Assembly: GCA_944383975.1 (NCBI GenBank) | Contig: CALWRN010000068.1 | Coordinates: 5,414 to 69,413, forward strand | DNA length: 64,000 bases | From: an uncultured Clostridia bacterium | GTDB lineage: Bacteria; Bacillota; Clostridia; Christensenellales; UBA1242 | Reading direction: 5' to 3' | Shown here: in pieces, positions 1 to 64,000 of the stretch | How positions within the stretch are numbered: position 1 is the stretch's first letter | Layout of the letters: each line of letters opens with the position of its first letter | Notes under the pieces: generated by a model | The model's database searches: none | Seen by the model: the letters and a program-made list of their open reading frames with translations, nothing else | Told to the model about the DNA's origin: nothing | Translations under genes and position numbers: made by a program

Positions 1-2
1 CA

Positions 3-1388
3 GCAATTAAAAATAGTGCTTTTACATATCCTATTAAAAGAATAACGATAAATCTTGCACCTGCAGATATAAAAAAAGAGGGCTCGCTTTACGACCTAGC
101 TATTGCTGTTGCAATTCTTGCTTGTGATGAAGAAAATAAGATAAAAAATGAAAATAAATATGTATATTTAGGCGAATTATCTTTTGATGGTAGTGTCAGA
201 AAAATTAAAGGACTTTTACCACTTTTAATTTCAGCAAAACAACAGGGGCTTAAAGATTTTATTATTCCAAAAGAAAATGAAAACGAGGCTAGATTTATAG
301 AAGGAATAAATATATTTCCAGTTTCTTCACTAATTCAAACTATAAAATTTTTAAAAGGTGAAGAGCAAATAAATCCTGTTAAAATATGTGATTTTAATGA
401 TGTTATTAAGACTCAACATAATAATTATATGGATTTTGCAAATGTAAAAGGACAGGCTGTGGCTAAAAGAGCATTAGAAATTGCAGCAGCAGGTGGACAT
501 AATTTATTAATGATTGGGCCTCCTGGAAGTGGAAAAAGTATGCTTGCAAAATGTTTTCCTTCAATACTTCCAGATTTAACATTTGATGAAGCACTTGAAG
601 TTACAAAAATTCACTCTATTGCTGGGGAATTAGATTTAAAAGAGGGAATAGTTTCGTCAAGACCTTTTAGAAGTCCACATCATACTGCAAGCACTGTTTC
701 GTTAACGGGTGGAGGAAGTAATAGTAAACCAGGAGAAATTTCTCTTGCAGATAATGGAGTTTTATTTCTAGATGAATTCCCAGAATACTCTCGTCATACT
801 ATTGAAACACTGCGTCAACCATTAGAAGATGGAGTGATAACTGTGGCTCGTTCTAATGCAACGGTTGTTTATCCGGCAAATTTTACATTAATTGCGAGTA
901 TGAATCCTTGTCCTTGTGGAAATTATGGCTCAAAGACCAAGGAGTGCAGATGCTCGGCAAGTCAAATCAATAAATATCTTTCTAAATTATCAGGACCTAT
1001 TATGGACAGAATTGATATACATATTGAAGTTGATAACGTAACTTATGATCAATTAAAAAGTGATAAAAAAGAAGAAAGTTCGGAAGAGATCAGAAAAAGA
1101 GTGAATAAAGCAAGACATATACAAACTGAAAGATTTAAAACAAGCAAAAATCATTGTAATGCAAAAATGAGTGTAGCGCAGACAAAAAAATATTGCATGC
1201 TTGATAGTTTTGGAGAAAGCCTTTTAAGAGATGCTTTTGAAAAACTTAAACTAAGTGCAAGAGCTCATGATCGTATTTTAAAAGTTGCAAGAACAATTGC
1301 TGACCTTGAAGGAAGTGAAAATATACAGGCAAAGCATATCGCTGAAGCAATTTCATATAGAATGTTAGATAGAAAATATTGGAATTAA
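3..1388 (+). CDS. comM: Mg-chelatase-like AAA+ ATPase, ComM/YifB family (5' end cut by window edge)
   Basis: Frame 3 is open from base 3 (AIKNSAFTYPIKRITINLAPADIKKEGSLYDLAIAVAIL, the Lon-like N-domain of YifB/ComM) and runs into track ORF 429..1388. Walker A GPPGSGKS, Walker B VLFLDEFPE, Cys cluster CPCGNYGSKTKECRC, C-terminal SARAHDRILKVARTIADLEG. Confidence 0.9.
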   Translation, partial: AIKNSAFTYPIKRITINLAPADIKKEGSLYDLAIAVAILACDEENKIKNENKYVYLGELSFDGSVRKIKGLLPLLISAKQQGLKDFIIPKENENEARFIEGINIFPVSSLIQTIKFLKGEEQINPVKICDFNDVIKTQHNNYMDFANVKGQAVAKRALEIAAAGGHNLLMIGPPGSGKSMLAKCFPSILPDLTFDEALEVTKIHSIAGELDLKEGIVSSRPFRSPHHTASTVSLTGGGSNSKPGEISLADNGVLFLDEFPEYSRHTIETLRQPLEDGVITVARSNATVVYPANFTLIASMNPCPCGNYGSKTKECRCSASQINKYLSKLSGPIMDRIDIHIEVDNVTYDQLKSDKKEESSEEIRKRVNKARHIQTERFKTSKNHCNAKMSVAQTKKYCMLDSFGESLLRDAFEKLKLSARAHDRILKVARTIADLEGSENIQAKHIAEAISYRMLDRKYWN

Positions 1389-1400
1389 ACAAAAATAAAA

Positions 1401-1429
1401 ATACTATATTAAAAAATATAGTATTTTTT
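1401..1429 (+). terminator. Rho-independent terminator after comM (AT-rich stem)
   Basis: atactatatt (1401-1410) pairs with aatatagtat (1415-1424), followed by TTTTT. The stem is almost all A/T, so it is weak. Confidence 0.4.
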
Positions 1430-1476
1430 AGTTAAAATTATTAATTTAAATATATAATTTATTTAAATTTAATTTT

Positions 1477-2004
1477 TTATAATAAATAATATACATTTTT
1501 TCTCTGTTGAATGGTATAAGTTATTATTGCAACTATTATTGTTATAGTTTCAACAATATAATAGGCTGCAGATGTGTATGCACAGGTTAAAATTGCATAT
1601 GTAGCAAGCATGGTGTTAGGTAAAATAGAAAAGTATCTTACAAGTTGCATATTTCTCATAAGCATTGACAAAGTGTTTAATATAGGTGTTATCATTGTTA
1701 TTATATCATAATAACTGTTCATAAATACAATTCCAACAGTTATATACAAAACTGAATATGAAAGTAACCAATAAGGAGGATTTTTACCTTTTTTTTCATA
1801 AATATATAAGATTAAAACACGAGTTATAGATATAAAAGTATTAAGACCTGCAACTAAAGAACCATTTACAATAAAGGAAGCACCATTAAAAATATAGGCT
1901 GTGAGTTGAGCAATAAAGTAATTCTTTTTTTGTTTAAAAAATATTCCTACAAGACAGATACATAAAGCCACAGCACCTAAAATTTGGGTAAATATCATTT
2001 GCAT
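1477..2004 (-). CDS. Polytopic membrane protein, function unknown (possibly YgjV-like)
   Basis: 175 aa ORF with about 5-6 hydrophobic segments. No catalytic motif recognised; the family name is a guess from length and topology. Confidence 0.6.
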   Translation of the reverse strand: MQMIFTQILGAVALCICLVGIFFKQKKNYFIAQLTAYIFNGASFIVNGSLVAGLNTFISITRVLILYIYEKKGKNPPYWLLSYSVLYITVGIVFMNSYYDIITMITPILNTLSMLMRNMQLVRYFSILPNTMLATYAILTCAYTSAAYYIVETITIIVAIITYTIQQRKNVYYLL

Positions 2005-2265
2005 ATTTTTATTATAATATAAAATTATATAAAAACCAAATTTTATTTATATAGAAAAATTTATTTTTATAATTAAAATAATGACAAAATATAAAATAAT
2101 CAGGAATATGGTTGTTAAATCCATTATAAAAAATGAAAAATGAAAATTTATATTAAAAAGTTATGAAATATATTAAAAATTTGAAAAATTATTAAAATTA
2201 TTTTGAAATTTGATATATTTCAGGTAAAATCAATGATAGTTTGATAAAAGGGATTATTTTTATTT

Positions 2266-3339
2266 ATGAGTGATTTACAAAGGTTTTTAGTATTTTTATC
2301 TCAATTTGATTTTACTTATCAAAAATTTCAGCAAATCATTGACTTTATGGGCGAAGACTTGACTATTAAAAATTTTTGCAAAACCAAATTTGATAAAAAT
2401 GTGCTTTCTTTTGAAAATTATCAAAAAATGAAAGATAAAGCTGACGAAACTTTAATAAACAACTATATATATAACTTAAATAATCAAAATATTGTTCTTT
2501 TGACTAAATTTGACGAAAAATATCCTAGAAAATTGATAAATTATCATGATGCACCATTTTTTTTATTTTGCAAAGGGGACTTATCACTTCTTAATAAAAA
2601 ATCACTTTCTGTTGTAGGAACACGAAAACCTTCAAATTATGGACGAATGATTACAAGCAAATTTGTCGGAGAAATTGCTAAATATAACATCACTATTGTA
2701 AGTGGGCTGGCTTATGGGGTTGACAGTATTGCACATAGAAAATGTTTGGAATGTGGTGGAAAGACCATTGCAGTTCTTGGTTCTGGGTTTAATGAAATTT
2801 ATCCTGCAGAGCACAAAGGACTTGCTGAGGAAATTTCAAAAAAAGGATTGCTTATCAGCGAGTATTCACCAAATAAAGTTGCAACGAAATATACATTTCC
2901 TCAAAGAAACAGAATTATAGCAGGACTGGGAGATGGTGTCTTAATCACAGAGGCAAATTTTAAAAGTGGAACAATTCACACAAAAGATTATGCACTGGAA
3001 TATGGTAAAAATATATATTCTGTTCCGGGCAATGTAGATAGTGAGTTGTCTTATCTTACTAATGATATAATTAAATCAGGTCAAGCAAGTTGTGTAACAT
3101 CTCCACAAGATATTTTGAAAGATTATGAAGCATCGTTTATTGATAACAATAAAAGAAGTTTTCAATTATCGTTGGAAGAGCAAATGATTGTTTCTCTTCT
3201 TGAAGGTGGAATGAAAGACATAGATTATTTAATAAAAAATAGCAAATTAAGCACAAATATTTTTAATAGTTGTTTGACAACTTTAGAAATTCGTGGAATA
3301 ATAAATAGACTACCGGGTGGATTTATTGCTTTAAATTAA
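2266..3339 (+). CDS. dprA: DNA processing protein DprA/Smf
   Basis: LSVVGTRKPSNYG...IVSGLAYGVDSIAHRKCLE..GKTIAVLGSGFNEIYPAEH...FPQRNRIIAGL is the Rossmann core of DprA. It lies directly upstream of topA, as in Bacillus. Confidence 0.9.
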   Translation: MSDLQRFLVFLSQFDFTYQKFQQIIDFMGEDLTIKNFCKTKFDKNVLSFENYQKMKDKADETLINNYIYNLNNQNIVLLTKFDEKYPRKLINYHDAPFFLFCKGDLSLLNKKSLSVVGTRKPSNYGRMITSKFVGEIAKYNITIVSGLAYGVDSIAHRKCLECGGKTIAVLGSGFNEIYPAEHKGLAEEISKKGLLISEYSPNKVATKYTFPQRNRIIAGLGDGVLITEANFKSGTIHTKDYALEYGKNIYSVPGNVDSELSYLTNDIIKSGQASCVTSPQDILKDYEASFIDNNKRSFQLSLEEQMIVSLLEGGMKDIDYLIKNSKLSTNIFNSCLTTLEIRGIINRLPGGFIALN

Positions 3340-5435
3340 TGGAGGTTAAATTGAAATTAGTTATCATTGAGTCTCCCTTTAAGAGGGAAGCATTAAAAAA
3401 ATATTTAGGCAATGGGTATGAAGTTTTTGCTACAAAAGGTCATATAAGAGATTTACCTACAAAAAGTTTTGGTATTGATGTTAAACATAATTTTGAACCT
3501 AAGTATGAAATCGTCCCTGATAAAAAAGAGTTAATAAATGAACTAAAGAAAAAAGCCTCAGAGGCAGATGAAGTTTTAATTGCAACCGACCCTGATAGAG
3601 AAGGGGAAGCAATAAGTTGGCATGTTGCAAATGTTTTGGGATATAAACCAGACCAAAATTGCCGTATTGAATTTAACGAAATTTCTAAAAAGGCAGTTAC
3701 TAAAGCTCTTGAAAATCCAAGAAAAATTGATTTAAAACTTGTTGACGCTCAACAAGCTAGAAGAGTTCTTGATAGAATTGTGGGATATAAATTATCACCT
3801 ATTTTATGTAAAAAAATTGCTCCAAAGTTGTCAGCTGGTCGTGTTCAATCAGTTGCTTTAAAGTTGGTGGTTGACAGGGAAAAGGAAATAGAAAAATTTG
3901 TTCCAGAAGAATATTGGATAGTTTCTGCTATACTTAAAAAAGATAAATATGAAATTAAAGCTTCTCTTACAACTTATAAAAAGAAAAAATTTGTTCCTAA
4001 AAACAAAGAAGAAGTTGATAAGATGCTTGATGAAATTAATGGCGAAAAATTTGGAGTTAGCGAAATTAAAAAGAGTAAAACAAAATCTCATGCACCAGCA
4101 CCATTTACAACAAGCACAATGCAACAAGACGCATTGAATAAGCTTGGAATGAGTCTTGCAAGAACTACTGCTTCTGCTCAACAATTATATGAAGGTGTTG
4201 AGGTTAAGGGAGAGGGTAAAATTGCACTTATTACATATATAAGAACAGACTCTGTCAGAATTTCAACTGATGCACAAAATGCTTGCAGGGAATTTATTAA
4301 AAATAAATTTGGTGAAGAATTTGTTCCTGAAAAACCAAATGTTTATCACACAAAAGAAAATGCACAAGATGCACACGAAGCGATTAGACCTATTACAATG
4401 GATATAACTCCAGAGATGGTTAAAGAAACCTTAACAAACGATAATTACAGACTTTACAAATTAATTTACGAAAGATTTTTGGCTTGTCAAATGAATGAAG
4501 CCGAATATTCAAATGTTGCTGTAACATTTAATTGTAAAGATTATGGCTTTAAAGTTAATGGTAAGACAATGGAATTTCCTGGTTATACAGCAGTTTATAA
4601 AGAATATGTTGAAGATGACAACAAGGAAGGAATGGCTGGAAAACTTCCAAAACTTGAAAAAGATGAAATTTTAGATTGTGAAAAGCTTTTGCCTGAACAA
4701 AAGTTTACAAAACCACCTGTAAGATATACAGAGGCAAGTTTAGTTAAGGCAATGGAAGAAAAGGGAATAGGAAGACCTGCAACTTATGCTGCAACAATTA
4801 CCGTTCTTACTTCAAGGCGCTATGCTGTTAAAGAAGGGAAATATCTTGTTCCAACCGAACTTGGAAGAAAAATCACTGAATATTTGGAAAAGTTTTTCTC
4901 AAGTGTAATAAATGTAAAATTTACTGCTTATATGGAAAATAGATTAGATGATATTGCAAGTAAAGATGAAGATTGGCATAGTGTTGTATCTAATTTCTGG
5001 AATGGCTTTGAACATTTGATTGAAAGAGCAGATGCAAGTTCGCTTACAATGAAAGAACCACCTAAGGAAACAGATATAATTTGTGATAAATGTGGTGGAA
5101 AAATGGTTATAAGACAGGGAAGATTTGGTGAATTTTTGGCTTGTTCAAACTTTCCTAAATGCAAAAATACAAAGCCTATTGAAAGTAATATCAAACATAT
5201 TGGAAAGTGTCCTGAATGTGGAAGCGATATGGTTGAAAGAAAGAGTAAAAAGGGCAAAATATTTTATTCATGTTCAAGATATCCAGATTGCAAATTTATG
5301 AGCTGGGATGTTACAACTGGAGAAAAATGTCCAAAATGTAACAGTCCAATTATCATAAAAGGTAAGAAAATTAAATGTAGCAATAACGATTGCGATTATC
5401 AAAAAGAAGATAACAAAGAAGACAATAATCAATAA
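3339..5435 (+). CDS. topA: DNA topoisomerase I
   Basis: TOPRIM start KLVIIESPFK, DPDREGEAISWH, and active-site region TYIRTDS. The C-terminus has repeated CxxC zinc ribbons (CDKCGG, CPECGS, CPKCNS). ATG 3339 overlaps the dprA TAA. An alternative TTG at 3351 sits 5 nt after GGAGG and may be the true start. Confidence 0.95.
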   Translation: MEVKLKLVIIESPFKREALKKYLGNGYEVFATKGHIRDLPTKSFGIDVKHNFEPKYEIVPDKKELINELKKKASEADEVLIATDPDREGEAISWHVANVLGYKPDQNCRIEFNEISKKAVTKALENPRKIDLKLVDAQQARRVLDRIVGYKLSPILCKKIAPKLSAGRVQSVALKLVVDREKEIEKFVPEEYWIVSAILKKDKYEIKASLTTYKKKKFVPKNKEEVDKMLDEINGEKFGVSEIKKSKTKSHAPAPFTTSTMQQDALNKLGMSLARTTASAQQLYEGVEVKGEGKIALITYIRTDSVRISTDAQNACREFIKNKFGEEFVPEKPNVYHTKENAQDAHEAIRPITMDITPEMVKETLTNDNYRLYKLIYERFLACQMNEAEYSNVAVTFNCKDYGFKVNGKTMEFPGYTAVYKEYVEDDNKEGMAGKLPKLEKDEILDCEKLLPEQKFTKPPVRYTEASLVKAMEEKGIGRPATYAATITVLTSRRYAVKEGKYLVPTELGRKITEYLEKFFSSVINVKFTAYMENRLDDIASKDEDWHSVVSNFWNGFEHLIERADASSLTMKEPPKETDIICDKCGGKMVIRQGRFGEFLACSNFPKCKNTKPIESNIKHIGKCPECGSDMVERKSKKGKIFYSCSRYPDCKFMSWDVTTGEKCPKCNSPIIIKGKKIKCSNNDCDYQKEDNKEDNNQ

Positions 5436-5443
5436 ATTTTTAT

Positions 5444-5479
5444 AAAAGCAATTTAATAATTAAGTTGCTTTTATTTTTT
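5444..5479 (+). terminator. Rho-independent terminator after topA
   Basis: aaaagcaa (5444-5451) pairs with ttgctttt (5465-5472), followed by a T-run. Confidence 0.55.
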
Positions 5480-5538
5480 ATTATTATCATTTTTAGACAA
5501 TAAAACCTTAAATTTTATTGATTTGTTATAACTTCGCT

Positions 5539-5566
5539 TTGAAATATGTCTAAAATATATTATAAT
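5539..5566 (+). promoter_or_regulatory. Sigma-A-type promoter for the trmFO-like/hslVU operon
   Basis: TTGAAA (5539-5544), 16 nt spacer, TATAAT (5561-5566). A GC-containing hairpin gtggttta/taaaccac (5573-5595) lies at the predicted 5' end of the transcript. Confidence 0.45.
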
Positions 5567-5633
5567 TGGTTAGTGGTTTAGGTGATATAAACCACATATA
5601 ATAAACATTAGAAAGATTGCTTAAAGGGGATTG

Positions 5634-6881
5634 ATGAAATTTAATAGGTCTTTTATTAATGTAATTGGTTGTGGATTCGCGGGCATTGAATGTGCTTTAT
5701 TTTTAGCAGGACATGGGCATAAAGTCCACATATTTGATGCTAGCAAAGAGTATAAAGATTATAATGATATGCAATGTGATTTTGCAAAAAAAAGAGAAGT
5801 AAATGAAGCTCTTTTAAGAAGAGAATTATCTCTTCTTGGAAGTCCTCTTATAAAAGCTGAAGAAGAACTTATATTAAAAGGTTACAATAAAGAAGATATT
5901 TCATCTATTTTGCTTGCTATTGGCAAGGATATGGTGAAACATAACGAAAATATTGAGTATTTTGAGGCTTGTGTTCATGAAATAAATCCTAAAGAAGTAA
6001 CTATTATTGCAACAGGTCCAAACACAGATAGTCAAATGTTTGACTTTTTATTGAAGCAGTTTGGTGCAATGAGATGTTTTAGTCATATGCCAGTTTATCC
6101 TGTTGTGAAAAAAATTGACGAAGAAAAACTTTTAAAAAAAGATGATGATGAGCAAAATTTATATCTTCCATTGAATTATCAAGAATATATTGACTTTATA
6201 AACCATATTGTGAAAGGTTTAAATGAAGAAGTTGATAGTGATAATTTTAAAATAGTTGAAAACACAATGGAAGACCTTGTTGATAAAGGAAAAGATTGCC
6301 TGAAAAACTATGCAATGATTCCTGTATTGCTTGATGGTGCAATAGAAAAGCCTTATGCTGTTTTGAAGCTTAGAAAAACAGAAAAAGGCTATAGAATTGA
6401 AGAAATTTCGTCTAAATTTGACTTAATAAATCAAATGCAAGTTTTTTCTTCTTTAAATGGTTTTGCAAATTCTATTATTGTTAAGAAAGCAGATTCTCTT
6501 GATATTTGTTTTTTAAATTCTAGATATGTTGTCAATCAATTTCACCAATGTTTTCAAAATGATAATATATTTTTTGCAGGATCTATATTAGGAATTACTG
6601 GATATGTTGATTGTATTGCAAGTGGTTTATATACTGCTTTTAATGTTAATAAGTATTTTAATGATAAACGAATGATACCTTTACCAAAAAATACTTGTAT
6701 AGGTTCGCTTGCTAAAAGAATTGTATCGTCAGCATCAACAAAGCCACAACCATACATAGACGATTATGGAATAATAGAAGACAACTTTGATGACGATGAA
6801 ATAATTTCTAAAACTTTTGGAAAATCAATAGATGCGCTTGCGCAATTTAAGGAGGAATATTTAAATGGAAAGTATGTTTAG
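5634..6881 (+). CDS. TrmFO/Gid-like FAD-dependent protein (divergent)
   Basis: N-terminal dinucleotide-binding motif [14 protein letters not shown]. Blocks [14 protein letters not shown] and [20 protein letters not shown] parallel TrmFO, and the topA-trmFO-hslVU position is conserved. I could not find the catalytic-Cys motifs (see findings). The ATG at 5634 is preferred over the track's TTG at 5631. Confidence 0.65.
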
Positions 6882-7404
6882 AGGAACAACTATTTGTGGA
6901 GTAAAAAGAGATGGAAAAATTGCCATTGCAGGAGATGGACAAGTAACTTTATCTGAAAGTGTAATTTTTAAGTCAAATGCACACAAAGTAAGAAGAATTT
7001 ATGATGACAAGGTTGTTATAGGATTTGCCGGTTCAGTTGCAGATGCCTTTTCACTTTGTGAAAGATTTGAAAATATGCTTAACAAATTTTCAGGGAATCT
7101 TATGAGAAGTGCAGTTGAACTTGCTTCAACTTGGCGTGAAGATAAGGCTGCAAGACAACTTAATGCGATGATGATAGTTGCAGACAAAGAAAAACTTTTA
7201 ATAGTAAGTGGAACTGGTGAAGTTATTGAGCCTGATGACGATGTTTGTGCTATTGGCTCTGGTGGAAATTATGCACTTGCTGCTGCAAAAGCATTAAAAC
7301 AAAACACAAAACTTTCGGCAAAAGAAATTGCAAAGAAAGCATTAGAAATCGCTGGTCAAATCTGTGTATTTACAAATGACCATATTACAGTTGAGGAGGT
7401 TTAA
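6865..7404 (+). CDS. hslV: ATP-dependent protease subunit HslV (ClpQ)
   Basis: [32 protein letters not shown] and [11 protein letters not shown] are the Ntn-hydrolase HslV signature. RBS AAGGAGG lies upstream. Confidence 0.93.
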
Positions 7405-7406
7405 AA

Positions 7407-8702
7407 ATGAATTTAACACCTAGACAAATTGTTGAAGAATTGGATAAATATATAATCGGACAATCTAAAGCAAAAAGGGCAGTTGCAATTGCTTTAAGAA
7501 ATCGTTATAGAAGAAGTCAACTTCCTAAAGAATTAAGAGAAGAAATAACACCTAAAAATATAATTATGAAAGGCCCAACTGGTGTCGGAAAAACTGAAAT
7601 TGCAAGAAGACTTGCAAAACTTGTTAAAGCACCATTTATAAAAATAGAGGCAACAAAATATACAGAAGTGGGTTATGTTGGTCGTGATGTTGAAAGCATG
7701 ATCAGAGATTTGGTTGAAGTTGCTGTCAGAATGGTTAAAGATGAAAAATCTCACGAGATTGAAGCAAAGGTTAAACCTATTGTTGATGGAAAACTTATAG
7801 ATGCAATATGTGATACTAGAAGGGCAACAGATATTCCTGTAGATAAAACAATTGTTACAGAAGAATATCAAAATGGCAAACTGGAAAACGAACAAATTGA
7901 TATTGTTGTAGTTGACAATCCAAAACCTATGCTTGCTATTGGTGGACCAGAGATAAATATAGGTTCTATTTTTGATGGAATGCTTCCTCAAAAACATAAA
8001 AAGAGAAGAATGTCTGTTTCAAGAGCAAGAGAAATATTGATGAGTGAAGAGTGTGATAAAATAATAGACAAAGACAATGTTTATGCAGAAGCAATCAGAA
8101 GAACAGAAGAAGAAGGAATAATCTTTATTGATGAAATAGATAAAATTATTGGCAAAGCAGGTGGCTCAAACAATCAAGATGTTTCAAGAGAAGGTGTTCA
8201 AAGAGATATTCTTCCTATTGTTGAGGGAAGCACTGTTGCAACTAAGTATGGTAATGTAAAAACTGACTTTATTTTATTTATAGCTTCAGGTGCTTTTCAT
8301 GTTTCAAACATTGAGGATATGATACCAGAACTTCAAGGAAGATTTCCTATTAGAGTTGACCTTGACAATCTTACAAAAGAAGATTTTAAGAGAATATTGT
8401 CAGAACCAAAAAATTCTGTAACATTGCAATATGAAAGCATTTTAAAAGTTGATAATATTGACTTGAAATTTACAGATGATGCTTTAGATGAAATTGCAGA
8501 TATGGCAGCTACTGAAAACGAAACAAGTGAAAATATCGGCGCAAGAAGACTTCACACTATAATGGAAAGTTTGCTTGAAGACATTTCTTTCAATGCATCA
8601 GGAGACCATCCAATGCTTGAAGTAAATATTGACAGAACTTATGTTCAAAATGCTTTTAAAGATTCAAAGAAAAAGTTTGACTTAAAGAAGTATATTCTAT
8701 AA
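7407..8702 (+). CDS. hslU: ATP-dependent protease ATPase subunit HslU (ClpY)
   Basis: LTPRQIVEELDKYIIGQSKAKRAVAIALRNRYRR, Walker A GPTGVGKTEIARRLA, Walker B IIFIDEIDKI, plus PELQGRFPIRV and GARRLHTIME. Confidence 0.95.
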   Translation: MNLTPRQIVEELDKYIIGQSKAKRAVAIALRNRYRRSQLPKELREEITPKNIIMKGPTGVGKTEIARRLAKLVKAPFIKIEATKYTEVGYVGRDVESMIRDLVEVAVRMVKDEKSHEIEAKVKPIVDGKLIDAICDTRRATDIPVDKTIVTEEYQNGKLENEQIDIVVVDNPKPMLAIGGPEINIGSIFDGMLPQKHKKRRMSVSRAREILMSEECDKIIDKDNVYAEAIRRTEEEGIIFIDEIDKIIGKAGGSNNQDVSREGVQRDILPIVEGSTVATKYGNVKTDFILFIASGAFHVSNIEDMIPELQGRFPIRVDLDNLTKEDFKRILSEPKNSVTLQYESILKVDNIDLKFTDDALDEIADMAATENETSENIGARRLHTIMESLLEDISFNASGDHPMLEVNIDRTYVQNAFKDSKKKFDLKKYIL

Positions 8703-8723
8703 AATAAACTTATAGGTTTAAAA

Positions 8724-9401
8724 ATGGATAAATCAAGAATAGAACTTCTTATAGGAAAAGAAAATATAGAAAAAATAGCAAAAAAACATATAACAATAGT
8801 TGGTGTTGGTGGCGTTGGTGGATATGTTGCAATTATGCTTGTTAGGGCAGGGATTGAACATTTAAAACTTATAGATTTTGATAATGTTTCTTCTTCAAAT
8901 TTAAACAGACAGGTGGTTGCTGAAGTAGGAACTATAGGAAAAGCAAAAGTTGATGTTTTAAAAGATATGCTTTTAAAAATTAATGAAAATGCTGATATTG
9001 AAATAATTAATGACAAAATTTGTGAAGAAAATGTTTCAAATCATATAGGGAAAACCGACATTGTTGTTGATGCAATTGACAGTGTAAAAGATAAACTTGC
9101 TTTAATAATTTATTGTAAAAAGAACAATATAAATATAATATCAGCGATGGGGGCTGGAAATAGATATGATATTCCAAACTTTTATTTGACTGATATTTAT
9201 AAAACACATGACGATGGACTTGCAAAGATAATCAGAAAGAAGTTAAGAGAAAATGGGATAAAAAAACTTGATGTTGTGACAACAGATTCAAAGCCTATCA
9301 AATGCGGAAGCGTTATAGGAAGTATAAGCTATTATCCAGCAGTTTGTGGATGCACAATTAGTGCTGTTGTAATTAATAAAATAATAAAGGAGGAAATATG
9401 A
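8724..9401 (+). CDS. tcdA: tRNA threonylcarbamoyladenosine dehydratase (ThiF/MoeB-family, TcdA-like)
   Basis: ITIVGVGGVGGYVA...LIDFDNVSSSNLNRQ is an E1-like Rossmann fold. The length of about 225 aa fits TcdA/YrvM. Confidence 0.75.
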   Translation: MDKSRIELLIGKENIEKIAKKHITIVGVGGVGGYVAIMLVRAGIEHLKLIDFDNVSSSNLNRQVVAEVGTIGKAKVDVLKDMLLKINENADIEIINDKICEENVSNHIGKTDIVVDAIDSVKDKLALIIYCKKNNINIISAMGAGNRYDIPNFYLTDIYKTHDDGLAKIIRKKLRENGIKKLDVVTTDSKPIKCGSVIGSISYYPAVCGCTISAVVINKIIKEEI

Positions 9402-9706
9402 AAATTTTAGAAGAAAAAGAATTTGATGATGCAATCAAAGAAGGAGTTGTTTTAGTAGATTTTTTTGCAACATGGTGTGGACCTTGCAGAATAATGGGCT
9501 CAATTTTAGAAGATATTGCAAAAGAAGTTGAAGGAAAAGCAAAGGTATATAAGGTGGATGTAGACAATGCTGAAAATGTTGCAAGAAGATTTGGTATAAT
9601 GTCAATTCCAACACTTATTATCTTTAAAGATGGAAAAGAACAAGAAAAACATATTGGAATTTGGCAACAAGATGATTGCGTAGATTCAATAAAAAAATAT
9701 TTATAA
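9398..9706 (+). CDS. trxA: Thioredoxin
   Basis: VDFFATWCGPCR active site, IPTLIIFKDGK, 102 aa. The start overlaps the tcdA stop (ATGA). Confidence 0.95.
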   Translation: MKILEEKEFDDAIKEGVVLVDFFATWCGPCRIMGSILEDIAKEVEGKAKVYKVDVDNAENVARRFGIMSIPTLIIFKDGKEQEKHIGIWQQDDCVDSIKKYL

Positions 9707-9750
9707 AATAAAAAATAACGTTTATTCTATTATTTTTAAAACTAATATAA

Positions 9751-9790
9751 AAAGGAACTTTACTTTTATGTGTAAAGTTCCTTTTTATTT
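9751..9790 (+). terminator. Rho-independent terminator after trxA
   Basis: aaaggaacttta (9751-9762) pairs with taaagttccttt (9773-9784), followed by a T-run. Confidence 0.75.
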
Positions 9791-9955
9791 TGACTATTTT
9801 CAAAAGGTTTTAAACTTAAAAATTGCTTTTATTGCATAAAGGCATTTAAGGTTATTAAAATACAAGAAAATAATAAATAGTGATTTTTTTGCTTTATTTA
9901 TGATATATTAATTAAAATTTTATTTTTATTTAAAAATTTAATTATAAAAATGAAT

Positions 9956-10795
9956 TTATTTAATTTCATAATCAAAAATAGAAGCATCATCTCTTATTTT
10001 AAATCTAGGGTATTTATTGCACAATTTATCAGATTCTTGAGCTTTGTAAAGTTTATTATAAATTTCATCTAAAGACAATCCCTTTTCAATTTCATTTGCT
10101 AGTTGTTCAAAACTATAAATGTGAAATACATTATATATTTGACTAAACCCATCACTCAGACCAATTATTTGTTTTACTTCTTTAATGTCAATTGTTCCAT
10201 AAAGACCATGGTCAATTGCGTCTTTACAATTAGATAAAGTCCAGTAGCCTTTATCAGTGTTTTGTGATAATCTTGTTTCAATAAGGTTTTCTTTTATAAG
10301 TGGAAGTGCATCAACAACATTAATTTTTTTGTTTGTAGCAAATTCCTTTAATTTTTTAATATTTTTACTATCTAGGTTTGAAAGGTCGTTGCGTTTTATT
10401 AGATTTATTTTGTTATCGGACGTTTTGATTATTAATTCACAATCTCCTAAAACAAAATATTCAATTTTGTCATTTAATTTTCTAAATAGGGCAATACTTG
10501 CACTTGGAAGACTTTTTATTTTTTTTGCACCATCAAATTGATTATATTTTTTATTTATAAGTGAAATTCCATCTTTTAAAATTTCCTTAAGATTTTTATT
10601 GGATCTAAGGTTTTTGATAAAATAGTTTTTCATTTCTTTAGCATACCATTTTGCATCACTTATGCTGTTTGTTATTTTTTCTTTTATTAAACCTGTTGCA
10701 CCATCAAGCACAAAACCAAAGCTGTCGTTTAAGTAAACACAGTCTTCGTTTTTATAATTACTTATTCCACCTCTAGAAAATATTTTTTTGTTCAT
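9956..10795 (-). CDS. PP2C-like (PP2C_2-type) phosphatase domain protein
   Basis: The pattern NEDCVYL..FGFVLDGATGL ... LGDCELII ... IGLSDGFSQIY ... RDDASI resembles metal-binding Asp motifs of PP2C-like domains. The assignment is from memory of that family. Confidence 0.5.
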   Translation of the reverse strand: MNKKIFSRGGISNYKNEDCVYLNDSFGFVLDGATGLIKEKITNSISDAKWYAKEMKNYFIKNLRSNKNLKEILKDGISLINKKYNQFDGAKKIKSLPSASIALFRKLNDKIEYFVLGDCELIIKTSDNKINLIKRNDLSNLDSKNIKKLKEFATNKKINVVDALPLIKENLIETRLSQNTDKGYWTLSNCKDAIDHGLYGTIDIKEVKQIIGLSDGFSQIYNVFHIYSFEQLANEIEKGLSLDEIYNKLYKAQESDKLCNKYPRFKIRDDASIFDYEIK

Positions 10796-10987
10796 AAACT
10801 TAAAAATTCCCTTTTCTTTAGTTTGCTTGCTATATTATAACATTTATAAGATAAAAATTTAATTAAAATTCAAATGTTATTGTAAATTTTATAAAATTGT
10901 TCATTATAAAAATAAGAAAGAAAATTAATAAAAAACAACAAAAAAGTATTTATTTTTTGAATTTTTATTAGAAAAAGCAAACAGATA

Positions 10988-11016
10988 TTGACTTTAAAGG
11001 GTTATGGTGCTAAAAT
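10988..11016 (+). promoter_or_regulatory. Sigma-A-type promoter for nifS-nifU
   Basis: TTGACT (10988-10993), 17 nt spacer, TAAAAT (11011-11016), with TG immediately upstream of the -10. Confidence 0.5.
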
Positions 11017-11040
11017 TATAATAGTTTAAAGGAGTGCAAA

Positions 11041-12216
11041 ATGGGAAGAAAGGTTTATCTTGATAATGCAGCCACAACATATGTTTCAAGTGAAGTTCTT
11101 GCAGAGATGTTGCCATGCTTTAATGCAATCTATGGTAACAGCAATTCACTTCATAGTTTTGGACGTGAAGCAAGTGCTATTGTTGACAGAGCAAGAGATA
11201 GAATTGCTCATGCAATAAATGCAGCAAAATCAAATGAGATTTATTTTACTTCAGGTGGAACTGAGGCAGATAACTGGGCAATAAAAGGACTTGCTCATGC
11301 TTATTCAAATAAAGGAAAACACATTATTACAAGTCAAATTGAACATCATGCTGTTTTAGATGCTTGTAAACAACTTGAGGAAGAGGGGTATGAAGTTACA
11401 TATCTTCCAGTTGATAAAACTGGTCTTGTAAATATCGTAGATCTTATTCACTCAATAAGAAAAGACACAACATTGATTTCAATAATGGCAGTTAATAACG
11501 AAGTTGGAACAATTCAAAATATTAAAGCTATTGCAAAAATAGCACATGATTATGGTATTATATTCCATACAGATGCAGTTCAAGCAGTCGGAGCAATTCG
11601 TCTTGATGTTCAGGATATGGAAATTGATGCAATGACTTTATCAGCACATAAAATCTTTGGACCAAAGGGTGTTGGATGTTTATATCTTAAAAACGGTATC
11701 AGAATTGAAAGTCTTATTGTTGGTGGAAGCCAAGAGAGAGCAAAACGTGGTGGAACTTTAAATGTTCCTGCTATTGCTGGTTTTGGAAAGGCGGTTGAAA
11801 TTGCTGTTCGTGACATAGTAATCAATCAACAAAAATTGAGAAGCATAAGAGATTATTTCTTAAGAAGTGTTAATGAAAAAATTGAATATGTTCACTTAAA
11901 TGGTCACCCTCAACAAAAAGTTAATGGAATTGTAAACTTATCTTTTGAAATGGTTGACAAGGAATCACTTTTAATGCTTTTAGATATGGATGGAGTTGCT
12001 GTTTCAACAGGTTCTGCATGTACTTCTAATTCAGTTGAGCCATCACATGTTCTTAAGGCAATGGGAATTGAAGATGTTCTTGCAAATGGTTCAATAAGAT
12101 TCTCATTTAGCAAAAATATTTCTAAGAGTGATATAGATTATGTTGTTGAAGTTCTTGAAAAAGATGTAGCAAAATTAAGATCAATTTCAGCATTGACTAA
12201 AGCAGGGAGGAAATAA
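11041..12216 (+). CDS. nifS: Cysteine desulfurase (NifS/IscS class I)
   Basis: YLDNAATT, GGTEADN, PLP lysine SAHKIFGPKGVG, and catalytic loop STGSACTSNSVEPSHVL. Confidence 0.93.
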   Translation: MGRKVYLDNAATTYVSSEVLAEMLPCFNAIYGNSNSLHSFGREASAIVDRARDRIAHAINAAKSNEIYFTSGGTEADNWAIKGLAHAYSNKGKHIITSQIEHHAVLDACKQLEEEGYEVTYLPVDKTGLVNIVDLIHSIRKDTTLISIMAVNNEVGTIQNIKAIAKIAHDYGIIFHTDAVQAVGAIRLDVQDMEIDAMTLSAHKIFGPKGVGCLYLKNGIRIESLIVGGSQERAKRGGTLNVPAIAGFGKAVEIAVRDIVINQQKLRSIRDYFLRSVNEKIEYVHLNGHPQQKVNGIVNLSFEMVDKESLLMLLDMDGVAVSTGSACTSNSVEPSHVLKAMGIEDVLANGSIRFSFSKNISKSDIDYVVEVLEKDVAKLRSISALTKAGRK

Positions 12217-12218
12217 TT

Positions 12219-12617
12219 ATGTATAATGGTTTAATATTAGAAAGATTTCAAAATCCTAGATTTGCTGGTGGTCTTCGTGGTGCAAACGGAACAGGAAAGG
12301 TTGGCAATGACGAGTGCGGAGATGTTGTAAAGATTTACATATTGGTTGACGATGCAGGAATAATTACAAATGCAAAATTCAAAGCTTATGGTGGTGTATG
12401 CACAATAGTTGCTTGCGATATTGCATGTGAGCTTTTAATTGGCAAAACACTGGAAGATGCTTTAAGAATTTCAAATAATGATATACTTGAAGAAATGAGA
12501 AGTGTTCCTGATTCAAAGGAATATACTGCGTCACTTGCTGAGGAAGCAATAAAAAACGCAGTTGAAGATTATTATAAGAGAAAAGAAAGAGAAGAAAGAA
12601 AACAACAAGAAAATTAA
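12219..12617 (+). CDS. nifU: NifU/IscU-like Fe-S scaffold (atypical Cys pattern)
   Basis: FQNPRFAG..ANGTGKVGNDECGDVVKIY and SLAEEAIKNAVEDYY match the IscU N-domain, and the gene is coupled to nifS. The second and third canonical Cys positions are altered (see findings). Confidence 0.8.
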   Translation: MYNGLILERFQNPRFAGGLRGANGTGKVGNDECGDVVKIYILVDDAGIITNAKFKAYGGVCTIVACDIACELLIGKTLEDALRISNNDILEEMRSVPDSKEYTASLAEEAIKNAVEDYYKRKEREERKQQEN

Positions 12618-12620
12618 TAA

Positions 12621-12659
12621 AAAAAGAAGATAATTTTTAAGATTATCTTCTTTTTTTTT
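12621..12659. terminator. Bidirectional terminator between convergent nifU and the ytxH-like gene
   Basis: gaagataat (12626-12634) pairs with attatcttc (12642-12650). It is flanked by an A-run and a T-run. Confidence 0.75.
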
Positions 12660-12682
12660 GTTAAAAAATAAGAAAAAACATA

Positions 12683-12964
12683 TTATTTAAGTTTTTCTTT
12701 TAAATTTTTGACCCCATCATTAATTTTCTTTTCAGTCTTATCTATAATCTTTTCAGCATTTTCTTTAATTTTTTTTGTTTCTTTCTCAAGTTTTTGTTCG
12801 CTTTTTTCTAAATTGTCCATCACTGTTTTTTCTCCCTTGTTAAATACTTGTTTTGTCCCTTGTGAGTGTTTATATAAAATCATACCTGTAACAAGTCCAG
12901 CGCCAAAACCTAAAAGTGTCATTAAGTCTTTCATTGCTCCTCCTTGTTTGTTAGTGTAACCCAC
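12683..12964 (-). CDS. YtxH-like small membrane-anchored protein
   Basis: 93 aa with an N-terminal TM segment (LMTLLGFGAGLVTGMILY) followed by a Lys/Glu-rich helical tail, which is the typical YtxH architecture. Confidence 0.6.
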   Translation of the reverse strand: MGYTNKQGGAMKDLMTLLGFGAGLVTGMILYKHSQGTKQVFNKGEKTVMDNLEKSEQKLEKETKKIKENAEKIIDKTEKKINDGVKNLKEKLK

Positions 12965-13090
12965 TATTTAAAAATTATACAATTTATTAATATAAAAATA
13001 ATGATACAAAGGTTATGTTGAAATAAAGATTAAGAAAATTGATATTGACAATTTGTTAATATAATACTATAATTAAAGTGAAGGTTTAAA

Positions 13091-13579
13091 ATGAAAGAGA
13101 TATTAAAAAAGAGAAATAAAACTTTAACTTTACTTGCTGGTTCTGTTTTAATTGGTATAGCAGGGGCTTGTTTGTTAGCAAATGGAACTATAACAAAAAA
13201 TAAAACAATTTCCCAATTTAAACAAACTGATGAATATGAAAACATTGTTGAAAGAAAAACAGAAGAATTAAATCAGCTTTTAAATGATGGACAATTGACT
13301 AAAGATGAATATGATAATGAATTAAATTATATTGCATCAAATGTTTTTGCTGAAGAAAAAATTGTAGAATCAAAAAATGATTATTATCAGGCACTTAAAT
13401 CATCAGACATTAAAAATATAGTGGGTGGTTCATTTATATTAGGTTCAGCAATTTCAAGTGTTGCGTCTTATATGTATTGTGATAATTTATCTTCAAAATT
13501 AAAAAAAGCAAAAAAGAGAGAGGATATTCTTGCTGCAATACAAAAAAGCAATGAAGATGAAGAAATTTATAATGAATAA
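13091..13579 (+). CDS. Hypothetical membrane-anchored protein
   Basis: 162 aa with an N-terminal TM (LTLLAGSVLIGIAGACLLA), a second hydrophobic segment near the C-terminus, and an RBS GTGAAGG upstream. No family recognised. Confidence 0.55.
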   Translation: MKEILKKRNKTLTLLAGSVLIGIAGACLLANGTITKNKTISQFKQTDEYENIVERKTEELNQLLNDGQLTKDEYDNELNYIASNVFAEEKIVESKNDYYQALKSSDIKNIVGGSFILGSAISSVASYMYCDNLSSKLKKAKKREDILAAIQKSNEDEEIYNE

Positions 13580-13628
13580 AATAAATATTTAATTAAAATA
13601 TAATAAAAAATAAATATCTAAGTTAATT

Positions 13629-13660
13629 AAAAAAGACAGGAAATAAATCCTGTCTTTTTT
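13629..13660. terminator. Bidirectional terminator between convergent genes
   Basis: agacagga (13634-13641) pairs with tcctgtct (13648-13655). An A-run lies upstream and a T-run downstream. Confidence 0.75.
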
Positions 13661-13671
13661 ATGTAATTAAA

Positions 13672-14238
13672 TTAATTATTTTCAACCATAGACTCTTCTT
13701 CTAATTCTTTTTGCATTTCTTTTAAACAATTTTTGAAATTTTCATATTCTTTATTTAAAGAATCTTTTAACTCTGGATGTGCTTTAAGTTTATTTGTTTT
13801 GTAAATATCAAAAGCAGTATCAAGATCTTGTTTGAACGATGACGAAAGTAACATATTAGGATCAACAACTAAAAGCCCACCAATTCCATATTGAGTTACA
13901 ACTTTTAAAGCCATCCAACTTTCTCTTGCGAAACCATTTTCATCAATTTGGCCATCTTTTAAGACTATTCTTGAGTTTTTATCCATTAAAACTCTTTTCT
14001 TTGCATTTAAAAAATAAGCACAAACATCATCATCTCCTTCCCAATGACCAAGATCTGTAACGGCTAAGTCGTTATAGAAATAGAGATTTTTTAATACATC
14101 CACATAATAACCATCTACATTTCTCATTTCTTGTTCAACACCATTTTTAACAATATAAGGTTTTCCAACATAAGAACCTACATCTTTTGTTGTGATATAA
14201 ACATCCTCATTTTTAGTTAAATATTTTTTAATATCCAT
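13672..14238 (-). CDS. Hypothetical protein
   Basis: 188 aa ORF with RBS AGGAGA upstream on the minus strand. No motif recognised. Confidence 0.55.
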   Translation of the reverse strand: MDIKKYLTKNEDVYITTKDVGSYVGKPYIVKNGVEQEMRNVDGYYVDVLKNLYFYNDLAVTDLGHWEGDDDVCAYFLNAKKRVLMDKNSRIVLKDGQIDENGFARESWMALKVVTQYGIGGLLVVDPNMLLSSSFKQDLDTAFDIYKTNKLKAHPELKDSLNKEYENFKNCLKEMQKELEEESMVENN

Positions 14239-14321
14239 ATTAATTCTCCTTACTAGTATTATAGCATAAAAATATAAAATGTCAATATTGAGTTTTATTT
14301 ATATATCACTTTTTATTACAT

Positions 14322-14347
14322 AATAAAAAGCAGGGGAGAATCCCTGC
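14322..14347 (-). terminator. Rho-independent terminator of the SRP RNA gene
   Basis: On the minus strand the hairpin gcaggga-ttctc-ccctgc (14330-14347) is followed by TTTTT (14325-14329). Confidence 0.75.
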
Positions 14348-14349
14348 TT

Positions 14350-14630
14350 AAAATTTCAAGGCTGGGCATCTTATATTGATAAAAACTCCCTAACTGCCTC
14401 ATTTATATTTCGCTCCACCAAAGCTTCCTCATGGCACACCAAAGTGTCCTCTTAATGATGCTACCGTCAGGTCCTGACATGATTCAAGGATTTTGATTGC
14501 ATAAGACCTTAATTTCATCACGGAATACAAATGCACATATTTAAAAAGTTTAAACCGCTATAAGCATTCAACCCCACTGTAGCGGATTGTGGGTAACAGA
14601 GCACCGCTAACTCTCCATCTAGCCCAGCAG
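14350..14630 (-). ncRNA. ffs: Signal recognition particle RNA, long Bacillus-type (scRNA/ffs)
   Basis: The minus strand reads ...GTCAGGACCTGACGGTAGCA..., the domain IV pattern (compare the canonical GUCAGGUCCGGAAGGAAGCAGC). The 5' GCTGGGC pairs with the 3' GCCCAGC as a closing helix. Length is about 275 nt, with its own promoter and terminator and no ORF. Confidence 0.8.
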
Positions 14631-14634
14631 TAGT

Positions 14635-14663
14635 AGTTTAACATATAAATTTATTTTTTGCAA
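14635..14663 (-). promoter_or_regulatory. Sigma-A-type promoter of the SRP RNA
   Basis: On the minus strand: TTGCAA (14663-14658), 17 nt spacer, TAAACT (14640-14635). The predicted start is near G14628. Confidence 0.5.
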
Positions 14664-14816
14664 TAAAAATTTATCTTTTAATATGCGAAGAATGTAAAAA
14701 ATCAATATAATGATTAAAAGTTATATATTAATTATTAAAATTATTTTGTAAAATATTCATTATTTTTATTTTTATATTTTTAATTATATGTTATAATCAA
14801 AATAATGAGGTGGTAA

Positions 14817-15548
14817 ATGGAGAATAGAGAGGTTTTTCAAAATTCTAAACGATTTATTGATGCGTATAATAACATAGATTATGCTTTGAAAACCAGATAT
14901 AATTTAAATAGGGCAATGGGCTTTTCTGATTTAATAAGAAAATCTGTAAGTATGAATTATGTTGTAAGAAAGTATGAAGATGATTTGATTGATTATGGAA
15001 GGCTTAGAAATGCTATTGTTCATAATAATAATGAGGATTTTGTTATAGCAGAACCACATGACTCGGTTGTTGAAAATATTGAACATATTGAAAAACTCTT
15101 GACAACTCCACCAAGAGCAATAGACACTGTTGCAAGAAAAAATGTATTAATTGTTTATGCTGGGGCAAGCATGAGAGATGTAATTATAACAATGGCAAAG
15201 TCAAATTTCAGCAATCTGCCTGTTTATAAGGGTAAAGAACTTATAGGAGTTGCAAATGGACAAAAAATTCTTACATCAATGGGACAATATATGATGGCAG
15301 GTGGAAAATGCTCAAGTTTTCTTGATAATGTTCAAATAGAAGATATGTTGTCATCTTTAGATAATAGCAACTATTATTGTGTAAAACCTATTGACTGCAC
15401 GGTTGAAGAAGCACTTCAAGAATATGATAAAAATCATAAGTTACTTGCAATATTATTTACTAAGAAAGGCACTCCTTCAGAACTTCCTGTTGGAATTATG
15501 ACTGGTGCTAATGTTGTTGAAGCTCAAAAGATTCTTGAAAATTATTAA
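14817..15548 (+). CDS. HEPN-like N-domain fused to a CBS-domain pair
   Basis: The N-terminal ~95 aa is helical and carries YGRLRNAIVH (R-x4-H, nt 15006-15023). The C-terminal ~140 aa has two CBS-like repeats (VIITMAKSNFSNLPVYKGKELIGVANG; EEALQEYDKNHKLLAILFTKKG..PVGIMTG). Confidence 0.6.
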   Translation: MENREVFQNSKRFIDAYNNIDYALKTRYNLNRAMGFSDLIRKSVSMNYVVRKYEDDLIDYGRLRNAIVHNNNEDFVIAEPHDSVVENIEHIEKLLTTPPRAIDTVARKNVLIVYAGASMRDVIITMAKSNFSNLPVYKGKELIGVANGQKILTSMGQYMMAGGKCSSFLDNVQIEDMLSSLDNSNYYCVKPIDCTVEEALQEYDKNHKLLAILFTKKGTPSELPVGIMTGANVVEAQKILENY

Positions 15549-15575
15549 AATTAAAAATTATATAATAAAATTGAC

Positions 15576-15604
15576 TTGACAATGTTTGGGTTATTATTTA
15601 AAAT
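15576..15604 (+). promoter_or_regulatory. Sigma-A-type promoter of the ileS leader
   Basis: TTGACA (15576-15581), 17 nt spacer, TAAAAT (15599-15604). Confidence 0.55.
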
Positions 15605-15611
15605 AAAGATT

Positions 15612-15858
15612 GTATTTGAAAAACGTTGATAAAAGACAAGATTTTTAATTAAAGTTTATCACAGAGAGTTATCGGTTGGTGAAAGATAATATAAACAATT
15701 AAAAGTTATCACTTTTGGAGTTGGAATTGTGAAATAATAGTAATTATTCCCGGGACTTCCCGTTATAGAAGAGGTGGGTGATTGCCTGCTACAATTTAAG
15801 TTTACAAGTGGTTTAAAGTCGCAGTGAGTTCTTGTAACTTATTTTGCGATTTTTTTAT
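15612..15858 (+). promoter_or_regulatory. T-box leader (Ile specifier) controlling ileS
   Basis: Stem I motifs CAGAGAG and GGTTGGTGAAAG match the same motifs in the Tyr leader at 51.2 kb. The candidate specifier is GTT-ATC-A (AUC, Ile). The terminator tcgca...tgcga plus T7 lies at 15818-15857. The T-box 14-mer itself is degenerate (AGTGGTTTAAAGTCGCAG). Confidence 0.7.
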
Positions 15859-15873
15859 TAAAAGGAGATATAT

Positions 15874-18800
15874 ATGTATAATAAGGTTGATACAAAATTG
15901 GATTTTGTAGGTAATGAAAGAAAAATCTTAAAATTTTGGAAAGATAACAACATTATTAAAAAAGGATTAGAACTTAATAAGGGAAGTGATAAAAGTTATA
16001 CTCTTTTTGATGGTCCTCCAACTGCTAATGGAAAACCTCACATTGGGCATCCTTTAACTCGTGTTATGAAAGATATTATTCCTAGATTTATGTCTATGAA
16101 AGGTTATTATATTTATCGTAAAGCAGGTTGGGACACCCATGGACTTCCTGTTGAAGTTGAAATTGAGAAAAAACTTGGTCTTAACGGAAAACAAGATATT
16201 GAAAAATATGGTGTTGAAAAATTTATCAACCTTTGTCGTGAATCTGTTTGGAAATATAAAACAATGTGGGAAGATATGACAGATAAGGTTGGCTATTGGG
16301 TTGATATGGAAAATGCGTATATCACTTATGATAACAACTATATTGAAAGTATTTTCTGGGCACTTAAAGAAATGGATAAAAAAGGACTTATCTATAGAGG
16401 TCATAAAATAGTTCCTTATTGCCCACGTTGCGGAACATCTCTTTCAAAAATGGAAGTAGAAAATGGCGATAATTATAAAATTTTAAAAGAAAATTCTGTC
16501 TTCGTTAAAATGAAAAGTAAAGAGGAGGATAATACTTATTTCTTAGTATGGACAACAACTCCATGGACTCTTCCATCAAATGTTGCAATTTGTATGAATC
16601 CTAACGAAGACTATTCAAAGATTGAATGTGATGGTAAAAATTATATTTTACTTGATAGCCTTATTGGAAATTTATTTGAAGAGGGAAGCTATAAAAAGGT
16701 TTATACAAAGAAAGGAAAAGAATTTGAATATCATAAATATTATCCTTTATTTGATTATGTTCAAGATGAAGTTAAGAATGGATATTATGTAGTCGTTGAT
16801 GATTATGTAACAACTGAAGACGGAACTGGTATTGTTCATATTGCACCTGCATTTGGTGAAGAAGACTATAATGTTGCAAAGAAATATAATTTAACGTTTA
16901 TTCAACTTGTTGATGAAAACGGAAAGATGAGTGATAAAACTGAATTTGCAGGAATGTTTGTTAAAGATGCAGATAAGTATGTTATTGACAAACTTCAAAA
17001 AGAAGATAAGATGTTTAAGGTTCTTCCTTTTGAACATGCATATCCTCATTGTTGGAGATGCGGAAGCCCGCTTCTTTACTATGCAAGCAATGCTTGGTTT
17101 GTAAAGACAACAGCCATTAAAGATAAAATGGTTGAAAATAATAATGGTATAAATTGGGTGCCAGATTATATTAAAAAAGGAAGAATGGGAAATTTCCTTG
17201 AAAATAATATTGATTGGGGAATTTCAAGAAATAGATATTGGGGAACACCACTTCCTTTCTGGGTTTGTGAATGTGGACATACTCATGTAGTTGGTTCAGT
17301 AAAAGAATTAAAAGAACTTACTGGAGCACAAGGTGAATTAGATTTACACAAGCCAACACTTGATAAACTTACAATGAAGTGTGAAAAATGTGGAAAAGTT
17401 ATGCATAGAACACCTGAAGTTATGGATTGTTGGTTTGATTCTGGTTCTATGCCATTTGCACAATACCACTATCCATTTGAGAATAAAGAAACTTTTGAAA
17501 AATCTTTCCCTGCAGATTTTATTAGTGAAGCAATTGATCAAACAAGAGGTTGGTTCTATTCTTTAATTGCAGTTAATACAGCAGTATTTGGCAAAGCACC
17601 ATTTAAATCATGTAATGTTTTAGGTTTAGTTTTAGATAAACATGGACTTAAAATGTCAAAACATCTTGGAAATGGTGTTGATCCTTGGGATATTTTAAAT
17701 AAAGAAGGTGGCGACGCTTTAAGATGGTATTTCTATAATAACTGTGTTCCTGGACAAGGAATTGCATTCAATGAAGATAATTTAATAGAACTTCAAAGAA
17801 AATTCTTAGGAACATTATGGAATGTTTATGCTTTTTATGTTTTGTATGCTGAAATTGATAAAATTGATCCTACAAAGTATAATTTAAAAGATTGCAAACT
17901 TTCATTCCTTGATAAGTGGCTTTTATCAGAATATAATGCACTTGTCAAACTTGTAAACGACGCACTTGAAAATCATGATATGCTTTCTTCTTCAAGAGCT
18001 ATAACAGATTTTGTTGATAAACTTTCAAATTGGTATGTAAGACGCTCAAGAGAAAGATTTTGGGGCAGTGAAGAAAGTGATGATAAGATTGCAGCATATA
18101 AAACTTTGTATGAAGTTTTAGTGGGACTTAGCAAACTTCTAGCACCATTTGTTCCATTTATTTCAGAAGAAATTTATCAAAATTTAGTAAGAAATCTTGA
18201 TAAATCAGCTCCAGAAAGTGTTCACTTCTGTTCTTATCCTCAAGCAGACGAAAAGATGATTGATAAAACTTTAAATGAAGGAATGGATAAAGTTTTAGAG
18301 ATTGTTCTTCTTGGCAGAGCATGCCGAAGTGCAAGCAATGTTAAAAACCGTCAACCACTTGCAGAAGTTATAGTATGCACAAGCAAAAAATTAAAACTTG
18401 AAGATGAACTTGTAGAGTTAATAGAAGACGAACTTAATGTTGAAAATTTAGAGATTTTGCATAATGCTGATGAGTATGTATCTTATGAGATTAAGCCTCA
18501 ATTAAGGACTGTTGGTCCAAAATATGGTAAGGCACTTGGAGGAATCAAAGCATATCTTGCATCTGTAAATGCTGTTGAGGCTGTTTCAAAAGTAAGAAAT
18601 GGAGAAAACCTAGATTTTACTGTTGATGGACAAGAAATCTCATTAAGCAAAGATGATCTTCTTATTACATTAAAAAATAAAGATGGTTATTCAAGTGAAA
18701 CAAACGGAGAAATTACTGTTGTGTTGGATACAAGCCTGACTCAAGAACTTATAGAAAAGGGAATGATTAAAGAGTTTGTAAGTAAAATACAAAATTTAAG

Positions 18801-19005
18801 AAAAGAAAGTGGATTTGAAGTTGTAAATCATATAAAAATAGAAGTAAATGGTGATGAAAAACTTGAAAATCTAATTTTAAAATACTCACAACAAATAATG
18901 AAGGGAACTCTTGCAGATGTTGTTTGCAAAGGTGAAGAAGGACAAAATAAATTAGAATTTGAGTTTGATGGAAATAAAATTGTTGTTTCAATTTCAAAAA
19001 TATAA
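15874..19005 (+). CDS. ileS: Isoleucine--tRNA ligase (long, type-2-like form)
   Basis: PPTANGKPHIGHPLT (HIGH), LKMSKHLGN (KMSKS), and the editing domain TTTPWTLPSN. 1043 aa. Confidence 0.97.
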   Translation: MYNKVDTKLDFVGNERKILKFWKDNNIIKKGLELNKGSDKSYTLFDGPPTANGKPHIGHPLTRVMKDIIPRFMSMKGYYIYRKAGWDTHGLPVEVEIEKKLGLNGKQDIEKYGVEKFINLCRESVWKYKTMWEDMTDKVGYWVDMENAYITYDNNYIESIFWALKEMDKKGLIYRGHKIVPYCPRCGTSLSKMEVENGDNYKILKENSVFVKMKSKEEDNTYFLVWTTTPWTLPSNVAICMNPNEDYSKIECDGKNYILLDSLIGNLFEEGSYKKVYTKKGKEFEYHKYYPLFDYVQDEVKNGYYVVVDDYVTTEDGTGIVHIAPAFGEEDYNVAKKYNLTFIQLVDENGKMSDKTEFAGMFVKDADKYVIDKLQKEDKMFKVLPFEHAYPHCWRCGSPLLYYASNAWFVKTTAIKDKMVENNNGINWVPDYIKKGRMGNFLENNIDWGISRNRYWGTPLPFWVCECGHTHVVGSVKELKELTGAQGELDLHKPTLDKLTMKCEKCGKVMHRTPEVMDCWFDSGSMPFAQYHYPFENKETFEKSFPADFISEAIDQTRGWFYSLIAVNTAVFGKAPFKSCNVLGLVLDKHGLKMSKHLGNGVDPWDILNKEGGDALRWYFYNNCVPGQGIAFNEDNLIELQRKFLGTLWNVYAFYVLYAEIDKIDPTKYNLKDCKLSFLDKWLLSEYNALVKLVNDALENHDMLSSSRAITDFVDKLSNWYVRRSRERFWGSEESDDKIAAYKTLYEVLVGLSKLLAPFVPFISEEIYQNLVRNLDKSAPESVHFCSYPQADEKMIDKTLNEGMDKVLEIVLLGRACRSASNVKNRQPLAEVIVCTSKKLKLEDELVELIEDELNVENLEILHNADEYVSYEIKPQLRTVGPKYGKALGGIKAYLASVNAVEAVSKVRNGENLDFTVDGQEISLSKDDLLITLKNKDGYSSETNGEITVVLDTSLTQELIEKGMIKEFVSKIQNLRKESGFEVVNHIKIEVNGDEKLENLILKYSQQIMKGTLADVVCKGEEGQNKLEFEFDGNKIVVSISKI

Positions 19006-19085
19006 TTTAATTTTGTTAAAATTTATATAAAAAATAAGATTATAAAACCTATTTTATTAGGATATAATCAAATAAAAATAATAAA

Positions 19086-19120
19086 AGACAGATAATTTAT
19101 ATTATTCTGTTTTTTATTTT
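19086..19120 (+). terminator. Probable terminator after ileS
   Basis: acagataat pairs with attattctgt with one bulge, followed by TTTTT. Confidence 0.45.
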
Positions 19121-19202
19121 TGCCTACTTTTTGCTTTAATTAAAGCTTTTAGTTGAAAAAAGTGTTAAAATTTGTTATAATTTTAACATATAAGAGGTAT
19201 TT

Positions 19203-20030
19203 ATGAACTTTAATTTAACAAAAAAACAAAAAATAGAAAGGGCTTGTGGTTATAATCCTATTCTTAAGGGAATTGTTATTGATCAATTTAACAATTTTGA
19301 AAAAGCTAAATCTTTCTCTCTTCCTAAACATAATTATGAGGTTGGAGATAATGTAAAATTAAAAAGCGATACAATTATGCATGATCTCCGTGATGATCGT
19401 CAATTCAATTTTATTTCTCAAAATGGTTTTATTGCAAGAGATATTTTTGAAAAAAAGAGTATGTCTAAATATCCAAGATGTATCAACTTTTATAATGTGA
19501 AAAAAGACAGAACTTTAGCTGATTATATTGATGAATATAGTGGATGTAGCATAAGATGGCTTAATAAGGGGAAAGATGAAATTCATTCTCAAATAATCCC
19601 TTTCACAAAAGTTCATAAAGAAATGATTTATAATAAAAATGCGTGGTTTGCGGAACAACTTAAAGAAAGTCGTTTTATGCCATGTTTACAAAATGATTTT
19701 TCTCCTATTGCATTTATATTGGATATGAGCAGCAAACAAGGTAAGCAATTTATGGAGGCAAATATTGCAAAAGAGAGCTTTGATGATGATGACGCAAGAA
19801 TGTTTGTAAGCAAACTTTCATTTCAACGATTTGTTTCAAAAAAACATTCACACAATTCAGAATTTTCAGACAGAGAATCTCATGTTGTTTACGGAATTCC
19901 AAAATGTTTTGTAGAAGGAATTTTAGTTAATAGAGATTACGAGAAAAAGCAAGAAAAACTTGATATGATTAAAACTGCTTTTCCAAATGCTTATATTTGC
20001 AATCTTGATGGAAAAGTTATTGTTAAATAA
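19203..20030 (+). CDS. Hypothetical protein
   Basis: 275 aa ORF with RBS AAGAGG upstream. No TM segment and no recognised motif. Confidence 0.6.
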   Translation: MNFNLTKKQKIERACGYNPILKGIVIDQFNNFEKAKSFSLPKHNYEVGDNVKLKSDTIMHDLRDDRQFNFISQNGFIARDIFEKKSMSKYPRCINFYNVKKDRTLADYIDEYSGCSIRWLNKGKDEIHSQIIPFTKVHKEMIYNKNAWFAEQLKESRFMPCLQNDFSPIAFILDMSSKQGKQFMEANIAKESFDDDDARMFVSKLSFQRFVSKKHSHNSEFSDRESHVVYGIPKCFVEGILVNRDYEKKQEKLDMIKTAFPNAYICNLDGKVIVK

Positions 20031-20123
20031 ATTATTATCATTTGACATTATTTGTTTTTTGAAATTTTTAATATAAAAATAATTTTCTTTAATTTTTATA
20101 TAAGTTAATATAAGTTAAATTTA

Positions 20124-20154
20124 AGTCAAAGGTTTAATAAATCTTTGACTTTTT
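20124..20154 (+). terminator. Rho-independent terminator
   Basis: agtcaaag (20124-20131) pairs with ctttgact (20143-20150), followed by TTTT. Confidence 0.65.
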
Positions 20155-20223
20155 CATGAAAAAATTATATGATATGAATGAAAATATTTGTTTTATTTTA
20201 ATTTTATTTATAAAAGGATTGAT

Positions 20224-21075
20224 ATGAAATTAGCTTCTGATTGGAAAGATTATCAAGTAATAGCCACTGGTGATGGCGAAAAACTTGAGAAGTGGGGTAA
20301 ATATGTGCTGTTAAGACCAGATCCACAAGTAATATGGCATGCACAACAAGATTTAAAAAAATATAAAAAACTTGATGCACATTATATTCGTTCAAGTTCA
20401 GGCGGTGGACAATGGAATTATATAAATAAGTTGCCAGACGAATGGACTATTGAATGGAAGGGAATTAAGTTTATAATTAAACCTATGGGTTTTAAGCATA
20501 CAGGATTGTTTCCAGAACAAGCAGTTAACTGGAATGATTTGATAGATGTAATAAAAAAAGCCAACAGACCAATTAAAATTTTAAATTTATTTGCTTATAC
20601 AGGTGCTGCTAGTGTTGTTTGTGCAAAGGCTGGTGCATCAGTTACACATGTTGATGCAAGCAAGGGAATGGTTGAAAGAGCAAAAGAAAATGCAAAACTA
20701 AATAATATAACTAATATTAGATATATTATTGATGATTGCAAGAAGTTTATTGAAAGAGAAATTAGAAGAGGCAATTTTTATGATGCTATAATCATGGATC
20801 CTCCAAGTTACGGTCGTGGGACTAATGGAGAAATGTGGAAGCTAGAAGATAACTTATTTGATTTTGTTATGCTTACAAAAAAAGTGTTGTCTGATAAGCC
20901 TCTTTTTGTTCTTATTTCTTCATATACAACAGGCTTGCAGGCAAGTGTTCTTTCCAACATTCTTGCTTTAGTTTTTGGAAGTGGAAATATTGATGCAGAT
21001 GAAATAGGTTTGCCAACAGATGAAAAAATTGTATTACCATGTGGTTCAAGGGGAATAAAAATATGGAAGAATTAA
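20224..21075 (+). CDS. Class I SAM-dependent methyltransferase (RlmI/YwbD-like, no PUA domain)
   Basis: LNLFAYTGAASVVCAKAGA (motif I), VDASKGMVERAKENAKLN, and IIMDPPSYGRG (motif IV). The ATG at 20224 is preferred over the track's TTG at 20188. Confidence 0.8.
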   Translation: MKLASDWKDYQVIATGDGEKLEKWGKYVLLRPDPQVIWHAQQDLKKYKKLDAHYIRSSSGGGQWNYINKLPDEWTIEWKGIKFIIKPMGFKHTGLFPEQAVNWNDLIDVIKKANRPIKILNLFAYTGAASVVCAKAGASVTHVDASKGMVERAKENAKLNNITNIRYIIDDCKKFIEREIRRGNFYDAIIMDPPSYGRGTNGEMWKLEDNLFDFVMLTKKVLSDKPLFVLISSYTTGLQASVLSNILALVFGSGNIDADEIGLPTDEKIVLPCGSRGIKIWKN

Positions 21076-21761
21076 TTGTTTTATATGAAGATAATCATGT
21101 AATAGTTGTGGTTAAGCCTCAAAATGTTCCATCTCAAGAAGATGCTTCTGGAGATGAAGATATGCTTAACAAAGTTAAAAAATATATAAAGGAAAAGTAT
21201 AATAAAGAGGGTGAGGCTTTTGTTGGACTTGTTCACAGACTTGATCGTCCGACTGGCGGAATAATGGTGTTTGCAAAGACATCTAAAGCAGCAGCAAGAT
21301 TATCAGAGCAAATAAAAAATAATCAAATGAACAAAACTTACTATGCAGTAACTTCTCAAATTCCACAACTTAAACAGAATAATTTGGTAAATTATCTAAA
21401 AAAAGATGAAAAAAATAACATAGTCAAAATAGTTCCACAATCAGAACAAGGTGCAAAGAAAGCAGAACTTAGTTATAAAGTATTGCAAACTAATGGGGAA
21501 CTTGCTCTTTTAGAAGTCAAATTGATTACAGGAAGAGGGCATCAGATTAGAGTACAGTTAGCAGGAATAAATTGTCCTTTATTTGGTGATAACAAGTATG
21601 GAAAAGAAAAAAATAAAAAATCAAGCAACTTGGGATTATGGGCAGGAAGACTTGAGTTTATTCATCCAACCACAAAACAAAAAATGACATTTGCATGTCC
21701 ACCTGATTGTGATAAAGAACCATGGAATAAATTTTATTTAGACAAATATTTTATAAGATAA
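21063..21761 (+). CDS. RluA-family pseudouridine synthase
   Basis: HRLDRPTGGIMVFAKT with the catalytic Asp, and GRGHQIRVQLA. The ATG at 21063 (MEELIVLYEDNHVIVV) overlaps the methyltransferase gene by 13 nt. Confidence 0.88.
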   Translation: MEELIVLYEDNHVIVVVKPQNVPSQEDASGDEDMLNKVKKYIKEKYNKEGEAFVGLVHRLDRPTGGIMVFAKTSKAAARLSEQIKNNQMNKTYYAVTSQIPQLKQNNLVNYLKKDEKNNIVKIVPQSEQGAKKAELSYKVLQTNGELALLEVKLITGRGHQIRVQLAGINCPLFGDNKYGKEKNKKSSNLGLWAGRLEFIHPTTKQKMTFACPPDCDKEPWNKFYLDKYFIR

Positions 21762-21807
21762 TTTAAAATATATTATTTATAAATAATAAAATTAAATAAA
21801 ACCAAAT

Positions 21808-21840
21808 AAAAAGTCAAAATTTTTGACTTTTTATTTTTTT
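21808..21840 (+). terminator. Rho-independent terminator
   Basis: aaaagtcaa pairs with ttgactttt, followed by a T-run. Confidence 0.6.
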
Positions 21841-21893
21841 TCATAAGTTAAATTGACTATAATAAAGATAAATGAATAATTAAAGGAGTAATA

Positions 21894-23669
21894 ATGAAAA
21901 CAAGAAATCAAATTAGCGATAATTATAAATGGGATTTATCTCCATTATGCAACAGTGATGAAGATTTTTATAAGGGAATAGAAAAAGTTAAAGACTATAT
22001 TCAAAAATTTAAAAAATTTGAAAACAAACTTAAAGATAAAGAAACTATTTTAAAATTTTTCAAATTAGATCAAGAATTTGATAATTTTATTGAACCACTT
22101 TATCTATATGTTCATTTAAAACATGATGAAGTTTTGTCCGATAGAAAAAGAAATGAAATGTCAGAAAAAATGAGTCATATTTTAAGCGAACTTTCTATTG
22201 AAACCTCTTTTGTTTCAACTGAACTACATGAAATTCCTGATGAGTTAATAGATGATATTTTAAAAGATAAAAGATTTAAAGATTATGACAGAATGTTTGA
22301 AAGCATAAAGAAAGAAAAAATTCATATGTTATCAAAACAAGAGGAGAAATTGCTTGCAGGAATGAATTTTTTGGGTGGATTTTCATCTAATATGGAAAAA
22401 CTTGCAGATGTTGATATTGATTTTGGCAAAATTAAAGATAGCAAAGGAAAGGAATATAATTTAAGTCAATCAAATTATTCAGTATTTTTAAGAAGCAAAG
22501 ATAGAGAACTTAGAAAAAATACAATAACAACATTAAATGGAACATTTGGCAAATATATTAATACTCTTGCAAACAATTATATTTGTGAAGTTAAAGAAAA
22601 TTGTTATTTTGCTAAAGTTAGAAAATATAATTCAGCTTTAGATGAAGCACTATTTAATGAAGAGGTGTCAAAAAATGTTTATGATACTTTAATTAGCAGT
22701 GTAAATAAAAATTTAAAAGTTTTATTTGATTATTTCAAATTAAAGAAAAACGTTTTGGGATTAAATGATTTTTATATATATGATTGCATGGCTGGATTAG
22801 ATAAAACTAGTGGGAAAAAATATACTTATGACCAGGCAATAGAAATTATTATGGAAGCAGTAAAACCATTAGGGGAAGAATATGTTAATCTTATCAAAGA
22901 GGCAAAGGAACAAAAATGGATTGATGTTTTTCCTAATAAAGACAAACGCTCTGGTGCATATGAAACTGGAATATATGGATACCATCCTTATGTTTTGACC
23001 AATTTTGAAGGGGACTTAGATTCAGTATTTACTTTGGCTCATGAATTAGGTCATGCAATGCATACACATTTTTCAAATAAAAATCAACCAAGACCAAAAT
23101 CAGAATATACAATTTTTTTAGCAGAAATTGCAAGCACGACAAATGAGATTTTGCTTATTAATTATTTTTTAAACAAATCTAATTCAAAAAATGAGAAGAT
23201 TTATATTTTAAATAAGTTTTTTGATGAAATTAAAGGCACTATCTTTAGACAAACAATGTTTGCTGAATTTGAAGAAAATGTTCATTCTTCTTATGAGAGG
23301 GGGGAATCTTTAACAAAAGACGGACTTTGTGAATATTACTATGATTTAAATAAAAAATATTTTGGAAAGGTAAAACTTGTCAAAGAAATTCAATATGAGT
23401 GGGCTAGAATTCCACATTTCTTTAACGCCTTCTATGTTTATAAATATGCTACAGGTATGATAAGTGCAATAACATTTGTAAATAAAATATTGTCAAAAGG
23501 AGAAGAAGCTGTTAAGGATTATTATAAATTTTTGACGGCAGGGTCAAGCGATACACCCATAAATATTTTAAAAAATGCAAATTGCAATTTGGAAGATGAG
23601 AAAACATTTGAAGAGTGTTTTGATTACTTAAAATCATTATTAAAAGAATGGCAAAAAATTCAAAAATAA
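21894..23669 (+). CDS. pepF: Oligoendopeptidase F (M3B)
   Basis: 591 aa with zinc motif LAHELGHAMH and FLAEIASTTNE downstream. Confidence 0.9.
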   Translation: MKTRNQISDNYKWDLSPLCNSDEDFYKGIEKVKDYIQKFKKFENKLKDKETILKFFKLDQEFDNFIEPLYLYVHLKHDEVLSDRKRNEMSEKMSHILSELSIETSFVSTELHEIPDELIDDILKDKRFKDYDRMFESIKKEKIHMLSKQEEKLLAGMNFLGGFSSNMEKLADVDIDFGKIKDSKGKEYNLSQSNYSVFLRSKDRELRKNTITTLNGTFGKYINTLANNYICEVKENCYFAKVRKYNSALDEALFNEEVSKNVYDTLISSVNKNLKVLFDYFKLKKNVLGLNDFYIYDCMAGLDKTSGKKYTYDQAIEIIMEAVKPLGEEYVNLIKEAKEQKWIDVFPNKDKRSGAYETGIYGYHPYVLTNFEGDLDSVFTLAHELGHAMHTHFSNKNQPRPKSEYTIFLAEIASTTNEILLINYFLNKSNSKNEKIYILNKFFDEIKGTIFRQTMFAEFEENVHSSYERGESLTKDGLCEYYYDLNKKYFGKVKLVKEIQYEWARIPHFFNAFYVYKYATGMISAITFVNKILSKGEEAVKDYYKFLTAGSSDTPINILKNANCNLEDEKTFEECFDYLKSLLKEWQKIQK

Positions 23670-23674
23670 ATTAA

Positions 23675-23710
23675 AAAAACACCATATTTAAAAATTATGG
23701 TGTTTTTTAT
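23675..23710. terminator. Bidirectional terminator between convergent pepF and a membrane-protein gene
   Basis: aacaccata (23677-23685) pairs with tatggtgtt (23696-23704), with A and T runs on both sides. It overlaps the last codons of the minus-strand ORF. Confidence 0.7.
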
Positions 23711-24434
23711 TGGTTTTTAAATATATAAATCTTTTATTTTTAAAAAAATTAATTTTAACAATTCTTTTATATTTAATTTTGGTTTTTATGTTTTTAAAAC
23801 TTTTTTCTTTAAGTTTATATAATTTTGTAATCATATATAATGCAATTAAGATAATAAAGAATCCGGCTGTTATACCTGTCAATATGTTATAAACGATGGC
23901 ATCTCCAGTTGGAATTGAGAAGGAGAGAATGGCTACTTGAGTTAATACAATAGAAGATAGTGCAGATGATATGTTAATACATTTAAGTCCAATCAACAGC
24001 AAGTCGTTTGATTTCTTTGATTTTATAAGCCCGCTTATTGAAAAGAATATTTCACTAAAAGCGATTGCTGCTATTGCAATAGAAACAATCATATTATAAT
24101 TTTGAGTTTTAGGCGACACAAACAATTCTAAAATATAAAAAAGATATAACAAGCCACCACCAAAGATAGTCCATGCAATTCTTTTAAAATACTTTGTTTC
24201 CTGAATTTGATTTTTTGAAAGTCTTCTTCCGTCAAAGTAGGCAGTTTTAGCAAGGGCAGTGCACATTGTATAAAATCCACTTATGGAAAGAAATACAGAA
24301 GAGACAATTCCGGCAAGGACTAATTTAATAAAAGCCCAAATAAAGTTTGTTATCATGCTAATTTTATTTGTAAAAGAAGTTTTTGATTTATAAGGCATAT
24401 TTTTAAAATTTTTTACAAGATCTTTTATATTCAT
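23688..24434 (-). CDS. Polytopic membrane protein, unknown function
   Basis: 248 aa with about 6 hydrophobic helices. It lies 10 nt downstream of the GT4 gene on the same strand. Confidence 0.6.
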   Translation of the reverse strand: MNIKDLVKNFKNMPYKSKTSFTNKISMITNFIWAFIKLVLAGIVSSVFLSISGFYTMCTALAKTAYFDGRRLSKNQIQETKYFKRIAWTIFGGGLLYLFYILELFVSPKTQNYNMIVSIAIAAIAFSEIFFSISGLIKSKKSNDLLLIGLKCINISSALSSIVLTQVAILSFSIPTGDAIVYNILTGITAGFFIILIALYMITKLYKLKEKSFKNIKTKIKYKRIVKINFFKNKRFIYLKTNKKHHNF

Positions 24435-24444
24435 TTATTTTCCT

Positions 24445-25584
24445 TTATTCTTCTCTTTTAGCAATTGTTTCTAAAAACATTCTTTCCATTTGATCCATAC
24501 AGCCTTCTAGATTAAAACGATTACCAAATTGAAGGTATTGTTTTTTGAGTTCTTCTTTTTCTTTAGGGTGTTCAATCCAATAATCTATTTTATCACTTAA
24601 ATCATGGTAGTTATTACATTTAAAGATATTATTTGGTGTGATTGCAAAATTTTTTGTTGCACTTCTAATTGAATCTGAAACAACAGGGACTAAACCACAA
24701 ACAACGGCTTCAAGGCACGCAATCCCTTCTAATTCTACTTCTGCAGGGTGAACATATAAATCGCAGTAATTTAAAAGTTTTATCATTTCTTCTCTTGTAA
24801 AATATTTTATTATTGGTCTATTTTTGATTTTTCTTAATGCATATTTTTCTAATTTATATTGCAATGGTCCTTGTCCAGCCATAATCAACTGAATTTTATC
24901 ATTATATTTTGAATGAGCAATTGCTTTTAAAAGAACCATGTGTGATTTTTCTTTACATAGACGCCCCGTTGTTAAAATTAAAAATTTATCTTTAAATTCT
25001 TCTGGCTTTTGACATTCAATACTTTTAACATCTGGGTTTACTCCGTTGCTAATTATATAGTGGTTTGTTTTTCCAACAATGTTTTCAAAAACATCACAAA
25101 TAAATTGTGTTGGGTAGTGGATAGCATCACAAAATTGATAAATGCTTTTATAAAATTGTTTATAAATATTCTTATTCAAAACATTACAATTCATTAATCC
25201 TAAATGGCTAGAAATAAGTTCTGCCTGACAATGAAATCCTGCAGTCACAGGTTTCCCTAATTTTTTTGCTATTTTACATGCTGTAACTCCCATTGGAAAA
25301 GGTAGCATTATATGGACAATATCACATTCATAAAAAGCATCAAGTATGGCATTTCTATCAGTTTTTGGAAGTGAAACTCCATTTCTTTCTATAATTTTAT
25401 TTAAAGGTCCAAGGTTTAATTTTTCCAATATGATAAAATCTTCTTGATTTTTCTTATCTTCATCGCAACATACAACTTTAACATCATGTCCTTTAGATTT
25501 TAGATAATCAATCAAATTATATGCTGCAATAGTTGTGCCATTGTTTTTCTTTCCAAGGACATCACAAACTATTACGATTTTCAT
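24445..25584 (-). CDS. GT4-family (GT-B) glycosyltransferase, glycolipid-synthase-like
   Basis: N-terminal MKIVIVCDVLGKKNNGTT and the C-terminal nucleotide-sugar motif PAEVELEGIACLEAVVCGLVPVVSD. Confidence 0.8.
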   Translation of the reverse strand: MKIVIVCDVLGKKNNGTTIAAYNLIDYLKSKGHDVKVVCCDEDKKNQEDFIILEKLNLGPLNKIIERNGVSLPKTDRNAILDAFYECDIVHIMLPFPMGVTACKIAKKLGKPVTAGFHCQAELISSHLGLMNCNVLNKNIYKQFYKSIYQFCDAIHYPTQFICDVFENIVGKTNHYIISNGVNPDVKSIECQKPEEFKDKFLILTTGRLCKEKSHMVLLKAIAHSKYNDKIQLIMAGQGPLQYKLEKYALRKIKNRPIIKYFTREEMIKLLNYCDLYVHPAEVELEGIACLEAVVCGLVPVVSDSIRSATKNFAITPNNIFKCNNYHDLSDKIDYWIEHPKEKEELKKQYLQFGNRFNLEGCMDQMERMFLETIAKREE

Positions 25585-25789
25585 TTTAACTCCTAGTATT
25601 TTTGGGCTAAAGGAATATTATTTAAGCCACTTAAAAATATTATAACATAGCCAAAAGTATTGAGACAATTATTTTAGCCATATTATGTCTCTTTCTTTTA
25701 AAATAATAACTAAAATAATAGTGAAAATGATAACAAAATGTTTATTGATTAAAAACTGATTGAAATCCTAAAAAAATTGTAGAAAACTA

Positions 25790-25817
25790 TTGAAAAATCG
25801 TCTTAATATGATAAAAT
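25790..25817 (+). promoter_or_regulatory. Sigma-A-type promoter of cassette copy 1
   Basis: TTGAAA (25790-25795), 16 nt spacer with TG at -15/-14, TAAAAT (25812-25817). Confidence 0.5.
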
Positions 25818-25849
25818 AAAATTGAAGGGAACTTTAAAGAGAGGTAATA

Positions 25850-27436
25850 ATGGGTAAGAAAGAATTTAGAAAAACACCAAAACATAACAATCAAAATAGA
25901 AAAAATTATTACCATGTTGATGAAGATGTAAGAAAGGAAGTAGAGATTTTTCTAAAAACCAGTGGGAAAGAGGCTACTTTACAACTAGTAAACAATTTAA
26001 AAAATAAAGGTATTAATGATGGTTATGTTAAGAACATCATTAAAAAAGCAATTTATTTTGATATTTTAAAGCATCACAAAAATGCTGATAAGAGCAAAAT
26101 ATATTTTAGTCAAATGCCAGAGGAATTTATAGAAAGTTTTTCTTCAGATCAATTCTTTTCAAAATACTGGAAATTTGTTCCATATATATTAAAAAGTTAT
26201 GAATATAACAAACTTATAACATCTTTTAAAAATCCTATATTTATGCAAGGCTATAATTATGATGCACCACTATATGCTTTTAAAAACAGTTATGATTTTA
26301 ATGGAAATTCAAGTTCGCATAAACGAAAAGATGGGAAGGTTTCTTTAAATGACCTACGATTTTATATGAATGAAAATGATAAAATTATGTTTGCAAAAGA
26401 AGTTAAAACTAAATATGAACCTATAAGTCTAAAAATCGTTAAAGAAAAGAGACGTATGCTCGGAGAAAAAGCTGACAAGGTTATATATGATTCAAATGCT
26501 TACGAAAGAACTCTTTCTATTTCAATGTATGTATTGTTAGATGGAAACCCAAATAAAGCATATACATATTTTAGATATGATAGTTCAAATCATTCTCACA
26601 ACAATTTATATATTGGTAATGACAAAAGAAAAGAAGTTTTTGGTCAAATAGCAGAAAGCCCACATTTTCATTTTCAAAATGTAGATGATAATTTATTGTG
26701 CCTTAAAAAATTTGTAGGGAATGATAGATATATTAAATATAAAACAGGCAGATGTAATGCAATAGATATTCCACATTTAAAGAAATATTTACAGGAACTT
26801 GATAAAAAAGATATTGAAGAACTTAATGATGAATTTCATAAAGGATTAACATATGAAATGCCTTTCTTGGAATATAAAGTTAAAAATAAAAGAATACATC
26901 TTAATTATAATAAAATAATTGAAAAATTCACATCTGAATTGACTGAAGAACAACTTGAAATTTTTAATGATATATTAAATGTTTTTAATTTAAGATCAGA
27001 TGCTTTGCAAAATAATAGAACAAACAATTTCTTTGATCCTCTTATAAAAGCACTTGACTTGTTACAGTATTTACATAATTACATATCAATTAGTGAAAAT
27101 GATGTAAGCTCTTTAGAAAGAAAAGAAATCTTATCAAATATAGAAATATTGTTTGCAAGTAATATTGTTGATGGAATATGTAGAAATTCTTCAAAATTTT
27201 TGGAAAAGAGATATCGTCCACTTTATTCAATAAAATCAGATTATTTAACAAAAATAGAGCAAATTAGCAGCGAAGAAAATTTAGAAGAAAATAATTCAGA
27301 ATATACTATAAAAGAAGACTGTAAATTTAGTTGTATTGATAATGTGGATTCTAAATGTGAAAAAATAGAACAAAATGACTATGATTATGAAAACTATTCA
27401 CAAATAAAAATAGAAGAGGTTAACCATGAAAATTGA
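25850..27436 (+). CDS. Uncharacterised large protein with the PHFHF core (cassette copy 1)
   Basis: 528 aa with RBS AGAGAGG. The core FRYDSSNHSHNN..FGQIAESPHFHF (PHFHF at 26660-26674) and YEMPFLEYK are shared with the ORF at 46290. The tail is acidic. Confidence 0.75.
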   Translation: MGKKEFRKTPKHNNQNRKNYYHVDEDVRKEVEIFLKTSGKEATLQLVNNLKNKGINDGYVKNIIKKAIYFDILKHHKNADKSKIYFSQMPEEFIESFSSDQFFSKYWKFVPYILKSYEYNKLITSFKNPIFMQGYNYDAPLYAFKNSYDFNGNSSSHKRKDGKVSLNDLRFYMNENDKIMFAKEVKTKYEPISLKIVKEKRRMLGEKADKVIYDSNAYERTLSISMYVLLDGNPNKAYTYFRYDSSNHSHNNLYIGNDKRKEVFGQIAESPHFHFQNVDDNLLCLKKFVGNDRYIKYKTGRCNAIDIPHLKKYLQELDKKDIEELNDEFHKGLTYEMPFLEYKVKNKRIHLNYNKIIEKFTSELTEEQLEIFNDILNVFNLRSDALQNNRTNNFFDPLIKALDLLQYLHNYISISENDVSSLERKEILSNIEILFASNIVDGICRNSSKFLEKRYRPLYSIKSDYLTKIEQISSEENLEENNSEYTIKEDCKFSCIDNVDSKCEKIEQNDYDYENYSQIKIEEVNHEN

Positions 27437-27803
27437 AAAAGCTGTTGAAACATTAAAAGTTTATATTGGAAAGGATAGTATAAAAAAAATCAATAGTCAA
27501 AAATATGAAATTGAAACCAAACTTATACATCTTGGCAGTTTAGATCCCTTAAAAATTTATTTGGTAGAGTTAAATGAAAAATTATATTTTGCTGATTATG
27601 GATATATTTTGAATGAGTTTAACAGCCCAAAACTTTCAGAAGACAAATTTAAATTTTTATATAACTTTTTACAAAAAAGCAAAATTAATTTTGAAAACAA
27701 TGAAAGATTATTTATGGAAACTAATGATGAAAAAATTGTTTTTGATTATAATTTGTTTATTATTGGAATTTCAATACTTCAATCAATTTTAGTAGATTTT
27801 TAA
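27426..27803 (+). CDS. Small partner protein, DUF1828-like (cassette copy 1)
   Basis: 125 aa. The start overlaps the upstream stop by 11 nt, and RBS AGAAGAGG lies inside the upstream gene. The pattern LYFADYGYIL...INFENNERLF...LFIIGISILQSI resembles DUF1828 (from memory). Confidence 0.65.
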   Translation: MKIEKAVETLKVYIGKDSIKKINSQKYEIETKLIHLGSLDPLKIYLVELNEKLYFADYGYILNEFNSPKLSEDKFKFLYNFLQKSKINFENNERLFMETNDEKIVFDYNLFIIGISILQSILVDF

Positions 27804-27811
27804 AATGGGGA

Positions 27812-27842
27812 AAAGATACTTTACTAGAAGTATCTTTTTTAT
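27812..27842 (+). terminator. Rho-independent terminator of cassette copy 1
   Basis: aaagatact (27812-27820) pairs with agtatcttt (27829-27837), followed by a T-run. Confidence 0.75.
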
Positions 27843-27864
27843 TTTATTTTGTTTCAATTTAAAG

Positions 27865-27893
27865 TTGCAATTTAGATTTTTAAAATGTATAAT
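27865..27893 (+). promoter_or_regulatory. Sigma-A-type promoter of the ABC transporter operon
   Basis: TTGCAA (27865-27870), 17 nt spacer, TATAAT (27888-27893), with TG upstream of the -10. Confidence 0.55.
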
Positions 27894-27986
27894 ATAAGTG
27901 AGAAATACATATCAATTTACCCTAATTTATATTAAATTTTGTATCTTGTAACAAAATTTTATAATACAATTGATAAGGAGGGGCGA

Positions 27987-28934
27987 ATGAACATAATAGA
28001 AGTAGAGAATTTAACACAAGATTATGGTCATGGAAGAGGTGTTTTTGATGTTTCATTTTCTGTAAAAGAAGGGGAGGTTTTTGGCTTTCTAGGACCAAAT
28101 GGAGCAGGAAAATCTACTACAATTCGCCATATAATGGGTTTTTCACGTCCACAAAAAGGTGATACAAAACTATTTGGACAAGAAACATTTCATAATTACT
28201 ATAAAATCTTAGGCAAGGTTGGTTACTTGCCAGGGGAAATAGCTCTTCCAGAAGGTCTATCTGGATGGGAATTTATTGATATGATGTGCAAACTTCGTAA
28301 CATTGAAAATAAAGATAGATTAAATTATTTGTTAGATAAATTTAAACTAAATCCAAATGCAGAGACAAAAAAGATGTCTTTAGGTGATAAAAGAAAACTT
28401 GCAATTGTGACTGCTTTTATGCATGATCCCGAGGTTTTAATCCTTGATGAACCAACCAGCGGACTTGATCCTGTGATGCAACAAAATTTTATTGATTTTA
28501 TAAAAGAAGAGAAAAAACGAGGTAAAACTATTTTATTATCTTCACATATGTTCAATGAAGTTGAGGCAACTTGTGACAGAATTGCAATTATAAAAGATGG
28601 GAAAATTGTTTCAATGTTTAATGCCAATGATATTAAGCATAACGAAAATAAAAATTTTATGATTTATTTTTCACAGCTAAAAGAACTTAAAGAATTTGTT
28701 TCAAGTTTGCCAAAAACAAGAAAAGATGTTACGAATATAAAAAGAATTGGTGTAAAATCTTTTAATGAAGATGATTTATCTGTTTTAGTTGCTGTTAATG
28801 ATAAGGATATAAATGAATTGGTTGAGATGCTTGCAAAATATAAGATAAAGGCTTTTAAACAAATTAAGTTTACTCTTGAAGATTATTTCATGCAATTTTA
28901 TAAGGAAGATAAAAACTTTGGAGGAACATTCTGA
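27987..28934 (+). CDS. ABC transporter ATP-binding protein 1
   Basis: Walker A GPNGAGKST, signature LSLGDKRKL, Walker B LILDEPTSGLD. The ATG at 27987 follows AAGGAGG; the track's TTG at 27939 is rejected. Confidence 0.9.
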   Translation: MNIIEVENLTQDYGHGRGVFDVSFSVKEGEVFGFLGPNGAGKSTTIRHIMGFSRPQKGDTKLFGQETFHNYYKILGKVGYLPGEIALPEGLSGWEFIDMMCKLRNIENKDRLNYLLDKFKLNPNAETKKMSLGDKRKLAIVTAFMHDPEVLILDEPTSGLDPVMQQNFIDFIKEEKKRGKTILLSSHMFNEVEATCDRIAIIKDGKIVSMFNANDIKHNENKNFMIYFSQLKELKEFVSSLPKTRKDVTNIKRIGVKSFNEDDLSVLVAVNDKDINELVEMLAKYKIKAFKQIKFTLEDYFMQFYKEDKNFGGTF

Positions 28935-29839
28935 TGGAAGTTATAAAAGTTCAAGATCTTACTAAAGATTACGGAGAAAATCGTGGGATTTTTGACATAT
29001 CTTTCTCTGTGAATAAAGGTGAAACCTTTGGATTTGTAGGAACAAATGGCAGTGGAAAAACCACAACCATTCGTCATATCATGGGTTTTTTAAAGCCTCA
29101 AAAAGGTGAGGTTAGTGTTCTTGGAAAAGATGCTTGGAAAGATTCTTGTGAAATAAAAAAATATGTTGAATATGTGCCTGGAGAAATTGCATTTCCTGAC
29201 TTAAGAGATGGAACTTCGTTTTTAAAAGCGCAAGCAGAATTATTAAATCTCAAAGATATGAGCTATGCAAATTATTTGATTGAACAATTACAACTTGACC
29301 CTTCTGCTAATTTAAAAAGAATGAGTAAGGGTATGAAACAAAAGACTGCGATTGTTGCTGCATTGATGGCTGATAAAGATATACTGATTCTTGACGAGCC
29401 AACAACAGGACTAGACCCTCTTATGAGAGAGACCTTTCTTAAGCTTATTTTAGATGAAAAGAAGAAGGGAAAAACAATTTTGATGAGCAGTCAAATGTTT
29501 GATGAACTTGAAATTACTTGTGATAGAGTTGCTCTTATATATAATGGACGAATTATTGATATTGCAGATATAAATCAACTTAAAAATTTGCCATACAGGT
29601 CTTATAAAGTTGAATTTAAAACACCAGAAGATTACATAAAATTTAAAAAACTTAAATTTGAAATAGTAAGAGACCAAGAAAAATATAATCAAGTAACAAT
29701 CAAAGTTTATGATAAAGAAATTAATAGGTTATTTAATATACTGCAAAATTATAATTTAAAATTTATATCTGAAGTTAAATATAATCTTGAAAAATATTTT
29801 AAAGAAGTTTTAACAAAAGTTCATGAAAAAGGAGGGTAA
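28934..29839 (+). CDS. ABC transporter ATP-binding protein 2
   Basis: Walker A GTNGSGKTT, signature MSKGMKQK, Walker B LILDEPTTGLD. The start overlaps the upstream TGA. Confidence 0.9.
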   Translation: MEVIKVQDLTKDYGENRGIFDISFSVNKGETFGFVGTNGSGKTTTIRHIMGFLKPQKGEVSVLGKDAWKDSCEIKKYVEYVPGEIAFPDLRDGTSFLKAQAELLNLKDMSYANYLIEQLQLDPSANLKRMSKGMKQKTAIVAALMADKDILILDEPTTGLDPLMRETFLKLILDEKKKGKTILMSSQMFDELEITCDRVALIYNGRIIDIADINQLKNLPYRSYKVEFKTPEDYIKFKKLKFEIVRDQEKYNQVTIKVYDKEINRLFNILQNYNLKFISEVKYNLEKYFKEVLTKVHEKGG

Positions 29840-29840
29840 A

Positions 29841-31478
29841 ATGTATTTTAGTAAAGCACTTTTTAAACAATCTGTAAAAGCAAACTGGATTAAATGGGTT
29901 GCAGTTACTGTATCAACTTGTGTTATGCTTGCTATAGTCATTATAGTTCTTGGGAATTTAGGAATTAATGACATAAGAGATTCTTTAAAGAATGTTTTTG
30001 TTCAGGCAGATCAAGAATCTTATTTAAAGGAAAACGCTGTAGACAGTTATGATTTGTATTTAATGACCTTGTCAAATTATAATGATACTCAATCTTCAGC
30101 AATGTTTGTAGGTATTGCCACAGGAAGCTATGATAATAAAGTTGAAGAATTTAAAACTGCCAATGAAGGCAGAGAACCTAGCGATGAGGAAAAACAAGCG
30201 CTTATAGAACAAACAGCATTAGAACTTAAAATGTATGTTCAACAACCAGGTATTTCAGGAAGTTTGCCAGAGGGAATAACACCTGATATTATTTACACTT
30301 TAGTTAAAGATTTGTTAAATGTTTATATTCAAGATACAACTGTTACTGGAACAGATTTGTTTGACAAATATTTCTTAAATCAAATTTATAACCTTTCTTA
30401 CCAAGAAGTTTATAATCAAGAGATAGAAAAAGGAACACTTGAAGAAGAAGCTGTTACTATAGCACAAACAAAAGCAAGTTCTTCAAAAACTATTGCAGAA
30501 GATGCAATTAATAAATACAAAGAAGATAAAACTAGTGCTGGTGTAGGATTTGCATTTAATGTAGAAAACTATAAATCAGTTGCAATGCATTATGTTAATG
30601 AAATGATGTATCAAAATGTTTATCAATTGCAAATTGAAAGTGGTGTAACTGAAGAGGAAGCAAATCAATATGCAGTTTCTGTTAAAGTTATCTCAAACAC
30701 TGCAATAAGCACATATCAATTATGGTTAAATGAAGGAAAAACAGCAGAAGAAGCAAAAGCAGAAGCAACAAAAAGCATTTCAGATCAAATACCTGAAAAA
30801 GTTGCAGATGCTTTAAGTGAACTTGGTAACATGGATATCTATGGACTTATTATTGGTTCAATTTTCTATAAAATAGCAGGTTTGTTGCTTCCAATGGTGT
30901 TTGTAATCATGACTGCAAATGGTTTAATTGCAGGGCAGGTTGACTCTGGCTCTATGGCTTATGTATTATCAACACCAACAAAAAGAAGAACAGTTACTGC
31001 AACACAAATGACTTATTTATTGGTTGCATTATTGGCAATGTTTGCTCTCTTAACAGTGGTCAGTGTAATTGCTGTATGGGTTGTAGGTGGAAATGCTTTT
31101 GCAATTAATTTTGGAGAAATATTGTTATTAAACTTAGGAGCATTTTTAACAACATTTGCAATAGCAGGGTATTGCTTTATGTGTTCAGCAATTTTTAACA
31201 GAACTAAATATTCTATGTCTATAGGCGGTGGACTTACAATATTCTCACTTGTTTGCACAATTTTGGGATTGTTTGGATCAGAAGTTGTTCCATCTGCAAT
31301 GAGAATATCTCAAATGAATTTCTTTAATTATTTGTCAGTGATTACATTGTTTGATACAACATCAATTTTAAATGGTTCTTTGTCATACTTATGGAAATTT
31401 GGAATTCTTCTTGCTATAGGTATAGTTACATTTATAATAGGTGTATTTAGGTTTGATAAAAAAGATTTACCATTATAA
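29841..31478 (+). CDS. ABC-2-type permease with a large extracytoplasmic domain
   Basis: One N-terminal TM, a soluble insert of about 300 aa, then 5 C-terminal TM helices. The ATG at 29841 follows AGGAGGG. Confidence 0.75.
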   Translation: MYFSKALFKQSVKANWIKWVAVTVSTCVMLAIVIIVLGNLGINDIRDSLKNVFVQADQESYLKENAVDSYDLYLMTLSNYNDTQSSAMFVGIATGSYDNKVEEFKTANEGREPSDEEKQALIEQTALELKMYVQQPGISGSLPEGITPDIIYTLVKDLLNVYIQDTTVTGTDLFDKYFLNQIYNLSYQEVYNQEIEKGTLEEEAVTIAQTKASSSKTIAEDAINKYKEDKTSAGVGFAFNVENYKSVAMHYVNEMMYQNVYQLQIESGVTEEEANQYAVSVKVISNTAISTYQLWLNEGKTAEEAKAEATKSISDQIPEKVADALSELGNMDIYGLIIGSIFYKIAGLLLPMVFVIMTANGLIAGQVDSGSMAYVLSTPTKRRTVTATQMTYLLVALLAMFALLTVVSVIAVWVVGGNAFAINFGEILLLNLGAFLTTFAIAGYCFMCSAIFNRTKYSMSIGGGLTIFSLVCTILGLFGSEVVPSAMRISQMNFFNYLSVITLFDTTSILNGSLSYLWKFGILLAIGIVTFIIGVFRFDKKDLPL

Positions 31479-31493
31479 TAGATAAAATAAACA

Positions 31494-31525
31494 AAAAAAG
31501 AGGCTTTAAAAGTCTCTTTTTATTT
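31494..31525. terminator. Bidirectional terminator (ABC operon / glmM)
   Basis: aaagaggct pairs with agtctcttt (one G-U pair), flanked by A and T runs. Confidence 0.65.
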
Positions 31526-32830
31526 ATTTTGTGATGAATTTAAGTTTAATACAAGGTTTTTTAATAATTCTGCATATGTTTTTGCAGTATTAAAATTTAT
31601 ATGTTCACACATAATTCTGACTTTGGGTTCAGTGCCACTTGCTCTTACAAGAACTCTTCCATTTTCTCCAAATATTTGTTGTATTTTTAATATTTCTTTT
31701 GAAAGTTTGTCAGAATTTAAAATCCTAAATTTATCAACTACAGGAACATTGATGTTAGCTTGAGGGAACTTTACAAATTTTACAAGTTTTGAAACTTTTT
31801 CTTTTTGATTTTTTACAATATTTGATATAGCAATAGCAGTTAAAACCCCATCACCAGTTGTTGCTAGGTTGTGGATTATAATATGCCCAGAAGGCTCTCC
31901 ACCTAGAAGTATATTATTATTTTTCATTTTTTCAACAACATACTTGTCTCCAACATCTGCTCTTATCAATTTTATTCCTTGCAAATTAAGTGCTTTTTCT
32001 AATCCCTTATTTGTCATAACCGTTCCAACAATCTCTTTAGGGTGCAAAGTAGAGTAATTTGAAAGTAAATATAAAATATCATCTCCATCAATTAAATTAC
32101 CTTTTTCGTCACAACATATTATTCTGTCAGCATCACCATCAAAAGCAAAACCTATGTCAGCATTGTTTTTCAAAACAGTTTGAACAAGTTTGTCAGGATA
32201 TAGAGCTCCACAGTTGTTGTTAATATTAATTCCATCGTTTTTATTGTTAATTGAAATGACATTAGCACCTAATTTTTCAAAAAGCTCTTTTGCAATTTTA
32301 TATGAAGCACCATTAGCACAATCTAAAACGACTTTTAAACCACCTAATGATTGAAAGTGTTTTAATATTTCCTTTTTATATTCTTTGATAAGTTTAGGCT
32401 TAAAATAGAATCTACCTAAATTTTCGTATCCATACAAAGAAGTTTGAATAAATTTACGCTCAATTTGATTTTCTGTTTCTTCAGATATTTTGTAACCATA
32501 TTTATCAAAAATTTTTATTCCGTTAAAATTGCTTGGATTGTGACTTGCACTGATAACAACACCAAAATCAAAAGCAAATCTTTTTGTTAAAAATGCTATG
32601 ATAGGGGTGGTTGTGATTCCAGCATCAACAACAGAAACACCAGTACTCATTAAACCGCTTGCAAAAGATAAAGACAAAACATCACCAGAAGTCCTAGTAT
32701 CTCTTCCAATTAAAACCTTTTTTTTGTCACATAATCTTGCCACGCTGTTGCCACGACTATATGCAATAGACGGAGAAATTTCTTCTCCATAAACACCTCT
32801 TATTCCATCAGTTCCAAAATATACTCCCAT
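31520..32830 (-). CDS. glmM: Phosphoglucosamine mutase
   Basis: YFGTDGIRG, active-site SASHNPSNFNGIK, FDGDADR, GEPSGH. Confidence 0.95.
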   Translation of the reverse strand: MGVYFGTDGIRGVYGEEISPSIAYSRGNSVARLCDKKKVLIGRDTRTSGDVLSLSFASGLMSTGVSVVDAGITTTPIIAFLTKRFAFDFGVVISASHNPSNFNGIKIFDKYGYKISEETENQIERKFIQTSLYGYENLGRFYFKPKLIKEYKKEILKHFQSLGGLKVVLDCANGASYKIAKELFEKLGANVISINNKNDGININNNCGALYPDKLVQTVLKNNADIGFAFDGDADRIICCDEKGNLIDGDDILYLLSNYSTLHPKEIVGTVMTNKGLEKALNLQGIKLIRADVGDKYVVEKMKNNNILLGGEPSGHIIIHNLATTGDGVLTAIAISNIVKNQKEKVSKLVKFVKFPQANINVPVVDKFRILNSDKLSKEILKIQQIFGENGRVLVRASGTEPKVRIMCEHINFNTAKTYAELLKNLVLNLNSSQNK

Positions 32831-32858
32831 AAATACTCCTTTTTAAGTCAATATTAAG

Positions 32859-33058
32859 AAAATATAATAAAATATTAAAAAATTAATAAAAATAATTAAT
32901 TAATAAAAAAAATAAATTAAATATTAAAATAAAAACAAAAAAATATAAAAAATAATTAAAAATAATAAAAAATATTAAAAAATAAAATATAAAATAAAAT
33001 CAATTATTTTTTTAATAATAAAATAAAAATTAATAATATAAAATAATTTAATTATTTT
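32859..33058. other. About 200 bp tract that is ~99% A/T (2 C, 0 G), between glmU-C and glmM
   Basis: By direct reading only c32936 and c33001 interrupt A/T. The tract is built from short words such as aaataa, aaatta, ataaaa. It is A-rich on the plus strand, so T/U-rich on the coding strand of the flanking genes. Confidence 0.9.
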
Positions 33059-33064
33059 GTCATT

Positions 33065-33676
33065 TTACCAATATTTTTTTGCTCTTTTTTGTTTATTTTC
33101 TTGTTTTACTCTTCCTATAACAAAATCTTCTTTTTCTACATTTTCAGTTATTGTTGTTCCAGCACAAATATAGCTATCATCTTCTATTTTTAGTGGTGCA
33201 ATAATATTGCTGTTAGAACCTATAAAGACGTGATTTCCTACATAAGTTTTGTTTTTCACTTTTCCATTGTAGTTTGCAAATATTACTCCACAACCGATAT
33301 TGCAATTTTTTCCAATATCAGCATCACCAATATAAGAGAGATGACTTGCTTTTGTATCATCACCGATATTGGAATTTTTTATTTCTACAAAATTTCCTAT
33401 TTTGCAATTATTCCCAATTTTACTATTTGGTCTTATGTGCGAGAATGGACCAACATTGCAATTGTTTCCAACTATGCTTTTTTCTATTACAGAGTTATGA
33501 ATTTTGCAATTATTACCAATAGTGCAATCTAACAAGAAGTTGTTAGGCAATATAATGCTATCATCACCAATATATGTATCTCCATCAATATGGTTGTTTT
33601 CATATATGGTAACATTTTTCCCAATTTTTACATTTTTCCCAATAAAGCAAGTTCTTTTATTTAAGAATTTTGTCAT
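33065..33676 (-). CDS. glmU: Glucosamine-1-phosphate N-acetyltransferase: stand-alone GlmU C-terminal left-handed beta-helix domain
   Basis: GNFVEIKNSNIGDDTKASHLSYIGDADIGKNCNIGCGVIFANYNGKVKNKTYVGNHVFIGSNSNIIAPLKIEDDSYICAGTTITENV aligns by eye with the C-terminal half of Bacillus GlmU. The 203 aa ORF starts right after RBS AAGGAGA. No uridyltransferase domain is present. Confidence 0.8.
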   Translation of the reverse strand: MTKFLNKRTCFIGKNVKIGKNVTIYENNHIDGDTYIGDDSIILPNNFLLDCTIGNNCKIHNSVIEKSIVGNNCNVGPFSHIRPNSKIGNNCKIGNFVEIKNSNIGDDTKASHLSYIGDADIGKNCNIGCGVIFANYNGKVKNKTYVGNHVFIGSNSNIIAPLKIEDDSYICAGTTITENVEKEDFVIGRVKQENKQKRAKKYW

Positions 33677-33817
33677 ATTCTCTCCTTATGTATAATTGAT
33701 TTTTATCAATCCTGTTAATAATAATCAAACATTTTACAAAAATATATATGTTTAAAATGGTTGCTTGTTTCCTTAAATGATTTTTTTGCATAAGTAAGTA
33801 TATCAAAAGGAGTGCTT

Positions 33818-35578
33818 ATGTGTGGAATCATTGGTTTTATAGGTAAGAATGTTAAAGAAAATCTTGTTCAAGGACTTGAGAAACTGGAATATAGGGGATA
33901 TGATTCATCGGGAATGGTCATTTTGCATAACCACAATTTTTTCGTTGAAAAAGCAATTGGCTCAGTTGAAAAATTAAAAGAGAAAGTTAAAGATATAGAA
34001 TTTGATGGGATTGGAATTGCTCACACAAGATGGGCAACTCATGGAAAAATCACCATTGAAAATTGCCATCCACATTTTTCTTCAGATAATAATATAGCTA
34101 TTGTTCATAATGGAATTATAGAAAACTTTGAAGAATTAAAATTAAAATTAGAAAAGAGTGGCAAATACTTCTATGGGCAAACTGACAGTGAGGTTATCGC
34201 AAAACTTTTATCAAAAAGGTTAACTATTAATAAAATAAAAAGACTTATAGGCAAAATAGAAGGTTCTTATGCAATAGCTTTAATTTCAAAAAATAATAAT
34301 GAAATTTATTTTGCTAAAAATAAGAGCCCTTTATATGTTGCACAAGGGATTGATTGTTCATTAATTGCTAGTGACCCGTGTTGCTTTGTTTCTAAATGTG
34401 ATAAGTTTTATACAATAGAAGATGGAGAGTATGGAAAAATTTCGTTAAATGGCTTGGAAGTTTACAATAGAAATGGAGAAATGATTGAAAAACAGGCACA
34501 ACAGTTAAATTTCTTTTTTAAAGATACAAACAAAGAGAAGTATTCTCACTATATGATTAAGGAAATAAATGAAAGCAAGAATGTTCTTGTGAATTTAATT
34601 AAAAGATATCAAGAAAAAGACATTATTAAAAAACTTAAAGGAATAAATATTAAGAAATTCAACCGAATTTATTTAATAGGTTGTGGAACTGCTTACCATG
34701 CAGGTTTAGTTGGTGAGAAATATTTAAAAGAAAGATTTAAAATAGATGTCTTTACGAGAAAAGCAAGTGAATTTTTCTATCAAAATGATGTTCTAGATGA
34801 AAAATCTCTTTGTATTTTTATTTCTCAAAGTGGAGAAACTGCTGACACTATTTCTGCAATGGAAGAGACAAAAAAATATAAAACATTAAATGTGGCAATA
34901 GTTAATACTGAATATAGCACATTGGCAAGCAAATGTGATTTAGTTTTTCCTATTTGTGCAGGGCAAGAAAAGGCTGTTGCTTCAACAAAAGCATATTTTG
35001 GACAATGCTTGGTATTATATATAATGGCATCTTTTTTAAATGGTGAAAATTTTATAGAACATTTGATGTCGTTTAAAAAGGATTTTGATTTTGGAAATGA
35101 TAATAAGATTATGCAACTGGCAGATTTGCTAATCAATAAGAATTACATCTTTTTCATAGGAAGAGGCTTTGATTATATCACAGCTCTTGAAGCATCTTTA
35201 AAACTTAAAGAAATAACTTATATATTTTCGTATTCTGAATGTAGTGGAGAACTAAAACATGGAACTTTAGCACTAATTAATCAGGGGATCCCAGTTATTG
35301 TGATTGCAAATGATGAAAAATGTTTTAATAAGACTTTAAATAATGCCTATGAAGTAAAGTCTAGGGGTGGAGAACTCGTTTTAATTTCTTCAATTGATAT
35401 TGATAATGAAATTGAAAATAATTTTGAATATTATATAAAAATAAAAGATTGTGAAAGTGATTTAAAACCATTACAAACAATTGTTGTTTTGCAAAAGCTT
35501 GCATATTATACTGCCATCAAAAAAGGATTAAATCCTGATAAGCCAAGAAATTTGGCAAAAAGTGTAACAGTAGAGTAA
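33818..35578 (+). CDS. glmS: Glutamine--fructose-6-phosphate aminotransferase
   Basis: N-terminal MCGIIGFIG (Cys2 nucleophile), two SIS domains (SQSGETADT), and C-terminal KPRNLAKSVTVE. The ATG at 33818 is preferred over the track's GTG at 33812. Confidence 0.96.
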   Translation: MCGIIGFIGKNVKENLVQGLEKLEYRGYDSSGMVILHNHNFFVEKAIGSVEKLKEKVKDIEFDGIGIAHTRWATHGKITIENCHPHFSSDNNIAIVHNGIIENFEELKLKLEKSGKYFYGQTDSEVIAKLLSKRLTINKIKRLIGKIEGSYAIALISKNNNEIYFAKNKSPLYVAQGIDCSLIASDPCCFVSKCDKFYTIEDGEYGKISLNGLEVYNRNGEMIEKQAQQLNFFFKDTNKEKYSHYMIKEINESKNVLVNLIKRYQEKDIIKKLKGINIKKFNRIYLIGCGTAYHAGLVGEKYLKERFKIDVFTRKASEFFYQNDVLDEKSLCIFISQSGETADTISAMEETKKYKTLNVAIVNTEYSTLASKCDLVFPICAGQEKAVASTKAYFGQCLVLYIMASFLNGENFIEHLMSFKKDFDFGNDNKIMQLADLLINKNYIFFIGRGFDYITALEASLKLKEITYIFSYSECSGELKHGTLALINQGIPVIVIANDEKCFNKTLNNAYEVKSRGGELVLISSIDIDNEIENNFEYYIKIKDCESDLKPLQTIVVLQKLAYYTAIKKGLNPDKPRNLAKSVTVE

Positions 35579-35688
35579 TTTATTAAGAGATCATAATTTC
35601 CATTCAGTAAAGATAAAATAATAACACAATTTAATTTTTTCATATAATGTAATGTATATAAATCTATTCTATATAAAAGGTTGATACA

Positions 35689-36951
<1,263 letters not shown>

Positions 36952-37029
36952 AAAATTAAAAAAATATAAAGTTTAATATAAAAATAACATAATATTTTGA
37001 AAAATTTGAATTATATGTTAAAATAAAAA

Positions 37030-37057
37030 TGATAGATGTTAAAACTATCATTTTTTT
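37030..37057 (+). terminator. Rho-independent terminator after the collagen-like gene
   Basis: tgatag (37030-37035) pairs with ctatca (37045-37050), followed by T7. It abuts the tRNA 5' end. Confidence 0.6.
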
Positions 37058-37131
37058 GCAGGTATAATTTAGTGGTAAAATGTGCGCTTCCCAAGCGTAA
37101 TTCGCGGGTCCGATTCCCGTTACCTGCTCCA
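37058..37131 (+). tRNA. tRNA-Gly (anticodon CCC), CCA encoded
   Basis: Hand-folded cloverleaf. Acceptor gcaggta/tacctgc, D stem attt/aaat, anticodon stem tgcgc/gcgta with loop tt-CCC-aa, T stem gcggg/cccgt, 3' tCCA. The T loop reads TCCGATT rather than TTCGA(A/T)T. Confidence 0.8.
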
Positions 37132-37151
37132 TAAATTAAAAAGGAGATACT

Positions 37152-37625
37152 ATGTTAAATTTACGAACTACTTTACTTTATATAGTAAAAGATAATAAAG
37201 TTTTATTAGCAGAGAAAAAGCGTGGTTTTGGTGTCGGAAAAATAAATGGTGTTGGTGGAAAAATTGAACCTGGTGAAAGTATTGAACAGGGCATGATTAG
37301 GGAAACGTTTGAGGAGATAAATGTAAAACCTATAAATTATGAGCAAAGAGCGGTGATTCATTTCAGTCTTTTCTATAAAGGAGAATGGGCAAAAGAAGAT
37401 ACTTATGTTTTTGTTGCTTCTGATTATCAAGGAATCATTCAAGAATCAGAAGAAATGAAACCTCAATGGTTTAATATTGATGAAATACCTTTTGATAAAA
37501 TGTTTTCAGGAGATAAACTTTGGGTTGGAGAACTTTTAAAAGGCAAACATTTTGAAGCATTTGTAGATTTTGATAAAGATTTTAATACTAAATCTTTTGA
37601 TATAAAGTTTGATGATGAAAAATAA
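37152..37625 (+). CDS. NUDIX hydrolase (MutT-like)
   Basis: Nudix box GGKIEPGESIEQGMIRETFEEINV. Confidence 0.85.
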   Translation: MLNLRTTLLYIVKDNKVLLAEKKRGFGVGKINGVGGKIEPGESIEQGMIRETFEEINVKPINYEQRAVIHFSLFYKGEWAKEDTYVFVASDYQGIIQESEEMKPQWFNIDEIPFDKMFSGDKLWVGELLKGKHFEAFVDFDKDFNTKSFDIKFDDEK

Positions 37626-37686
37626 TCAAAAAAGTATTAAGATTGTTTATAAAAAGGATTTTAAATTATGATAAAAGGAGAGATTA

Positions 37687-38157
37687 ATGAAAAGATGTGT
37701 TGTTTATTTCAGTGCGACTGGGACTACAAAAATTCTTGCAGAGAAATTGTCAAAAGTGATAAACGCTGATTTATTTGAGATTATACCCAAACAACCATAT
37801 ACAGAAGATGATTTGAATTGGATGAATAAGAATAGTAGGTCAAGTTTAGAGATGAAAGATAAAAATTCTCGTCCACAGATGTTGAATTTTATAGATGTGA
37901 AAGATTATCAAAAAATTTATTTAGGTTTTCCTATTTGGTGGTACACAGCGCCAACAATAATAAAAACATTTTTGGAATCACAGGATTTTTCTAATAAAAC
38001 GATTTATTTATTTGCTACTTCAGGTGGAAGTGGACTTGGTAATACTGATAAAGACCTTATGCCTTGTGTAAGTAAAACAACAAAAATTATTCCATTAAAG
38101 GTTTTTAAGGCTAGTGATAGTGAAAAATCTATAAATGATGTTTTATCAGTAAACTAA
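37687..38157 (+). CDS. Flavodoxin-like protein
   Basis: VVYFSATGTTKILAEKL (FMN phosphate loop), PIWWYTAPT, LFATSGGSG. Confidence 0.75.
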   Translation: MKRCVVYFSATGTTKILAEKLSKVINADLFEIIPKQPYTEDDLNWMNKNSRSSLEMKDKNSRPQMLNFIDVKDYQKIYLGFPIWWYTAPTIIKTFLESQDFSNKTIYLFATSGGSGLGNTDKDLMPCVSKTTKIIPLKVFKASDSEKSINDVLSVN

Positions 38158-38317
38158 AAATATGAAAATTTAAAATAGATTAAAATTGTTTATATAGTGT
38201 TAAAAAATTATATGAATAGTTTTTTATTCAAATTTTAGTTGAAATAGTAATATTATTTTATAAAAGGTATTAAAAACTCAATCAAAGTATGGTATAATTA
38301 TCTCAATAGGAGAATAA

Positions 38318-38893
38318 ATGAGTAAAACTATTGAAATGCTTAAAAATTATATTCCTTATAATGAACAAGAAGAAAGGGATAAACAATTTTTTATAGAGTG
38401 TGAGAAAAAAGAACAGATTTTAACAAGAGAAAATGATTTATGTCATCTATGTAGTTCTGCACTAATAGTTAACAAAACAAGAGATAAAGTGTTATGCATT
38501 TATCACAATATATATGATTCATGGACTTGGGTTGGTGGACATGCTGATGGTGATGATGATATGATTTTTGTTGCAAAAAAAGAAATTAAAGAAGAAACAT
38601 CATTACAAAATTTCAAATTAATTTATGATCAACCAATTTCAATAGATAGTCTATCTGTTGTAGGACATTTTAAGAGGGGAAAATATGTTCCGGCACATAT
38701 TCATTTGAGTTTTGCATATTTATTTGAGGCAGATGAAAATGATAAAATACATATAAAAGATGATGAAAATAGCAATATTGCATGGTTCACTTTTGACGAA
38801 TTTATTTCTAAATCAACTGAACCACATATGATACCTGTATATAAAAAGATGTTTGAAAAAATTAAAAAATTAGAAGAAAATAGGATAATTTAA
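38318..38893 (+). CDS. NUDIX hydrolase
   Basis: Nudix box GGHADGDDDMIFVAKKEIKEETSL. Confidence 0.8.
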   Translation: MSKTIEMLKNYIPYNEQEERDKQFFIECEKKEQILTRENDLCHLCSSALIVNKTRDKVLCIYHNIYDSWTWVGGHADGDDDMIFVAKKEIKEETSLQNFKLIYDQPISIDSLSVVGHFKRGKYVPAHIHLSFAYLFEADENDKIHIKDDENSNIAWFTFDEFISKSTEPHMIPVYKKMFEKIKKLEENRII

Positions 38894-38927
38894 TATAAAA
38901 TTATAAATTACAAAGGATTAAAATAAA

Positions 38928-39824
38928 ATGGAAGAAATGTTTATTAAAGCTAAAGATGGATATAAATTAAACTTAAATATCTTTGAGGTAAAAGATAGTA
39001 AGGGTGTTGTTCAAATTGCACACGGCATGGAAGAACATAAAGAAAGATATAATGATTTGGCAAGATATTTAAATGAAAAAGGCTTTACAGTTGTTACTGC
39101 AGATATGCGAGGACATGGCAAATATGCAAAAGATAAGGGATTTTTTGCAAGAAAAAAAGGATATGAACTTTTAGTATCTGATCAAAACGCAATTAGTGAT
39201 TATATTTTGAAAAGATATGAAGGAAAGCCATTATATCTTTTTGCACATTCCATGGGAACAATAACATCACGTGTAGCTTTGCAAGAACAATCTGAAAAAT
39301 ATGACAAGGTTATTTTTAGTGGATATCCAGCTTATAATCCAGCAGCAGGATTGGGAATTTTGTTTACAGGTGTATTAAAATTTGTTTGTGGAGATAAGTA
39401 TAAGTCAAAATTAATACATAAACTTGGTAATAAAGCTTTTAATAAGAAGATTAAAAATCCTAAGACAGAAATTGACTGGACATGCGCTAACGAAAAAACA
39501 ATAAAAGAACATCTTAACGATCCTTTGTGTAAAAACGAATTTACATTATCAGCTTATAGTGATTTATTACATTTAATAAAATCAATGAAAAAATATAAAA
39601 AATATAAAAATATAAAACATGATTTACCTATATTGCTACTTGCTGGTTCTGAAGATCCATGTACTGGAGGAGAAAGGGGAAGAAAACAAAGCTTAAAAAT
39701 ATTAAACAAAGCTGGTTTTGAAAATGTGAAAGCAAAGACATATGAAGGAATGCGACATGAAATTATAAATGAAGCCAATAATGAAATGGTATATGATGAT
39801 ATTGTAGATTTCTTGGAACAATAA
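38928..39824 (+). CDS. Alpha/beta hydrolase (lysophospholipase / monoacylglycerol-lipase-like)
   Basis: HGMEEH, nucleophile elbow FAHSMGT, and GSEDPC...RHEI as the catalytic Asp/His region. Confidence 0.8.
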   Translation: MEEMFIKAKDGYKLNLNIFEVKDSKGVVQIAHGMEEHKERYNDLARYLNEKGFTVVTADMRGHGKYAKDKGFFARKKGYELLVSDQNAISDYILKRYEGKPLYLFAHSMGTITSRVALQEQSEKYDKVIFSGYPAYNPAAGLGILFTGVLKFVCGDKYKSKLIHKLGNKAFNKKIKNPKTEIDWTCANEKTIKEHLNDPLCKNEFTLSAYSDLLHLIKSMKKYKKYKNIKHDLPILLLAGSEDPCTGGERGRKQSLKILNKAGFENVKAKTYEGMRHEIINEANNEMVYDDIVDFLEQ

Positions 39825-39855
39825 AAGACTGTTAAATTAACAGCCTTTTTATTTT
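39824..39855 (+). terminator. Rho-independent terminator
   Basis: ctgtt pairs with aacag with flanking a/t pairs, followed by TTTTT. Confidence 0.6.
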
Positions 39856-39933
39856 GTCAATAATTAGTAATATAGTTGCTTTATTTTTGAAGATTATAAT
39901 TAAACAATGTGATTAGTATAACCTATCAATTGG

Positions 39934-40392
39934 TTATTTAGTATTTAGCAAATCTTGATATTTTGTTAATTTGACACCTGCTTCTTCGCATATTTTTCTT
40001 GAAAAATCGTCAGGGTAGCCTTCTTTATAAATAACTTCTTTAATACCGGCATTGATAATCATTTTTGCACAAACTACACATGGTTGATGAGTGCAATATA
40101 ATGTGCAACCTTTAAGACTTATTCCTTCTTTAGCAGCTTGAATTATTGCATTTTGTTCAGCATGTGCAGCAAAACATAGTTCGGCATGAGTTCCGCTTGG
40201 CACATTAAGTTCATTTCTCATGCAAGAACCTTTTTCAACACATGTTTTTACACCTGATGGTGCACCATTATAGCCTGTTGTCATTATTCTTTTATCTTTT
40301 ACAATTACAGCACCAACATGTCGCCTTAAGCAACTAGACCATGTTGCTATGTGTTCGGTAAGGTCCATAAAACGCTTGTTCCATTTATCCAT
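39934..40392 (-). CDS. comEB: dCMP deaminase (ComEB-type)
   Basis: Zinc motifs HAEQNAI and PCVVCAKMI. 152 aa. Confidence 0.92.
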   Translation of the reverse strand: MDKWNKRFMDLTEHIATWSSCLRRHVGAVIVKDKRIMTTGYNGAPSGVKTCVEKGSCMRNELNVPSGTHAELCFAAHAEQNAIIQAAKEGISLKGCTLYCTHQPCVVCAKMIINAGIKEVIYKEGYPDDFSRKICEEAGVKLTKYQDLLNTK

Positions 40393-40588
40393 AAAAAACC
40401 CCTTCGTTAATCACTTGATAGTCATATTATATAATAAAACGATTAAAAATCAAATAATAAGAGAGCTATAATTTAAAATTAAGTTAAAAATTAGTTAAAT
40501 TACAAATTATTATATAATTTTTATAAATTCGCAAAAAAGGTTTGTATTAAATTGTTATTTGTTTTATAATATAAACAAGGAGGGAATT

Positions 40589-40813
40589 ATGGCAAAAATA
40601 GGAAAAGATTATTTTGGATGGAACAGAATATTAAGCATAATATTAGCAATCATTCCAGTTACAGCACTTATTTTAGGTTTTGTTACAAGACTTGCTGAAG
40701 GAAAAATTGTTGCAGCATTATTGCGCTTGATTTTAGGATGGAACATTATTTGGATTGTAGATCTTGTTCTAATGATATTAAATGGAAGAATTATGCGCCT
40801 ATTGAATGTCTAA
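40589..40813 (+). CDS. Small two-TM membrane protein
   Basis: 74 aa from the ATG after AAGGAGGG. The track's upstream TTG at 40559 is rejected. Confidence 0.55.
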   Translation: MAKIGKDYFGWNRILSIILAIIPVTALILGFVTRLAEGKIVAALLRLILGWNIIWIVDLVLMILNGRIMRLLNV

Positions 40814-40821
40814 CATTCTTT

Positions 40822-40856
40822 AAAAAACACTTAAATTTAAGTGTTTTTTATTTTTT
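40822..40856 (+). terminator. Rho-independent terminator (first of a tandem pair)
   Basis: acactta (40827-40833) pairs with taagtgt (40838-40844), followed by a T-run. Confidence 0.65.
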
Positions 40857-40865
40857 AGCACACAA

Positions 40866-40900
40866 ATAAAGCATACATAACAAATATGCTTTATTTTTTT
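40866..40900 (+). terminator. Second tandem terminator
   Basis: aaagcata (40868-40875) pairs with tatgcttt (40885-40892), followed by T7. Confidence 0.6.
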
Positions 40901-40951
40901 GATATTTGACAATATTTTTTACTTTTGAAATGAAAAAGTAAGAATAAATAT

Positions 40952-40979
40952 TTGACTAAAATTAAAAAATGTTTATAAT
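40952..40979 (+). promoter_or_regulatory. Sigma-A-type promoter for the secG-rnr-smpB-ssrA region
   Basis: TTGACT (40952-40957), 16 nt spacer, TATAAT (40974-40979). Confidence 0.45.
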
Positions 40980-41068
40980 TTATAAAGTGTGATAAATATT
41001 CTTAAATCATCTTAAGGTATTGTATTTGCAATAGATTTATGTTATAATCTATCTTAAAGAGAGGTTTT

Positions 41069-41302
41069 ATGAAAAGTTTGTTGTTAAATTGGTTTGATGA
41101 TTGGGGAATGTCAATCAGAGAAGGACTTGGAGAAACAGGATTAATTATTTTAATTGTATTGTTCTCATTTTGCGCTCTATTCTTGTTACAAAATATTATT
41201 AGAGCATCAATCAATAAAACAAAAATTAAAGTAAAATGGGGACAACTTTTCTTTTTAGTAATTTTTGTATTGTTTATAATTTGGTTCTGTTTTCTTATTT
41301 AA
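41069..41302 (+). CDS. Small membrane protein
   Basis: 77 aa with two TM segments and RBS AGAGAGG upstream. Confidence 0.5.
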   Translation: MKSLLLNWFDDWGMSIREGLGETGLIILIVLFSFCALFLLQNIIRASINKTKIKVKWGQLFFLVIFVLFIIWFCFLI

Positions 41303-41318
41303 TTAAAAAGGAGAATAT

Positions 41319-41645
41319 ATGATTAACTTTGTTTCAACTTTATTAGAGGGAAATGGCGAACTTGCACCTGATTTTTGGACAACCTTTTTACCAATTTTGC
41401 GTTATATTCTTTTTGGAATTATTGTAGTTTGTGCAATTGTTATGATTATCACTACTTTAATGCAAGCAAATGATTCTAATAATGGACTTGATGCGTTTAC
41501 AGGGAATAGTCAAGAAAGTTATTATTCACAAAATAAAGGTGCTTCCCGTGATGCCATATTAAAAAGAATTACAATTTCTATGGCTGTTATTATTTTTGTT
41601 TGTATTATAATATTCTTTGTAACTGAAATATTTATTAGTAAATAA
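41319..41645 (+). CDS. secG: Preprotein translocase subunit SecG (with N-terminal extension)
   Basis: Two TM segments flank TLMQANDSNNGLDAFTG...KGASRDAILKRITISMAVIIFV, which parallels Bacillus SecG. The conserved secG-rnr-smpB-ssrA order supports the call. Confidence 0.7.
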   Translation: MINFVSTLLEGNGELAPDFWTTFLPILRYILFGIIVVCAIVMIITTLMQANDSNNGLDAFTGNSQESYYSQNKGASRDAILKRITISMAVIIFVCIIIFFVTEIFISK

Positions 41646-41664
41646 TTATAAGGGGTAATTATAG

Positions 41665-43764
41665 ATGCAGGCAAAACAAAAAATTTTAGATTTGTTGTCA
41701 AAAGATAGTTTAGCTTTTTCAGGGCTAGACAATCTTTTTTATTTTATATCATCTACATATTCAATAAGTGTAGATGAAGTTAAACGTGATTTTTATAGAT
41801 TAATCAAAGAAGGATTAATATATGAGGTAAGAAAGGGGAAATATATCACAATTCCATCTCATGGTTATATAAGAGGTTCTTTTATAGGAAATTCAAAAGG
41901 ATATGGATTTTGTCAAATAGACAACTCAGAGAAGGAAGATGTTTTTATTCCAGCATCTGCCACAATGAATGCAATTGATGGAGATAGAGTTATTGTTAAA
42001 CTTTTATCAGAAAGTGCAGAAGGAACTGATGGACAAATTGTTTCTATTTTTAAACCAATTCAATATGTTGCAGGTGTTGTTGTAAAGATCAATAAGGTTA
42101 ATTTTTTAGACCCAGATAATAACCATATACCTTTTAAAATAAGAATTATTGGTGGAAATGTAAAATATCAACAAAACGATAGAGTTGTTGTAAAAGTTAA
42201 TCGCAGTAAAACTTCGCTTGTAACAGGAACAGTAACTGAAGTTTTAGGTAAGAGTGATGATGTTAAAGCGTGTGAACTTGCAATTATAAGAGATCATCAA
42301 CTTTATGAAACCTTTTCAGATGAAGTTTTAAATGAAGTTAAAAAAATACCTAACAAGGTTATGCCTAATCAATTAAAAAACAGAGTTGATTTAACTTCAA
42401 AAGTTGTATTTACGATTGATGGTGAAGATGCAAAAGATTTAGATGATGCTGTGTCAATTGAAAGAACAGATGATGGTGGATATATATTAGGGGTTCACAT
42501 TGCAGATGTAGGCGAATATGTCAGATATGACACTGCACTTGATGATGAAGCTTATGATAGGGGAACAAGTGTATATTTTCCAACATCTGTTTTACCGATG
42601 CTTCCAAAAGAGCTTTCAAATGGGATTTGTTCTTTAAACGAAGGTGAGATAAGGCTTACTTTAACCTGTGAAATGGTATTGGATAAAGATGGAAATGTTA
42701 AATCTCATAAGATTTACGAAAGTTATATTAAAAGCAAAGCAAGACTTAACTATACAAATGTTTATAAAGTGCTTTGTGGACAACCTGCAGATGAAAAACA
42801 TGAATCTGTCAAGGAAGAATTGAAAATAATGCATGAATTATCACTAAAAGTTCAAGCAAAGAATAAATTGATGGGATCATTAGATTTTGAAATTCCAGAA
42901 GTTCAATTTATTTTTGATGAAAAAGGAATGGCTGTTGATTTTGCAAAAAGAGAAAGAAATGATGCTCATCGTTTGATTGAAGACTTTATGATTCTTGCAA
43001 ACCAAACAGTTGCAAAAGACTTTAGTGATAGAAAAATACCTTTTGTTTATCGTGTCCATGAAAGCCCAAGAAAAGAAAAAGTTATTGCAGTAAGAGAATA
43101 TTTAATGGGGCTTGGTGTTAAAGTTCCTGCAATACCAGAGGTTATTACGCCAGAATACTATCAAGAATTGATAAGTTTAACAAGTGGTCAAGCGTTCACA
43201 GAAACTGTCAATAAAGTTATTTTGCGTTCAATGCAAAAAGCGAGATATACCAATCAATGTTTAGGGCATTTTGGTCTTGCACTTAAATATTATTGTCATT
43301 TTACATCCCCAATAAGAAGATATCCAGACTTAACTATTCACAGAATAATAAAAGAAACCCTTCGCAAAAAGACTCTTTCAGGGCATAGAATTGCAGAACT
43401 TGAAGATTTTACATTTGAAGCAGGAGAGCAATCAAGTTTGACTGAAAAAAATGCAGACAAAACTGAAAGGGAAGTGGACGATTTATGGAAAGCATATTTA
43501 ATGAAAGATAAACTTGGCGAAGAATTTGAAGGAGTTATTTCTTCAGTTACAAACTTTGGCATTTTTGTAGAACTTGAAAACACAGTTGAAGGCTTAATAA
43601 AAGTTGAAGACTTGCCTGATAGCGGATTCTTGTTGTTTGAAAAACAATTAAAGTTGAAAGGACAAAAAATGTCTTTCTCTGTGGGAGATAAAGTTGTTGT
43701 AAAACTTGTATCAGCAAATATTTATACAAGAAAGATAGATTTCTCTTTTGAGAGATTTGCTTAA
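41665..43764 (+). CDS. rnr: Ribonuclease R
   Basis: RNB core FTIDGEDAKDLDDAVS, HFGLALKYYCHFTSPIRRYPDL, and a C-terminal S1 domain (FEGVISSVTNFGIFVEL). Confidence 0.95.
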   Translation: MQAKQKILDLLSKDSLAFSGLDNLFYFISSTYSISVDEVKRDFYRLIKEGLIYEVRKGKYITIPSHGYIRGSFIGNSKGYGFCQIDNSEKEDVFIPASATMNAIDGDRVIVKLLSESAEGTDGQIVSIFKPIQYVAGVVVKINKVNFLDPDNNHIPFKIRIIGGNVKYQQNDRVVVKVNRSKTSLVTGTVTEVLGKSDDVKACELAIIRDHQLYETFSDEVLNEVKKIPNKVMPNQLKNRVDLTSKVVFTIDGEDAKDLDDAVSIERTDDGGYILGVHIADVGEYVRYDTALDDEAYDRGTSVYFPTSVLPMLPKELSNGICSLNEGEIRLTLTCEMVLDKDGNVKSHKIYESYIKSKARLNYTNVYKVLCGQPADEKHESVKEELKIMHELSLKVQAKNKLMGSLDFEIPEVQFIFDEKGMAVDFAKRERNDAHRLIEDFMILANQTVAKDFSDRKIPFVYRVHESPRKEKVIAVREYLMGLGVKVPAIPEVITPEYYQELISLTSGQAFTETVNKVILRSMQKARYTNQCLGHFGLALKYYCHFTSPIRRYPDLTIHRIIKETLRKKTLSGHRIAELEDFTFEAGEQSSLTEKNADKTEREVDDLWKAYLMKDKLGEEFEGVISSVTNFGIFVELENTVEGLIKVEDLPDSGFLLFEKQLKLKGQKMSFSVGDKVVVKLVSANIYTRKIDFSFERFA

Positions 43765-43771
43765 AAAATAA

Positions 43772-43816
43772 AAAGCGTGCAATTTGTTTAAACTTAGATT
43801 TGCACGCTTTATTTTA
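43772..43816 (+). terminator. Rho-independent terminator after rnr
   Basis: aaagcgtgcaa (43772-43782) pairs with ttgcacgcttt (43800-43810), followed by a T-rich tail. Confidence 0.75.
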
Positions 43817-44033
43817 CTTGATTTTGAATATAATAATATATATAATGTTAATAAATATATCTATTTAATATTCGTTTTATATGTTTATTTTTAAAATTTT
43901 ACTATAAATTTGATAAAAAAGTGCTTTTTTAGGGTTTTTTTATTAAAAATAACCATTTTTTTTGATGTTTTATTAAAAATTTTCATATAAGGTATTGAAA
44001 AATGACAAAATCAGTGTTATAATAGGAGGCGAG

Positions 44034-44477
44034 ATGAGGATAATAACTAATAATAAAAAAGCTTTTCATAACTTCTTCATTTCAGATTTGCTTGAAGCTG
44101 GAATTGAACTTAAAGGAAGCGAAATAAAATCAGTTAGTAGTGGTAAAATAAGTTTAAGTGATAGTTTCGTTGTTATTAAAAACGGAGAGGCTATACTTAA
44201 AAATTGTTATATCGCTCCTTATGATAATTCTTCGCAACTTGATAGTGAAACAAAGCGTTCAAGAAAATTGCTTTTACATAAAGAACAAATCTTTAAGTTA
44301 GAGCGTAAAATAATGGAGAAAGGTTATTCCATTGTTCCAACCAAAGTTTATTTCCAAAAAAATAAGGTAAAGGTTGAAATCGGACTAGCTAAAGGTAAAA
44401 AACTTTATGATAAAAGACAAGTCCTGAAGGATAAGGCTGTCCAAAGGGACATTGATCGTGTGCTTAAAAGTTACTAG
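44034..44477 (+). CDS. smpB: SsrA-binding protein SmpB
   Basis: NKKAFHNFFI..LEAGIELKGSEIKS and KLLLHKEQI...KGYSIVPTKVYF. The ATG at 44034 follows AGGAGG; the track's TTG at 43995 is rejected. Confidence 0.93.
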   Translation: MRIITNNKKAFHNFFISDLLEAGIELKGSEIKSVSSGKISLSDSFVVIKNGEAILKNCYIAPYDNSSQLDSETKRSRKLLLHKEQIFKLERKIMEKGYSIVPTKVYFQKNKVKVEIGLAKGKKLYDKRQVLKDKAVQRDIDRVLKSY

Positions 44478-44488
44478 CCCGCTCTTAT

Positions 44489-44889
44489 GGGGGCGTTACT
44501 GGTTTCGACGGGGAGCATTGGTCAAAATGTAAAGCATGTGGTGTGCCCGCACCTTAACTAAGGCATTTGCAAATAAACGCAAACGAAAACAAAGTTGTTC
44601 GTATGGACAATGCAAGCTTAGCTTACGCTGCCTAACCGAACAAAAACAATTTGGTTAAACTAATTTAACCTGCTCTTGTTGCAATCTCGCTAAGTTGCTT
44701 TAAGGGTATCAGACAAATAGCGCTCTGCATTCACAAATTTGTCTTTATAGTGTTTGTAAAAATTAAAAGGCTGGCTAATAAAAGTTGTTTATGGCTTAAT
44801 TATTAGTGAGAAATAAGTATAAACTAAACATGTAGAAAAGTTTTGAACAAGTTTTTCGGAAGTGGGTTCAAATCCCACCGTCTCCACCA
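44489..44889 (+). ncRNA. ssrA: tmRNA (ssrA)
   Basis: The 5' GGGGGCG pairs with the 3' CGTCTCC-A-CCA (G3-U70 alanine identity). The T-arm-like GGGTTCAAATCCC is present. The tag ORF GCA AAC GAA AAC AAA GTT GTT CGT ATG GAC AAT GCA AGC TTA GCT TAC GCT GCC TAA encodes ANENKVVRMDNASLAYAA. It starts 12 nt after smpB. Confidence 0.93.
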
Positions 44890-44952
44890 CAATTACATAC
44901 GATTAATTTTACATAAGCCAAAAAAAAATTTTATAAAAGGATGTGAAAATTT

Positions 44953-46110
44953 ATGACAAGTTCAGTAATTATTACAATTGTTGTTGTGCTTGGAATTATC
45001 GTTGCAGGAGGATTTCTTCTTTACTTTATTGGCGATTTGTTAATGAGCTTATCAAACAAAGGTAAAGATAGCGAAGCAGTTAAAAATGCACAATTGAAGA
45101 AACAAAAGGAATTAGAGTCAAGAGTTAAAGCTCTTGAAAATAATCAAGGAAAAGATAATCAAACAACTATTCTTTATAATGGAGCAGTTGTAGAAAGCTA
45201 CAATCCAGAAGAGGAAAACAAAGAGACAGAACCAGTTGAAGAGCCTGTTGTTGCAGAAGAACCTGCAAAAGAAGAGGCTACAGAAGAAAAAACTGAGGAA
45301 CCTGTAGAAGAACCTGTAGAGGAAGAAAAGACTGAGGAAACTACAGAAGAAACAACAGAAGAAGATGAAGATGAAGCTTCTGAATATATAAGACAACGCA
45401 GACAAGAACTTATGGAAAGACTTGCAAGAATGCAATCTGCCGAAGAAGAGGAAGAAGAAACTGAAACTGAAGAAGATAATTCAGTTGATGTTACTGAAGA
45501 AGCAGAAGAACCTGCAGAAGAAGAAAAGACTGAGGAAACTACAGAAGAGACAACAGAAGAAGAAAAACCTGCTGATGTTGTTGCTGATAGTAAATTTGAA
45601 GAAGCAAAAGTTAGCGATGAGGAAGGCAAAAATAATCTTGCAAATACAATGACTCTTGAAGAACTTGAGGCAAAACTTGCAGAAGAACAAGACAGACTTA
45701 AGGCTAACGAAAAAGAACTTCGTCAATGCAAAAAAGAATTCCTTCCACTTCGTAGAGTAAAGAGAACTCTTGAAAATGATGAAAAGAAACTTCGTAGAAA
45801 GGAAGCTCTTGTTGCTAAACAAAAAGTTGTTCTTTATGGTGTTAATAATTATGCCGATATAGATGAAGAAAAGGCTAAAAAATTGGCTGAAGATCTTGAT
45901 CTTCTTGACGGACTTAAACTTTCTGTTCAACACTGCGAAGAAGTTATGAGCAAGAACGAAGAAAGATATCCATTACTTGAAAAGATCTACAATTTACTTA
46001 CATCTCAAAATGCAGAAATAAAAGGTGATATTAAAAATCTTCAAGAAGCTATAGAAGAACTCAAATCATCAAATGCAGATGATGCAACAGAAGGAACTGA
46101 TGCAGAATAA
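44953..46110 (+). CDS. Membrane-anchored, highly acidic repeat / coiled-coil protein
   Basis: N-terminal TM (VIITIVVVLGIIVAGGFLLYFIG), a Glu/Thr/Pro-rich region with a duplicated EEKTEETTEETTEE unit, and a C-terminal heptad-like segment. Confidence 0.7.
   Translation: MTSSVIITIVVVLGIIVAGGFLLYFIGDLLMSLSNKGKDSEAVKNAQLKKQKELESRVKALENNQGKDNQTTILYNGAVVESYNPEEENKETEPVEEPVVAEEPAKEEATEEKTEEPVEEPVEEEKTEETTEETTEEDEDEASEYIRQRRQELMERLARMQSAEEEEEETETEEDNSVDVTEEAEEPAEEEKTEETTEETTEEEKPADVVADSKFEEAKVSDEEGKNNLANTMTLEELEAKLAEEQDRLKANEKELRQCKKEFLPLRRVKRTLENDEKKLRRKEALVAKQKVVLYGVNNYADIDEEKAKKLAEDLDLLDGLKLSVQHCEEVMSKNEERYPLLEKIYNLLTSQNAEIKGDIKNLQEAIEELKSSNADDATEGTDAE
45322..45365 (+). repeat. Direct repeat copy 1 (44 bp) inside the acidic protein gene
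   Basis: gaagaaaagactgaggaaactacagaagaaacaacagaagaaga recurs at 45520-45563 with one mismatch. Confidence 0.9.
45520..45563 (+). repeat. Direct repeat copy 2 (44 bp)
   Basis: gaagaaaagactgaggaaactacagaagagacaacagaagaaga. Confidence 0.9.
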
Positions 46111-46195
46111 TCAAAGTGTAATGTTATTTGAAGGTTTGAACTAAGAATAGTTTTGTGCTTTGAAAGGACTAAGATTAATTTTCACTGTTTATATA

Positions 46196-46226
46196 AAAAA
46201 ATCACAGGATTTCCTGTGATTTTTTG
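46196..46226 (+). terminator. Rho-independent terminator upstream of cassette copy 2
   Basis: atcacag pairs with ctgtgat (46201-46220), followed by TTTTT. Confidence 0.75.
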
Positions 46227-46244
46227 TTTATATTTATTTTTATA

Positions 46245-46272
46245 TTGATTTTATTTATAGTTTAGGTATAAT
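46245..46272 (+). promoter_or_regulatory. Sigma-A-type promoter of cassette copy 2
   Basis: TTGATT (46245-46250), 16 nt spacer, TATAAT (46267-46272). Confidence 0.5.
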
Positions 46273-46289
46273 AATAACAAAGAGGAAGT

Positions 46290-47609
46290 ATGGGAAGAAT
46301 AGTAGAAGAGGATAGCAGTTCTTTAAAAGCCAAGGTGTTAAGTTTTCTAAGCCATCGTAATAAAAATGGGAAAAGATTTATAGAGTCAACACGCTGGGAG
46401 AACCCAGATTATGGCTGTCAGTTTGTTGATGATTCAGCATATATTTATTGTTTAGTTTCTCCTAAAGAGCCTATATCTATGCCAAGAGAAGAGGTTAAAG
46501 GAAGATTTACTGCAAGGGAAGGAAGAGCAAGCAAGGATTTAAACTTAAAATTTTATAGGCATGGTAAAGATGAAAAAAATTTATATGTAGAATGTTATTT
46601 GACAAATCCTCAAGATGAAGATTCACCCCATATTATAAAAGAAATTTATTCTTTTGTTTCAATTATGGTAACAGACAATGCAGATGAAATTGTTCAATTA
46701 CAAAGATATGATATAAGTGGAAGAATACACGAAAATAGGATAATAAACGATTTAATACAAAATGATTCAATTTCAGAAGAAGAAAGCTCTTTAATTAATC
46801 AATATTTTGGGCAAAAAGTGGACTTCCCTCATTTTCATTTTACGAGTGTAACATATCAAGATAAGTTGTCAATCAGTTTGAATAATTTAATACATTACAT
46901 ATTAGATTTAATGGACGCTGATGAAAAAAGTGATATAAATAAGTATTCTTTAGGTTTACCATTTTTGAAAATTAAGCAAATGAGCAAACATTCTTCAATA
47001 GATATGAGAAATTTCGTAAATGATGTACATGAAAAATTAAATAATTTAGCAAGCAAATATAGTGGAAATGTTGAAAAAAGTATAATTCATAAGATTAATA
47101 GGATTATTAATTCACTTAATTTGACAAATCTAACCGGAAGCTCTATTGAACAATGTCTTGTTAAACTGGTAATTTTAAAAATATTAAGCGACACAACAGG
47201 TGATGCAAAAGCGTTTGATAGCTTGTTTAATAGTTCTAATGGAGGTCCATCAGGTGGTGGAGGCTCATCTAGCGGAAGTTCATCTGGCGGAGATGATAAA
47301 GATCATTCAAGCGAAAGCAGCTCAGGAGATGGCGATAATAGTGATAAATTTTCAATTAAAAGTTTTGTTGATGAATTGTATTATTTGCAAATGGAGATTG
47401 CAAATGAACTGTTAAGTGGTTTAGACTTTGAAAAAACTTTGGATTATGATACAAATTCTAAAAAGAACAAGAATACAAATGATAATGGTCAACATAAAGA
47501 CGATACAAAATCTTCAAAAAATAATAAAGACAAAAAACATAATGATAACAAAGAAAAAACTAAAGACAAAGAGAATATAAATGATAACGATAATGGCAGG
47601 GAGTTGTAA
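46290..47609 (+). CDS. Uncharacterised large protein with the PHFHF core (cassette copy 2)
   Basis: 439 aa with RBS AAGAGGAAG. The core LQRYDISGRIHENR..FGQKVDFPHFHF (PHFHF at 46827-46841) and LGLPFLKIK are shared with the ORF at 25850. It also has a Gly/Ser-rich linker and a Lys/Asn/Asp-rich tail. Confidence 0.75.
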   Translation: MGRIVEEDSSSLKAKVLSFLSHRNKNGKRFIESTRWENPDYGCQFVDDSAYIYCLVSPKEPISMPREEVKGRFTAREGRASKDLNLKFYRHGKDEKNLYVECYLTNPQDEDSPHIIKEIYSFVSIMVTDNADEIVQLQRYDISGRIHENRIINDLIQNDSISEEESSLINQYFGQKVDFPHFHFTSVTYQDKLSISLNNLIHYILDLMDADEKSDINKYSLGLPFLKIKQMSKHSSIDMRNFVNDVHEKLNNLASKYSGNVEKSIIHKINRIINSLNLTNLTGSSIEQCLVKLVILKILSDTTGDAKAFDSLFNSSNGGPSGGGGSSSGSSSGGDDKDHSSESSSGDGDNSDKFSIKSFVDELYYLQMEIANELLSGLDFEKTLDYDTNSKKNKNTNDNGQHKDDTKSSKNNKDKKHNDNKEKTKDKENINDNDNGREL

Positions 47610-47959
47610 TGTTAGAAATTGATAAATTGAAAAATGTTTTTATTAAAAACAATGTTTCTTTTTCGGAAGATGAAAATGAATTGGTTTTAGAATATCCTTA
47701 TTTAATTGCTGATAAAACTAACTTGGTTTTAAAAATAAAAACTGCTGAAAAAATGGTTGAAATTTCAGATGATGGCGTGTTTTTGAATTTACATAACAAT
47801 ATTTCTGAAAAAAGTTTAAAAATTTTTAAAAAAAATAATATTGTAGTTTTAAATGGTGTTTTAAATTATAAATGCAAATTAGATTTGGCATATTTTGAAA
47901 TTGAAAAATTTGTTCAGTCTATTACTGAAGCAGATTTGATAGAAAATGGAGATTTATAA
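47609..47959 (+). CDS. Small acidic partner protein 1, DUF1828-like (cassette copy 2)
   Basis: 116 aa with a TAATG overlap onto the upstream gene. The pattern MVEISDDGVFLNL...IVVLNGVLNYK...FEIEKFVQSI resembles DUF1828. Confidence 0.7.
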   Translation: MLEIDKLKNVFIKNNVSFSEDENELVLEYPYLIADKTNLVLKIKTAEKMVEISDDGVFLNLHNNISEKSLKIFKKNNIVVLNGVLNYKCKLDLAYFEIEKFVQSITEADLIENGDL

Positions 47960-48342
47960 TGGAAATTAAGGAATTAAAACAAAAATTAGATGATTTAGGA
48001 TTTAATGTTATAGATATACAAAATGACTATCTACAACTTTGTTTCAATGTAGGTTCAAGACTTGAAAATAGTTTGATAGGTATAATTTTTTATAAGAAAA
48101 ACGACAATATTTTCATGACAGATGACTATTTTTTTGTTGATATTTGGGCTGGCGATGATGATATTGTTAATTATGAACCTATAAAAAAGATAAAAGAATT
48201 TGCGTCTAAATATAATATTGATTTTGATTACAAGTTAGAAAAGAAATTAGATATAGAAGGTGACTTAAAAAGACAAATAGAAGATTTTTTTAAAGTTGAA
48301 ATGTATGCTGATATCGTTTTATCAGAGTGTAAAAACAAATAA
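47959..48342 (+). CDS. Small acidic partner protein 2, DUF1828-like (cassette copy 2)
   Basis: 127 aa with a TAATG overlap onto the upstream gene. The pattern NIFMTDDYFFVDI...KYNIDFDYKLEKKL...IEDFFKVEMYADIVL has the same layout as the two other small proteins. Confidence 0.7.
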   Translation: MEIKELKQKLDDLGFNVIDIQNDYLQLCFNVGSRLENSLIGIIFYKKNDNIFMTDDYFFVDIWAGDDDIVNYEPIKKIKEFASKYNIDFDYKLEKKLDIEGDLKRQIEDFFKVEMYADIVLSECKNK

Positions 48343-48368
48343 AAGACAACAATAAGTTGTCTTTTTTT
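48342..48368. terminator. Bidirectional terminator (cassette copy 2 / ung)
   Basis: aaagacaac (48342-48350) pairs with gttgtcttt (48356-48364), followed by a T-run. Confidence 0.75.
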
Positions 48369-48387
48369 ATAAAAATATAATATTATG

Positions 48388-49047
48388 TTATCTCCAATCA
48401 ATTGGTTCTTCATTATTTTGTTTTAAAAATTCGTTACATTTTGAAAAGTGTTTGCACCCAAAGAAGCCTCTATATGCTGAAAGTGGACTTGGGTGAGGGG
48501 CTTTTAATACCAAGTGTTGTGGACCTATCAGATTTTCATAACTTTGTGCATAAGATCCCCAAAGAAGAAATACTATTGGTTTTTCTCTTTTTCCTATTAG
48601 TTCTATTATTTTTCTTGTTAATATTTCCCAACCTTTGTCTTTATGAGAATTTGCTTGACCTCGTCTTACTGTTAAAACGGTGTTAAGAAGTAACACTCCT
48701 TGGTTTGCCCATCTTTCAAGATTGCCGTTGTTATAACATTTTATTCCTAAATCACTTTCAATTTCTTTCATCATATTGACAAGAGATGGTGGAATTTCAA
48801 TATTTTCTGGGACTGAAAAAGACATACCTTGAGCTTGTCCAGGTTCGTGATATGGGTCTTGTCCTATAATTACCACTTTAATTTTATCATAAGGAACATG
48901 ATTTAGTGCATTAAATATTTTATCTTCAGGTGGATATATTTCATATTTAGAATATTCAACTTTTAAAAACTCTTGCAATTTTTTAAAATAATCTTTTTGA
49001 AACTCATCTTTTAATAAATCATACCAACTTTTTCTTATTTTTATCAT
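48388..49047 (-). CDS. ung: Uracil-DNA glycosylase (family 1)
   Basis: VIIGQDPYH, LLLNTVLTV, APHPSPLSA. Confidence 0.95.
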   Translation of the reverse strand: MIKIRKSWYDLLKDEFQKDYFKKLQEFLKVEYSKYEIYPPEDKIFNALNHVPYDKIKVVIIGQDPYHEPGQAQGMSFSVPENIEIPPSLVNMMKEIESDLGIKCYNNGNLERWANQGVLLLNTVLTVRRGQANSHKDKGWEILTRKIIELIGKREKPIVFLLWGSYAQSYENLIGPQHLVLKAPHPSPLSAYRGFFGCKHFSKCNEFLKQNNEEPIDWR

Positions 49048-49107
49048 AATTTTATTATATTAAAAATTAGAAGAATGGTCAAATGAAATATAGTTTAATA
49101 TTAAATG

Positions 49108-49145
49108 AATAAAAAATAAAAGGGCTTCAAAAGCGAATCCCTTTT
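49108..49145 (-). terminator. Probable terminator of the NifU-like/GGGtGRT operon
   Basis: On the minus strand aaaggg...cccttt forms a hairpin followed by TTTATTTTTT. Confidence 0.45.
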
Positions 49146-49206
49146 ATAAATCTTTATTTTTATAATTTAATTTTTTGTTAATTTTATAACAAGCTTTTAT
49201 AAGCTT

Positions 49207-50193
49207 TTATTTTTTCCTAGTTTCAACTGCAACAGCAAGTGCAACAGTTGCGCCTACGATAGGGTTGTTGCCCATTCCAATAAATCCCATCATTTCAACA
49301 TGAGCAGGAACTGATGATGATCCTGCAAATTGAGCATCACAGTGCATCCTTCCCATAGTATCAGTAAGACCATAACTTGCAGGCCCACAGCCCATATTGT
49401 CAGGGTGTAGTGTTCTTCCTGTTCCGCCACCTGACGCAACAGAAAAATAGTTATGCCCATTTTCAAAACACCATTTTTTATAAATACCAGCAACAGGGTG
49501 TTGGAAACGTGTAGGGTTTGTTGAGTTGCCTGTTATTGAAACATCAACTTTTTCATGTTTCATAATTGCGACACCTTCTGGAACATCATAAGCACCATAA
49601 ACTTTCACTTTACTTCTTTCGCTATTTGAAAATTTCTTTTCTGATAGAATTTTTAATTCGCCTGCCTTGTGATCATAAGATGTGTTTACAAAAGTAAAAC
49701 CATTTATTCTTGCAATAATATATGCGGCATCTTTTCCAAGTCCATTTAATATAACATTTAAAGGGCTTTTTCTGACTTTGTTTGCAGATGTTACAATTCC
49801 GATTGCACCTTCTGCTGCAGCAAAGCTTTCGTGTCCAGCAAGGAAGCAAAAACTTTTTGTATTTTCGTTTAACAACATACTTGCAAGTCTTCCATGTCCA
49901 AGACCTATTTGTCTTTCATCGGCAACAGAACCCTTAACACAATAAGCCTGCAAGCCTTCTCCAAGTTTAAGGGCAACTTCAGTCGCTTTATTAGTGTTTG
50001 TTTTAAGTGCAATAGCAGTGCCAAGTTCATATGCTTTTACGGCATTATCAAAGCAAATAGGTTGAATTCCTTTAACAATTTCTTCAACATTAATACCTGC
50101 ATTAGTGCAAATAGCTTTTGCTTCGTCAAGATCTTTAATATTGTATTTTTTAAGTGTTTCTTCAATAGAAGTTTGTTTTGCTGTTAAATCCAT
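49207..50193 (-). CDS. GGGtGRT-family protein (uncharacterised family)
   Basis: 328 aa containing SVASGGGTGRTLHPDNMGCGPASYG, the family's name motif. Confidence 0.8.
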   Translation of the reverse strand: MDLTAKQTSIEETLKKYNIKDLDEAKAICTNAGINVEEIVKGIQPICFDNAVKAYELGTAIALKTNTNKATEVALKLGEGLQAYCVKGSVADERQIGLGHGRLASMLLNENTKSFCFLAGHESFAAAEGAIGIVTSANKVRKSPLNVILNGLGKDAAYIIARINGFTFVNTSYDHKAGELKILSEKKFSNSERSKVKVYGAYDVPEGVAIMKHEKVDVSITGNSTNPTRFQHPVAGIYKKWCFENGHNYFSVASGGGTGRTLHPDNMGCGPASYGLTDTMGRMHCDAQFAGSSSVPAHVEMMGFIGMGNNPIVGATVALAVAVETRKK

Positions 50194-50861
50194 TATTCAG
50201 CCCTCCTTGGATCAATTATTGTAGTTGCTTCATTAAATCTTCCGTAAGTTTTTGTTGCTTTTTTAATAGCCTCTTTGCTATCCATTCCTTCTCTTAATGA
50301 TTTCATTAAAGAACCAATTGCAACATACTCATAACCGATAATTTCTCCATTTTCGTCAAGAGCTTCTTTGGTGATATAGCCCTCTGCAAGATTGAGATAG
50401 CGAGTTCCTTTTCCGTCTTGAGAGTAAACTGTTCCTACATTACTTGAAAGTGTTTTTCCAAGGTCTTCAAGAGCAGAGCCTACAGCAAGACCTCCTTCAG
50501 AGAAGGCTGATTGACTTCTTCCATAAACAAGTTGAAGAAAAATTTGTTTCATGGCATCGTTGATAGCATCACAAACGAGATCTGTATTTAATGCTTCAAG
50601 AAGTGTTTTGCCTGGAAGTATTTCTGCGGCCATAGCGGCAGAGTGTGTCATACCAGAGCAACCTATAGTTTCAACGAGTGCTTCTTTAATAATTCCATTT
50701 TTGACATTCAAAGTCAATTTGCAAGCACCTTGTTGAGGAGCGCATTTTCCACAACCATGTGAAAAACCAGAAACTTGATTAATTTCTTTTAATTGAATCC
50801 ATTTTGCTTCTTCTGGAATAGGAGATGGACCAAACCCTTTGATGTTCATTGGACAACTCAT
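50193..50861 (-). CDS. NifU-N-like domain protein, partner of the GGGtGRT protein
   Basis: GFSHGCGKCAPQQGACKLTLNVKNGIIKEALVETIGCSGMTHSAAMAAEILPGKTLLEAL resembles an IscU/NifU N-domain. A C-terminal extension of about 110 aa follows. A TAATG overlap couples it to the downstream gene. Confidence 0.7.
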   Translation of the reverse strand: MSCPMNIKGFGPSPIPEEAKWIQLKEINQVSGFSHGCGKCAPQQGACKLTLNVKNGIIKEALVETIGCSGMTHSAAMAAEILPGKTLLEALNTDLVCDAINDAMKQIFLQLVYGRSQSAFSEGGLAVGSALEDLGKTLSSNVGTVYSQDGKGTRYLNLAEGYITKEALDENGEIIGYEYVAIGSLMKSLREGMDSKEAIKKATKTYGRFNEATTIIDPRRAE

Positions 50862-51063
50862 AAAATTATTCCTCCAAGAATTATTTTATATAAATTGAAG
50901 TAAAAAACAAAATAAAATAAAGATTTATTTAAAATAGTTAAATAAGTTTTAAACCTTATTTGTTTTATAGAATAAATTTAAAATAAATATAAAATTAAAA
51001 AATATATTGTTTATTAATAAATTTCTTTAAAAAATATTTTATTTTAATTTATTATTAAAAATA

Positions 51064-51092
51064 TTGACAATTTTTTTGTAATAAATTATAAT
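51064..51092 (+). promoter_or_regulatory. Consensus sigma-A promoter of the Tyr T-box operon
   Basis: TTGACA (51064-51069), 17 nt spacer, TATAAT (51087-51092). Confidence 0.65.
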
Positions 51093-51129
51093 CTCAATTG
51101 ACAGTTGATTTAATTGTTTTGTTATAATT

Positions 51130-51361
51130 TATCAAAATGGTGTGGCATTATTAGTAGTTTTATAGTGTTTGTTCAGAGATAGGGTGGATTGGTGAAAACC
51201 TTAACAAGATTATAAAATGAATTACACTTGCTTCAAGTTTTGCGTTAATCCACGAACGGATTTAATAAGGAATGATTAAACTTAAATTTTAGGCTTATCA
51301 TTTAAAATTAGGTGGTACCACGAACTTACGCGTTTCGTCCTAAAGGACAACGCGTTTTTTG
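51130..51361 (+). promoter_or_regulatory. T-box leader (Tyr specifier)
   Basis: Stem I motifs CAGAGATAG and GATTGGTGAAAA. The candidate specifier is AAT-TAC-A (UAC, Tyr). The canonical T-box AAATTAGGTGGTACCACG lies at 51304-51322. The terminator is acgcgtt (51328-51334) / aacgcgt (51348-51354) plus T6. Confidence 0.88.
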
Positions 51362-51406
51362 TTATTATAAAGACAACAAAGAGTTGAAAGGTAAAAAGGA
51401 GTGAAC

Positions 51407-52507
51407 ATGAGATTGATAAAACCTAATTTTAAAAATTCCATAGTCAATGTAAGTGCAACCATTGCTAATTTTTTAGGTGCAACAAATAATTTACCTAAGA
51501 TACGATTAATAGAGAAATATCTTAAAAGGAATTATAAAAATATTGTCTATTTATGTTTAGATGGTTTAGGAATTTATCCTATTACTCAAAACTTAAGAAA
51601 ATCATCATTTCTTTATAAAAACATAAAGAAAAAGATTACTTCTGTTTTTCCTTCAACAACTACAAACGCAACATCTTCGTTGCAAAGTGCATTATATCCT
51701 TCACAACATGGAATGTTTGGGTGGAGTTTATATTTTGAAAAGTTAAACAGATGTGTTGAGTTATATATGGGAAAAGATTATTATACTGGCGAAAAAGTTG
51801 ACATGAGCGAGATAAACAAAATTTTAGATTTTACTCCTTATGTGAATTTAGCAAAATCTGATTATAAAATTAATACTGTTTTTCCTCCATATATAAAGAG
51901 TTCGGTAAATAATTACTATTACAAGAAAAATGACGAAATGTTTGAAAAGATAATTCAAATATGCAGGGAAGACGGAAAACAATTTATTTATGCCTATAAT
52001 GGAGAGCCTGACCATACAATGCATGATTATGGTGTTACAAGCAGTGAAGCAAAAAATATTATTAATTATTTGAATGATAAAGTTCAGCAATTAATGGAAA
52101 ATAATAAAGATACATTGCTAATTATAACGCCAGACCATGGACAAACTGATATAAAAGAATATATTGAGTTGTATGATGATCAAGATTTATTAAAAACACT
52201 AAAAGTTCCAATGTATTTGGAAGCAAGGGCAGTATCTTTTCAAGTAAAAGATGGTCAAGAAGAAAAATTTTTAAATATAATGAAAAAATATAAAAAAGAT
52301 TTAAAAATTTTTAAAGTTTCAGATTTAGTTAATAAAAACTTTTTTGGACCTAAAAGTGATAAGTTATATTTACTAGGTGATTATATTGCAGTTGTTAAAA
52401 ATGATTATAAAATTGTGCTAATGGATAAAGACGCAACAAGGTTTAAAGGTCATCATACTGGTCTAACTAAAAGAGAAATGATTTTACCTCTTATTATTAT
52501 TGGTTAG
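51407..52507 (+). CDS. Alkaline-phosphatase-superfamily enzyme (nucleotide pyrophosphatase/phosphodiesterase-like)
   Basis: YLCLDGLG (metal Asp), FPSTTTNATSSL (nucleophile Thr region), EPDHTMHDYG, ITPDHGQ. The ATG at 51407 follows AAAAGGAG. Confidence 0.75.
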   Translation: MRLIKPNFKNSIVNVSATIANFLGATNNLPKIRLIEKYLKRNYKNIVYLCLDGLGIYPITQNLRKSSFLYKNIKKKITSVFPSTTTNATSSLQSALYPSQHGMFGWSLYFEKLNRCVELYMGKDYYTGEKVDMSEINKILDFTPYVNLAKSDYKINTVFPPYIKSSVNNYYYKKNDEMFEKIIQICREDGKQFIYAYNGEPDHTMHDYGVTSSEAKNIINYLNDKVQQLMENNKDTLLIITPDHGQTDIKEYIELYDDQDLLKTLKVPMYLEARAVSFQVKDGQEEKFLNIMKKYKKDLKIFKVSDLVNKNFFGPKSDKLYLLGDYIAVVKNDYKIVLMDKDATRFKGHHTGLTKREMILPLIIIG

Positions 52508-52516
52508 GGGGAAAAT

Positions 52517-53062
52517 ATGAAATATATAAATGAAAAATTGTTATTAGCATTTCCAACATTAAATGATGAGAAAGACTGGTTAAGATATATTGATGAGTTT
52601 TATGAAAGTGATCCAAAAACAACTCCTCTTAATTTTAAAATAGGCGATGATTATAGAAATTGGTTAAATATAAAGAAAAATGAAAGCAAGGGAGTAAATT
52701 TAAAAGAAGGAAGAGTTCCTTCAACTGTATATTTTTTAAAGAAAGAAAACGACGACAGAATTTTGTGACATATTTCAATTAGACATAGTATTAATACTGA
52801 ATTTCTTTCAATTGTTGGTGGGCATATTAGTTATGGTGTGCGTCCAAGTGAAAGAGAAAAAGGTTATGAAACCATTGGTTTAAAATTGGCATTAAAAGAA
52901 TGTGAAAAATTGGGAATAAAAAATATTCTTATAACTTGCAAGAGTAACAATATTGCAAGTGCAAAATGTATTGAACATAATGGTGGAAAATTGATAAATA
53001 AAATACAATTTGATGGCGAAAATTTTAATAGATATAATATTAGTTTAGAAAAGGAGACAAAA
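52517..53062 (+). pseudogene. GNAT N-acetyltransferase with an in-frame TGA (52766-52768) and no stop of its own before tyrS
   Basis: A single frame is open from 52517 to 54307 except for one TGA. The downstream part, HISIRHSINTEFLSIVGGHISYGVRPSEREKGYETIGLKLALKECEKLGIKNILITCKSNNIASAKCIEHNGGKL, is a GNAT acetyl-CoA-binding core. The upstream part ends ...DDRIL*. Confidence 0.6.
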
Positions 53063-54307
53063 ATGAAAGTAGATACAAATTTATTTAATGAATTAAAAGA
53101 AAGAGGTTTATTATATCAGTGCACAGATGAACAAGAATTAAAAACTTTATTAGAAAGTGGAAAACCTATAAGTTTATATGAAGGCACAGATCCAACAATG
53201 GATAGTTTGCATATAGGACACTGTGTTCCATACTGCATTTTAAGAAGATTTCAAAAAGCTGGACATAAAGTTTATCTTTTAATGGGTGGTGCAACTGCTT
53301 GTGTTGGTGATCCTAGTGGAAAGAGTGAAATGCGTCAATTATTATCAAAAGAAGATATTGACAAAAATATTGCAAAAATAAAAGAAACACTTTCAGTATT
53401 TTTGGATTTTGATGGAGAAAATCCTGCCGTAATTGTTAATAATGCTGATTGGTTTAAAGGATATGATTATATTGATTTTATGAGAGAAATTGGAGTTCAT
53501 TTCAATGTAAACAAAATGTTGTCAAGCGAAATATATGACAATAGATTAAAAGAAGGCGGACTTACTTTCTTTGAAATGGGCTATATGCTTATGCAGGCAT
53601 ATGATTTTGTTCACTTAAATGAAAAATATGGTTGTTCTCTTGAATGGGGAGGTGCTGATCAATGGGGTAATATTGTTGCAGGGACCGAACTTGGAAGAAA
53701 ACTAAGTTTTATTGACAATAAAAATAGAGTTATGGTTGGGGCAACAAATCCTTTACTTCTTACTCCAGAAGGCAAGAAGATGGGAAAAACTGAAAAAGGT
53801 GCAATTTGGATTGATAAAGACAAAATATCTGCTTATGATTTTTATCAAGGGGTATATCAAACTCCAGATGCTTGCGTTGAAATGATGTTTGCACTTTTCA
53901 CTGATGTTCCTATGGATAAGGTTAAAGCCTTAATTAAAGAGGACATAATCAAGGCTAAAAAAGAGTTGTGCTTTGAAATTACAAAATTTGTTAGAGGGGA
54001 AGAAGATGCAATAAAGGCACAACAAATGAGTGAAAATTTATTTACTCATGGTGGCGACGATGCTCCAGAATTTGAAGTTAGCAAAGAAAGCGTTGATAAT
54101 GGAATCAACATTTGTGATTTACTTTATATGACAAAGTTGGCATCATCAAAAAGTGAAGCAAGAAGACTTATTGAAGGCAATGCTATTACTATGAAAGGTG
54201 AAAAGGTTACAACATTTACAAAAATTGTAAGAGCTGAAGATTTTGAAAATAATTCTTTGTTGTTAAAGAAAGGCAAAAAGAGTTTTATTAAAGTAGTTAT
54301 CAAATAA
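53063..54307 (+). CDS. tyrS: Tyrosine--tRNA ligase
   Basis: SLHIGHCVP (HIGH), KKMGKTEKG (KMSKS-like), GGADQWGNI, and a C-terminal S4 domain (SKSEARRLIEGNAITMKGEKV). The ATG at 53063 lies 7 nt after AAGGAG. Confidence 0.93.
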   Translation: MKVDTNLFNELKERGLLYQCTDEQELKTLLESGKPISLYEGTDPTMDSLHIGHCVPYCILRRFQKAGHKVYLLMGGATACVGDPSGKSEMRQLLSKEDIDKNIAKIKETLSVFLDFDGENPAVIVNNADWFKGYDYIDFMREIGVHFNVNKMLSSEIYDNRLKEGGLTFFEMGYMLMQAYDFVHLNEKYGCSLEWGGADQWGNIVAGTELGRKLSFIDNKNRVMVGATNPLLLTPEGKKMGKTEKGAIWIDKDKISAYDFYQGVYQTPDACVEMMFALFTDVPMDKVKALIKEDIIKAKKELCFEITKFVRGEEDAIKAQQMSENLFTHGGDDAPEFEVSKESVDNGINICDLLYMTKLASSKSEARRLIEGNAITMKGEKVTTFTKIVRAEDFENNSLLLKKGKKSFIKVVIK

Positions 54308-54333
54308 AAATTAAACAAGTTATAGGAATAGAA

Positions 54334-54693
54334 ATGGAATTCAAAAATGTTGTTGAAATAATTGAAAAGAAATCAAAATTTTTAGGCTACCTTCTTGAAT
54401 GTAAGAGTGAGACTGAAATAAAACAAGCCCTTGAATTTTTAAAAAAAGAGCACAAAAAAGCGACGCATATTTGTTATGCTTGCAGACTTAAAAGTCCATT
54501 TTATGAAAAAGCAGTTGATGATGGGGAACCAAGCGGAACAGCTGGAAGACCAATTCTTTCAGTTTTACAAAAAAAAGATGTAAGTGATGTTTGTGTTTTT
54601 ATAGTGCGATACTTTGGTGGAATCAAACTAGGTGCTGGTGGATTGGTGCGCATATATGCAAAAACGACCTCTGAATTATTTAAACAAAAATAA
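54334..54693 (+). CDS. yigZ: YigZ/IMPACT-family N-terminal domain protein
   Basis: KKSKFLGYL, HICYAC, DDGEPSGTAGRPIL, VRYFGGIKLGAGGLVRIY. Confidence 0.85.
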   Translation: MEFKNVVEIIEKKSKFLGYLLECKSETEIKQALEFLKKEHKKATHICYACRLKSPFYEKAVDDGEPSGTAGRPILSVLQKKDVSDVCVFIVRYFGGIKLGAGGLVRIYAKTTSELFKQK

Positions 54694-54869
54694 AATAAAT
54701 TAAATTAAATTAATTAAATAAAAATGACAAAAAAATAAATTAATTTTAAATAATTAATAAAAAATAAAAATAATTAAATATAAAATAAATAAAAAATATT
54801 TTTTAAATATATAATTAATTTAATTTTAAATAATTTATTTATTATTTTAATTAAATTAATATTAATTTA
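54691..54869. other. About 180 bp almost pure A/T tract (100% A/T over 54729-54869), between yigZ and recX
   Basis: By direct reading only g54726 and c54728 interrupt A/T. The left part is A-rich and the right part T-rich, around the palindrome aaaaaatatttttt (~54792-54805). It uses the same short words as the 32.9 kb tract. Confidence 0.9.
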
Positions 54870-54888
54870 CAAAATTTAAGGAGAAAAG

Positions 54889-55509
54889 TTGAAACAGATA
54901 ACTGAAATCAAAAAGATTGGAAAAGGTGAAAGATATTATCTATATTTAGATGATGAGTTTTTTGGTATTTATGAGGCTGAGATTTTAGCAAGACATTCAT
55001 TAAAGACAGGTCAATGTTTTGACGAAGATTTTTATGAAAAGTTAAAACTTGAAAATGGAGACTACGCATGTTTTAATAGAGGACTTGGTGTTCTTGAAAA
55101 AAGTATGAAAACAGAAAAGATGCTTAAAGATTATCTTAAAGAAAAAGGATATCCCATAGTTTGTATTGAAAAGGCTGTTGAAAAAATAAAAAACTATGGT
55201 TATATTGATGATAGTCAGTTTTGTGAAAATTATATAAATTCTTATTCCAAGAATAAAAGCAAAAGAAAACTTAAATATGATTTGCTTTCAAAAGGTGTTG
55301 CAGAAGATGTTATTGACGAAAAACTTAAGGAAATAGTAGATGATGAAAGTGAGCATCAAATTTGTTTGTCTTTAGGAAATAAATATTTAAAAAACAAAGA
55401 TATTGATTTGAAAACTAAACAAAAGTTTTTCAATCATTTGGCTGGAAAAGGTTTTGGCTTTGGTTTGATTTCACAGGTTTGGGAGGAAATTGTAAATGGT
55501 AGGAATTGA
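54889..55509 (+). CDS. recX: Recombination regulator RecX
   Basis: 206 aa with a TTG start 5 nt after AAGGAG. The helical-repeat pattern includes YGYIDDSQFCENYINS and LSKGVAEDVID. Confidence 0.7.
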   Translation: MKQITEIKKIGKGERYYLYLDDEFFGIYEAEILARHSLKTGQCFDEDFYEKLKLENGDYACFNRGLGVLEKSMKTEKMLKDYLKEKGYPIVCIEKAVEKIKNYGYIDDSQFCENYINSYSKNKSKRKLKYDLLSKGVAEDVIDEKLKEIVDDESEHQICLSLGNKYLKNKDIDLKTKQKFFNHLAGKGFGFGLISQVWEEIVNGRN

Positions 55510-55858
55510 TATTATTGATATTGCAAGAGTAGATAAAAGTGATGAGTTTTTAAATAAAATTGCAAACGATAGCGAAATAGAATATGTAAAAAAATCATTT
55601 TGTGAAAGTCTGCGCCATCAAAGAACAGGTGCTTTGTTTTGCGTCAAAGAAGCTGTAATGAAAGCTCTTGAAATGGGAAAGAACAGTGGGGTGGTTTTTA
55701 AAGATATTGAATTAAGCCATGAAGAAAGTGGAAAACCTATTGTAATATTGCATGGAAAGGCACTTGAAAAATACAACAATTTTTTTAAAGGCAAAAATAT
55801 TGAAATATCACTTTCTCACACTCCAGAATATGCAACAGCCATTGCTGTGATTATGTAA
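55496..55858 (+). CDS. acpS: Holo-[acyl-carrier-protein] synthase
   Basis: MVGIDIIDIARV, FCVKEAVMKAL, ISLSHTPEYATAIAVI. Confidence 0.92.
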   Translation: MVGIDIIDIARVDKSDEFLNKIANDSEIEYVKKSFCESLRHQRTGALFCVKEAVMKALEMGKNSGVVFKDIELSHEESGKPIVILHGKALEKYNNFFKGKNIEISLSHTPEYATAIAVIM

Positions 55859-55871
55859 ATTACAAAAATAT

Positions 55872-55897
55872 AAAGAGGTATAATTGCCTCTTTTTTA
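55872..55897 (+). terminator. Rho-independent terminator after acpS
   Basis: aaagagg pairs with cctcttt, followed by a T-run. Confidence 0.6.
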
Positions 55898-55950
55898 TTT
55901 ATACTAATTTTGAATTTTAAGTTTAAACTTTCTTTGAAAGGAGAATAATT

Positions 55951-56208
55951 ATGGAAAATACTAGAAAGTATGCAAGAGAACTTCAAAAAAAGATTAAAAA
56001 TGTAGAAAAATTAAATGGAGACTATATTTCTTATGTTTTGCATGAAAATTTTTCTAATAATCAGCATATTATGCTAGTAGAGGAGAAAGTTGACATGAGT
56101 GAAATCTATGGTGAACTTTCTGACCTTGAAAAAGCCGATTTAATAGATTTTTGGAATAAGGAAAATAATGGAAGATCAAATAAGAAGAGGAGAAATCTAC
56201 TATGCTGA
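55951..56208 (+). CDS. Putative antitoxin partner of MazF (non-canonical, no RHH/AbrB motif seen)
   Basis: 85 aa ORF with RBS AAGGAGA, immediately upstream of mazF and overlapping it by 41 nt. It is acidic in the middle and basic at the C-terminus. Confidence 0.45.
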
Positions 56209-56515
56209 CCTTAGCCCTGTTGTAGGAAGTGAACAGGGTGGTGTTCGTCCAGTCCTTATTTTGCAAAATGATATTGGGAATAAATATTCTCCGACTGTTA
56301 TTGTTTCAGCAATAACAAGCCAGCTTGGAAAAGCAAAACTTCCAACGCATATTGAACTTCCAGCAGATAGATATAATCTTCCAAAAAACTCTGTTGCTTT
56401 ACTAGAACAAATAAGAACATTAGATAAAAGAAGGTTGCAAGAAAAAGTTACAACATTGTCAGCAGAAAAAATGAGAGAAGTTAACAAAGCCCTTCTTATA
56501 TCATTAGGATTTTAA
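56168..56515 (+). CDS. mazF: Type II toxin MazF/EndoA (PemK family mRNA interferase)
   Basis: [55 protein letters not shown]...[13 protein letters not shown] is nearly collinear with Bacillus EndoA/NdoA. Confidence 0.93.
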
Positions 56516-56544
56516 TAGTCTAAATAAAAAGGTTGACTTAAATA

Positions 56545-56576
56545 AAAAGTCCACGCATAACACGTGGATTTTTTTA
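56545..56576. terminator. Bidirectional terminator (mazF / NUDIX-like gene)
   Basis: tccacg (56550-56555) pairs with cgtgga (56563-56568), followed by a T-run, with an A-run upstream. Confidence 0.7.
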
Positions 56577-57335
56577 ATCTTTATTTAAAGGATTGCTTTT
56601 ATTTTTTTCGTTTATACTATCTTTAACAAAAGAAATAAATTTTTCTCTTCCAATAACTGAAGAAAGAGCAGACTGAAGAATTATTGATGATGTTGTTTGT
56701 TTGCTTTCTAAATTTTCAATTTCATCTAAAAATGCTGACAAATCTCTTCCTTTTATTTCTATGCAACTTATATCTTCTGATGATTCAAGATTTTGTGCAC
56801 CAGGTATTCCACTAATTTCAGCAAGATAAGTTTGTTCTGTTTCATTAGATAAGCCGGCTGATTTATTCATAATTGGAGTCATAGGAATTGTTTTTAAAAT
56901 TTTTACTTCACCACATTCTTCTGAAAGTTCTCTTGAAACTGATTTTAATATTGTGTTTTTAGGTTGTCCTAATTCAACATCGGACTTATCAAGTAGGCCA
57001 GCGAAGCAAGAAAGTTCTCTTGAATGAATAGGGAATCTATACTGATTTCCTATGATGAAAATTGGTTCACCATCTTTATCAATATAATAAGGAAGAACAG
57101 ATACAGCATCCGGCAAATTTGTATCATTTATTTTTGTTGGTCTTGACACAACACTATATGGAATAATTTTTCCATTTTCATCTTGATATGTAACATTATA
57201 TAATCCAATAAATTTTGTAACGCTTGTTGGACTTGGTTCAAAAGATACTTGTTTATATTTAGGGTAACTTTTTTCCATATTTAAAATAAATTTTGTATTT
57301 GGTTGATATCTAACTCTCATAATATCCTCCATCAT
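56574..57335 (-). CDS. NUDIX-like hydrolase (ADP-ribose pyrophosphatase-like, divergent box)
   Basis: QYRFPIHSRELSCFAGLLD ... SVSRELSEECGEV resembles the NudF layout, with an insertion in the Nudix box. The true start may be the third Met (57320), which follows GGAGGA. Confidence 0.5.
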   Translation of the reverse strand: MMEDIMRVRYQPNTKFILNMEKSYPKYKQVSFEPSPTSVTKFIGLYNVTYQDENGKIIPYSVVSRPTKINDTNLPDAVSVLPYYIDKDGEPIFIIGNQYRFPIHSRELSCFAGLLDKSDVELGQPKNTILKSVSRELSEECGEVKILKTIPMTPIMNKSAGLSNETEQTYLAEISGIPGAQNLESSEDISCIEIKGRDLSAFLDEIENLESKQTTSSIILQSALSSVIGREKFISFVKDSINEKNKSNPLNKD

Positions 57336-57343
57336 ATTATTGT

Positions 57344-57814
57344 TTAATTAAGATGATTTTTATCTTTATCCTTATAAATCTGTTCAATTTTTTCTTCTAA
57401 TTTATCTATTCTATCATGTGAAACACTTATTCCGTTTAGGCAATAAATAGTAAAAGCCCAGGTCATACAAGTAATCAAAGCATCAATCAAAAATTTATAG
57501 TCTTGAAAAACACACAATAATACGATACTAACAATTAGATTTATAAAACAAAAAACAAACAAAATTTTTGCACATAATTCATAACTTTTACCATATCCTT
57601 TAAATTCGCTTAAATTTTCTTTATAAAGTTTATTTTCATTTAAAAAGTCTTTTATATTATTAAGGTTCTGATTATGGTTGTATGTATTGCCGTCTATTGA
57701 TTTTTGTTTGTTTTCTTCTTCCCAATTTATTCTTTGTTTTTTTATTTTTTTATGATAATCTTCAACCGAAACTCCGTTATCAAAAATATTCTTTTCTTTA
57801 TTTTTATCTTGCAT
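57344..57814 (-). CDS. Hypothetical membrane protein
   Basis: 156 aa with a polar N-terminal half and two TM segments. It lies upstream of the NUDIX-like gene on the same strand. Confidence 0.55.
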   Translation of the reverse strand: MQDKNKEKNIFDNGVSVEDYHKKIKKQRINWEEENKQKSIDGNTYNHNQNLNNIKDFLNENKLYKENLSEFKGYGKSYELCAKILFVFCFINLIVSIVLLCVFQDYKFLIDALITCMTWAFTIYCLNGISVSHDRIDKLEEKIEQIYKDKDKNHLN

Positions 57815-57838
57815 TGTTTTCCCTTATTAAAGATTTTT

Positions 57839-57912
57839 TGGCAGGGGTGGAAGGAATCGAACCCTCCTCTGGAGTTTTGGAGACTCTCATTCTACCGATG
57901 AACTACACCCCT
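57839..57912 (-). tRNA. tRNA-Trp (anticodon CCA), CCA encoded
   Basis: The minus strand reads AGGGGTGTAGTTCATCGGTAGAATGAGAGTCTCCAAAACTCCAGAGGAGGGTTCGATTCCTTCCACCCCTGCCA. The cloverleaf folds with anticodon loop CT-CCA-AA and is close to Bacillus tRNA-Trp. Confidence 0.9.
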
Positions 57913-58070
57913 TTAAATTAGCATAAATATTTTACAATAATAAGTTATTTATGTCAATAAATTTTATTAAATGATAAAATATTTTTTAATTTTTGTTTTT
58001 ATTATCTCTTAATTTTGAAATTAATTTTGATTATGCTATAATACTCAATAGCATAACTAAGGAGAAAAAT

Positions 58071-58670
58071 TTGAGAATAGGAATTGATGTTGATGGTGTT
58101 TTGACAGACTTATATTCTTTTATGGACAGCGAATGTGAAAAATTCGCAAATGAAAATGGTTTTAATTGTATAAGAAATAATGATGGGACAAATTGCAAAG
58201 AAATGTTTGGCTGGACTGATAAAGAAGATGAATTTTTTTGGGATAGTTGTTTATTTAAGTATGCAAAAAGTGCAATTATGAAACCCATGGCGAGTGAAAT
58301 TATCAAAAAACTTAAAAAAGATGGTCATACCATTGTTATTGTAACGTCAAGGCATTTTTGTAAGAATAATGATTCTAAAGGACAACAAAGTAGAGATATT
58401 TTAATAAAATGGCTTTTAGATAATAACATTTATTATGATGAGTTATATTTTACTGATGATAAAATGGGGAAAGTTCCACAAATAAAAGAAAGTAAAATAG
58501 ATATTTTTATTGATGACTCTATAAGAAATTTGCAAGAAATTGCAAATGTGATTCCCGTTATTTGTATGACAGAACCTTATAATAGAATGTTTAAACATAA
58601 AAACATGATAAGATGCGAAACATGGAAAGATGTATATAAGGCTATAAGCGAAAAATCAAAAACAAATTAA
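58071..58670 (+). CDS. HAD-superfamily hydrolase (5'(3')-deoxyribonucleotidase-like)
   Basis: RIGIDVDGVLTD (the DxDxV/T motif), VIVTSR, FIDDS. The TTG at 58071 lies 6 nt after AAGGAG; the track's upstream start at 57993 is rejected. Confidence 0.6.
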   Translation: MRIGIDVDGVLTDLYSFMDSECEKFANENGFNCIRNNDGTNCKEMFGWTDKEDEFFWDSCLFKYAKSAIMKPMASEIIKKLKKDGHTIVIVTSRHFCKNNDSKGQQSRDILIKWLLDNNIYYDELYFTDDKMGKVPQIKESKIDIFIDDSIRNLQEIANVIPVICMTEPYNRMFKHKNMIRCETWKDVYKAISEKSKTN

Positions 58671-58748
58671 TTTTTACGGTTATAATTTTTAACATAATTA
58701 AAAATAAATTAATACATATATGTGATAAAGGCTTCAATAGGAGGAATT

Positions 58749-59360
58749 ATGATAAAACAAATAGAAGGTGATTATTTAGATTCAAATGTATATATAATAG
58801 AAAAAGATAATCAGGTTTTAATTATAGATAGTGGGGCTGAAATTGATAAGATAAAAGAAGTTGTAGGGAATAGAAAAGTTGTAGGAGTTTTATTAACGCA
58901 TGGGCATTATGATCATAGTCAATATTGTAATGTCTATGCAAAATATTATAATTGTAACATTTATGCAAATAAGCATATAACTCAAACTCTTAGTGATGGC
59001 GAAGCAATTTATAGTGAAGACAAAAGTGTAATTCAAGATTTTTCAAATTTTATTTTTCTAGAAGGGGATGGGAAAATACAAATTGAAAATTTCAGCATAT
59101 CTTACTATTATTGTCCAGGACACAGTATTTGCTGTGAATGTTATTTAATTGACGGGGATTTATTTGCAGGAGATGTTTTGTTTGATAGAAGTATTGGAAG
59201 GACAGATTTAAAATATTCTGATAAAAATATGATGATAGAGTCATTAAAAAAACTTGAAAATTTAATATTTAATAATGTTTATAGTGGGCATGGAAATTCA
59301 AGTACTTATGCAGAACAAATGAAAAATATAAAAGTTTATAAAAGATTTTTAACGAGATAA
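58749..59360 (+). CDS. MBL-fold metallo-hydrolase
   Basis: LLTHGHYDH, PGHS, GDVLF..SIGRTD. The ATG at 58749 follows AGGAGG. Confidence 0.85.
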   Translation: MIKQIEGDYLDSNVYIIEKDNQVLIIDSGAEIDKIKEVVGNRKVVGVLLTHGHYDHSQYCNVYAKYYNCNIYANKHITQTLSDGEAIYSEDKSVIQDFSNFIFLEGDGKIQIENFSISYYYCPGHSICCECYLIDGDLFAGDVLFDRSIGRTDLKYSDKNMMIESLKKLENLIFNNVYSGHGNSSTYAEQMKNIKVYKRFLTR

Positions 59361-59361
59361 T

Positions 59362-59393
59362 AAAAAACACTTTTAAAATAAAGTGTTTTTTTT
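59362..59393. terminator. Bidirectional terminator (MBL hydrolase / dnaI)
   Basis: aaacactt pairs with aagtgttt, followed by T8. Confidence 0.65.
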
Positions 59394-59416
59394 ATTAGGG
59401 ATAAATATTTTTATTC

Positions 59417-60319
59417 TTACAATTTCCTTCTTAAATCTTCTCCGGTTAAATATATAAGTATAGAAGTTTGTTTGTCTGCCATACGACTTGCAACTCTTTC
59501 ATCGTAGTAGTCATTAATATCTTCTAGTCTTAAATTTGTCGTTATAACAGTTGGTCTTTTGTTGATATTTCTTTCATTTAGTATAAGATAAAGATATTTT
59601 ACTGTGATACCTGGTTGTCTTAATTCAGTGCCAAGGTCATCTATAAACAAAATTTCGGCATTAAGATATTTATCAAGAAGTTCATCTTTTTCGTTGATAT
59701 CTCTTGTTGAATAACTTTTTAGAAAATCTTGATTCATTGCAAAAGATGTTGTAAGGGTAACAACCTTATTTCTTTTTATAAGTTCGTTAGCCATACATTT
59801 CATTAAGAAAGTTTTTCCAACACCAGTTTCGCCACCAAGAACAATTAAATTTTTTTCAAAGTTTGAATGGCACCATTCTTTCATTTTTGAATATAATTTT
59901 TCCATTTTATCTTTATTATTGCTAAAGATATTAAAAGAAATATGGTCAAAATCTTCAAGTTTATTAAAGCCACTTTCTTCAACGAGAAGTTTATTTAATT
60001 CCTTTTTTAAACAATCACAATATTGCCCATTTATTCTTCCTGTATCGTTACATTTTTTGCAAGTGTAAATAGGTTCTATAGGATAAAGTTTTAATTCTTT
60101 AAGTTTTTCATCAACTTCTTTTTTTAATAATAATGTTTCTTTTGATGATTTTTTTCCGTTTTTTGCTTCATTAAGCATTTTATCCATATATAAACTAAAA
60201 AGATTTTTAAATTTTTTATCTTTCAGTGCTTTAATTTTGTTATTTATTGCAATTTCATCATTTTGATATCTTCTTAAATCTATAATTTTTTGTGCTTTTT
60301 CAAGAATTTTTGAATTCAT
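59417..60319 (-). CDS. dnaI: Primosomal helicase loader DnaI
   Basis: N-terminal zinc motif CKKCNDTGRINGQYCDC, AAA+ Walker A GGETGVGKTFL, Walker B ILFIDDLG. Confidence 0.88.
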   Translation of the reverse strand: MNSKILEKAQKIIDLRRYQNDEIAINNKIKALKDKKFKNLFSLYMDKMLNEAKNGKKSSKETLLLKKEVDEKLKELKLYPIEPIYTCKKCNDTGRINGQYCDCLKKELNKLLVEESGFNKLEDFDHISFNIFSNNKDKMEKLYSKMKEWCHSNFEKNLIVLGGETGVGKTFLMKCMANELIKRNKVVTLTTSFAMNQDFLKSYSTRDINEKDELLDKYLNAEILFIDDLGTELRQPGITVKYLYLILNERNINKRPTVITTNLRLEDINDYYDERVASRMADKQTSILIYLTGEDLRRKL

Positions 60320-60327
60320 AATATCTC

Positions 60328-61800
60328 CTAAATTTCAATTTCATCAATAGATTGATATAAAGCATTCCATTCTTCTGATGAATAACTTCTTCCTTTAAAG
60401 TTTTGATTTTTCTTGTTTTGACTGGTTTCATTTCCATAAAGGGGAGAAGTATTCTTTGCTTGTTCAATGTTGGTTATACCTTTTTCATGCCAATCAGCCA
60501 AAACTCTGGAAAGGTATTTTAAAGGGTTGTCCTTATTTTGAGAAATAGAAACTGCATAATCTAAAAGTTCATCAGAGATATTCCAATCGTTTTTCCATGT
60601 TTTGTAATTTGTTCTATCAATATAATTAACATTTCTATGGATATTAAATTTATCTAAAATATCTTTTATTTTTTCGTCTTCCATCAAAATATTGCCCATA
60701 TATTGATTGAATGCAGAAGAAGACAAAATTCCAAGTTTATAAAATTTTGAAATTGTATTGTTCATTCCTTCAAGAGTTCTTACTGAAGTTTTAAAACAAA
60801 ATTCTGCAATTTGTATTAAAAGATTTTTATCAAATCCCATATTTATCCATTTGAGTATATAGTTTTCAACAATGGTTTCAAGGTTTTCATAATAAACGCC
60901 AATAGTTTTGTTAATTTCTTTTGCAAGTGAATAAAGTTCTTTTTTCTCTTTTTCAAAATTTTCAATTTCAAGAATAGAAAATAATTTCATTTCATAATAT
61001 TTTGTTAAAATTTCATTCAATTTTTCAAATGAAAAACGAGATTTTTTCTTTATATTCTTGCAAACATATAGTATTACATCAAGATTAAATCCATAGTCGT
61101 TTTGCCACTTATTCAAAAGAGCTCTTTCTTCAACATAAGGTGCTCGTTTAATTCCAACAGCATTAAATATTTCGGAAATCTCTGGATTTTTATCCTCAAA
61201 ACTTTTAAGTCTTTCTTCAACTTGAAGGGCAGTTGTTATCCCTTCATTAGCCCAGTTTTTTGCAACTGTCAAAATATAGTTATATCCCACTGCTGATTTT
61301 TTTGTTTCAACACAATATTTCATAATCATAAGCAGAGCTTCTTGCTCAAAATGATATCTTTCAAGAAAATCATAATATTCTCCATACTCATGTTTTGAAA
61401 TAGATCTTTTTCCCATAAAAATATCATTTGCTTGTTGGTTGAAAACTGTATATTTATCTGGTTTATAAAGTTTGTTTGCTGTTAAAACATTTTTAAGTGG
61501 AATATATGTAATTTGAACAGGGTTTGTTCTTAAAACTTGGACAAGTCCTTGTTCTTCCCAGTATTCAAAAGCCCCAATAACATCTTCTTCACTCATATTT
61601 AAAGTTTTTGCAAAATTTTCTATAGAGTTATCAAAAGAGTTACTTCCGCAAATATAAAGGCCATATATATAAACCACTACAAATTGTGGTTGTGCAAAAG
61701 GTAGATAATCATTTATAAAGATATTGTCAAGTTCTGTTTTTGAATTTGCTATAAATTCAGTTGAATATTTACAAAAAGTCATTTTATTCTCCGTGTTCAT
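60328..61800 (-). CDS. dnaB: Replication initiation and membrane attachment protein (Bacillus DnaB-type, DnaD-like domains)
   Basis: 490 aa immediately upstream of dnaI. DnaD-like repeats are present (YEYWEEQGLV..., LADWHEKGIT). Confidence 0.75.
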   Translation of the reverse strand: MNTENKMTFCKYSTEFIANSKTELDNIFINDYLPFAQPQFVVVYIYGLYICGSNSFDNSIENFAKTLNMSEEDVIGAFEYWEEQGLVQVLRTNPVQITYIPLKNVLTANKLYKPDKYTVFNQQANDIFMGKRSISKHEYGEYYDFLERYHFEQEALLMIMKYCVETKKSAVGYNYILTVAKNWANEGITTALQVEERLKSFEDKNPEISEIFNAVGIKRAPYVEERALLNKWQNDYGFNLDVILYVCKNIKKKSRFSFEKLNEILTKYYEMKLFSILEIENFEKEKKELYSLAKEINKTIGVYYENLETIVENYILKWINMGFDKNLLIQIAEFCFKTSVRTLEGMNNTISKFYKLGILSSSAFNQYMGNILMEDEKIKDILDKFNIHRNVNYIDRTNYKTWKNDWNISDELLDYAVSISQNKDNPLKYLSRVLADWHEKGITNIEQAKNTSPLYGNETSQNKKNQNFKGRSYSSEEWNALYQSIDEIEI

Positions 61801-61945
61801 TCTATCACATTTACCTTTATTTTACAACAAAATCTATAAATTAAATTTTTGCAACATTTTTAATGTATAGTTAAATTATGAAAATTTTTTTTATAAATAA
61901 AATTGGTTATGTAATATAAAGAGTAAGTGAGAAATATATTATAGC

Positions 61946-63427
61946 ATGAAAAAAAAGTTTTTATTAAGCATAATATCTATTTTTATTGTTATAACTCCTT
62001 TTTTATTTTTTGGATGTAATAATAGGGCTAATGATAAATTAACAAACTATCAATTAAATTTGGAATATGATGAAGTAAGCAAAAAATTATATGGAATAGA
62101 AAAAATTGATTATATTAACAATTATGAAAATATGTTTACATCATTATATTTTCATTTGTATCCAAATGCCTTTAGAGAAGATGCAAAACATAGTGTAGTT
62201 TCGTCAGCAAACGAAGAAGAAGCTTATCCAGAAGGAAAAAGTTATGGAAATATACAAATAAATAAAGTTGAATCTGATAACGAATTGCTAAATTTTGAAA
62301 TTGAGGGAAGTGACAAAAATATTTTAAAAGTTGATTTAGGTGAGGAAATTTATCCAGAAGAGAGAATAATAATATCTGTTGAGTTTGAGGTTTCTCTTGC
62401 AAATATAAATCATAGGTTAGGTATAGGAAAAAGCACAATAAATTTTGGAAATTTTTATCCTATTGCTTGTGTTTATGAAGATGGAAAAGGATTTAGTCAA
62501 GATTTATATCATTCAAATGGAGATCCATTTTATAGTGAGTGCGCAAATTATGATGTAAGCATAACATTTTCAAATAAATTTGATATTGCAAGCACAGGTG
62601 ATATGCAAGAAATAGTTGAAAAAGAAAATAAAAAAACGGCAAAATATAAAGCTTTTAATGTTAGAGATTTTTGTTTTGTATTAAGTGAAAATTTTGAAAT
62701 GGTAAGCAAAACAATTGGAGCAACTACCGTTAATTATTATGGATATAAAAATGACGACAACCTTCAAAGTTGTTTGGATGTTTCAATTAAAGCCCTTCAG
62801 ACATTTAATGAACTCTTTGGAGAATATCCTTATAAACAATTAAATATTGTAAAGTCAAATTTTGTCCATGGTGGAATGGAATATCCTAATTTAGTTCTTA
62901 TAAGCGATAAATATCAAGATCAGTATGATATTGATTATGTTATTGTTCATGAAATAGCTCATCAGTGGTGGTATGGAATTGTTGGAAATGATGAGTATAA
63001 TCACGCTTGGATGGACGAAGGACTTGCTGAATACAGCACATTAATATTTTTTAGAGAGAACAAAGAATATGGACAGGATTTTAATGAATTTATAAATAAT
63101 GCGACAGAAAGTTACAAACTTTTTGAAAAAGTTTTTATAAAAGTTACTGGAAGTGTAAATGGAACGATGGATAGAGGACTTGACGAATTTATGACAGAGC
63201 CAGAATATGTGCAATGCACATATACAAAAGGGGTTTTGCTTTTCAATACTATTGAAGAAAGTGTTGGGGAGAAAAAGTTTTTAAAGGCCTTACAATATTA
63301 TTTTAAAGAGTTTAAATATAAGAATACAACACCTGCCGACATGATATATTGTTTTAATAAAGCGACAGGGTATGATTTAGAGGATATTTTTAATAGCTAC
63401 ATTTTGGGGAATGTGGTTATAAAATAA
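61946..63427 (+). CDS. M1-family zinc metallopeptidase, lipoprotein
   Basis: Lipobox FLFFGC, zinc motif HEIAHQWWYG, and WMDEGLAEY providing the third ligand Glu. Confidence 0.88.
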   Translation: MKKKFLLSIISIFIVITPFLFFGCNNRANDKLTNYQLNLEYDEVSKKLYGIEKIDYINNYENMFTSLYFHLYPNAFREDAKHSVVSSANEEEAYPEGKSYGNIQINKVESDNELLNFEIEGSDKNILKVDLGEEIYPEERIIISVEFEVSLANINHRLGIGKSTINFGNFYPIACVYEDGKGFSQDLYHSNGDPFYSECANYDVSITFSNKFDIASTGDMQEIVEKENKKTAKYKAFNVRDFCFVLSENFEMVSKTIGATTVNYYGYKNDDNLQSCLDVSIKALQTFNELFGEYPYKQLNIVKSNFVHGGMEYPNLVLISDKYQDQYDIDYVIVHEIAHQWWYGIVGNDEYNHAWMDEGLAEYSTLIFFRENKEYGQDFNEFINNATESYKLFEKVFIKVTGSVNGTMDRGLDEFMTEPEYVQCTYTKGVLLFNTIEESVGEKKFLKALQYYFKEFKYKNTTPADMIYCFNKATGYDLEDIFNSYILGNVVIK

Positions 63428-63642
63428 ATATAACTTAAAAACAAATTGTTTTAAATATTGAAGATGGTTAAAAACTTATAGTTCTTATTTAAATTTAAAT
63501 ATATGTTTAAAATATATTAATTTTATATATTTAAAATATATTAATTTTTTATTTTTGAGGTATTGACGGTTTTATAAATCTTTGATATACTAAAAATAAT
63601 TTAAAAAGAATAAATTAAACATTGCTTAAGATGAGGTTATTT

Positions 63643-64000
63643 ATGTTAAAAAAACAACTTTTATATTTTGTATATTTAATTTGTTTTTGTTTGGCTTTCG
63701 CTGGGGGAGCTATTCTTATATCTAGTAATTTAAGTTATAATAACCAAATTCAAAATGAAACAAATGCTGAAAAACATCAAAATTATTATTATTTTACGGC
63801 TTATTATTCTACTGATGGAAGTAATAATTATAAAAAGGGGAAATTTACTGGCGAAGACGGAACTCAAATATCTGCAGGGAGTATAACAGTATCAATAAAT
63901 TATACTGGAAGTAATTTTATGGGGACTGCGGATTGGTCATCTGGCGCAAGCTCATCAAGTGTAGAAGCTGGAGGAAATGCTTACGTCTGGGGAAAAAGAG
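63643..64000 (+). CDS. Secreted or membrane-anchored protein, 3'-truncated by window edge
   Basis: The ATG lies 6 nt after GAGGT. The N-terminal signal/TM is LLYFVYLICFCLAFAGGAILI. The frame stays open to the end of the window. Confidence 0.6.
   Translation, partial: MLKKQLLYFVYLICFCLAFAGGAILISSNLSYNNQIQNETNAEKHQNYYYFTAYYSTDGSNNYKKGKFTGEDGTQISAGSITVSINYTGSNFMGTADWSSGASSSSVEAGGNAYVWGKR

Follow-up and report, generated by a model that had tools for sequence, protein, structure and literature searches.

Does the gene at 14817..15548 of the window, by which we mean the whole 64,000-nucleotide stretch of DNA analysed, encode an RNase under small-molecule control, and if so, does it serve defence or the ordinary running of the cell? 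The plus-strand coding sequence was taken from the open reading frame list, begins with ATG, includes the stop codon in its end coordinate, and specifies a 243-residue protein that a sequence-only reading had interpreted as a HEPN-like domain fused to a CBS pair. That reading had also assigned GAGGTGG as the ribosome binding site, and a Shine-Dalgarno-like sequence of this kind is indeed read at 14807..14813 (+), 3 nt 5' of the ATG. Further upstream, TGtTATAAT at 14789..14797 (+) is a candidate extended -10 element, read by eye and passed over by the promoter scan because a good -35 is absent; the scan does report a promoter-like site, TTGACA-17-TAAAAT, at 15576-15604, ahead of the next transcription unit. 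The flanks are as first described, with the gene lying between a large bacterial SRP RNA gene (14362..14627, minus strand; RF01854, 164 bits) and the T-box leader of ileS (15617..15837, plus strand; RF00230, 77.1 bits, E 4.2e-17, short of the Rfam gathering score of 93), which is followed by ileS itself (15874..19005, plus strand; TIGR00392, 953 bits). No antitoxin or immunity gene was seen adjoining the coding sequence.

The N-terminal domain (residues 1-98; 14817..15110, +) is all-helical and HEPN-like. Two AlphaFold2 models were made, one of the full-length protein (pLDDT 95.1, pTM 0.88) and one of the N-domain alone (pLDDT 89.6), and residues 8-96 are helical in both, in agreement with the earlier expectation that the first 95 or so residues would be. 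The predicted helices are at 8-27, 36-43, 48-52, 54-68, and 82-96. The segment DYGRLRNAIVH spans residues 59-69, so that the numbering R64 and H69 proposed from the sequence is correct, and the putative HEPN catalytic motif R64-N65-A-I-V-H69 lies at 15006..15023 (+). An R-x4-H pair would be expected by chance in roughly one in ten single sequences of 95 residues, as estimated from amino-acid frequencies, but the motif stands above chance here because R64, N65, and H69 are invariant in all 91 of the diverse full-length relatives that we aligned, each 24-61% identical to the query. Only six positions are invariant in that alignment (L63, R64, N65, H69, A78, and P80), and R64-x4-H69 is also unchanged in 120 of 120 close homologues. 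In both models R64 and N65 finish the helix 54-68 and H69 begins the loop toward the last helix at 82-96, a modelled location that matches the canonical description of HEPN domains, in which Rx4-6H sits at the end of a helix and the start of a loop, with N, D, or H directly after the arginine (PMC3710099); N65 provides this polar residue in 91/91 relatives.

HEPN domains also carry an upstream motif with a conserved acidic residue, typically E-x3-[K/R] (PMC3710099), for which D21-x3-K25 (14877..14891, +) is the candidate counterpart on grounds of family conservation, with D or E at position 21 in 86/91 relatives and R or K at position 25 in 77/91. Alignment with HepT suggests that the helix carrying it, 8-27, corresponds to canonical HEPN helix 2. 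This alignment is confined to residues 45-124 of HepT; the N-domain apparently has nothing to match the first ~44 HepT residues, and canonical helix 1 may therefore have no equivalent in it. A second conserved patch, A78-E79-P80-H81 (IAEPH; 15048..15059, +), occupies the loop after the motif, and in addition to the invariant A78 and P80 it retains E79 in 75/91 and H81 in 65/91 relatives.

Profile searches point repeatedly to the HEPN clan, albeit weakly. Pfam matches at E <= 1 among the 91 relatives include HEPN_RiboL-PSP in 29, HepT-like in 16, HEPN_Cthe2314 in 4, and HEPN_Apea in 3, and the best natural member matches PF01934 (HepT-like) with E 8.6e-4. For the family consensus the E value against HepT-like is 5.9e-4, residues 5-66 lying on profile positions 33-93 of 120, and the score of 20.0 bits is the best at the family level, short of the gathering score of 23.5. 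A family-profile search of PDB sequences returned HepT toxins as its top three matches, aligning LRNaivH on LRNIAVHD. When the N-domain profile was compared by hhalign with that of a HepT subfamily, 30 columns aligned with P = 0.066. Foldseek comparison of the N-domain with the PDB gave 22 matches, all with E >= 1.2, and the only targets with TMq above 0.45 were HepT 7bxo (0.55), the sacsin HEPN domain 3o10 (0.54), and HepT 6m6w (0.47); comparison with a viral structure library gave nothing interpretable.

The sequence-only reading had let the HEPN assignment hinge on a profile or fold match, and here the outcome is divided. The query alone matches no HEPN Pfam family at E <= 10, and likewise no HEPN model in NCBIfam or PADLOC; neither the query, nor the family members, nor the consensus reaches a curated threshold for any HEPN model, and the Foldseek E values are not significant. 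What stands is the conservation of the motif, its position, and the recurrence of HEPN families among the sub-threshold matches. By way of calibration, the mutagenesis-validated HEPN domain of the anti-phage protein DS-11 (E. coli WP_000257686.1; NCBIfam NF053863, 'CBS domain-containing anti-phage protein') likewise has no Pfam HEPN match. The more specific suggestion of a Swt1-like HEPN gained no support, as neither HEPN_Swt1 nor Abi_2 turns up for the query or ten N-domain sequences (E <= 10), and neither is one of the 25 families hit most often by the 91 relatives. We consider it quite likely that the N-domain belongs to HEPN homology, and this is probably the right reading though short of proof.

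The C-terminal half is more straightforward. Pfam CBS recognises one repeat at residues 105-146 (E 9.3e-8; 32.7 bits, gathering score 24) and is found in 88/91 relatives, and searching PDB sequences with the query protein gives CBS proteins and chance spectrin matches, and nothing else. Foldseek comparison of the full model with the PDB yields 251 chains at E <= 1e-3, and because the best 50 of these are all CBS-domain proteins, aligned over ~140 columns with TMt ~0.7 and E values of about 1e-5 to 1e-6, the earlier reading of two CBS-like repeats holds, with the pair, or Bateman module, occupying residues about 101-243 (15117..15545, +). Many of these 50 have a nucleotide bound, and the PDB matches of this half include modules with AMP, ATP, Ap4A, or c-di-AMP. 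The CBS motif G-h-h-T-x-x-D binds ribose and phosphate, and family conservation identifies its counterpart in CBS2 as G226-I-M-T229-G-A-N232 (15492..15512, +). T229 is present in 84/91 relatives and D232 in 82/91, but the window protein itself carries N232 in place of the ribose-binding aspartate, a point that counts against the explanation proposed below.

The phyletic distribution, which the sequence-only reading had proposed to survey, is not that of an isolated oddity. There are 1301 homologues at E <= 1e-3, the family comprises 871 clusters at 50% identity, and a collection with one genome per species gave at least 594 genome matches; nearly all of the listed members share the same ~240-residue architecture, and they are now annotated merely as 'CBS domain-containing protein'. 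Neighbourhoods were sampled at about 95 loci, against ~870 clusters in the family. In gut Clostridia the family gene precedes ileS, which is conserved downstream in the clade, at 75 of 80 related loci, and also follows a 41%-identical member; in enterococci the family gene is upstream of lspA-rluD-pyrR, and other loci lie in HPF and RNase R neighbourhoods. In Enterococcus and Tetragenococcus it is a core gene, and as a whole the HEPN-like plus CBS family looks vertically inherited and core-like, with conserved housekeeping synteny. We considered whether an RluA-family synthase downstream of ileS might be the orthologue of enterococcal rluD, but its identity is 34%, its N-terminal part is missing, and its score falls below the subfamily cutoff, and because of this we do not claim a shared ancestral cluster. 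EF1724 of E. faecalis is the probable orthologue of the window protein and was scored 'Fitness Important' by Tn-seq (PMC7701990); the lspA start overlaps the EF1724 stop codon, so that polarity on lspA might account for this phenotype.

We propose that the window protein is a cytoplasmic sensor-RNase, probably homodimeric, in which a CBS pair gates a HEPN nuclease, and we assign this explanation as a whole a probability of about 0.55. The N-terminal domain of about 98 residues would be a compact member of the HEPN superfamily in which R64-N65-x3-H69, with the help of D21, forms a putative metal-independent endoribonuclease site leaving products with 2',3'-cyclic phosphate ends. In keeping with other HEPN enzymes, a complete site would require two HEPN domains to face one another. 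The CBS pair would be both the dimer platform and the predicted binder of an adenosine-containing ligand, most likely at the G-h-h-T-x-x-D/N motif of CBS2, and ligand binding would alter its hold on the two HEPN domains so as to switch RNA cleavage either on or off. A constitutive HEPN RNase with no antitoxin gene would need tight auto-inhibition, which we assume here. The role would be to adjust translation or the turnover of RNA to energy or nucleotide status; vertical inheritance, a core-like character, and a place among housekeeping genes for translation and the envelope lead us to favour this over mobile defence. More specifically, and only tentatively, the protein may be a housekeeping, non-defence HEPN RNase, kept as a core gene by enterococci and many gut Clostridia, that is gated through its CBS pair by an adenosine nucleotide or second messenger, so that cleavage of a specific translation-related RNA would follow nucleotide or energy status; the fixed genomic position beside ileS, the SRP RNA, and genes for rRNA modification suggests tRNA, rRNA, SRP RNA, or the adjacent ileS or lspA-rluD transcript as candidate substrates.

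The alternative that fares best retains the sensor and dispenses with the nuclease. The N-domain could be HEPN-like or just helical and lack nuclease activity, with the CBS pair sensing a nucleotide and the protein acting by binding another protein or RNA; the invariant R-N-x3-H patch would then be a binding surface, and the model would be the action of CbpB/DarB on Rel. This is consistent with the sub-threshold standing of every HEPN match, and with the structures that the C-terminal half matches most closely, among them the DarB-Rel complex 8acu, CbpB 6zza, and AcuB 9s4x-9s52, all stand-alone CBS sensors that act on protein partners. Non-catalytic HEPN domains are also known, for example in Swt1, MtlR, and nucleotidyltransferase-associated forms (PMC3710099), and a supposedly toxic RNase would here be without an antitoxin or immunity gene beside it. 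However, HEPN domains that have abandoned catalysis have lost Rx4-6H too (PMC3710099), whereas in this family R, N, and H are invariant in 91/91 relatives and the upstream acidic residue is kept. Nor was a conserved partner gene seen across lineages in the loci sampled, and on balance we think a purely binding role rather unlikely.

A second alternative, which we regard as improbable, is that the gene is a single-gene abortive infection system against phages, in which the CBS pair senses an infection-linked adenine nucleotide and frees the HEPN RNase, so that the infected cell dies or is arrested. The precedent is DS-11, an E. coli protein with CBS followed by HEPN that was validated in anti-phage defence (DefensePredictor, Science 2026; PMC13092281), and this one-protein system loses defence when the HEPN residues are changed by R330A or H335A or the CBS tyrosine by Y157A. 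Prokaryotic HEPN domains mostly serve conflict systems (PMC3710099), distant plasmid-borne homologues of the window protein are found near DNA methyltransferase and Uma2 or HNH endonuclease genes, and at one distant locus an HEPN_AbiU2 gene is two genes away. Nevertheless, the window family is not the DS-11 family. The window protein scores 16.5 bits against NF053863, for which the cutoff is 260, and does so through residues 105-152 in the CBS region only; an enterococcal homologue reaches 21.1 bits. The two domains also stand in the opposite order, and beyond the motif there is no detectable sequence relationship to DS-11: a likeness between the two HEPN domains that we had seen by eye was dropped because hhalign gave P = 0.17 and BLASTP was not significant. 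PADLOC returned no match for the query protein, and a homologue occurs in just 3 of 72,556 plasmid records. The family is also essentially absent from genuine phage records; matches in the phage collection were UNVERIFIED_ORG records, in fact pieces of enterococcal chromosome. Vertical, core-like inheritance, together with stable ileS, lspA-rluD, HPF, and RNase R neighbourhoods, likewise argues against a defence role.

It is very improbable that the protein is a CBS-regulated transcription factor with a helix-turn-helix N-domain, in the manner of CcpN-type regulators, which are HTH-CBS proteins: several members are named 'predicted transcriptional regulator' by JGI, the consensus aligns with PDB sequences at E about 1 only, two of these being Lrp/AsnC-type HTH regions (7fby, PH0140), and there are weak NCBIfam matches to the CBS-containing regulators PrdR, HhpR, and SpxR, but those matches run wholly or largely via the CBS region, outside the N-domain core, and R64, N65, H69, A78, and P80 all lie outside the HTH-aligned segment, while Pfam gives no HTH family for the query or ten N-domain sequences (E <= 10) and none in the top 25 by frequency for the 91 members. 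The 22 Foldseek PDB matches contain no winged-helix or other HTH fold, despite the great abundance of such folds in the PDB; setting aside two poorly scoring RIG-I-like helicase (MDA5) entries, judged by TM-score, they are non-DNA-binding helical proteins.

To our knowledge, nearly all known bacterial HEPN RNases belong to conflict systems, namely toxin-antitoxin modules, abortive infection, CRISPR ancillary nucleases, and DS-11. The window family has the sensor-plus-nuclease logic of these enzymes, yet behaves as a vertically inherited core gene, and if the more specific housekeeping reading is true, bacteria would have their first ligand-gated HEPN RNase with a physiological rather than a conflict role. 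An active and ligand-gated protein would be a tractable example of RNA decay controlled by a small molecule in Gram-positives, a clinically important genus included, and would supply a family now known by its CBS annotation with a name and a domain model; an inactive one would be merely another CBS sensor with an unusual helical head. The idea of a ligand-gated HEPN-CBS RNase is itself not new, having been predicted in 2013 (PMC3710099) and validated in 2026 in the form of DS-11 (PMC13092281).

The 2013 prediction comes from Anantharaman, Makarova, Burroughs, Koonin, and Aravind (PMC3710099), who described HEPN-CBS fusions in which nucleotides would regulate RNA stability and listed examples with or without HD, including alr3009 and Pelobacter propionicus gi 118580987, under 'Swt1-like, other fusions'. 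Like the window protein, and subject to the caveats above on its HEPN assignment, these fusions combine an intact Rx4-6H HEPN domain and CBS in one polypeptide, and they carry the same functional prediction, that CBS nucleotide sensing controls RNA stability, from a purely computational description. The window protein has no HD domain and no HEPN_Swt1 match, in a comparison made by description, and the family may well already be part of the 2013 set.

The best neighbour of the N-domain in both sequence and structure is HepT (DUF86, PF01934), the toxin of type VII HEPN-MNT systems, as exemplified by Shewanella SO_3166 (PDB 5yep, 6m6w, 7bxo). HepT is a dimeric, metal-independent RNase, and its helices before and after the motif are in register with those of the window N-domain. 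The tyrosine of its R-x4-H-x-Y motif is the site of AMPylation and is invariant in the HepT alignment (Y104), whereas the window protein reads R64-NAIV-H69-N70-N71 and lacks it. HepT is also partnered by an MNT antitoxin gene, but the window gene is adjoined by the SRP RNA gene and T-box-ileS, and has a CBS pair fused to it instead; no nucleotidyltransferase gene was seen in related loci.

For the CBS half, the comparison is with CbpB/DarB, AcuB, and the OpuCA CBS module of Firmicutes, which match it with Foldseek E values of about 1e-5 and TMt of 0.5-0.7 and bind AMP, ADP, ATP, Ap4A, or c-di-AMP. These have no HEPN-like domain and act via partner proteins or a fused transporter ATPase. In Csm6/Csx1 and RNase L, a dimeric sensor allosterically controls a composite HEPN site in response to cyclic oligoadenylates or 2-5A signals. 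The resemblance of the window protein to these CARF-HEPN proteins, and to the sensor plus KEN/HEPN arrangement of RNase L/Ire1, is an analogy of mechanism alone and we do not claim homology; their sensors are CARF or ankyrin/pseudokinase domains in a CRISPR or interferon context, whereas here the sensor is a CBS pair in neither context. This sensor-controlled HEPN logic of Csm6/Csx1 and RNase L/Ire1 is also covered in the 2013 study (PMC3710099).

DS-11 provides the experimental parallel. It too is a single protein with a CBS pair and a HEPN R-N-x3-H motif (IRNDVMH, as compared with LRNAIVH here), and is predicted to form a dimer with ATP-like ligands at the CBS domains (PMC13092281). However, DS-11 is 365 residues long and arranged as an N-terminal extension, a CBS pair, and a C-terminal HEPN domain, whereas the 243-residue window protein places HEPN before CBS. 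On our reading of its spread over the draft assemblies in the supplement, DS-11 is a strain-variable accessory gene of E. coli, whereas the window family is core-like and keeps company with housekeeping genes.

We have followed up the gene at 14817-15548 (+) of the window, for which the sequence-only reading had proposed a good ribosome-binding site, a helical N-terminal region, and two CBS-like repeats. The ORF is real, with an ATG start, a product of 243 residues, and GAGGTGG at 14807-14813 (+). DYGRLRNAIVH occupies residues 59-69, so the numbering of the putative catalytic pair as R64 and H69 is right. Residues 8-96 are helical (8-27, 36-43, 48-52, 54-68, and 82-96) and precede an alpha/beta region in both AlphaFold2 models, that of the full-length protein with a 91-sequence alignment as input (pLDDT 95.1, pTM 0.88) and that of the N-domain by itself (pLDDT 89.6). 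In Pfam, residues 105-146 match as a single CBS repeat (E 9.3e-8, over the gathering score). A structure search of the PDB with the full model finds 251 chains at E ≤ 1e-3; each of the top 50 listed is a CBS-domain protein, with approximately 140 aligned columns, and many have AMP, ATP, Ap4A, or c-di-AMP bound. The protein is therefore confirmed to combine a motif-bearing helical N-domain with a CBS pair.

A search at E ≤ 1e-3 finds 1301 homologues. The 120 nearest are 70-100% identical to the window protein, and where they have a source name it is mostly no more than 'CBS domain-containing protein'. A profile of the N-domain only, scored against 1.84 billion cluster representatives (E ≤ 1e-3), matches 871 clusters, and the family architecture is stable in that nearly all full-length proteins among the 150 clusters listed have 225-260 residues and an N-terminal N-domain. 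In a diverse alignment of 91 full-length relatives, 24-61% identical to the window protein, six positions alone are invariant: L63, R64, N65 (91 of 91), H69, A78, and P80. These include R-N-x3-H, so the DYGRLRNAIVH motif is the family's most conserved feature, and it is this family-wide conservation, not the presence of the motif in one sequence, that raises it above chance. A D/E21-x3-R/K25 pair is also conserved (D/E in 86/91 and R/K in 77/91). Directly after R-N-x3-H, a loop carries a second conserved patch, I-A-E-P-H (residues 77-81, nt 15045-15059), where A78 and P80 are accompanied by E79 in 75/91 and H81 in 65/91; we know of no counterpart among described HEPN families, and its residues might belong to an active site or interface particular to this family.

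We put the probability that the N-domain is homologous to HEPN at roughly 0.8. In the AlphaFold2 models R64-N65 lies at the end of helix 54-68 and H69 at the start of the loop that leads into the last helix; the 2013 HEPN survey (PMC3710099) puts Rx4-6H at this place, and describes N, D, or H after the R and an upstream E-x3-[K/R] motif. The commonest non-CBS Pfam families matched by the 91 members are HEPN_RiboL-PSP (29), HepT-like (16), and DUF6548 (14), then DUF3644 (6), HEPN_Cthe2314 (4), and HEPN_Apea (3), and the family consensus matches HepT-like (E 5.9e-4) in an alignment that ends on the motif. HepT toxins are the three best PDB sequence matches of the profile (E 0.6-1.2), with LRNaivH aligned on LRNIAVHD of HepT and the adjacent helices in register, and in a Foldseek search of the PDB a TM above 0.45 is found only for HepT (0.55 and 0.47) and the sacsin HEPN domain (0.54), the rest being at most 0.33. 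No HEPN match of the N-domain in Pfam or Foldseek reaches curated or conventional significance, the hhalign comparison with a narrow HepT subfamily has P = 0.066, and a viral structure library adds nothing interpretable. The proposed HEPN identity is thus supported by motif invariance, model position, and recurring weak HEPN matches, although all of these matches are sub-threshold. We note as a calibration that the mutagenesis-validated HEPN domain of DS-11, an E. coli anti-phage protein (WP_000257686.1), likewise has no Pfam HEPN-clan match at E ≤ 10, only CBS being matched, and that current Pfam HEPN models therefore miss functional CBS-associated HEPN domains. The N-domain is not assignable to any named HEPN family: HepT membership is rejected on a score under threshold, no Tyr after the His, and no MNT neighbour, and the Swt1-like assignment suggested earlier is not supported, with no Swt1/Abi2 match for the window protein or ten N-domain sequences (E ≤ 10) or among the 25 most frequent families of the 91 members. 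The uncharacterised DUF6548 (PF20185), matched by 14/91 members, gives the best single Pfam match both of any natural member (E 6.9e-5) and of the consensus (E 2.2e-4), and may be a HEPN-like family that has escaped recognition and is related to the N-domain.

The gene lies, as the sequence-only reading described, between the SRP RNA (14362-14627 (-), 164 bits) and the T-box leader (15617-15837 (+)) of ileS (15874-19005 (+)). The T-box scores 77 bits (E 4e-17), under the Rfam gathering score of 93, and is therefore missed by a default Rfam scan; those of relatives are weaker still (51-65 bits). A promoter scan places the leader promoter at 15576-15604 (+), and there is no terminator-like site between the gene and this promoter. 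The IleRS is of the long form (1043 aa) and probably type 2; its scores against the MupA/MupB models (mupirocin-resistant, type 2 IleRS) almost equal that of the general ileS model and are far under the MupA/MupB cutoffs. Directly downstream of the SRP RNA, a hairpin and T-run at 14328-14349 (-) is probably its terminator, and a perfect-consensus sigma-70 promoter (TTGACA-16-TATAAT with upstream TG, 12/12; 14258-14285 (-)) directly precedes a 188-aa ORF (13672-14238 (-)). This ORF has no Pfam or NCBIfam match, nor do a 162-aa ORF (13091-13579 (+)), with a hydrophobic segment at its N-terminus and the rest coiled and charged, and a 275-aa ORF (19203-20030 (+)); a 279-aa ORF (9956-10795 (-)) has no Pfam match.

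Scanning one genome per species matched at least 594 genomes, the best 80 being uncultured gut Clostridia MAGs, including Candidatus Caccovivens and Christensenella-like and Catabacter-like genomes. In these 80 loci ileS is directly downstream in 75, the other five contigs ending too early to tell, SRP RNA is found by blastn in 55, mostly just upstream, and iscS-nifU is upstream in 37. The ileS linkage is kept in a member only 41% identical (gap 45 nt). Seven related loci (L052, L062, L066, L068, L071, L075, and L076; gene at ~4001-4705) have a gap to ileS of only 25-50 nt, and Rfam finds no T-box anywhere in the four scanned (L052, L062, L066, and L076), which suggests possible co-transcription of the gene and ileS wherever the T-box is lacking. 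The leader is present in the window and in relatives L054 and L072, and ileS regulation therefore differs within the clade. Four relatives approximately 79% identical (L001-L004) have an extra 150-aa ORF (6833-7285 (+)) between the family gene and ileS, with no Pfam match and missing from the window.

The family is also present across Enterococcus and Tetragenococcus. Two matching GenBank 'phage' records, both UNVERIFIED_ORG (L085, OR846607.1, 'Enterococcus phage Efs 1-1-1'; L086, OR849199.1, 'Listeria phage LM 4-14-1'), contain genes usual for an enterococcal chromosome (fhs, lspA, rluD, pyrR, pyrP, and pyrB) and are likely host-DNA contigs, not phage; the 'Listeria phage' protein is 100% identical to an E. 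faecium one. Their homologues (232-234 aa, 28-32% identity) have a stop codon overlapping the lspA start, followed by rluD and pyrR. Because EF_1723 is LspA (PMC4173765), the E. faecalis homologue is immediately upstream of lspA, and EF1724 is annotated 'CBS domain-containing protein', we infer that EF1724 is the orthologue; it is enterococcal-core and 'Fitness Important' by Tn-seq (PMC7701990), possibly through a polar effect on lspA. Distant members lie beside an RNase T-like exonuclease (with FKBP and DprA), a ribosome hibernation factor (with ComM and DprA), or a dynamin-like gene, with no recognisable defence island around these three. Only 3 of 72,556 plasmid records contain homologues (Chlorohelix and Rhodococcus, 23-27% identity); the motif is retained in the one copy checked (Chlorohelix), and the neighbours are of mobile-element type in the two contexts examined (Chlorohelix and one Rhodococcus).

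A ligand-gated RNase is a plausible and partly supported reading of the window protein. HEPN RNases are metal-independent and complete their active site with two HEPN domains, and dimerisation and the binding of adenosine derivatives are common among CBS pairs (PMC3710099, PMC13092281, and general knowledge). The most parsimonious model would be a CBS-mediated homodimer: ligand at the CBS2 site (G-h-h-T-x-x-D; N232 in the window protein) would determine the relative arrangement of the two R64/N65/H69 patches and thereby control RNA cleavage. It is unlikely that the protein is instead a CBS sensor whose N-domain serves as a HEPN-like adaptor with no catalysis. A single-gene defence system of the DS-11 type is quite improbable, since core-like inheritance and neighbourhood speak for a physiological role, and we favour RNA turnover or translation control. 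An HTH-CBS transcription factor is very hard to sustain given no HTH match in the Pfam scans or the Foldseek search of the PDB and the placement of the invariant residues.

The proposed ligand-gated HEPN dimer has functional analogues in Csm6/Csx1 and RNase L, and the idea is not novel: the 2013 HEPN survey described fusions between active HEPN domains and CBS, in which HD may or may not also be present, and proposed that such proteins answer to nucleotides and regulate RNA stability (PMC3710099). DS-11 is a one-protein CBS and HEPN system validated in the 2026 DefensePredictor study, whose defence is abolished by R330A, H335A, or the CBS mutation Y157A and which is predicted by AlphaFold3 to be a dimer whose CBS domains have ATP bound (PMC13092281). 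The window protein resembles it in how it works on paper, yet is outside its family: DS-11 has 365 residues in the opposite domain order (supplement of PMC13092281), direct comparisons are not significant, and the DS11 NCBIfam model, whose cutoff is 260 bits, gives the window protein 16.5 bits. The family of the window protein, large and unnamed, belongs to the CBS-plus-HEPN kind and is unusual in its housekeeping character.

What the first reader, a model, noticed from the sequence alone, without database searches (positions are those of the whole stretch)
49207..50861. Translationally coupled NifU-like + GGGtGRT gene pair of unknown function
The downstream 328 aa protein carries the eponymous GGGTGRT motif (SVASGGGTGRTLHPDNMGCGPASYG). 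As far as I know this family has no assigned biochemistry.

It is coupled by a TAATG overlap, with an AAGGAGGG RBS inside the upstream gene, to a 222 aa protein. That protein's N-terminal half looks like an IscU/NifU scaffold domain (HGCGKC...GACK...IGCSGMTHSAAMAAE) and carries an extra C-terminal domain of about 110 aa.

The window therefore holds two NifU-like proteins, the other being the nifS partner at 12219. This suggests a dedicated metallocluster or sulfur-transfer role for this pair.
Basis: partly seen in the sequence, partly recalled or inferred. Interest (0 to 1): 0.55.

Follow-up and report, generated by a model that had tools for sequence, protein, structure and literature searches.

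The report
Conserved NifU-like plus GGGtGRT gene pair
Two overlapping genes encode an IscU-shaped four-cysteine protein and a "GGGtGRT" protein that are always found together in anaerobic bacteria; other studies show the pair is very abundant and switched off when iron is scarce, yet nobody knows what it does.

Summary
On the minus strand, a 222-aa NifU-like gene (50193-50861) overlaps a 328-aa GGGtGRT gene (49207-50193) by one base (TAATG). An AAGGAGGG ribosome-binding site precedes the second start and a terminator hairpin follows the pair.

The second protein is a full-length member of Pfam PF14057 (E 1e-177). The first has an IscU fold in its N-terminal half. Its ligand set is changed: four invariant Cys, with the IscU first Cys and Asp not conserved.

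The pairing is universal in my sample:
- 77 of 77 informative genome loci from more than 10 phyla;
- a 53%-identical outlier;
- Vibrio;
- four places reached from the NifU-like side.

No third gene is conserved nearby, and a cysteine desulfurase lies nearby in only 1 of 80 loci. Both proteins are about 75% identical across phyla. GGGtGRT has no sequence or fold match among solved structures.

In published work the pair falls 11-13-fold (B. thetaiotaomicron RNA) and 2-7-fold (C. pasteurianum protein) under iron limitation. It is very abundant in gut and rumen proteomes. As late as 2025 the function of the GGGtGRT protein was called unclear.

My best reading is an obligate two-subunit iron-dependent enzyme, not an Fe-S assembly scaffold. 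The chemistry remains unknown. It is an ordinary member of a known but uncharacterised family.

The parts
50193..50861 (-). Gene 1: 222-aa NifU-like protein (stop included). Invariant H35, C40, C47, C68 and C97.
   Evidence: ORF; Pfam and NCBIfam; conservation; profile match to IscU structures; model and Foldseek.
50523..50786 (-). IscU-fold domain of gene 1 (about residues 26-113). It carries the four invariant Cys codons at 50744-50742, 50723-50721, 50660-50658 and 50573-50571.
   Evidence: NifU_N match to residues 47-98. The PDB profile match covers positions 40-104 of the family profile. Foldseek matches ISCU with probability 1.0.
50196..50450 (-). C-terminal domain of gene 1 (about residues 138-222). 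It is an alpha+beta domain with no Cys and no family assignment.
   Evidence: Secondary structure. The only matches are weak: TSCPD at E 0.018 and the small C-terminal domain of lipoate-protein ligase, 3r07_C, TM 0.56 relative to the target over 63 columns. hhalign of the N-terminal against the C-terminal domain is not significant.
49207..50193 (-). Gene 2: 328-aa GGGtGRT protein (stop included).
   Evidence: ORF; PF14057 at E 1e-177; model with pLDDT 79 and pTM 0.83; no PDB match by sequence or fold.
49411..49431 (-). Codons for the eponymous motif GGGTGRT (residues 255-261). They lie inside the most conserved stretch, which is also the least confidently modelled (residues 253-295).
   Evidence: Sequence; invariant columns; pLDDT below 50 for residues 253-295.
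50191..50195 (-). TAATG stop/start overlap: one shared base at 50193.
   Evidence: Sequence.
50201..50208 (-). Ribosome-binding site AAGGAGGG for gene 2. It lies inside gene 1, 7 nt before the ATG.
   Evidence: Sequence.
50871..50875 (-). Ribosome-binding site GGAGG for gene 1, 9 nt before the ATG.
   Evidence: Sequence.
49106..49147 (-). Terminator-like hairpin (AAAGGGAUUC...GAAGCCCUUU) followed by a U run. It lies between gene 2 and the next gene, a uracil-DNA glycosylase.
   Evidence: Fold energy -15 kcal/mol, z -3.66 against shuffles. The consensus scan did not list it because of one mismatch in the stem. A promoter-like TTGACC-17-TATAAT for the next gene lies at 49082-49054.

Best explanation
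The two genes encode the two subunits of one obligate protein complex: an abundant, iron-dependent enzyme of anaerobic and facultative bacteria.

The 222-aa subunit uses the IscU fold not as a transient assembly scaffold but to hold a permanently bound metal centre. This is most likely an all-cysteine Fe-S cluster on C40, C47, C68 and C97, with H35 nearby.

The 328-aa GGGtGRT subunit has an N-terminal helical domain and a central Rossmann-like alpha/beta domain. That domain carries a beta-GxGxxA-helix-beta-Asp fingerprint (G151, G153, A156, D174). After it come long, invariant, glycine-, histidine- and acid-rich loops (residues 253-300). I infer that these loops become ordered only against the partner or a ligand and form the active site.

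I propose that the complex passes electrons between a nucleotide cofactor, or a second metal site, on the large subunit and the cluster on the small subunit. That would make it a redox enzyme of anaerobic core or stress metabolism.

Shown: the gene structure, the strict pairing, the fold of the small subunit's N-terminal domain, the changed ligand pattern, the absence of partner genes, and (from papers on relatives) abundance and repression by iron limitation.

Inferred: physical complex formation, the Fe-S cluster, nucleotide binding and redox chemistry. The substrate is unknown.
For: Pairing:
- NifU-like lies directly upstream of GGGtGRT on the same strand in 77 of 77 informative species-level genome loci from Clostridia, Bacilli, Melainabacteria, Elusimicrobia, Planctomycetes, Holophaga, Geobacter, Desulfobacteraceae, Syntrophorhabdus, Polyangiaceae and Bacteroidaceae. 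The other 3 loci are cut by a contig end.
- The pairing also holds in Vibrio, in Parabacteroides and in the most divergent branch at 53% identity.
- It holds when starting from the NifU-like side, in 4 of 4 places.
- No third conserved neighbour exists: the best other family occurs in 8 of 80 loci, and no Pfam family occurs in more than 4 of 135 flanking genes.

Co-evolution: median pairwise identity is 0.76 and 0.75 for the two proteins, and their distance matrices correlate at r = 0.80.

Not a classical scaffold:
- Four Cys and H35 are invariant.
- In the alignment to ISCU the first ligand Cys corresponds to Gln44 and the Asp is deleted.
- Scores are far below every NCBIfam scaffold cut-off (28 against 188).
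- A NifS-like gene lies within the flanks (up to 6 kb each side) in only 1 of 80 loci, while this genome keeps a separate nifS-nifU pair.

Interface hint: the invariant stretches of both proteins are the parts AlphaFold cannot place in the isolated chains (residues 253-295 of GGGtGRT; residues 1-25 and 114-141 of NifU-like).

Rossmann-like core: Foldseek partial matches to NADP-binding domains, for example 8deb_B with 143 columns at 3.6 A. The fingerprint residues are invariant.

Physiology of relatives:
- B. thetaiotaomicron BT0173-74 falls 11 to 12.8-fold in iron deficiency (PMC10434189).
- C. pasteurianum F502_05012 is 7.1-fold and the adjacent F502_05017 is 2.4 to 3.7-fold higher with excess iron. 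PFOR, hydrogenase, aconitase and rubrerythrin move the same way; flavodoxin moves the opposite way (PMC5395762).
- The proteins are highly expressed in vivo in several phyla (PMC11204068).
- 'Nitrogen-fixing protein NifU' makes up 1.5-1.7% of rumen metaproteome signal, in the range of the glycolytic enzymes listed alongside it (PMC6043501). That this entry is the GGGtGRT partner is inferred from the annotation name only.
Against: - No experiment shows a complex, a metal or a cofactor.
- The four Cys could bind zinc, as in SufU and many IscU crystals, or form disulfides.
- The GxGxxA-Asp fingerprint is short, the domain topology is not a textbook Rossmann fold, and the best Foldseek TM-score is only 0.27.
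- GGGtGRT has no invariant Cys and no recognisable flavin motif, so how two-electron and one-electron chemistry would be coupled is unclear.
- Repression under iron limitation also fits an iron or cluster store.
- B. thetaiotaomicron transposon mutants grow normally on glucose and show only a 2-fold regulatory phenotype, so the enzyme is not essential for core metabolism under those conditions.
- The 80 loci are those most similar to the query out of at least 597, so rare unpaired copies could have been missed.
Confidence: 0.5

Rival explanations
1. The pair is a dedicated Fe-S cluster assembly, delivery, repair or storage module. The NifU-like protein would build or hold a cluster, and GGGtGRT would be its nucleotide-dependent loader, chaperone or specific client. 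It would work with free sulfide or with the distant NifS.
For: - The IscU fold of the small protein.
- Annotation as 'iron-sulfur cluster assembly scaffold protein' by several sources.
- A glycine-rich, phosphate-loop-like motif in the partner.
- Higher expression when iron is plentiful, as for ferritin-type stores.
- Dispensable for growth in B. thetaiotaomicron.
Against: - The first ligand Cys and the Asp of IscU are not conserved, and no LPPVK-type chaperone motif is seen (and the sequence itself).
- There is no genomic link to a cysteine desulfurase or to any other assembly gene.
- Assembly systems are usually kept or induced under iron limitation, whereas this pair drops 11-13-fold.
- The abundance is that of central enzymes.
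- About 75% identity across phyla over both full lengths is unusual for a scaffold.
Confidence: 0.25
2. The pair is a sulfur-relay or thiolation system. The NifU/SufE-fold protein would carry a persulfide on one of its cysteines, as SufU, SufE and CsdE do. GGGtGRT would be an ATP-using enzyme that activates a substrate (a cofactor precursor or an RNA base) for sulfur insertion, as TcdA, ThiF or MoeB work with SufE-like partners.
For: - The SufE/NifU-type fold.
- Weak SufU matches.
- A weak whole-chain Foldseek match of GGGtGRT to the E1-like enzyme TcdA (4d79_C, 276 columns, TM relative to the target 0.35, probability 0.63).
- Invariant Cys residues, plus a frequent extra Cys at the N-terminus.
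Against: - The TcdA match is poor (rmsd 11 A).
- No desulfurase, ThiS/MoaD-like carrier or tRNA-binding domain lies nearby.
- Modification enzymes are low-abundance, whereas this pair is among the most abundant proteins.
- Strong iron regulation is not expected for a sulfur relay.
Confidence: 0.12
3. The two proteins act independently and are adjacent only through shared regulation or history.
For: No direct evidence of interaction was obtained here, and no natural fusion protein was found.
Against: - Same order and strand in every locus across more than 10 phyla, with intergenic distances of a few to about 160 nt or an overlap.
- Correlated divergence.
- Conserved segments that are unstructured in the isolated models.
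- Co-regulation at RNA and protein level in two phyla.
Confidence: 0.03

Closest known systems
Pfam PF14057 'GGGtGRT protein' with its NifU-like neighbour (B. thetaiotaomicron BT0173-BT0174; C. pasteurianum F502_05012-F502_05017)
   Same: Same two families, same order and adjacency. The large subunit is 63-81% identical and the small subunit 60-83% identical to orthologues in other phyla. These are the loci for which iron regulation, abundance and a mild regulatory phenotype were published.
   Different: Nothing essential differs. The window copy is among the more divergent (about 68-70% identical to most others, against a family median of 76%). It lacks the 8-9-residue N-terminal extension seen in most small subunits. 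Its genes overlap by one base instead of being separated by a short spacer.
IscU / NifU N-terminal domain Fe-S assembly scaffolds (Pfam PF01592; TIGR01999, TIGR03419)
   Same: The three-stranded sheet plus helices fold of the N-terminal half. The second ligand Cys lies in a G-C-x-x-x-x-x-S-A context followed by the 'GKT..EAL' helix.
   Different: - The first ligand Cys aligns with Gln and the Asp is deleted.
- Two new invariant Cys (C40, C47) flank that loop.
- The His-Cys third ligand and the LPPVK segment have no aligned counterpart; an invariant C97 lies earlier.
- There is an extra C-terminal part of about 110 aa.
- No desulfurase partner gene lies nearby.
- Scores fall far below the curated cut-offs.
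SufU / SufE / CsdE sulfur-acceptor proteins and the TSCPD four-cysteine domain (same structural superfamily; superfamily membership is from my own knowledge)
   Same: The fold class. Cysteine-based metal or persulfide chemistry is possible. TSCPD is the only other Pfam family that appears at all for the small protein (E 0.018).
   Different: All matches are below threshold. SufU binds zinc through three Cys and one Asp at IscU-like positions, which are not kept here. No SufS or CsdA gene is linked.
NAD(P)-binding Rossmann domains of the saccharopine / carboxyspermidine dehydrogenase type
   Same: They are the best, but partial, structural matches to the central domain of GGGtGRT (8h52, 8deb; probability about 1.0 for 143-172 columns). 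A GxGxxA...D fingerprint sits at the equivalent beta-alpha-beta unit.
   Different: Whole-chain TM is 0.27 or lower. No sequence similarity exists. The N-terminal helical domain and the C-terminal invariant loops have no counterpart. Nucleotide binding is untested.

Membership tests
Pfam PF14057 GGGtGRT | Full-length match to the family profile above the gathering score (27 bits). | tested here: met
   590.4 bits, E 1e-177, profile positions 8-325 of 327.
Pfam PF14057 GGGtGRT | The conserved GGGTGRT motif. | tested here: met
   Residues 255-261, invariant in 119 sequences and in the 53%-identical outlier.
GGGtGRT / NifU-like two-gene module (as in BT0173-BT0174) | A NifU-like gene of about 220-230 aa lies immediately upstream on the same strand. 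| tested here: met
   One-base overlap in the window. The same arrangement is found in 77 of 77 informative loci and.
IscU/NifU_N scaffold (PF01592; TIGR01999 / TIGR03419) | Profile match above the curated cut-off. | tested here: inconclusive
   Pfam gives 21.2 bits against 22 for the whole protein, and 22.3 bits for the N-terminal half alone, with only profile positions 38-93 of 127 matched. NCBIfam equivalogs give 28, 21 and 19 bits against cut-offs of 188, 192 and 92.5, so those are not met.
IscU/NifU_N scaffold | Three ligand Cys at the canonical positions plus the conserved Asp after the first Cys. | tested here: not met
   The alignment to ISCU puts Gln44 at the first Cys and deletes the Asp. 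The second Cys (C68) is kept. The third (His-Cys) lies outside the aligned region. The family instead has invariant C40, C47, C68 and C97.
IscU/NifU_N scaffold | IscU three-dimensional fold. | tested here: met
   Foldseek probability 1.0, TM relative to ISCU about 0.5, about 100 columns at 2.8-5 A. The model has only moderate confidence, pLDDT 62.6.
IscU/NifU_N scaffold | Genomic partnership with a cysteine desulfurase (nifS, iscS or sufS). | tested here: not met
   A NifS-like ORF lies in the flanks of 1 of 80 loci. In the window, nifS is 37 kb away and has its own nifU.
IscU/NifU_N scaffold | Assembles and transfers a labile Fe-S cluster. | not testable with these tools
   This needs reconstitution and transfer assays.
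NAD(P)/FAD-binding Rossmann-fold oxidoreductases | A beta-alpha-beta unit with a glycine-rich loop and an acidic residue at the end of the second strand. | tested here: inconclusive
   The model has E146-152, H154-164 and E167-174, with invariant G151, G153, A156 and D174. There are partial Foldseek matches to NADP-binding domains. No sequence-profile support exists.
NAD(P)/FAD-binding Rossmann-fold oxidoreductases | Binds a dinucleotide cofactor. | not testable with these tools
   This needs binding assays or a structure.
Anti-phage defence systems (PADLOC) | Match to any defence-protein model. | tested here: not met
   No families matched either protein.

The most novel reading that the evidence does not exclude
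The pair is a so far unrecognised, near-universal enzyme of anaerobes. A subunit with no match among solved structures (GGGtGRT) would work with an IscU-fold protein that evolution has turned from a transient assembly scaffold into a permanent cluster-bearing catalytic or electron-transfer subunit. It would carry out an abundant, iron-dependent reaction, for example a missing redox link in ferredoxin-, rubrerythrin- or glycolysis-connected metabolism, for which no enzyme family is currently assigned.
Probability: 0.35. Interest if true: 0.8.

Novelty: new member of a known kind. Interest (0 to 1): 0.55.

Why it matters
Few protein pairs are this conserved (about 75% identity between phyla), this widespread (relatives in at least 597 of the species-level genomes scanned) and this abundant in gut and rumen proteomes while having no known function.

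The pair responds strongly to iron in Bacteroides and Clostridium. It also turned up in a genetic screen for glucose-dependent regulation in a major human gut commensal.

Knowing its reaction would fill a gap in metabolic models of gut, rumen and sediment anaerobes. It would also explain a sizeable iron sink in these cells. If the small subunit really holds a permanent cluster, it would add a new use of the IscU fold.

The window copy itself adds nothing beyond another ordinary member. Its value is as a pointer to a good experimental target.

Tried and rejected
**Remote homology of GGGtGRT**
- phmmer and a family profile against all PDB sequences found nothing relevant.
- Pfam on three fragments at E up to 10 found only PF14057. 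NCBIfam found nothing.
- A local hmmsearch against about 1300 ORFs of the window and loci found nothing.
- Foldseek against PDB gave only partial Rossmann-type matches, TM 0.27 or lower.

**Motif resemblances recalled from memory.** I considered FtsZ/tubulin GGGTGxG, MogA GGTG, DhaK GGGSGHEP, and HypD GFETT and PxHVS. None of these families appeared in the Pfam or Foldseek results, so I dropped them.

**Natural fusions as a clue.** The long 'fusion' hits are chimeric or internally duplicated sequences, most likely metagenome-assembly artefacts.

**Gene context**
- Clustering of all flanking ORFs and Pfam on 135 immediate neighbours gave no recurrent partner.
- Redox-type neighbours in Parabacteroides (TlpA, OsmC, nitroreductase) are not general.
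- Phosphomutase-type neighbours in L084 and the alkaline-phosphatase-type neighbour in the window do not recur.

**Regulation.** No riboswitch or other Rfam family lies near the pair. Upstream regions of 76 loci show no enrichment of Rex, Fur, PerR, FNR/CRP or IscR-like sites.

**Internal duplication of the small protein.** hhalign of the N-terminal against the C-terminal domain is not significant.

**Mobile or defence origin.** There are no PADLOC hits. The plasmid hits are large non-mobilizable replicons, up to 1.8 Mb, or chromosome fragments. The 'phage' hits are unannotated faecal metagenome contigs.
Full report
**What is in the window**

Two ORFs lie on the minus strand: 50193..50861 (222 aa) and 49207..50193 (328 aa). 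The stop codon of the first (TAA, 50195-50193) shares base 50193 with the start codon of the second, giving TAATG. AAGGAGGG (50208-50201) lies 7 nt before that start, inside the first gene. A GGAGG lies 9 nt before the first start.

Downstream of the second gene there is a hairpin followed by a U run (49147-49106; -15 kcal/mol, z -3.66). After it comes a promoter-like site for the next gene, a uracil-DNA glycosylase. The upstream neighbour is divergently transcribed and encodes an alkaline-phosphatase-superfamily protein. The pair therefore looks like a self-contained two-gene transcription unit. No known RNA family lies near it.

**Identity of the large protein**

It matches Pfam PF14057 (GGGtGRT) over its whole length (E 1e-177), and the motif is residues 255-261. 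NCBIfam has no model for it.

No solved structure is related by sequence, either with the single protein or with a family profile.

In an exhaustive search of 1.84 billion cluster representatives the family collapses almost entirely into one 50%-identity cluster. Apart from chimeric and frameshifted sequences, the only full-length representatives listed among the top 150 are 69% and 53% identical to the window protein.

The invariant positions contain no cysteine. They include five histidines (H100, H121, H263, H284, H298) and several acidic and basic residues.

An AlphaFold2 model (pLDDT 79, pTM 0.83) shows three parts:
- an N-terminal helical domain;
- a central alpha/beta domain;
- C-terminal helices.

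The most conserved stretch (residues 253-295, from GGGTGRT to FAGSSS) is modelled with pLDDT below 50.

Foldseek against the PDB finds no whole-chain match (TM 0.27 or lower). It finds only partial superpositions of the central domain on NADP-binding and other Rossmann-like domains. The unit strand 146-152 / helix 154-164 / strand 167-174 carries invariant G151-x-G153-x-x-A156 and D174. This is the pattern of a dinucleotide-binding fold. I treat it as a lead, not a result.

**Identity of the small protein**

Pfam NifU_N is borderline (21.2 bits against a cut-off of 22 for the whole protein; 22.3 bits for the N-terminal half). The NCBIfam scaffold models are missed by a wide margin.

A profile of 18 diverse orthologues matches solved IscU/ISCU chains at E 4e-5 to 3e-4. 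The AlphaFold2 model (pLDDT 62.6) matches ISCU with Foldseek probability 1.0 over about 100 residues. The IscU fold of the N-terminal half is therefore real.

The ligand pattern is not that of IscU:
- In the alignment to human ISCU the first ligand cysteine corresponds to Gln44, and the following aspartate is absent.
- Invariant cysteines lie on either side of that loop (C40, C47).
- The second IscU cysteine is kept (C68).
- A fourth invariant cysteine (C97) lies before the point where IscU has its LPPVK-His-Cys segment. That segment has no counterpart here.
- H35 is invariant, and a fifth cysteine near the N-terminus is frequent.

From what is established for IscU, the aspartate keeps the cluster labile. 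An all-cysteine site without it points to a stably bound centre. Zinc or disulfide chemistry cannot be excluded.

The C-terminal 85 residues form an alpha+beta domain with only weak similarities: TSCPD at E 0.018, and the small C-terminal domain of lipoate-protein ligase. No detectable sequence duplication links it to the N-terminal domain.

As in the large protein, invariant segments (residues 11-21 and 113-136) are the parts modelled worst.

**Co-conservation**

A pattern scan of one genome per species found at least 597 genomes with a relative, and the 80 best were kept. They come from Clostridia, Bacilli, Melainabacteria, Elusimicrobia, Planctomycetes, Acidobacteria (Holophaga), Geobacter, Desulfobacteraceae, Syntrophorhabdus, Polyangiaceae, other Pseudomonadota and Bacteroidaceae.

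- In all 77 loci with enough upstream sequence, the NifU-like gene lies directly upstream on the same strand. The other three loci are cut by a contig end.
- The same holds in Vibrio and in Parabacteroides, where a 63-aa ORF is annotated between the two genes.
- It holds in the 53%-identical outlier, with an 11-nt overlap.
- It holds when starting from NifU-like proteins of Clostridium tertium and Vallitalea.

Nothing else is conserved around the pair. The next most frequent flanking family occurs in 8 of 80 loci. No Pfam family occurs in more than 4 of 135 immediate neighbours. A NifS-like gene occurs in the flanks of 1 of 80 loci.

Across 75 paired orthologues the median identity is 0.76 for the large protein and 0.75 for the small one. 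The two distance matrices correlate at r = 0.80, and identities between phyla reach 0.85. This points to very strong constraint, probably combined with gene transfer among anaerobes.

The sample is biased towards sequences similar to the query, so rare exceptions cannot be excluded.

**What is published**

Thirteen papers in the searchable library use the name GGGtGRT, and none assigns a function. [quoted passage not shown] A 2025 study says its function remains unclear (PMC12078515).

- In B. thetaiotaomicron, BT0173-BT0174 (GGGtGRT, NifU) fall 11 to 12.8-fold in iron deficiency (PMC10434189).
- Transposon insertions in this locus leave growth on glucose unchanged. They raise the Cur-dependent Roc protein 2-fold, alongside hits in phosphofructokinase and an M16 peptidase (bioRxiv 10.64898/2026.04.10.717545).
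- In C. pasteurianum the GGGtGRT protein is 7.1-fold more abundant with excess iron than under iron limitation, and the adjacent NifU-related protein is 2.4 to 3.7-fold more abundant. Pyruvate:ferredoxin oxidoreductase, hydrogenase, aconitase and rubrerythrin behave the same way; flavodoxin behaves the opposite way (PMC5395762).
- In rumen metaproteomes 'nitrogen-fixing protein NifU' (the annotation name used for the GGGtGRT partner in Bacteroidales) accounts for 1.5-1.7% of signal, in the range of the glycolytic enzymes listed alongside it (PMC6043501). GGGtGRT proteins vary together with it (PMC7035244).

**Interpretation**

Several observations make an obligate two-subunit complex the most economical reading:
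- the strict pairing;
- the translational coupling;
- the correlated divergence;
- conserved but unmodelled segments in both chains;
- co-regulation in two phyla.

For the small subunit, several observations argue against a housekeeping scaffold:
- the altered ligand set;
- the lack of any desulfurase link;
- the presence of a separate nifS-nifU pair in the same genome;
- abundance at the level of glycolytic enzymes;
- repression under iron limitation.

These favour an iron-containing subunit of an abundant enzyme that cells give up when iron is short.

For the large subunit, the Rossmann-like core and the histidine- and acid-rich invariant loops suggest a nucleotide site, a second metal site, or both. 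I therefore propose a redox enzyme, with about 50% confidence in the general model. The substrate is unknown.

Rival readings are a specialised cluster assembly, delivery or storage module (about 25%), a sulfur-relay system (about 12%) and independent functions (about 3%).

**Comparison with what is known, and novelty**

The window pair is an ordinary member of a known, annotated but uncharacterised family pair. The locus type has been named in the literature (BT0173-4). It is therefore a new member of a known kind.

This analysis adds the following:
- a quantified universality of the pairing;
- the absence of other partners;
- the exceptional conservation;
- the specific departure from the IscU ligand set;
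- the lack of any solved structural relative of GGGtGRT.

The functional suggestion (metallocluster or sulfur transfer) remains possible, but in its scaffold form it is less likely than a catalytic role.

**Limits**

- All physiological evidence comes from relatives, not from this organism. Its nearest sequenced relatives are uncultured Clostridia, at 81% and 83% identity for the two proteins.

Noticed in passing
window 12219-12617 (+), next to nifS at 11041-12216: The 'canonical' NifU next to NifS is itself atypical. It matches NifU_N over its full length (E 9e-33) but reaches only 112 bits against the 188-bit cut-off of the clostridial NifU model. Where IscU has its His-Cys third ligand the sequence reads KEYTAS, and two Cys lie close together at the second-ligand position (GGVCTIVAC).
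   Followed up: partly
window 52517-53060 (+), upstream of and running into the tyrosyl-tRNA synthetase ORF at 52838-54307: The listed TyrRS ORF starts at a GTG about 100 codons before the synthetase domain (the Pfam match begins at residue 108). By eye, and untested, its first 75 or so residues and the separate 83-aa ORF at 52517-52768 look like the two halves of a small acetyltransferase-like gene split by a frameshift. The real TyrRS start is probably the internal Met near residue 76.
   Followed up: no
window 52838-54307; loci L003, L019 and others: A tyrosyl-tRNA synthetase gene lies within a few kb of the pair in the window and in 8 of 80 related loci. This is the most frequent neighbour. 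It is probably lineage synteny among Clostridia, not a functional link.
   Followed up: partly
window 46290-48342 (+): Three tightly packed genes of 439, 116 and 127 aa share a base at each stop/start junction (47609 and 47959). None has a Pfam match. The first ends in a long Gly/Ser/Asp/Lys-rich low-complexity tail.
   Followed up: no
window 44489-44889 (+) and 14362-14627 (-): A tmRNA (147 bits) and a large-type bacterial SRP RNA (164 bits). The large SRP RNA fits a Firmicutes-type organism.
   Followed up: no
L083 5761-5952 (Parabacteroides distasonis): A 63-aa hypothetical ORF is annotated between the NifU-like and GGGtGRT genes. TlpA-family and OsmC-family genes lie upstream and a nitroreductase downstream. 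The small ORF and these redox neighbours are not seen in most other loci.
   Followed up: partly
proteins P0121, P0271, P0272, P0391-P0394 (metagenome collections): The top-scoring 'longer' homologues of both proteins contain exact internal tandem duplications or unrelated N-terminal parts. They look like assembly artefacts. Because the family is so conserved, they inflate the list of 50%-identity cluster representatives.
   Followed up: yes
L084 1581-2813 and 6978-7589: The most divergent GGGtGRT locus is flanked by an archaeal-type cofactor-independent phosphoglycerate mutase-like gene and a histidine-phosphatase (dPGM-family) gene. The window pair has an alkaline-phosphatase-superfamily neighbour (51401-52507). 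None of these recurs in the other 80 loci.
   Followed up: yes
L082 6278-7987 (Vibrio sp. THAF191d, 1.85-Mb replicon); plasmid-collection hits H2 and H10 (Persicobacter): The pair also occurs in the facultative marine genus Vibrio and in Persicobacter, so it is not confined to the gut, rumen and uncultured-MAG lineages of the genome scan. In Vibrio the otherwise invariant Glu300 is Ala.
   Followed up: partly
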